Both the position numbers and the translations under genes were made by a program. DNA of 7,371 bases, from the NCBI GenBank assembly GCA_000004985.1, contig GG739143.1; one strand, written 5' to 3'. Source of the DNA: Naegleria gruberi. Taxonomy: Eukaryota. Every line of letters starts with the position of its first letter. Within the stretch, counting starts at the first letter, position 1. Shown piece after piece: positions 1 to 7,371 of this stretch. The notes under the pieces are model-generated. The model was given only the letters and a program-made list of their open reading frames with translations. It did no database searches and was not told where the DNA came from.

Positions 1-236
1 CAACTTTTTGATAGGTTTCAAAACAAACTGGCAGAAACCTCTTTCCAACTGTCTTGCTTTGAGTCTTTCAACCATTTACCACTCTCAGCATCAAAATAAT
101 TATCTCCCCACAATTTTTCTGCCACAACATTCACATCCATTCCAAACTTTTTCGAATAAAACTTGGCAAAATCATGCAAATTAAAAGCCCAACCTCCCAA
201 TGCAGATCCAAAAGTAACATGACCATTCTGTGGATC
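1..236 (-). pseudogene. eEF2-family (elongation factor 2-like) gene fragment. It is 5'-truncated at 236 and frameshifted near 46-52, and continues past the window start.
   Basis: The minus-strand translation from 236 down to about 48 reads DPQNGHVTFGSALGGWAFNLHDFAKFYSKKFGMDVNVVAEKLWGDNYFDAESGKWLKDSKQDS. This aligns residue by residue with the eEF2 G'-region (yeast: [55 protein letters not shown]). That frame then hits TGA at 18-20. Homology continues in the next frame from about 48 down to 1 as LERGFCQFVLKPIKKL (human eEF2: LPRTFCQLILDPIFKV; yeast: LERAFNMFILDPIFRL). This indicates a 1-nt indel. Upstream of 236 all three frames are closed (TAA at 237-239 and others), so the GTPase domain is missing. 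Codons are non-optimal (gga, gtg, gcc, tcg, gag), unlike a highly expressed EF2. Confidence 0.7.
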
Positions 237-254
237 TTAGGATTATCATTTTGT
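236..254. repeat. Left copy of a perfect 19-bp inverted repeat (cttaggattatcattttgt).
   Basis: The exact reverse complement occurs at 1828-1846. The match does not extend beyond 19 bp in either direction. The copy abuts the truncation point of the eEF2-like fragment. Confidence 0.9.
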
Positions 255-362
255 ATTTAAGGAATTTAACAGCTGAAGGTTATCTATATGGATTCTATAT
301 ATTACATTTTGATCATTTTTTGCCAGTTTTTATGATTTTACATATTTTAGTTTGTTATCTCA

Positions 363-376
363 ATATATATATATAT
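363..376. repeat. (AT)7 microsatellite.
   Basis: atatatatatatat is read directly from the sequence. The flanking sequence tctcaat...tttcaaa resembles the flanks of the 1697-1710 copy. Confidence 0.95.
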
Positions 377-652
377 TTCAAATTTAAACCCCACTTATTA
401 ATTAGTAGCTTAATTCTTTATAGTTATAAATGGAGAAAAACCTAAATTATTGATCAATAGGAGTTGCTTAATGACTACTAAAACATAAAAATTGTTCAAG
501 ATGAATAGAAACATTATCAGACTCGTATCATTTCGTTCTGTTGGTATTCTGTTAAAATACCTTTTACTACTTAAACACAAAGAAGAACAATTCTTGGAGT
601 TTTTTTGCAAACTTTCCCCCTTACTGTAGTGCAATAAAAATTGAACATTCAA

Positions 653-666
653 ATATATATATATAT
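653..666. repeat. (AT)7 microsatellite.
   Basis: atatatatatatat is read directly from the sequence. Confidence 0.95.
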
Positions 667-736
667 TGATAAAAATAGAACTCGTTTCTAATTTCACAAC
701 ACAACACCCCATAAATTGGATAGTTGTAATTTTCTA

Positions 737-749
737 ATATATATATATA
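737..749. repeat. (AT)6 microsatellite.
   Basis: The run is preceded by ttctaa, as at 1691-1696. Confidence 0.9.
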
Positions 750-1346
750 ACAGAATTATTACAATATTCGCCTTATTTAAGGTGTTCTATTTGTTTTCTA
801 TCTAGTAATTTAACTTTAATGTTGGTATCATTGTTTTTCAAAGAGAAAATCTTACTAAATAATCTTGAATGTAATCTCTCCTGTTACTTTTCACCCTTAT
901 TGAATAATATTTTCTTGATTGCTCTCCTTTTATGAGAAGAAGTTTGGGTAACATAATATATATTTTCATTTATTTAACATGGCTAAAAAAAATACAATAA
1001 ATATCAATTTCTGCATTAATTGGATTGTAGAGGGTCAATATTTACTGAGGGTGTTGAAGACTTACCTTTACAGGAAGTTGGTACAACATGATTTATTGTT
1101 CTCTCCTAACAAACCTGTAATGGGATGTTTGAAAATCGTTGACAAGAACATTTGTACGTTTTTAATTATTGATAGAGAATGCTGCTTACCAAGATGTAGT
1201 ACATGTTGAACAGCATTCAAAACAATACAACTGAGTGCATTGTGATATGTTGATATCACCAAATCGGCATCACTATTTTAGGATGTTGTTCAAAGAGGAA
1301 ATACTTTTTCTGAAAAACAGTACATTTAAACACTTTCATAGTTTGT

Positions 1347-1361
1347 TATATATATATATAT
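1347..1361. repeat. (TA)7 microsatellite.
   Basis: tatatatatatatat is read directly from the sequence. Confidence 0.95.
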
Positions 1362-1696
1362 TACAGAAAGTTCTCCTATTACCCAAATACTTACTTGTTA
1401 TTTTTCTGTAAGTTTTGATCCTCTTCAAGTCAGATTGAATTAGTCCAATTATTGTTTAAATAAACAAGATTATTTGCTGAAATGCTTGAAATCGGAATTC
1501 ATTAAACTGATTTTGTCATAATGCATGTTGTTGAAAATATTTCAATTTAATAATCTTTAAATATTGATTAAGAAAGGAAATCAGTAAATTTATCTTTAAA
1601 TAATATATTAGTTTCTTTATGGAAAGGTATGAGTTTTCGTGGTTATTTTATTGATCAAGTTATCCTTATTTAGCTTCCTTATTAACTTTTGTTCTA

Positions 1697-1710
1697 ATAT
1701 ATATATATAT
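1697..1710. repeat. (AT)7 microsatellite.
   Basis: It has ttctaat on the left and tttcaaa on the right, which resembles the copies at 363 and 737. Confidence 0.95.
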
Positions 1711-1792
1711 TTCAAAACAAATCAAGAGAATACATTTTTCGAAAAGTTTTATCTCTTGATAGTTAGTAATCTGAAAGGGAATCTTCACCTAT

Positions 1793-2410
1793 TTATCTCT
1801 CAGTTTTCATAAAGAAAAATATATAAAACAAAATGATAATCCTAAGTTTTTGAACAATCTCCCATTCTGCTTGATTTTCAACACTATTGAATTGGGTAGA
1901 TGGTGTAGAAAGATCCATACACAATCTCCAAATACAAGTCAAACATCTTTGCAAGACGTGGTAATGTTGCTTGGTCATTCTTGTTCTGATTGGTTGATTA
2001 TTTGTTACTGGGAGTGGGCTGTTTCTATCGCTACCAGAACTAGTACCGAAAGGATTGGATGAACCTACAGATGGTGGAGCACTATTAGGTCCGTTATTAA
2101 CTTGGTAAATGGATTGAATGGTACTGATTGGTTGGTATAATTGCAAAATGGAAATCATTAATTTGTAAACGTGTATTCTGTAAACATAATTCCAAATAAG
2201 TTTCAATCTTTCGCAACCAGTATTTCTATTCAAATTATTATTAATCAAAACATCACACAATAAATCCAAACAGAAGAGGGAAGTATCTAAGTCTCTTTCA
2301 TAATAGTAATAGGTTGAGGTAGTTGCATTTTGTTGTTTGGTTGTTTTCAATGTGAACAAGTGAGGAGCAGAATGAATGTGCCAATTAAAAAATGCAAGAC
2401 GATAAATCAT
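1793..2410 (-). CDS. Hypothetical protein of about 205 aa from the ATG at 2410-2408. The ORF is open to 2452 but that codon is TTG. It is tentatively Mediator Med7-like.
   Basis: A 219-codon open frame sits in a region where the plus strand is full of stops. The central region uses strongly yeast-preferred codons (gct cca cca tct gta ggt tca tcc ... aga). The protein has an S/P/N/G-rich low-complexity middle. The motif pair LDLLCDVLI ... ERLKLIWNYVYRIH, with spacing of about 22 residues, resembles the Med7 core LDLLDILI ... EDLKLLFVHVHHL. Total size matches Med7 (about 220 aa). The last 17 codons (LRIIILFYIFFFMKTER) are encoded by the inverted repeat and AT-rich DNA, so the native C-terminus may have been replaced. 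Confidence 0.5.
   Translation of the reverse strand: MIYRLAFFNWHIHSAPHLFTLKTTKQQNATTSTYYYYERDLDTSLFCLDLLCDVLINNNLNRNTGCERLKLIWNYVYRIHVYKLMISILQLYQPISTIQSIYQVNNGPNSAPPSVGSSNPFGTSSGSDRNSPLPVTNNQPIRTRMTKQHYHVLQRCLTCIWRLCMDLSTPSTQFNSVENQAEWEIVQKLRIIILFYIFFFMKTER
1828..1846. repeat. Right copy of the perfect 19-bp inverted repeat (acaaaatgataatcctaag).
   Basis: This is the exact reverse complement of 236-254. It lies in the last 17 codons of the minus-strand ORF 1793-2452, where coding-like codon usage gives way to AT-rich sequence. Confidence 0.9.
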
Positions 2411-2494
2411 CAATTCCCGAAGTTGTTGTTGATGATGAAGAAACAAATCCAACTATTCCAGGACATGAATCCATCATTGAACAAAATCCTTCTT
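2392..2494 (+). CDS. Possible 5' end of a plus-strand gene (MQDDKSSIPEVVVDDEETNPTIPGHESIIEQNPS...) that runs into the assembly gap.
   Basis: The ATG sits in an aaaaaATGc context. All 34 visible codons are yeast-preferred (gaa gtt gat cca att tca caa), giving an acidic N-terminus. It overlaps the 5' end of the minus-strand ORF 1793-2410/2452, so at most one of the two start assignments is correct. Confidence 0.25.
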
Positions 2495-5400
2495 NNNNNN
2501 NNNNNNNNNNNNNNNNNNNNNNNNNNNNNNNNNNNNNNNNNNNNNNNNNNNNNNNNNNNNNNNNNNNNNNNNNNNNNNNNNNNNNNNNNNNNNNNNNNNN
2601 NNNNNNNNNNNNNNNNNNNNNNNNNNNNNNNNNNNNNNNNNNNNNNNNNNNNNNNNNNNNNNNNNNNNNNNNNNNNNNNNNNNNNNNNNNNNNNNNNNNN
2701 NNNNNNNNNNNNNNNNNNNNNNNNNNNNNNNNNNNNNNNNNNNNNNNNNNNNNNNNNNNNNNNNNNNNNNNNNNNNNNNNNNNNNNNNNNNNNNNNNNNN
2801 NNNNNNNNNNNNNNNNNNNNNNNNNNNNNNNNNNNNNNNNNNNNNNNNNNNNNNNNNNNNNNNNNNNNNNNNNNNNNNNNNNNNNNNNNNNNNNNNNNNN
2901 NNNNNNNNNNNNNNNNNNNNNNNNNNNNNNNNNNNNNNNNNNNNNNNNNNNNNNNNNNNNNNNNNNNNNNNNNNNNNNNNNNNNNNNNNNNNNNNNNNNN
3001 NNNNNNNNNNNNNNNNNNNNNNNNNNNNNNNNNNNNNNNNNNNNNNNNNNNNNNNNNNNNNNNNNNNNNNNNNNNNNNNNNNNNNNNNNNNNNNNNNNNN
3101 NNNNNNNNNNNNNNNNNNNNNNNNNNNNNNNNNNNNNNNNNNNNNNNNNNNNNNNNNNNNNNNNNNNNNNNNNNNNNNNNNNNNNNNNNNNNNNNNNNNN
3201 NNNNNNNNNNNNNNNNNNNNNNNNNNNNNNNNNNNNNNNNNNNNNNNNNNNNNNNNNNNNNNNNNNNNNNNNNNNNNNNNNNNNNNNNNNNNNNNNNNNN
3301 NNNNNNNNNNNNNNNNNNNNNNNNNNNNNNNNNNNNNNNNNNNNNNNNNNNNNNNNNNNNNNNNNNNNNNNNNNNNNNNNNNNNNNNNNNNNNNNNNNNN
3401 NNNNNNNNNNNNNNNNNNNNNNNNNNNNNNNNNNNNNNNNNNNNNNNNNNNNNNNNNNNNNNNNNNNNNNNNNNNNNNNNNNNNNNNNNNNNNNNNNNNN
3501 NNNNNNNNNNNNNNNNNNNNNNNNNNNNNNNNNNNNNNNNNNNNNNNNNNNNNNNNNNNNNNNNNNNNNNNNNNNNNNNNNNNNNNNNNNNNNNNNNNNN
3601 NNNNNNNNNNNNNNNNNNNNNNNNNNNNNNNNNNNNNNNNNNNNNNNNNNNNNNNNNNNNNNNNNNNNNNNNNNNNNNNNNNNNNNNNNNNNNNNNNNNN
3701 NNNNNNNNNNNNNNNNNNNNNNNNNNNNNNNNNNNNNNNNNNNNNNNNNNNNNNNNNNNNNNNNNNNNNNNNNNNNNNNNNNNNNNNNNNNNNNNNNNNN
3801 NNNNNNNNNNNNNNNNNNNNNNNNNNNNNNNNNNNNNNNNNNNNNNNNNNNNNNNNNNNNNNNNNNNNNNNNNNNNNNNNNNNNNNNNNNNNNNNNNNNN
3901 NNNNNNNNNNNNNNNNNNNNNNNNNNNNNNNNNNNNNNNNNNNNNNNNNNNNNNNNNNNNNNNNNNNNNNNNNNNNNNNNNNNNNNNNNNNNNNNNNNNN
4001 NNNNNNNNNNNNNNNNNNNNNNNNNNNNNNNNNNNNNNNNNNNNNNNNNNNNNNNNNNNNNNNNNNNNNNNNNNNNNNNNNNNNNNNNNNNNNNNNNNNN
4101 NNNNNNNNNNNNNNNNNNNNNNNNNNNNNNNNNNNNNNNNNNNNNNNNNNNNNNNNNNNNNNNNNNNNNNNNNNNNNNNNNNNNNNNNNNNNNNNNNNNN
4201 NNNNNNNNNNNNNNNNNNNNNNNNNNNNNNNNNNNNNNNNNNNNNNNNNNNNNNNNNNNNNNNNNNNNNNNNNNNNNNNNNNNNNNNNNNNNNNNNNNNN
4301 NNNNNNNNNNNNNNNNNNNNNNNNNNNNNNNNNNNNNNNNNNNNNNNNNNNNNNNNNNNNNNNNNNNNNNNNNNNNNNNNNNNNNNNNNNNNNNNNNNNN
4401 NNNNNNNNNNNNNNNNNNNNNNNNNNNNNNNNNNNNNNNNNNNNNNNNNNNNNNNNNNNNNNNNNNNNNNNNNNNNNNNNNNNNNNNNNNNNNNNNNNNN
4501 NNNNNNNNNNNNNNNNNNNNNNNNNNNNNNNNNNNNNNNNNNNNNNNNNNNNNNNNNNNNNNNNNNNNNNNNNNNNNNNNNNNNNNNNNNNNNNNNNNNN
4601 NNNNNNNNNNNNNNNNNNNNNNNNNNNNNNNNNNNNNNNNNNNNNNNNNNNNNNNNNNNNNNNNNNNNNNNNNNNNNNNNNNNNNNNNNNNNNNNNNNNN
4701 NNNNNNNNNNNNNNNNNNNNNNNNNNNNNNNNNNNNNNNNNNNNNNNNNNNNNNNNNNNNNNNNNNNNNNNNNNNNNNNNNNNNNNNNNNNNNNNNNNNN
4801 NNNNNNNNNNNNNNNNNNNNNNNNNNNNNNNNNNNNNNNNNNNNNNNNNNNNNNNNNNNNNNNNNNNNNNNNNNNNNNNNNNNNNNNNNNNNNNNNNNNN
4901 NNNNNNNNNNNNNNNNNNNNNNNNNNNNNNNNNNNNNNNNNNNNNNNNNNNNNNNNNNNNNNNNNNNNNNNNNNNNNNNNNNNNNNNNNNNNNNNNNNNN
5001 NNNNNNNNNNNNNNNNNNNNNNNNNNNNNNNNNNNNNNNNNNNNNNNNNNNNNNNNNNNNNNNNNNNNNNNNNNNNNNNNNNNNNNNNNNNNNNNNNNNN
5101 NNNNNNNNNNNNNNNNNNNNNNNNNNNNNNNNNNNNNNNNNNNNNNNNNNNNNNNNNNNNNNNNNNNNNNNNNNNNNNNNNNNNNNNNNNNNNNNNNNNN
5201 NNNNNNNNNNNNNNNNNNNNNNNNNNNNNNNNNNNNNNNNNNNNNNNNNNNNNNNNNNNNNNNNNNNNNNNNNNNNNNNNNNNNNNNNNNNNNNNNNNNN
5301 NNNNNNNNNNNNNNNNNNNNNNNNNNNNNNNNNNNNNNNNNNNNNNNNNNNNNNNNNNNNNNNNNNNNNNNNNNNNNNNNNNNNNNNNNNNNNNNNNNNN

Positions 5401-5507
5401 NNNNNNNNNNNNNNNNNNNNNNNNNNNNNNNNNNNNNNNNNNNNNNNNNNNNNNNNNNNNNNNNNNNNNNNNNNNNNNNNNNNNNNNNNNNNNNNNNNNN
5501 NNNNNNN
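2495..5507. other. Assembly gap of 3,013 N. Its true size is unknown.
   Basis: It is an uninterrupted run of N. The long ORFs reported across it are artefacts of N being translated as X. Confidence 0.99.
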
Positions 5508-6192
5508 CAAATTCTAATTTAATGTTATTCATGAGAAGAGATGCAACAAATAGCTCTATTTCATCATTAGGAATAACTTTGACAAAATCTGTAATGAACG
5601 AGTAGTATGTTTGGTCACTTGGGCAAATAGTAGAGTAAAACGAAAGATTTTTCATTGATTCCATAACAAGTTCCTGTCTACGCACGATCGTTTTTGCAAA
5701 ATAAGAGAGATAGAGTTGAGATAAACCTTCAATCCAGTATCTTTCATTTTCAAAGTATTCGATATCAAATTGTTGCTTCATATTATTGGCAACATCGCCA
5801 CCATCAATATTTCTAAAAGTATTAAAAACACTCTTCAGTTCATTCCAAATATTGTCGTTCTTGGGACTATTCTCCAATATTGTTGAATAGATTTCGTAAT
5901 TGTGCATTATTTGTGTGTTTCGTTCTCCCTTAATGTTCTTGATGGACATTGAAAAAAACACCAAAGCAAGAGCCTCCCTTAGTCTTTGTTTTTGAAATAA
6001 TGCAAATGATTGTTCATTCACTCTCTGTTCAAATGTTACACTGCTCTGAAGAAACTCTGTATGTAATGCGAGAGTAGGATGTTCAATAATGCACTGACAT
6101 ATTATTAAGGCAGTTTGATCATCTGTGTTATCAACGGCATTTTCGGCCTGTACAGAGTAATCCTTAATATGTAATGATACTCTTTCTGACAT
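5508..6192 (-). CDS. N-terminal 228 codons of a large unidentified protein, which continues into the gap.
   Basis: The 685-nt frame is open from ATG 6192-6190, in a caacaaaaaaaATGtc context, to the gap edge. Yeast-like codon usage and a normal amino-acid composition argue against a chance ORF in roughly 33% GC DNA. I could find no recognisable family motif. Confidence 0.7.
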
Positions 6193-6592
6193 TTTTTTTG
6201 TTGCAATTGTATTAATTTCTCAGAAATGAGTAGTAGCCTCCTAAGAGATGATTTCAGTCCTCTCACATATACTTTATACTATCCAGAGTTTCATCTACTC
6301 ACCAGTCCTCAATTTTCTATTACACAGAAATTGTTAAGAGTTTAATAAGTAAATGTTTTGGTATAGAAAACCTTCCATCAATATCAAGACTACAATGATC
6401 ACCACTCGTAGAACCTTAGGAAGTTCAATTCTATTAAGGAGTGATATAATTTGTGTGTCCAGAATCCATGGTGTTTGGAGGTTTGGATCAATTTCTAAAT
6501 TTACTACTTTCTAAAAATATTACACAACTTGTGAATTAATTTTCAATCAATCTGAAACAAATTCAAAAATACTAAAAAAAAACAAACAATAT
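6193..6592. promoter_or_regulatory. Divergent intergenic or promoter region shared by the minus-strand large gene and the plus-strand eIF4A-like gene.
   Basis: A 400-bp non-coding stretch lies between two divergently oriented ATGs. It contains TATA-like stretches (gatataattt near 6444; tatactttatact near 6268) and an A-rich leader before 6593. Confidence 0.4.
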
Positions 6593-7363
6593 ATGAATAG
6601 TTTCGATAATTTATTGTTGACAGATGATCTCTTGAGAGGAATATATGGCTATGGTTTTGAAACCATGAGTTCTATCCAACAAGAAATATTAAATCCACAA
6701 CAACAACAAACACAACCATCACAACAACAACCATCAAACAGTTCAATGATCGTTCAAGGTCGATCAGGAGAGGGCAAAACCATTGGATTAATTATTAAAG
6801 TATTGAAAACAGTTGATTTTCAAAAGGATGATGATGATAATGGTGTAGAATTGCAAGGTTTAATTCTTGTTCCGAATGAATATTTAGGAAAACAAATAAC
6901 CAAAGCCATGATTTACTTGGGTGAATATATTAGAAATGCAACAATTTCTGATAATGTGAATGAAAATCCGAGAATTCTCATAACCACTCCATCAATAGTC
7001 ATTGAAAAGAAGATTAATGTATCCAAATTGAAAATTCTAGCATGTGATGAAATGAATGTCATGTTACAAATTGGATCACCAACTAGAAGATGTATTAAGA
7101 GAATTTTACAACAAATTCCAAACGAAACTGAAATTATTTGTGTTGGTTCAAGTAAATTGCCACCAGAATGTTATATACATGATCAGCATTTGAAACATTC
7201 ACGTATCATTCAACAAGATAGTGAATTGGGAAGAAATATTTCTGAAAGTTTTGTTTATTGTCCAAAATTGGAGCAAAAACTTGCAACATTGAAGGAACGT
7301 GTCAACACTACTTTTCCATCCAATGTAATATTTTGTAATAATTCTAAAAACAAGGAGAAATAG
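6593..7363 (+). CDS. eIF4A-family DEAD-box paralogue with degenerate catalytic motifs, either a pseudo-helicase or a decaying copy. It ends at an in-frame TAG inside the expected RecA2 domain.
   Basis: [20 protein letters not shown] (4-23) is nearly identical to the eIF4A Q-motif region ([20 protein letters not shown]). The P-loop is GRSGEGKT (6758-6781) rather than AQSGTGKT. Motif Ia is PNEYLG (6872-6889) rather than PTRELA. Motif Ib is TTPSIV rather than GTPGRV. Motif II is DEMN (7046-7057) rather than DEAD. Motif III is GSS (7145-7153) rather than SAT. The C-terminal [14 protein letters not shown] aligns to eIF4A TQAVIFCNTRRKVE. The frame is intact for 256 codons and the A-rich start context is good. 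Confidence 0.75.
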   Translation: [256 protein letters not shown]

Positions 7364-7371
7364 AAGAGATT

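Follow-up and report, generated by a model that had tools for sequence, protein, structure and literature searches.

An eEF2-like exon at the edge of a small Naegleria gruberi scaffold and its in-frame copy in the same genome

The scaffold and its genes

In Naegleria gruberi, the window analysed here, a stretch of 7,371 bp, makes up one complete unplaced scaffold. It comprises two contigs (1-2494 and 5508-7371) with 3,013 N between them, and carries both a divergent eEF2-like gene and a divergent eIF4A-like gene. The features are listed in Table 1.

Table 1. Features of the 7,371 bp scaffold
Feature	Position	Strand	Details
eEF2-like exon, second frame	1..48	minus	LERGFCQFVLKPIKKL; leaves the scaffold at its left end; EFC49643.1 has ...KQDSLERGFCQFVLKPIQKVLQT... 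in one frame
Second single-base deficit against the annotated copy	10..11	none	PIQKV becomes PIKKL; 10 nt from the scaffold end
AA run with one base missing against the annotated copy ('frameshift')	47..48	none	47 nt from the scaffold end
eEF2-like exon, first frame	49..235	minus	(Y)PQNGHVTFGS...SGKWLKDSKQDS; residues 104-165 of EFC49643.1
Candidate 3' splice site, phase-1 intron	236..237	minus	Putative; AG right upstream of the homology end, cctaAG/AT CCA CAG
Inverted repeat, left arm	236..257	plus	CTTAGGATTATCATTTTGTATT; starts exactly at the homology boundary and AG
Stops in the coding frame	237..248	minus	TAA 237-239, TAA 243-245, TGA 246-248
(TA)7-centred motif copies	358-377, 648-667, 732-751, 1343-1362, 1692-1711	none	In the AT-rich interval
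Inverted repeat, right arm	1825..1846	minus	Within the final 18 codons of ORF 1793-2452 (minus strand)
N gap	2495..5507	none	3,013 N, 41% of the window; could in principle hide eEF2-like upstream exons
DEAD-box-like ORF, EFC35570.1	6593..7363	plus	256 aa, 100% identical to EFC49459.1

Coding sequence of the eEF2 family, amounting to approximately 78 residues, occupies positions 1-235 on the minus strand. The first frame reads (D)PQNGHVTFGSALGGWAFNLHDFAKFYSKKFGMDVNVVAEKLWGDNYFDAESGKWLKDSKQDS from 235 to 49, continues with WKEVSASLF and is closed by a TGA at 18-20; the eEF2-like reading goes on in the second frame from 48 to base 1. The initial annotation had described an eEF2-family fragment of about 78 codons that needs a change of frame, and both points are borne out, the first by PDB and HMMER matches and the second at 47/48 in the sequence as given.

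The best solved-structure matches to the joined 79 residues are canonical eEF2 proteins. Searched against the PDB with phmmer, the fragment is closest to Chaetomium eEF2 (7old, residues 206-284, E 4.8e-22) and also matches yeast eEF2 (EFT1/2; 1n0u, E 1.2e-16), with eEF2 chains as a group ranging from 4.8e-22 to 1e-11. Snu114/EFTUD2 and EFL1/Ria1, which belong to the same EF2 superfamily, match clearly more weakly than eEF2 (E 2.4e-13 at best for Snu114 and 4.3e-11 for EFL1). A HMMER scan of 1.84 billion representative proteins returned 315 matches at E<=1e-10, with top identities of 42-59%. By these scores the eEF2-family match is far above chance and the fragment is nearer to the eEF2 subfamily than to Snu114 or EFL1/Ria1. 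The alignment covers canonical eEF2 residues ~204-284, the end of the G domain together with the eukaryote/archaeal insertion, named G'' by Atkinson 2015 (PMC4342817), to which the exon segment 49..235 corresponds. The W of KKW and the R.F.QF.L.PI motif are common to the fragment and canonical eEF2, and identity to the latter is ~50% over the fragment and ~40% over the full-length annotated twin described below.

The gene at the other end of the scaffold has a twin as well. The 256 residues of EFC35570.1 are the first 256 of EFC49459.1, a 375-aa DEAD-box-like protein encoded on a 941,567-bp scaffold. The stop that ends the ORF in the window, TAG at 7361-7363, arises from one missing T, and once this base is restored the sequence reads K-L-E-E-I as in EFC49459.1. 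The annotated EFC35570.1 is a truncated model of a protein that in the twin continues to 375 aa. The gene is one of three N. gruberi paralogues (P0004, P0005 and P0006; ~49% mutual identity) with 28-30% identity to eIF4A-type helicases and with DEMN or DEMD rather than DEAD as motif II.

The N gap is flanked by two further minus-strand ORFs, 1793-2452 (219 codons) and 5508-6192 (at least 228 codons), which may be parts of one ~4.4-kb gene. No significant Pfam or PDB relatives were found for either, and their interpretation as transposon proteins was set aside on that ground. For ORF 1793-2452 there is a sub-threshold match to a TFIIH C1-like domain (22.3 bits; cut-off 28.9) and one weak BLASTP match, to residues 176-209 of EFC49643.1 (E 0.016). 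As a missing upstream part of the eEF2-like gene, or a second eEF2-like relic, this ORF was rejected on hhalign comparison with the family alignment (probability 0.13).

The annotated copy and the single-base deficits

The gene behind the fragment is already known, deposited as EFC49643.1 (XP_002682387.1; P0177), an N. gruberi 'predicted protein, partial' of 718 aa on a 941,567-bp scaffold. It was found by searching with NAEGRDRAFT_32442 (P0013), the best Naegleria match of the fragment at 59% identity. In a word-index search the 79-aa fragment matched nothing but two unrelated fragments from protists; the Naegleria proteins, missed there, were recovered by an exhaustive representative search and then the follow-up search with NAEGRDRAFT_32442.

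EFC49643.1 contains ...AEQPEQIYPQNGHVAFGSALGGWAFNLHDFAKFYSKKFGMDVNVVAEKLWGDNYFDAESGKWLKDSKQDSLERGFCQFVLKPIQKVLQT..., and its residues 104-181 correspond to the fragment in the window, 61 of 62 residues being the same in the first frame. With tblastn, residues 104-167 fall on window positions 233..42 (95% identity, E 6.7e-40) and residues 162-181 on positions 60..1 in the other frame. The sole amino-acid difference is a Thr in the window (ACT, 213-215) for an Ala in EFC49643.1, where the KQDS-LERGF junction lies in a single frame. The shared exon is preceded in this protein by 103 residues, INILDCPGRLE...AEQPEQIY, a G-domain remnant, and is followed by ~537 residues extending through domains II-V. 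The Pfam domains GTP_EFTU (partial, profile 71-176), GTP_EFTU_D2, EFG_III and EFG_IV are above cut-off, and EFG_C, at 24.8 bits, is slightly under its cut-off of 27.9 bits. Judged by its sequence, EFC49643.1 is not a decayed ORF. The copy in the window differs from it in that it ends at the scaffold edge and, as far as it is sequenced, has no upstream exons.

The addition of one base at 47/48 (AGTTGG to AGTTTGG on the minus strand) yields ...KQDSLERGFCQ... and ...KDSKQDSLERGFCQFVLKPI; repaired in this way the sequence reads ...KQDSLERGFCQFVLKPI, identical to EFC49643.1. Likewise, one C added at 10/11 (minus strand CCTATC^AAAAAG) restores the KPIQKV of EFC49643.1, and with repair at both sites the match to EFC49643.1 is exact through KPIQKV. 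The T missing from the DEAD-box-like gene is a third single-base deficit, at 7361/7362, 10 nt from the other end of the scaffold. All three deficits against the annotated copies are thus no more than 48 nt from a scaffold end and there are none in the interior, where ~900 coding bases comparable with annotated copies contain 0 indels and 1 substitution.

The end of a scaffold usually rests on the tail of one read, and the frameshift is therefore taken to be a base-calling artefact. Since all three deficits are confined to the scaffold ends, it is most likely an end-of-read artefact, and real disabling mutations are disfavoured for the same reason. We consider it very probable, from the distribution of the deficits, that the frame change at 47/48 reflects base calling and not gene decay. 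A tiny intron in place of the frameshift was also considered, the candidate being 23 nt (GTAAAT...AAAG), and was rejected: it would drop the conserved G-K-W, and the annotated twin reads through it.

The initial annotation had interpreted the fragment as a relic or decaying duplicate with an internal frameshift. Sequencing error is the better reading of the frameshift, which lies 47 nt from the end and is one of three deficits confined to scaffold ends. The relic itself is unsupported: EFC49643.1 has the same exon in frame, with 103 residues upstream and more than 530 downstream. A pseudogene in the sense of a gene left with no intact copy does not fit either, an in-frame 718-aa copy of the same gene being present in the same genome.

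The boundary at 235/236 and its possible explanations

Upstream of the exon, all frames had been said to close at 237-254. This holds for the coding frame, which closes at 237-248; on the minus strand the two remaining frames stay open until stops at 257-259 and 280-282. The stops start at an AG compatible with an intron acceptor, and the wall of stops is therefore not in itself a truncation. A T joined to the AT across the boundary would encode Tyr103 of EFC49643.1 (...EQIY/PQNGH), and an AG is expected by chance at the end of the homology in an estimated ~5% of cases. A putative exon-intron boundary fits the end of the homology better than a random breakpoint does; AAG is a weak acceptor.

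None of the 103 upstream residues of EFC49643.1 is encoded on either strand of the sequenced window (tblastn, E<=20), and neither an upstream exon nor a GT donor was found in 236-2494. With these residues absent, an intron would have to exceed ~2.26 kb and extend into the N gap, or else the scaffold is structurally different. The 219-codon ORF at 1793-2452, on the same strand, stands between the exon and the gap. Scans of metagenomes with EFC49643.1 and with an exact 25-mer spanning the boundary gave no matches. That this copy truly differs in structure beyond the 5' edge of the exon is possible, although we think it unlikely.

As for what had been called a precise 5' truncation, the sequenced 236-2494 does lack the upstream exons, and the stops taken as its mark start at a plausible acceptor. 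As for the missing GTPase domain, searches with tblastn, using a yeast eEF2 sequence and three Naegleria paralogues, found no G-domain coding elsewhere in the sequenced window, and intact GTPase motifs (G1, switch I, G3 and G4) are absent from it, but the twin EFC49643.1 does have a G-domain remnant. The domain seems to be missing because the window holds one exon only, together with a gap that leaves 41% of it unsequenced.

The boundary also coincides with the start of an inverted repeat. The arms match exactly over 19 nt and nearly exactly over 22-24 nt, CTTAGGATTATCATTTTGT(A)TTTA, and have no similarity beyond 24 nt. Two matches were obtained in 0 of 200 shuffles, and inverted matches of 19 nt or more occurred in 4 of 300 simulated sequences. 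No target-site duplication or other direct duplication flanks the arms. Excision of 236-1846 to rejoin the flanks was tried and rejected, as it gives no continuous reading frame for either gene. The repeat could delimit a 1.6-kb element or be a shared intron-end motif; a plain intron leaves it unexplained, and it therefore counts against the intron reading. The interval 236-1846 has a GC content of 23-30%. Between the arms lie all five occurrences of a 20-35-nt motif that has (TA)7 at its centre and similar surrounding sequence (TTCTAATATATATATATATTTCAAAA-like), and no structured RNAs or tRNAs were found in this AT-rich interval.

What the exon is, that it has an annotated copy in frame and that the indels cluster at the scaffold ends are direct observations. 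Together with the boundary they are probably best explained if window positions 1-235 are the clipped edge of a redundant scaffold, on which one internal exon of EFC49643.1 was assembled a second time, with the frameshift an under-call. The scaffold copy would be either a haplotype variant or unmerged leftover reads. The frame change at 47/48 would be a single-base under-call in low-quality scaffold-end sequence, involving no mutation, and the stop-rich DNA from 236 upward would be non-coding sequence preceding the exon, in the simplest case the 3' end of an intron.

It is also conceivable, though on balance we doubt it, that the fragment is a true pseudogene fragment in line with the initial annotation, either a real, recent partial duplicate or a haplotype-specific disrupted allele, the 5' exons of which were cut off by an insertion or rearrangement bounded by the inverted repeat; this reading would hold regardless of how the frameshift arose. 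The absence of the upstream exons from 236-2494 would be accounted for, as would the unusual repeat that starts where the homology ends and the right arm of which interrupts the tail of another ORF. Orphan scaffolds often consist of reads left unmerged owing to structural differences, and the Thr/Ala substitution at 213-215 lies well inside the scaffold. However, an insertion of this kind is accompanied by no target-site duplication, the removal of 236-1846 does not join the flanks into a continuous frame, and the repeat is only ~24 nt long with no further similarity, a length of 19 nt being attained in 4 of 300 simulations. The near-100% protein identity to the main copies suits the same locus equally well, and the scaffold-end indels indicate poor sequence quality exactly where decay had been proposed.

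A third explanation is that the first contig is an assembly chimera, in which reads from the eEF2-like locus and reads from the locus of ORF 1793-2452 were joined via AT-rich repeats, making the junction biologically meaningless. The tiny scaffold, its 3-kb gap, the error-rich ends and the low GC content of 236-1846 with its five (TA)7-centred motifs are all in keeping with such an error. Against this, the motifs are too short for overlap of Sanger reads, and the 19-nt repeat has matching flanks on neither side, which does not correspond to a simple overlap join. In addition, EFC49643.1 and EFC49459.1, the twins of the genes at the two ends of the window, are on scaffolds of the same length, 941,567 bp. 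The N. gruberi genome is ~41 Mb, and a random chimera would draw both end genes from one such scaffold in ~2% of cases (941 kb / ~41 Mb). True linkage of the end genes is favoured because both twins sit on a scaffold of the same length, and a chimera appears improbable. The accession numbers of EFC49643.1 and EFC49459.1 are 184 apart, approximately half of the ~360 genes expected on 941 kb; speculatively, the two genes could still be adjacent if those of one strand precede those of the other in the record.

Under the favoured reading, of a redundant scaffold with an under-called base, there is a more general caution. Where a frameshift and the lack of a domain coincide at the very edge of a small scaffold in a draft assembly, gene decay should not be concluded.

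A Naegleria family of eEF2-like proteins with degenerate GTPase motifs

EFC49643.1 belongs to a family with NAEGRDRAFT_32442 (EFC46271.1) and EFC36859.1 (P0294), the latter two of which are encoded at loci different from that of the fragment's gene and have the UniRef title 'Elongation factor 2'. The three are 49-61% identical to each other and 39-40% identical to C. elegans eEF2. The signature of the fragment (GWAF.L.DFAKFYSK, EKLWGD.Y.D.E.G.W and LERGFCQF.LKPI) is common to them. N. gruberi therefore has at least three eEF2-like genes of this type, with the five-domain EF2 layout and degenerate G motifs, and the existence of the family is established at the level of sequence. It has been reported that N. 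gruberi has several versions of eEF2, often highly divergent, and the supplementary listing for this organism (Additional file 2) gives 9 eEF2 and 12 eEF1A entries, with Snu114 and Ria1 entered separately from eEF2 (Atkinson 2015, PMC4342817).

The P-loop (G1), AHVDHGKS in canonical eEF2, is CGEYASGKS or CGEPSSGKS in NAEGRDRAFT_32442 and EFC36859.1, and lies outside the partial model of EFC49643.1. Switch I, present in canonical eEF2, is missing from the Naegleria paralogues. In switch II (G3) the canonical DSPGH is replaced by DCPGR or DCIGR, the catalytic His having become Arg, with DCPGR in EFC49643.1, where G4 is NKLE instead of NKxD. The Pfam score for GTP_EFTU is 42-58 bits in the paralogues (42 in EFC49643.1), compared with 171 for C. 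elegans eEF2. The His of domain IV that carries diphthamide in eEF2 (H-R-G-G-G-Q), a site outside the window, is kept in EFC49643.1 (IHRGAGQIIP) and EFC36859.1 (IHRGTGQ) and lost from NAEGRDRAFT_32442 (ALRRSTGQ). These proteins are derived from eEF2 and very probably unable to hydrolyse GTP as eEF2 does.

With its GTPase motifs in this state, the gene encoding EFC49643.1 is not that of the working translocase. The part of the initial annotation that saw a long-diverged paralogue and not the working EF2 stands, given the ~40% identity and the degenerate motifs of the twin. That the window should instead hold the organism's working eEF2 gene, harmed by assembly errors alone, is hardly credible: the top database matches are eEF2 proteins, but the divergence from C. 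elegans eEF2, the altered P-loop, switch I, DCPGR and NKLE motifs and the low GTP_EFTU score all speak against it, as do the nine eEF2-class N. gruberi proteins already listed (Atkinson 2015, PMC4342817).

The gene model of NAEGRDRAFT_32442 is without ~45 residues (NKxD through ...ST...) that are present in EFC49643.1 and EFC36859.1, reading IILEN/VVFGS at this point. This probably stems from a mis-predicted intron, near the position at which the exon in the window starts.

A protein more than 90% identical to EFC36859.1 (P0176) is encoded by an uninterrupted ORF of 780 codons, with no introns, in an ENA metagenome contig (ERZ929261 k127_177344, 314-2656). It shares the signature of the fragment and the five-domain layout with degenerate G motifs. 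As this ORF is intact in a Naegleria-like organism from an environmental sample, the family is maintained outside strain NEG-M.

Apparently nobody has asked what the function of these GTPase-degenerate Naegleria eEF2-like proteins is, and it is here, outside the window, that the wider biological interest lies. We regard as unlikely the combined proposition that a 1.6-kb segment bounded by 19-24-nt inverted repeats severs a real haplotype-specific eEF2-like allele or duplicate from its 5' exons and that Naegleria also maintains a family of GTPase-dead eEF2-like proteins. If it is true, such proteins could act on ribosomes without GTP hydrolysis, the tip of domain IV being intact in two of the three members examined.

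Follow-up and report, generated by a model that had tools for sequence, protein, structure and literature searches.

A perfect 19-bp inverted repeat beside a broken EF2 paralogue on a small Naegleria gruberi scaffold

The window analysed here is a whole Naegleria gruberi scaffold of 7371 bp, in which two blocks of non-gap letters (2494 + 1864 = 4358 nt) are separated by a gap of ~3 kb. The scaffold is small, unplaced and of the Sanger era, and it carries broken or degenerate genes. Repeats account for 5.1% of the Naegleria gruberi genome (PMC9928731), which contains DNA transposons, most of them unclassified (PMC12344493). A literature search returned no description of Naegleria MITEs or of the 19-bp repeat reported here. 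The locus comprises the following features.

1..236, minus strand: fragment of a divergent EF2 paralogue, recognised by EF2 similarity, 5'-truncated and frameshifted
236..254, no strand assigned: left arm of a perfect 19-bp inverted repeat, CTTAGGATTATCATTTTGT
238..239, no strand assigned: TA inside the left arm, read from the sequence, a candidate duplication
255..1827, no strand assigned: AT-rich interior of 1573 nt, non-coding
1793..2452, minus strand: orphan ORF of 219 codons, recognised by codon usage and by its own NCBI model
1828..1846, no strand assigned: right arm; its sequence is exactly the left arm reverse-complemented
1843..1844, no strand assigned: TA inside the right arm, partner of 238-239, read from the sequence, a candidate duplication

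The left flank, which had been called eEF2-like, belongs to the EF2 family. The fragment matched EF2 chains in the PDB with E = 1.7e-16, scored 93 bits against a family HMM and had 952 representative protein matches at E <= 1e-3, the best of them at ~50-59% identity; its nearest named relative is the N. gruberi protein XP_002679015, from the NAEGRDRAFT_32442 locus. The family similarity is evident around the segment P..G.V.FGS...WAF...LWGD. Positions 236 to 72 align to EF2 residues ~203-257, a frameshift follows near 60-72, and positions 60 to 1 then align to residues ~265-284, with the fragment continuing past the scaffold end at position 1. The first EF2-homologous codon is GAT (236-234, minus strand), whose first base is the last base of the left arm, and the in-frame codon before it is TAA (239-237). 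Because this flank is both 5'-truncated and frameshifted, it represents a broken gene copy, and the picture of an intact gene interrupted by an insertion does not hold. It is a copy of a divergent EF2 paralogue and not the housekeeping EF2.

The first ~200 EF2 residues, which form most of the GTPase domain, were undetected anywhere on the scaffold. Missing exons were sought by tblastn, with P0012 and an approximate yeast EF2 sequence as queries, with two family HMMs, by Pfam searches of the translated frames, by an HMM scan in sliding windows and by testing each of the 2092 joins possible upstream. None of the HMM, Pfam or tblastn searches gave an EF2 or GTP_EFTU signal upstream of the fragment. 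Several candidate motifs, namely VISTY (1259-1245), GDINI (1260-1246), NKND...DLY (1985-1932), DSCPG (~2468) and GCERLK...LYQ within the orphan ORF, had noise-level scores as EF2 exons, and since some of them also overlap in different frames we judged them coincidental. The minus strand of the interior carries five GTAAG sites. One of them, at 1189-1185, has a phase that suits the AG at 237-236, but the peptide made by this join ranks only 107 among the 2092. Within the interior, the first 75 nt next to the left arm bear a likeness to XP_002679015, in frame and in register, with a score of 27, a value matched by 0 of 2786 null windows (p roughly 0.002-0.01 after register choice), and the family HMMs provided no confirmation of it. 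If this likeness is real, the left arm would have EF2-like sequence to either side, a situation that a transposon end would not allow.

On the right, NCBI lists a 121-aa 'predicted protein [Naegleria gruberi]' that corresponds to 1793-2158 of the orphan ORF, and we found no homologues of the ORF besides this model. Its codon usage is positive from 2400 to 1860 and the score drops at ~1850; the right arm is placed where this signal stops, within ~45 nt of the drop. The earlier note had proposed that coding signal is lost at both arms and that the right arm supplies codons to ORF 1793-2452. Both proposals agree with our results: EF2 homology starts from base 236, the codon-usage score of the ORF falls at ~1850, and the right arm contributes the minus-strand codons LRIIIL. 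The proteins of the EF2 fragment and the orphan ORF are unrelated, as had also been claimed, and the flanks are unrelated sequences rather than two halves of one gene. Comparison gave no support to the idea that the orphan ORF is an EF2 N-domain that has diverged. An inversion between the arms was likewise rejected, as inspection of the translations revealed that the flipped interior gives neither reading frame a better continuation. A giant-virus source of the scaffold was without relatives in IMG/VR when the DEAD-like ORF and the EF2 fragment served as queries, and exact-protein look-ups of the DEAD-like ORF, P0002 and P0012 in searchable DNA collections yielded no matching contig.

The interior has a GC content of 25.8%, compared with 37% in the left flank and 34% in the right flank. 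Almost every frame and window of it scores negative for codon usage, and no positive stretch is sustained. Searches in six frames found no Pfam domain, in keeping with the earlier description of the interior as transposase-free, and individual ORFs did not rise above noise; tRNA and Rfam searches of the interior found no match. We located all five of the (TA)n microsatellites that had been reported, as (TA)6-7.5 runs with short related flanks at 363-376, 653-666, 737-749, 1347-1361 and 1697-1710, and the interior contains no repeats besides these. When the 200 nt inside each arm were aligned in inverted orientation, the only sub-terminal similarity was the common (TA)n run. A (TA)7 run is the only feature common to both sub-terminal regions.

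The two arms match exactly at 236-254 and 1828-1846, as originally described. On the minus strand the left arm reads ACAAAATGATAATCCTAAG, with its final AG directly before the EF2-like homology, and in the EF2 reading frame it contains three stop codons. Pairing between the arms grows inward to 22 nt with one mismatch, adding only 3 nt. No third copy of the arm occurs in the window at <=3 mismatches, and the arms are the sole inverted repeat >13 nt outside microsatellites in the window; the runner-up outside (TA)n is 13 nt long, 6 nt shorter than the arm match. We compared this length with 1000 shuffles that preserved dinucleotides, leaving out (TA)n and homopolymer runs. The shuffled maximum was <=18 nt and mostly 12-13 nt, and 19 nt was reached in 0 of 1000, so that a 19-nt match has p of about 1e-3 for one window of this size. 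The repeat had been called very unlikely by chance, which stands for a single window but not for the genome: the 41-Mb genome holds ~9,400 windows of this size, and at p ~1e-3 per window several chance pairs (~5-10) are expected genome-wide. Searches of metagenome contigs and 185,579 prokaryote genomes placed the 19-mer at 15 + 4 loci, ~11 of them distinct. Each of the 19 fetched loci has one copy of the 19-mer in surroundings unrelated to the window, as chance predicts, and the match extensions of 2-8 nt are AT-rich coincidence only.

No duplication abuts the 19-bp arms, in agreement with what had been noted: the flanking sequences (...ctgtggat on the left and tttttgaa on the right) have nothing in common at any length from 2 to 11 bp. 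TTA versus TAA breaks the TWA rule, and TTAA is absent. The TA pair nested inside the arms is the only candidate target-site duplication, and it would imply a 15-bp TIR, GGATTATCATTTTGT, and a palindromic target CT-TA-AG. The offset ccattctg pair mentioned previously is present, with its left copy at 223-230 and its right copy at 1862-1869 rather than 1863-1870; the left copy is 5 nt away from its arm and the right copy 15 nt, and both are within coding sequence. We rejected it as a hAT-type duplication on account of the unequal offsets, the coding location and an expectation of ~0.03 for an 8-mer near both arms.

Measured against known element classes, the segment has a terminal inverted repeat (exact over 19 bp, or 22 bp with one mismatch) and an interior that fits the 'no or remnant transposase' of TIR DNA transposons and MITEs. 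Like non-autonomous Tc1/mariner-type elements (Stowaway-like MITEs), it combines short perfect TIRs with an AT-rich, non-coding interior and no transposase; those elements have a TA target-site duplication, and here TA occurs at symmetric positions of the ends. However, the TA lies inside the repeat and not outside it, the TIR carries no recognised superfamily signature, and the flanks are two unrelated genes. MITEs in the strict sense are usually under ~800 bp. The would-be element (236-1846) is 1611 bp long, two to ten times the size of a typical MITE, which is too large for the classic MITE definition, and it shows no clear target-site duplication. Foldback elements, the other class suggested, also consist of an inverted repeat around AT-rich DNA without coding capacity, but their arms run from hundreds of bp to kb and are built of sub-repeats, whereas the arms here are 19-22 bp, neither long nor sub-repeated, and we rejected this class.

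The safest reading of the repeat is an unremarkable structural scar next to a broken copy of a gene, with mobility a hypothesis. The leading but tentative explanation is that the arms are the TIRs of a degenerate, non-autonomous cut-and-paste DNA element of ~1.6 kb that lost one flank. The proposed setting is a decaying part of the Naegleria gruberi genome, rich in gene fragments. The element would have entered a TA in a palindromic site resembling CTTAAG; the TIR would then measure 15 bp, with the TA duplicated and 2 symmetric bases beside it. One flank would have been lost afterwards, when neighbouring DNA was deleted or two copies recombined, leaving the element between the 3' end of the orphan ORF and the EF2 paralogue fragment. 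Since the flanks do not form the two halves of a single gene, insertion into a gene as the only event is excluded and a second one must be assumed; we infer this second event, as we do the mobility and the TA duplication. Consistent with such an element, the sequence similarity of the arms ends abruptly on both sides, as in short TIRs; both arms sit at the ends of coding signal, a placement unlikely for a chance pair; TA occurs at symmetric positions within the arms; the interior is AT-rich and non-coding; and the scaffold is small and unplaced, with broken or degenerate genes. Against it, under the nested-TA reading symmetry or chance must account for the matching outer CT/AG, the interior contains neither a transposase relic nor sub-terminal inverted similarity, and a single-window p of 1e-3 leaves room for chance in a whole-genome scan.

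A second explanation, which we regard as somewhat doubtful, is that truncation or capture of the EF2 copy took place at a double-strand break and the 19 nt are an inverted templated patch, made by polymerase-theta-type end joining or replicative template switching. The 3' end of the orphan ORF would be the template, at a distance of 1.57 kb, and the interior would be ordinary intergenic DNA. The left arm lies exactly at the start of EF2 homology, with the first ~200 EF2 residues missing from the scaffold, and the EF2 piece is frameshifted, as in a dead copy. The arm is one exact short inverted copy without a target-site duplication or transposon features, and an interior of 25.8% GC with no repeats but (TA)n looks like plain spacer DNA. 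Templated filler at polymerase-theta-mediated joints and at transgene or T-DNA junctions is similar: it too reproduces a short stretch of neighbouring sequence exactly, often in inverted orientation, and lies precisely at a truncated-gene breakpoint without target-site duplication. Here, however, the breakpoint is putative. Such patches typically have their template within tens to hundreds of bases, and the presumed template, at 1.57 kb, exceeds that range. This explanation also does not account for why the template adjoins the end of the orphan ORF coding signal.

A coincidental match in AT-rich DNA is unlikely in our estimation. The left arm would then happen to lie at an intron 3' end or at the decayed upstream edge of the EF2-like fragment, and the right arm would happen to fall in the last codons of the neighbouring ORF. 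A p of ~1e-3 per 4.4-kb window gives the several pairs expected in 41 Mb, and the 19-mer occurs singly, at about the random rate, in ~11 unrelated public metagenome or prokaryote contexts. The CTAAG at the end of the left arm could act as a branch-point-plus-AG acceptor, and weak look-alikes of an EF2 'continuation' at several unrelated places indicate that coincidences arise easily in this sequence. Yet the left arm falls no more than 1 nt from where EF2 homology begins and the right arm within ~45 nt of the codon-usage drop, a placement with an estimated joint probability of ~1e-4 on top of the 1e-3, and the match is 6 nt beyond any other non-microsatellite inverted repeat in the window.

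It is improbable that the first ~250 nt were joined through a chimeric clone or read in an assembly or cloning artefact, with the 19-mer as the switch point. The window is a whole 7.4-kb scaffold containing a 3-kb gap, the scaffold end is only 236 nt from the left arm, the frameshift 60-72 nt from that end resembles low-coverage sequence, and the scaffold offers no upstream partner for the EF2 fragment. A 19-bp match is nevertheless too short to mislead an overlap assembler, and chimeric ligation alone makes no inverted copy. We saw no vector-like or foreign sequence, and the junctions have neither N's nor a sharp composition break beyond the change from coding to non-coding.

A function at the RNA level is very improbable: both genes are on the minus strand, so the arms could pair as a 19-bp duplex in a read-through transcript, looping out the 1.6-kb spacer and bringing the orphan ORF end beside the EF2-like exon, and removal of 1846..237 joins codon K (1849-1847) in frame to codon D (236-234), but an in-frame join has a 1 in 3 chance, the spacer ends are not GT-AG, the two proteins are unrelated and the EF2 part is frameshifted. 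It is scarcely credible that arm pairing guides removal of the spacer as an end-pairing, non-GT-AG intron fusing …EIVQK to DPQNG… in frame, and just as hard to credit that the fusion partner in this scheme is the C-terminal four-fifths of an EF2 paralogue. Euglenid non-conventional introns and Giardia split introns do have complementary ends on the removed segment, and removal here would be in frame; however, the flanking coding regions are unrelated, one of them is pseudogene-like, and splicing is hypothetical at this locus. We know of no end-pairing introns described in Naegleria.

If an end-pairing intron were present after all, it would be a Naegleria counterpart of the euglenid non-conventional introns. 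If the arms are transposon ends, they would add one more unclassified, non-autonomous DNA element to the poorly catalogued repeats of Naegleria gruberi and provide a case of a gene truncated in association with a transposon; as a repair scar, they would offer a modest example of templated end joining in a discoban. Current understanding would not change with either of these last two outcomes. As to annotation, the final codons of the 121-aa 'predicted protein' model derive from the repeat, and the EF2-like piece is a broken paralogue, not a gene.

CTTAGGATTATCATTTTGT at 236–254 is the exact reverse complement of 1828–1846. With one mismatch tolerated, the pair lengthens inward to 22 nt; it has no outward extension. 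Even allowing three mismatches, no third copy of the arm was found in the window. The arms and the features around them are listed here.

236–254, left arm of the inverted repeat
1828–1846, right arm of the inverted repeat
255–1827, interior between the arms
363–376, 653–666, 737–749, 1347–1361 and 1697–1710, (TA) runs of nearly equal length (13–15 nt)
1–236, minus strand, EF2-like fragment (left flank)
1793–2452, minus strand, orphan ORF (right flank), 100% identical to 'predicted protein [Naegleria gruberi]' (121 aa)

With (TA)n and homopolymer runs left out of the count, the longest inverted repeat in 1,000 dinucleotide-preserving shuffles of both contigs was 18 nt (mostly 12–13 nt), and the runner-up among the real inverted repeats outside (TA)n runs was 13 nt. 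Set against the shuffle maximum of 18 nt, a 19-nt pair has a probability of about 1e-3 per window. The 41-Mb genome amounts to about 9,400 such windows, and chance should yield several pairs of this kind among them. The repeat described in the earlier note is real.

Read on the minus strand, the left flank yields DPQNGHVTFGSALGGWAFNLHDFAKFYSKKFGMDVNVVAEKLWGDNYFDAESGKW from 236→72, a segment corresponding to EF2 residues about 203–257 (E = 1.7e-16 against PDB EF2 chains; 48% identity to yeast EF2). Past a frameshift near 60–72, EF2 homology resumes in another frame up to the scaffold end (...LERGFCQFVLKPIKKL). This minus-strand frameshift, 60–72 nt from the scaffold end, amounts to one base and reflects either a lesion in a pseudogene or an error from low-coverage sequencing. 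Among 1.84 billion representative proteins, searched exhaustively, 952 relatives were recovered, the nearest about 59% identical. Of those with a name, N. gruberi XP_002679015 (NAEGRDRAFT_32442) is the nearest; it is a divergent EF2 paralogue whose GTPase domain is degenerate. We therefore conclude that the fragment derives from a divergent paralogue of this kind and not from the housekeeping EF2. XP_002679015 itself splits into two domains when aligned to the family HMM, and about 51 profile positions that separate the NKxD region from the P..G.V.FGS segment are absent from it. Its gene model may have missed an exon here, or the paralogue may truly have lost part of its GTPase domain.

The first ~200 EF2 residues (most of the GTPase domain) were undetected anywhere on the scaffold by tblastn with yeast EF2 and XP_002679015 as queries, by two family HMMs run on each of the six frames and on sliding windows, or by Pfam searches covering the interior in six frames and 1847–2494 in its minus frames. 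Scanning all upstream positions (2,092 of 2,092) for the best homology continuation revealed no outlier (top 105.9 bits; median 96.9, s.d. 2.4). EF2-like motifs that were persuasive by eye were rejected, as they scored at noise level and overlapped one another in different frames. The missing N-terminal part and the frameshift together indicate that the left flank is a 5′-truncated, frameshifted gene fragment. EF2 homology begins at the exact base where the left arm ends, in line with the earlier note, which put this copy 1 nt from the close of the eEF2-like frame.

On the right, the codon-usage score of ORF 1793–2452, taken in the ORF's frame, stays positive between about 2400 and 1860 and falls at about 1850, at the right arm; this arm and the adjoining AT-rich DNA contribute the final 17 codons, bearing out the proposal that the right copy supplies the last codons. 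The sole database homologue of this ORF is its own gene model, and it has no credible Pfam domain. It also has no similarity to EF2, so the flanks are unrelated, as first read, and are not halves of one gene. This excludes a simple transposon insertion into a single gene. An imperfect 40-nt palindrome with no spacer (ATCAAGAGAATACATTTTTC / GAAAAGTTTTATCTCTTGAT; 1721–1760), about 35–70 nt downstream of the ORF's stop codon on the minus strand, could form a hairpin at the transcript 3′ end.

The interior is AT-rich (GC 25.8%, compared with 34–37% outside) and contains the five (TA)n runs originally described. No frame carries a coding signal, and neither the six frames nor the individual ORFs match any Pfam family, including a transposase; there are no tRNAs and no Rfam matches at E ≤ 1. 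The sole sequence shared by the 200 nt inside each arm is a (TA)7 run. Two of the five runs sit about 100–130 nt inward of their respective arms, and all five have short related flanks in common (WAATATATATATAT-WW-CARA). These runs may have arisen as copies of a very short dispersed unit, or may be usual for Naegleria spacers.

The leading, though tentative, possibility is that the arms are the ends of a dead non-autonomous transposon, one flank of which was later lost. The candidate element would have inserted at a Tc1/mariner-like target, CT-TA-AG, which the TA nested in the arms would fit, and the flank would have been lost by adjacent deletion or by recombination between copies. Such a loss would explain why no duplication is present and why the flanks are unrelated. 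This reading requires two events. TA is the only possible target-site duplication at the arms, which show none of the kinds left by hAT, Mutator, PIF/Harbinger, piggyBac or CACTA elements. No direct repeat flanks the arms, as had been reported; the right copy of the 8-mer ccattctg lies at 1862–1869, one base from its earlier placement. A foldback element was rejected because the arms are too short, and the 236–1846 segment is too large for a MITE in the strict sense.

The 25 codons directly inside the left arm (329→255, minus strand, KLAKNDQNVIYRIHIDNLQLLNSLN) share the frame of the EF2 fragment and resemble XP_002679015 residues 105–129; their register matches the exon junction of that protein exactly (...LLIILE followed by NVVFGS...). 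Their ungapped score of 27 was reached by none of 2,786 null windows and by composition-preserving shuffles at a rate of 5e-5, giving p of roughly 0.002–0.01 once register choice is allowed for. Family HMMs gave no confirmation and stop codons bound the segment, so it may be coincidental or the relic of a pseudogene. Should the resemblance be real, the left arm would have paralogue sequence to either side of it, which would count against a transposon end there.

A templated inverted patch, or repair filler, placed at the break where the EF2 copy was truncated would account well for the left arm. We regard it as doubtful; it leaves the position of the right arm without explanation, and its template lies 1.57 kb away, a long distance. 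Pure chance, despite the several pairs expected genome-wide, is unlikely given where the arms fall, one within 1 nt of the start of EF2 homology and the other where the coding signal of the ORF stops. Some other explanation is quite unlikely. Chimeric assembly, suggested by a small Sanger-era scaffold with the left arm 236 nt from its end, is very unlikely, and pairing of the arms at the RNA level is highly implausible.

Single occurrences of the 19-mer were found at 15 metagenome loci and at 4 loci in prokaryote genomes. These reduce to about 11 distinct contexts, none of them related to the window and none containing a paired inverted copy; this count approximates random expectation and is uninformative about Naegleria. 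Our literature search found no paper on Naegleria MITEs or on the 236–254/1828–1846 repeat.

The window is a complete small scaffold of the N. gruberi draft assembly, with two contigs (1–2494 and 5508–7371) separated by 3,013 N. Further ORFs lie on it.

6593–7363, plus strand, DEAD-box-like ORF (Pfam DEAD, E = 2.4e-12)
6192–5508, minus strand, 228-codon ORF with an ATG start, running into the 3-kb gap
2392–2494, plus strand, ORF with ATG at 2392 (MQDDKSSIPEVVVDDEETNPTIPGHESIIEQNPS...), running into the gap antisense to minus-strand frames

The DEAD-box-like ORF has degenerate motifs (motif I is GRSGEGKT; CDEMN replaces DEAD) and ends at 256 aa, ahead of any helicase C-terminal domain. Together with the EF2-like fragment, it places two divergent translation-factor-like paralogues (eIF4A-like and EF2-like) on one small scaffold. 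ORF 6192–5508, with no Pfam domain and no match among 5.8 billion proteins, Naegleria gene models included, looks like an unannotated orphan gene continuing into the gap. Near the gap edge (2390–2494), frames 1 and 2 of the minus strand have similar scores, which leaves the coding frame ambiguous. Viral contigs contained no close relatives of the scaffold's genes.

The N. gruberi genome is 5.1% repeats and 57.8% coding (PMC9928731), and its DNA transposons are mostly unclassified (PMC12344493). The repeat at 236–1846 is real and its earlier interpretation is only partly supported. In its workings the feature resembles either a non-autonomous element with short TIRs or a filler insertion, and each of these is a well-known kind.

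Follow-up and report, generated by a model that had tools for sequence, protein, structure and literature searches.

The best relatives of the gene described here, in both sequence and structure, are eIF4A-I and eIF4A-III (DDX2 and DDX48; Tif1/2 and Fal1 in yeast). Within the exon junction complex (EJC), eIF4A-III acts as an ATP-bound, hydrolysis-inhibited clamp, a static and nucleotide-dependent platform that needs intact RNA-binding motifs. The roles of the individual DEAD-box motifs have reportedly been set out by Linder and Jankowsky in 2011 and by Putnam and Jankowsky in 2013. Motifs Q, I, II, and VI are devoted to ATP, motifs Ia, Ib, Ic, IV, IVa, and V to RNA, and motifs III and Va to coupling (PMC9539457).

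A second point of comparison is Utp25/Def, a pseudohelicase of the SSU processome with a two-RecA DEAD-box fold and degenerate motifs, which selection has preserved for a role that can do without unwinding (PMC9539457). The DEAD sequence is missing from Utp25, as are other helicase motifs, but it has motif Ia and, in partial form, Q, IV, V, and VI. The yeast protein is approximately 720 aa long, with a disordered N-terminal region of approximately 160 aa, and the authors who described it call it the first DEAD-box pseudohelicase to be fully validated (PMC9539457).

A truncated scaffold copy of a longer gene

The window, meaning the whole stretch of DNA that was analyzed (7371 bp), is an entire scaffold of Naegleria gruberi, whose genus includes the pathogen N. 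fowleri. The sequence-only reading that first drew attention to the locus had assumed a budding yeast; the exact protein match, NAEGRDRAFT_76775, assigns it to N. gruberi instead. The open reading frame runs from ATG to TAG over 256 codons (6593–7363, plus strand) and encodes the N-terminal 256 residues of the protein, comprising RecA1 and the first strand of RecA2. That a frame of this length would hardly stay open in AT-rich DNA by neutral chance had been argued from the letters, and the calculation agrees: the base composition of the window predicts one stop per 12.7 codons, and the probability of 256 open codons by chance is 7.5e-10.

Although the 256-codon frame is present as described, it is not the complete gene. 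The model for this scaffold's copy, NAEGRDRAFT_76775 (P0001, 256 aa), is 100% identical over its length to the first 256 aa of NAEGRDRAFT_62154 (P0002), a model of 375 aa on an N. gruberi scaffold of 941,567 bp. The 256-codon ORF is the front two-thirds of a 375-codon gene, and NAEGRDRAFT_76775 is a truncated duplicate of NAEGRDRAFT_62154. A RecA2 domain, of which the window could offer only the first strand, does exist in the full-length copy.

The sequence at the scaffold end accounts for the difference. The TAG closing the frame occupies 7361–7363, within a stretch (7358–7371, plus strand) that reads AAA TAG AAG AGA TT. The last 9 nt (7363–7371) translate in the next frame to EEI, which corresponds to residues 258–260 of P0002, where residues 256–260 are KLEEI. 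Judging from the protein and this next-frame translation, a single base is probably absent from the window 10 nt before the scaffold end, and the full-length copy must presumably read AAA (T/C)TA GAA GAG ATT (K-L-E-E-I). The TAG would then be premature because of a 1-nt indel at this position.

These observations bear on whether the gene is simply a decaying pseudogene, or an artifact of annotation or assembly, without function. The premature TAG, the small scaffold (7.4 kb) with its gap of 3013 Ns, and the truncation of two (P0004 and P0010) of the family's four models in N. gruberi are what one would expect of such a locus. However, the stop amounts to a one-base difference near a scaffold end, the larger scaffold contains the full frame, and a full-length version of P0010 exists (P0157). 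Together with the improbability of 256 open codons and with the selection and shared sequence blocks presented below, this makes a functionless locus very improbable, an explanation that is largely refuted.

Upstream of the gene, a spacer of 400 bp (6193–6592) separates it from a long divergent ORF on the minus strand (2410–6192), and this spacer is presumed to hold a shared promoter region. The divergent ORF had no match in Pfam or the PDB. DUF4116 and SPRY proteins are encoded next to the paralogues, and no functional hint was found among the genomic neighbors.

The Naegleriidae family and its placement

Six genes make up the family: four N. gruberi paralogues (NAEGRDRAFT_62154, 46148, 71451, and 73388) and a single gene each from N. 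lovaniensis and Willaertia magna. When a family profile was searched against 1.84 billion representatives, only Naegleria and Willaertia proteins scored above 145 bits; below this level came ordinary DEAD-box proteins, the highest being a duplicated canonical eIF4A model (129.5 bits) and the rest reaching 118 bits or less. In a second search, the score fell from 284 bits for the family to 190 bits for canonical eIF4A. Two of the paralogues are also present in a second Naegleria strain, represented by metagenome ERZ929261, with 1 difference in 372 aa and 3 differences in 286 aa. A search for an N. fowleri orthologue that used an N. lovaniensis fragment as the query returned ordinary DEAD-box proteins only and missed even the parent of the fragment, P0011. 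No publication on a Naegleriidae eIF4A-like family was found in the literature searched. The family has so far been found only in Naegleriidae and, as far as that search goes, is undescribed.

The paralogues are approximately 30%–50% identical overall, and all six genes in the three species have open frames and share family-specific blocks such as YLPSTLEELDF. Comparisons among paralogues, not orthologues, give pN values of 0.30–0.37 against pS values of 0.51–0.64. The resulting dN/dS ratios of 0.35–0.46 are upper bounds, since dS between the paralogues is near saturation. These values indicate purifying selection on the family. The degenerate motif pattern must be old because it is common to the four N. 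gruberi paralogues and to the genes of N. lovaniensis and W. magna; for the same reason, namely that paralogues and orthologues in two other species share the degenerate state, the gene is not a recent pseudogene. The earlier proposal that the paralogue is kept under selection is borne out by these low ratios and by the sharing of degenerate motifs across three species.

By sequence, the family descends, as far as score ranking can tell, from a minimal DEAD-box protein of the eIF4A-I/III type. The window ORF scores 47.3 bits (E 2.4e-12) against the Pfam DEAD profile (PF00270), and P0002 scores 48.2 bits, with a cut-off of 26. Its best solved relatives are eIF4A-III and eIF4A-I, the eIF4A-III match having an E value of 5.8e-17. 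Clade placement here is a ranking of bit scores against the PDB and not a phylogeny: the single sequence scores 82 bits with eIF4A-III, 69 with eIF4A-I, 59 with yeast eIF4A, and 48 with Dbp5, while the family profile scores 172 with eIF4A-I, 165 with eIF4A-III, and 137–139 with DDX19, Dbp5, and DDX6, a margin for eIF4A of approximately 26–35 bits. The parental lineage is split by query, the single sequence favoring III and the family profile favoring I. An origin from eIF4A, which had been read directly from the ORF, is thus upheld by sequence, family profile, and fold alike.

Identity to canonical eIF4A sequences is just 23%–29%, and neither this value nor the motifs are those of a one-to-one, slowly evolving orthologue of eIF4A-I or eIF4A-III. 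N. gruberi encodes a canonical eIF4A elsewhere, XP_002676412, the only one listed, and eIF4AIII is reported in all surveyed species (PMC5862402).

Nucleotide pocket and RNA-contact motifs

All of the strings singled out in the sequence-only reading (an 11-aa N-terminal string, GEGKT, PNEYLG, DEMN, GSS, and VIFCN) are found in the ORF. That reading went on to conclude that every ATP-binding and hydrolysis motif is substituted, a conclusion contradicted by alignment with canonical eIF4A, in which Q29, G59, G61, K62, T63, D152, and E153 are all conserved. Across 62 sequences, no variation occurs at the first six of these positions, which lie in the Q motif, motif I, and the start of motif II (Q29, G59, G61, K62, T63, and D152), and E153 is invariant in a 12-sequence alignment and nearly invariant among the 62.

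The Q-motif region (6602–6679, plus strand) begins with F4, contains the 11-aa string at aa 13–23 (nt 6629–6661), and continues through GFETMSSIQ, ending at Q29. The residues for adenine recognition are retained: Q29 is invariant in the family and in canonical eIF4A, and position 4 is F or Y in all members. In the alignment, the N-terminal signature specific to eIF4A, LLRGIYxYGFE, is likewise retained. Between the Q motif and motif I, the alignment places an 18-aa low-complexity insert rich in Gln, Ser, and Pro (aa 34–51; 6692–6745, plus strand), which is present in this paralogue only and is predicted with lower confidence (pLDDT 70–80). Motif I, or Walker A, is GEGKT within GRSGEGKT (aa 59–63; 6767–6781, plus strand). 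Its GxGKT core is intact; the S/T before the second Gly is replaced by Glu in this paralogue only, and the leading Ala of AxxGxGKT is also substituted. Motif II is DEMN in place of DEAD (aa 152–155; 7046–7057, plus strand), with Walker B residues D152 and E153 retained and the Ala and last Asp replaced; across the family it is DEMN or DEMD. Motif VI reads I-R-T-G-R-S-G-R, with its three Arg and Gly kept and its His replaced by Ile, and xRSGRCxR in other members; R318, G320, and R321 are nearly invariant.

The motifs that contact RNA have fared differently from those of the nucleotide pocket. Motif Ia is PNEYLG in place of PTRELA (aa 94–99; 6872–6889, plus strand), so that the Arg contacting the RNA backbone is a Glu; elsewhere in the family, this position is E or D in Naegleria members and I in Willaertia. 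Motif Ib is TTPS in place of (G)TPGR (6983–6994, plus strand), and the GG loop just before it is deleted. Motif III is GSS in place of SAT (aa 185–187; 7145–7153, plus strand) by the per-motif comparison, and GLR, GTR, GCE, GSN, or GKL in other members. The VIFCN strand of motif IV, with which RecA2 begins, is retained (aa 245–249; 7325–7339, plus strand), with F247, C248, and N249 nearly invariant. Motif IVa QxxR is absent from this gene, and motif V is HDDWYGID, in which ARGID has become WYGID. Compared motif by motif, no Naegleria member has kept Ia, GG, Ib, III, QxxR, or V, while canonical eIF4A matches all retain DEAD, SAT, and PTRELA. The claim that several helicase motifs are degenerate is correct. 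Moreover, none of the outcomes that would speak against a long-standing degenerate paralogue was found: eIF4A gives the best matches, orthologues have DEMN or DEMD without SAT, and dN/dS between paralogues is below 0.5.

By sequence, then, the nucleotide pocket (Q, I, the Asp-Glu of II, and the arginines of VI) is conserved throughout the family, and the residues lost (Ia, GG, Ib, III, IVa, and V) are those for RNA contact and for coupling of ATPase activity to unwinding. The label "catalytically dead" consequently seems misplaced, and "ATP-dependent RNA helicase," assigned to this gene automatically, probably misleads as a name.

This division of kept and lost motifs could still belong to a working RNA-dependent ATPase or helicase that evolves fast and whose RNA surface has been remodeled past recognition. 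Such an enzyme would explain the conservation of the full nucleotide pocket, down to its catalytic Glu and the arginines of motif VI, and would suit a confidently predicted two-lobe fold. It would also suit the W. magna and N. lovaniensis members, the only ones to pass the Pfam Helicase_C cut-off of 23.5 bits (PF00271; 52 and 39 bits, respectively), and the Arg that the Willaertia member keeps in motif V (RGID). However, this gene reaches only 12 bits with Helicase_C in its full-length form, P0002 (and P0157 only 21 bits), and Naegleria members have an acidic motif Ia and a deleted GG loop and lack the Gly-Arg of Ib, QxxR, and the Arg of V. Additionally, SAT and the motif VI His are missing in every member of the family, and mutagenesis of eIF4A-type proteins ties both to coupling and hydrolysis. 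A working helicase is therefore unlikely.

AlphaFold2 predicts two RecA lobes (pLDDT 87, pTM 0.85), and Foldseek ranks closed-state structures of eIF4A-III and eIF4A-I highest, with a TM score of 0.77 (2hyi_C and 5zc9_A). Canonical helicases dominate the underlying alignment, and the closed conformation of the model may simply come from them. The C-terminal tail (350–375) is conserved among full-length Naegleria members and predicted with low confidence.

A conserved but poorly predicted tail is what an interaction peptide would look like, and it fits the fully inert pseudo-helicase proposed in the sequence-only reading, which would need no nucleotide and would serve as a scaffold or decoy, imitating eIF4A toward partners such as proteins with MIF4G or MA3 domains, the class to which the eIF4A partners eIF4G, CWC22, and PDCD4 belong. 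The many degenerate motifs and the retained LLRGIYxYGFE signature are in keeping with such a protein, and Utp25/Def, with a DEAD-box fold and dispensable motifs, provides a precedent (PMC9539457). However, an inert protein gives no reason for GxGKT, the Asp-Glu pair, the Q-motif Gln, and RxGRxxR to remain invariant across paralogues only ~30%–50% identical and across three species, and the pattern in Utp25 is the opposite, with motifs I and II missing and Ia kept. Nor does the acidic pair D270/D273 of eIF4A-III, which we take to be needed for CWC22 binding, seem to be kept: the positions align to E/N here and, by eye, do not look conserved in the paralogues. Inertness of this kind is accordingly an improbable account of the family.

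Candidate function and comparison with known systems

The explanation we favor, with a probability of roughly 0.55, is that the protein is an ATP-binding, RNA-blind derivative of eIF4A working as a switch or adaptor that binds other proteins. The family combines a predicted two-RecA fold and an entire nucleotide pocket (Q-motif Phe and Gln, GxGKT, motif II Asp-Glu, and RxGRxxR) with the loss of residues that hold RNA or couple hydrolysis of ATP to unwinding, namely the Ia Arg (now Glu or Asp), the GG loop, the Ib Gly-Arg, QxxR, and the V Arg, as well as SAT, the last two letters of DEAD, and the His of motif VI. In such a protein, ATP would still bind and the two lobes would close, while clamping and unwinding of RNA in the canonical manner would be lost. 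The result would be a nucleotide-dependent switch or adaptor for proteins, possibly acting on partners of eIF4A-type proteins. An RNA-blind ATP binder appears to fit the data better than an inert pseudo-helicase does.

ATP binding by the family is something we infer solely from the conserved residues. Since the binding of ATP and RNA to canonical DEAD-box proteins is cooperative, a protein without its RNA site might bind ATP less productively as well. Moreover, the motif V Arg of the Willaertia member and its Helicase_C score suggest that contact with RNA may have persisted in the ancestor and perhaps persists in some present-day members.

A broader proposal is that a private Naegleriidae family has turned from RNA clamps into ATP-gated switches that serve as regulators or decoys of proteins that partner with eIF4A; we regard this as conceivable but doubtful. 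It would have the nucleotide pocket preserved and the RNA groove become acidic or deleted first, followed by expansion to the four copies now dispersed in the N. gruberi genome. Control of translation while amoebae differentiate into flagellates, or defense against viruses that target eIF4A, would be examples of roles for such switches, whose route to a pseudoenzyme would be opposite to that of Utp25.

If the RNA-blind, ATP-binding interpretation is right, nature has used this family for a separation-of-function experiment on the DEAD-box core, with the ATP pocket kept and the RNA groove erased. The family could reveal how an ATP switch of the eIF4A type works when RNA plays no part, and it would add lineage-specific post-transcriptional regulators to Naegleria.

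In size, the protein resembles eIF4A (375 aa versus ~400 aa, without accessory domains), and the two have in common LLRGIYxYGFE...Q, the VIFCN strand, GxGKT, D-E, GID, and RxGRxGR. It differs from eIF4A in having DEMN, GSS, PNEYLG, TTPS, and WYGID, in the loss of the GG loop and QxxR, and in the change of the motif VI His to Ile; it is also not N. gruberi's own eIF4A, the canonical XP_002676412 being separate. Like Utp25, the family has a helicase two-RecA fold (here predicted), degenerate motifs, and evidence of selection. However, the absence of ATP-binding and hydrolysis motifs that characterizes a pseudohelicase is not seen in the family by sequence; its ATP motifs are kept and its RNA motifs lost, the reverse of Utp25. 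Also unlike Utp25, the family is lineage-restricted and of minimal size, with no specific homology past the superfamily. The closed state of EJC-bound eIF4A-III is the best structural match to the predicted model and offers a functional analogy only: unlike that clamp, this gene is missing the RNA-binding motifs.

Gene extent and genomic setting

The plus-strand ORF at 6593..7363 runs from ATG to TAG, encodes 256 residues and matches exactly the Naegleria gruberi model NAEGRDRAFT_76775. The source is a heterolobosean amoeba, not the budding yeast that the sequence-only reading had assumed. All strings quoted in that reading are found on this strand: an 11-residue string (aa 13-23), GEGKT (aa 59-63), PNEYLG (aa 94-99), DEMN (aa 152-155), GSS (aa 185-187) and VIFCN (aa 245-249). 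The Pfam DEAD profile scores 47.3 bits (E 2.4e-12; cut-off 26 bits), a similarity to helicases that, by sequence comparison, is far beyond chance level. At the base frequencies of the window (A 0.35, T 0.35), one stop is expected per 12.7 codons, so that a 256-codon frame would stay open by chance with p = 7.5e-10.

Residue 256 is not the natural end of the protein. P0002 (NAEGRDRAFT_62154, 375 aa), whose scaffold is 941,567 bp long, is 100% identical to the ORF product across all 256 residues and runs on beyond them, through a stretch of 15 residues among others. In the window, the K256 codon is followed by TAG AAG AGA TT; in a frame shifted downstream by one base, the final nine bases encode EEI, in agreement with residues 258-260 of P0002. 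This leaves just two bases (TA) for Leu257, and the window is therefore one base short relative to the long scaffold, 10 nt from its end; this indel was derived from the P0002 protein and the window translation. The one-base shortfall excludes an intron as the cause of the early ending and may be either an end-of-read error or a real allele. Read in this way, the 256-codon gene is a duplicate or allele cut short on a small scaffold. Since the 119 residues that P0002 has beyond this point show homology to the paralogues, the long frame is the functional one, and the gene extent first proposed has to be given up.

The rest of the window holds further open segments. On the minus strand at 21-236, a 72-codon open segment flanked by stops (it includes a 36-residue stretch and ends in KW) matches residues ~206-262 of eukaryotic elongation factor 2 (63.6 bits, E 1.4e-16). 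No N-terminal part of EF2 is visible upstream on that strand, and the segment is either a gene fragment or one of the exons of an EF2-like gene that extends past the start of the scaffold. A long minus-strand ORF (2410..6192), oriented divergently to the eIF4A-like gene and starting 400 bp away from it, is interrupted by 3013 N at 2495-5507 (scaffold gap or masking); no Pfam or PDB match was obtained for the 228 N-terminal residues of this ORF that can be read. A 219-codon open segment at 1796-2452 on the minus strand, which may be the C-terminal portion of this long gene, scores 22.3 bits for a Pfam TFIIH C1-like domain (cut-off 28.9) and has no PDB match.

A constrained family in Naegleriidae

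When a profile built from the N. gruberi copies was searched against 1.84 billion representative proteins, only genes of three species scored above 145 bits: N. gruberi 62154, 46148, 71451 and 73388, each on a different scaffold, N. lovaniensis C9374_004346 (family part, residues 704-1131) and Willaertia magna ABK040_013017. Naegleria and Willaertia both belong to Naegleriidae. Next came a duplicated canonical eIF4A model (129.5 bits), followed by a continuum of ordinary DEAD-box proteins (<=118 bits). Against a 5.8-billion-cluster set, the scores of a five-member profile fell from 284 bits within the family to 190 bits for canonical eIF4A. The 1132-aa N. lovaniensis model (P0011), which carries the family member as its C-terminal 430 residues, also has a GH5 cellulase-like domain (PF00150, 27.5 bits) and an N-terminal hydrophobic stretch that by eye resembles a signal peptide; most likely it joins two adjoining genes. 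A word-indexed homologue search returned no N. fowleri or other heterolobosean matches, a result that says nothing on absence because the same search missed P0011 even with its own C-terminal 429 residues as query.

Metagenome ERZ929261 (run ERR1078381) contains contigs of another Naegleria strain that carry two of the family's paralogues in near-identical, intronless form, at L001 (1268-2437), L002 (1601-2719) and L003 (83-1201). One encoded protein (P0158) has 1 difference in 372 aa from its N. gruberi counterpart, and another (P0157) is the full-length 389-aa form of the truncated model NAEGRDRAFT_73388. Adjoining genes encode DUF4116 and SPRY proteins. Database names of family members are automatic only (e.g., 'predicted protein', 'ATP-dependent RNA helicase'), and a literature search found no paper that mentions these genes by identifier or a Naegleria eIF4A paralogue of degenerate sequence.

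By the Nei-Gojobori method, the window ORF compared with the two paralogues with DNA (L001, L002) gave pN 0.30-0.37, pS 0.51-0.64 and dN/dS 0.35-0.46, the last being upper bounds because synonymous sites are close to saturation. Six family genes in three species have intact frames, the residues of the nucleotide pocket do not vary at overall identities of 30-50%, and family-specific blocks such as YLPSTLEELDF are kept. Taken together, this speaks for purifying selection rather than pseudogenes, and a decaying gene or artefact is very improbable. The family is clearly less constrained than canonical eIF4A.

Motifs, fold and predicted activity

The family was aligned with canonical eIF4A-like sequences and tabulated motif by motif. 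In the Q motif, the upstream aromatic F4 (Y in one member) and Q29 are otherwise invariant, as are, in all members, G59-x-G61-K62-T63 of Walker A, D152-E153 of Walker B and G-I-D of motif V. The glutamate of GEGKT, at a variable Walker A position, occurs in a single paralogue, the window gene itself. Motif IV retains F-C-N (Q-D in N. lovaniensis), and motif VI retains R318-x-G320-R321-x-x-R324 (I-R-T-G-R-S-G-R in this gene vs H-R-I-G-R-S-G-R), with a hydrophobic residue in place of the canonical His. Other elements are lost. Motif Ia (PTRELA) reads PNEYLG, its Arg being Glu or Asp in all Naegleria members; the GG loop is deleted; Ib (TPGR) is TTPS; DEAD is DEMN (DEMD in other members); SAT is GSS (GLR, GTR, GCE, GSN or GKL elsewhere); the QxxR of IVa is absent; and the ARGID of motif V is WYGID, Arg remaining only in Willaertia.

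In DEAD-box proteins, motifs Q, I, II and VI are assigned to ATP, Ia, Ib, IV, IVa and V to RNA, and III to coupling (PMC9539457). On this assignment, the family retains the ATP pocket but neither the RNA groove nor the coupling element. The proposal of a selected, degenerate paralogue of eIF4A stands in part, as to eIF4A likeness, loss of several motifs and dN/dS (<=0.46); the proposed substitution of all motifs for ATP binding and hydrolysis does not, given GxGKT, D152-E153, Q29 and the motif VI arginines. A fully inert scaffold or decoy, the role then suggested, is unlikely with the nucleotide pocket conserved. A remodelled yet active helicase is likewise doubtful in view of the acidic residue in Ia, the deleted GG loop and the missing SAT. 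We favor, at a probability of about 0.55, an eIF4A-derived protein that would still bind ATP, possibly with slow hydrolysis, and close its lobes, would no longer be capable of canonical RNA clamping and unwinding, and would serve as a nucleotide-dependent protein-binding switch or adaptor.

AlphaFold2 predicted P0002 (62-sequence alignment) as two alpha/beta lobes (pLDDT 87, pTM 0.85). Weak regions are residues 264-283, the expected place of the motif IVa helix and ~15 residues shorter than in eIF4A, and the C-terminal 25 residues, which are nonetheless conserved among full-length Naegleria members. The best Foldseek matches (TM 0.77) were closed-state eIF4A-III from the exon junction complex and eIF4A-I bound to AMPPNP and RNA, whereas open-state structures reached ~0.45; the alignment may have imposed the closed pose, which is no evidence of ATP binding. 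Pfam Helicase_C scores 12 bits for P0002, below threshold, and is passed by the Willaertia (52 bits) and N. lovaniensis (39 bits) members, which suggests that RecA2 diverged stepwise within N. gruberi.

Relation to eIF4A and to known pseudohelicases

The best solved relatives of the window ORF are eIF4A-III (65 bits) and eIF4A-I (56 bits). P0002 as a single sequence scores 82 bits with eIF4A-III, 69 with eIF4A-I, 59 with yeast eIF4A, about 49 with Dbp5, 47 with Sub2 and 46 with Dhh1; the family profile scores 172 with eIF4A-I, 165 with eIF4A-III, 156 with yeast eIF4A, 139 with DDX19 and 137 with both Dbp5 and DDX6. Both orders, ranked by bit score, place the eIF4A clade nearest; the parent lineage could be I or III, and long-branch pull toward the most conserved minimal helicase may play a part. 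N. gruberi has a separate canonical eIF4A (XP_002676412), and eIF4AIII is reported in every surveyed species (PMC5862402), so family members are extra paralogues. Although eIF4A-I/III is the closest family, the Naegleria protein departs from it at DEAD, SAT, Ia, Ib, V and Helicase_C and is thus not classed as an eIF4A orthologue. The window gene is real, under selection and restricted to its lineage, a variant of the DEAD-box/eIF4A type.

To our knowledge, divergent DEAD-box paralogues are not rare in protists; a kept ATP pocket with a lost RNA groove, as read from the alignment, is unusual. The closest concept is the Utp25/Def pseudohelicase, in which the pattern is reversed: Utp25/Def lacks the DEAD sequence and other helicase motifs but keeps Ia (PMC9539457).

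Follow-up and report, generated by a model that had tools for sequence, protein, structure and literature searches.

The DEAD-box proteins eIF4A and eIF4A-III (DDX2/DDX48) are the closest described relatives, by sequence, of a Naegleria gruberi protein from a small family of the amoeba genera Naegleria and Willaertia, and they resemble it in size and in its two-RecA layout. The N. gruberi protein shares with eIF4A the Q-motif region (..SSIQQ), the GKT of Walker A, the D-E of motif II, the strand VIFCN, the GID sequence and the motif VI sequence R-GRSGRFGR. Nevertheless, there are clear differences between the two. Identity is only about 30%, DEAD is replaced by DEMN and ARGID by WYGID, and at the aligned positions of motifs Ia, Ib and III the sequences PNEYLG, TPSI and GSS are found where PTRELA, TPGR and SAT are expected. 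Also unlike eIF4A, the protein has less sequence between motifs IV and V, a Gln-rich insert ahead of Walker A, and the family-specific tail YLPSTL(D/E)ELDF...GS..CKYQRIM.

Two other kinds of described case bear on the locus reported here. Redundant small scaffolds and unmerged contig ends in Sanger whole-genome shotgun drafts are like it in having an N gap, gene identity to a large scaffold and a truncated gene model. Where such redundant scaffolds carry indels from read tails, the likeness extends to a doublet that has lost a base 10 nt from the end, although in the present case the error is one that we infer. Nonsense alleles and readthrough genes, on the other hand, are like it in placing an in-frame stop inside a conserved domain, but differ in that here a frameshift makes the stop and the same frame downstream is without homology.

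The assembly of N. gruberi is a Sanger assembly of 784 scaffolds and 1,977 contigs (PMC9928731 Table 1; PMC6125883 Table 1), and strain NEG-M is described as heterozygous in the passage of PMC9928731 that cites Fritz-Laylin 2010. The stretch of DNA analysed here (the window) is one entire small scaffold, 7,371 bp long, of the draft genome of Naegleria gruberi NEG-M. The record ends at position 7371, with no sequence 3' of the last base. Positions 2495-5507 are a scaffold gap filled with 3,013 N, and for this reason the very long 'ORFs' listed across that interval are meaningless. At the right-hand end of the scaffold lies an ORF that a preliminary description had singled out for its in-frame TAG, past which homology to eIF4A seemed to continue. 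Here, we compare this ORF with a full-length copy of the gene from a large scaffold of the same assembly and weigh the explanations for the stop.

The truncated gene model and its full-length copy

At 6593..7360, the plus strand carries codons 1-256 of a gene that homologue search, Pfam and PDB alignment identify as eIF4A-like (DEAD-box-derived) but divergent. Together with its stop, the ORF (6593..7363, plus strand) corresponds to a public 'predicted protein' of 256 aa (NAEGRDRAFT_76775 / XP_002668314.1 / EFC35570.1), which it matches at 100% over the full length. A second protein, NAEGRDRAFT_62154 / XP_002682203.1 / EFC49459.1 (P0002), has 375 aa and is encoded on a scaffold of 941,567 bp in the same assembly. 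Its residues 1-256 are identical to the window ORF at 256 of 256 positions (100%), and after residue 256 it reads L-E-E-I-L. A mention of the locus tags or accessions of these proteins was not found in the literature.

The eIF4A-like nature of the ORF, which the preliminary description had read from the letters, is borne out by a Pfam DEAD match (PF00270; 47.3 bits, E = 2.4e-12; cut-off 26) and by the best solved relatives in the PDB, namely human eIF4A-III (E = 5.8e-17) and eIF4A-I (E = 4.9e-14), with residues 3-252 aligned. Motif I/Walker A, GRSGEGKT, was located by PDB and family alignment at aa 56-63 (6758..6781, plus strand); its GKT is kept, and G59, G61, K62 and T63 are invariant in the family alignment. 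Motif II reads DEMN, not DEAD, at aa 152-155 (7046..7057, plus strand), again with D-E kept in the family alignment. The alignment with eIF4A-III places a motif IV-like strand, VIFCN, at aa 245-249 (7325..7339, plus strand); the second RecA-like domain begins with this strand, and of that domain's motifs it is the only one inside the window. The Gln-rich insert that separates the Q-motif from Walker A spans aa 35-50 (6695-6742); it is paralogue-specific and is absent from eIF4A as well as from two paralogues (P0003 and P0004).

The part absent from the 256-aa model is the C-terminal 119 aa of P0002. Its identity to the paralogue P0003 is 54% (E = 3e-35), and to the Willaertia protein it is 40% across 68 aa (E = 5e-15). 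With the long copy, the alignment to eIF4A-III (E = 4.3e-22) reaches residue 332, scores 82 bits where the short ORF had 65, and passes through WYGID at the motif V position and RTGRSGRFGR at motif VI. The C-terminal region is present in every family member extending that far, with conserved blocks DDWYGID, HFDV, RSGR..R.G and YLPSTL(D/E)ELDF; the exception is P0004, a paralogue from N. gruberi whose 262-aa model ends soon after the stop position. A Pfam Helicase_C domain was not found in the 375-aa copy at E < 0.1, and an AlphaFold2 model of this copy, built from an eight-sequence alignment, was poor (mean pLDDT 58.8, pTM 0.46). As to whether the long form is a real gene, the evidence says yes: its predicted product has 375 aa, with a second RecA-like domain that appears degenerate but recognisable. 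A protein ending at residue 256 would lack a conserved domain.

The stop codon and the missing base

Positions 7340-7371 read AATTCTAAAAACAAGGAGAAATAGAAGAGATT. Translation confirms the in-frame apparent stop TAG at 7361..7363 (plus strand), with which the annotated 256-aa model ends. It lies within the conserved core of the helicase, shortly past the strand VIFCN (motif IV). The earlier observation that the stop sits at an aligned eIF4A position also holds, since Leu257 of the full-length copy aligns with the conserved Leu of VDW-L-TEKM in eIF4A-III and the stop falls on that residue. Lys256 is encoded by AAA at 7358-7360. Translation of 7363..7371 (plus strand) in the shifted frame gives GAA GAG ATT, which is Glu258-Glu259-Ile260 of the full-length protein, and between Lys256 and Glu258 there are just two bases, TA (7361..7362, plus strand). 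These are the surviving bases of the Leu257 codon and, by the single-base edit test described below, the site of the missing base. The scaffold thus ends with AAA TA GAA GAG ATT, and the deletion-bearing form of the junction is AAATAGAAGAGATT.

Every single-base insertion, deletion and substitution was enumerated over the last 40 nt, and an edit was retained when the translation equalled the prefix of P0002 to the last codon. Identity was restored only by T or C inserted before 7361, or by T inserted before 7362, which makes the codon for Leu257 TTA or CTA; among all single-base edits of the last 40 nt, the number of restoring substitutions and deletions was zero. Because only the insertion of T or C restores identity, and because no intron reconciles the two models, the assembled copies appear to differ by one nucleotide in their homologous stretch, the TTA/CTA of the long copy being read back from its protein. 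Judged from these two sequences, the TAG results by accident from the deletion of 1 nt, a frameshift in a Leu codon.

The proposal that homology persists beyond the stop was sound insofar as the truncation is not a natural gene end, but the continuation (E-E-I, 7363-7371) runs in the shifted frame. In the frame of the ORF itself, TAG is followed by two whole codons only, AAG AGA (K-R), and by TT. The match to K-R-L that had been seen in this frame does not stand: K-R is offset by one position from the T-K-R-L of eIF4A, the long copy has L-E-E-I-L, and the resemblance to ...TKRL is an out-of-frame coincidence. Neither version of the junction (AAAAACAAGGAGAAA[N]TAGAAGAGATT) was found in JGI metagenome contigs by exact-pattern matching (0 hits). 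Where an in-frame stop lies a few bases from a scaffold end, all three frames should be compared before it is interpreted.

Origin of the frameshift

We consider the missing base most likely to be an artefact of sequencing or assembly, with no biological basis. The window is a small, unplaced 7.4 kb scaffold of a Sanger draft, and its right-hand 779 nt duplicate the 5' two-thirds of NAEGRDRAFT_62154. One base of a TT (or CT) doublet would have been lost 10 nt from the scaffold end, converting AAA TTA GAA GAG ATT to AAA TA GAA GAG ATT; the frame shift would then create TAG by chance, and the gene caller would take it as the stop of a 256-aa model. We infer that the missing base is a base-calling error in the low-quality tail of a read at the contig end. 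The loss of one base from a doublet is a typical base-calling slip in the tail of a Sanger read. The discrepancy between the copies is confined to the terminal bases of the scaffold, with 256 of 256 aa identical and then a 1-nt indel, and this sole protein-level difference lies within the last 11 of 779 homologous nt, for which the chance would be 1.4% if it were uniformly placed. A frameshift is likewise found at the opposite end, about 40-72 nt from the left end of the scaffold, in an EF-2-like fragment; frameshifts near both scaffold ends suggest low-quality read tails. We also count the small size and the gap of the scaffold in favour of an error. Under the artefact reading, the 941,567-bp scaffold is expected to read AAATTAGAAGAGATT (or AAACTAGAAGAGATT) at the junction. 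A draft-assembly error had been listed in the preliminary description; it becomes the best explanation here, although by a different mechanism, the deletion of 1 nt.

The alternative is a real 1-nt deletion, carried by a second haplotype or by a recent duplicate of NAEGRDRAFT_62154 with a frameshift null allele. A real allelic indel is possible because NEG-M is reported to be heterozygous, as cited above. The flanking ORFs of the window are without an identical annotated counterpart on the big scaffold, such that the genomic context may differ, and N. gruberi has several paralogues, among which P0004 (262 aa) is also annotated as short. The window may stem from a second haplotype or a true second locus, or it may be an overlapping piece that fills a gap, and a full-length duplication of the big-scaffold locus is not demonstrable because the 227-aa ORF and the EF-2-like fragment of the window (see below) have no identical annotated protein. 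Against a real allele or duplicate, however, stand the zero aa differences over 256 codons followed by a lone difference 10 nt from the scaffold end, the second frameshift near the other end, and the conservation across Naegleria and Willaertia of the C-terminal domain that would be removed. We therefore regard a real deletion as unlikely, and it is rather unlikely that NEG-M carries a full-length gene together with a truncated, RecA1-only version of a member of the degenerate 'DEM(D/N)-box' eIF4A-like family. The truncated RecA1-only protein envisaged in the preliminary description would require the frameshift to be a real allele, in which case the 256-aa product would consist of RecA1 and one strand of RecA2.

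A nonsense substitution in a Leu codon, for example TTG to TAG, would need AAATTGAAGAGATT on the big scaffold. A single change does separate TAG from the Leu codon TTG, and eIF4A has a conserved Leu at the position of the stop, but the reverted frame would read L-K-R and not L-E-E-I, and identity with the full-length copy is not recovered by any single substitution within the last 40 nt. With the downstream match sitting in the shifted frame, the nonsense mutation suggested earlier is refuted at the protein level, and we assign it a negligible probability. Programmed decoding, be it readthrough of TAG, reassignment of TAG or a programmed ribosomal frameshift at AAA-TAG, is favoured by the homology after the stop and by nothing else. 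The same-frame K-R is unlike the family, and an identical full-length copy needs no recoding; the 256-codon ORF has no other in-frame TAA or TAG and encodes Gln by CAA 20 times and by CAG once, which is a standard-code pattern; and the paralogues and orthologues are ordinary ORFs at the stop position. Readthrough, which had been raised earlier, finds no support, because K-R follows the stop where the full-length copy has L-E-E-I, and any such decoding is extremely improbable.

Genes of N. gruberi do contain introns, and an intron could start near the stop with coding resumed downstream. In the related N. lovaniensis, 47% of genes are intron-containing (PMC6125883). However, no GT occurs after 7335, and the only GT..AG candidates run from 7325 or 7335 to 7363, a length of 29-39 nt, and would delete residues that are present in the full-length protein. 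For DNA that is the same in both copies, the intron is thus refuted by the sequence, given the lack of a GT beyond 7335 and the presence in P0002 of all residues through K256; its probability is vanishingly small. Even taken jointly, the recoding, nonsense and intron accounts are very improbable.

With the artefact as the favoured origin of the frameshift, the result has mainly housekeeping value: NAEGRDRAFT_76775 / XP_002668314.1 almost certainly duplicates NAEGRDRAFT_62154 in truncated form. The 256-aa model should not be counted as a separate gene, as a RecA1-only helicase, as a nonsense allele or as evidence of recoding.

A DEM(N/D) family in Vahlkampfiid amoebae

Besides the window ORF, the family comprises P0002, P0003, P0004, P0010/P0157, P0011 and P0012; by source names, N. 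gruberi contributes four paralogues, and N. lovaniensis and Willaertia magna contribute one protein each. When 1.84 billion representatives were searched exhaustively with HMMER, only five proteins fell below E = 1e-30, and ordinary eIF4A-like helicases came next. Motif II is DEMD or DEMN in all of the family members (6/6), motifs Ia, Ib and III are changed, and the tail YLPSTL(D/E)ELDF..GS..CKYQRIM is kept. Among the proteins searched, this eIF4A-derived family is seen only in Vahlkampfiid amoebae (Naegleria, Willaertia), and a mention of it was not found in the literature. The protein may work, or may once have worked, like an eIF4A-type DEAD-box protein; a predicted helicase or ATPase activity is doubtful, and on sequence grounds the protein is best described as a lineage-restricted, degenerate eIF4A derivative. 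The family may merit separate attention, independent of the TAG. Its N. lovaniensis member (P0011, 1132 aa) has an N-terminal extension of ~700 aa that is unrelated to helicases and begins with a hydrophobic, signal-peptide-like segment; P0011 may be a merged gene model.

Other features of the scaffold

A tRNA scan and an Rfam scan of the whole window were both empty. At the left end, the isolated EF-2-like coding fragment lies on the minus strand at 233..72 and 60..1 and corresponds to yeast EF2 aa ~204-284 (PDB EF-2, E = 1.4e-15). It is split over two reading frames, with the switch in the 40-72 nt interval given above. Upstream EF-2 exons were not found in 234..2494, and the homologue search found no annotated protein containing the fragment. 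Either it is the remnant of a pseudogene or its split is a further error at a read end.

Positions 236-257 and 1825-1846 form an inverted repeat of 22 nt with 95% complementarity (CTTAGGATTATCATTTTGTATT / AAAACAAAATGATAATCCTAAG), which flanks an AT-rich, ORF-poor segment of 1.6 kb. One arm abuts the EF-2-like fragment, and the other lies in the last codons of a 219-aa minus-strand ORF (2452..1793). No target-site duplication was seen at the repeat; the segment may be a non-autonomous TIR element. Five (TA)6-7 tracts, at 364, 654, 738, 1347 and 1698 (within 360-1710), have similar, TTCTAATATATATATATATTTCAAA-like flanks, and none would be expected by chance (200 shuffles).

On the other side of the gap, a minus-strand frame at 6192..5511 has 227 codons from the ATG at 6192 and runs into the gap. 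Pfam and homologue searches with this 227-aa ORF found no Pfam domain, no homologue and no annotated protein. It is probably a real, unannotated, lineage-specific gene, because it is so long in DNA of ~32% GC.
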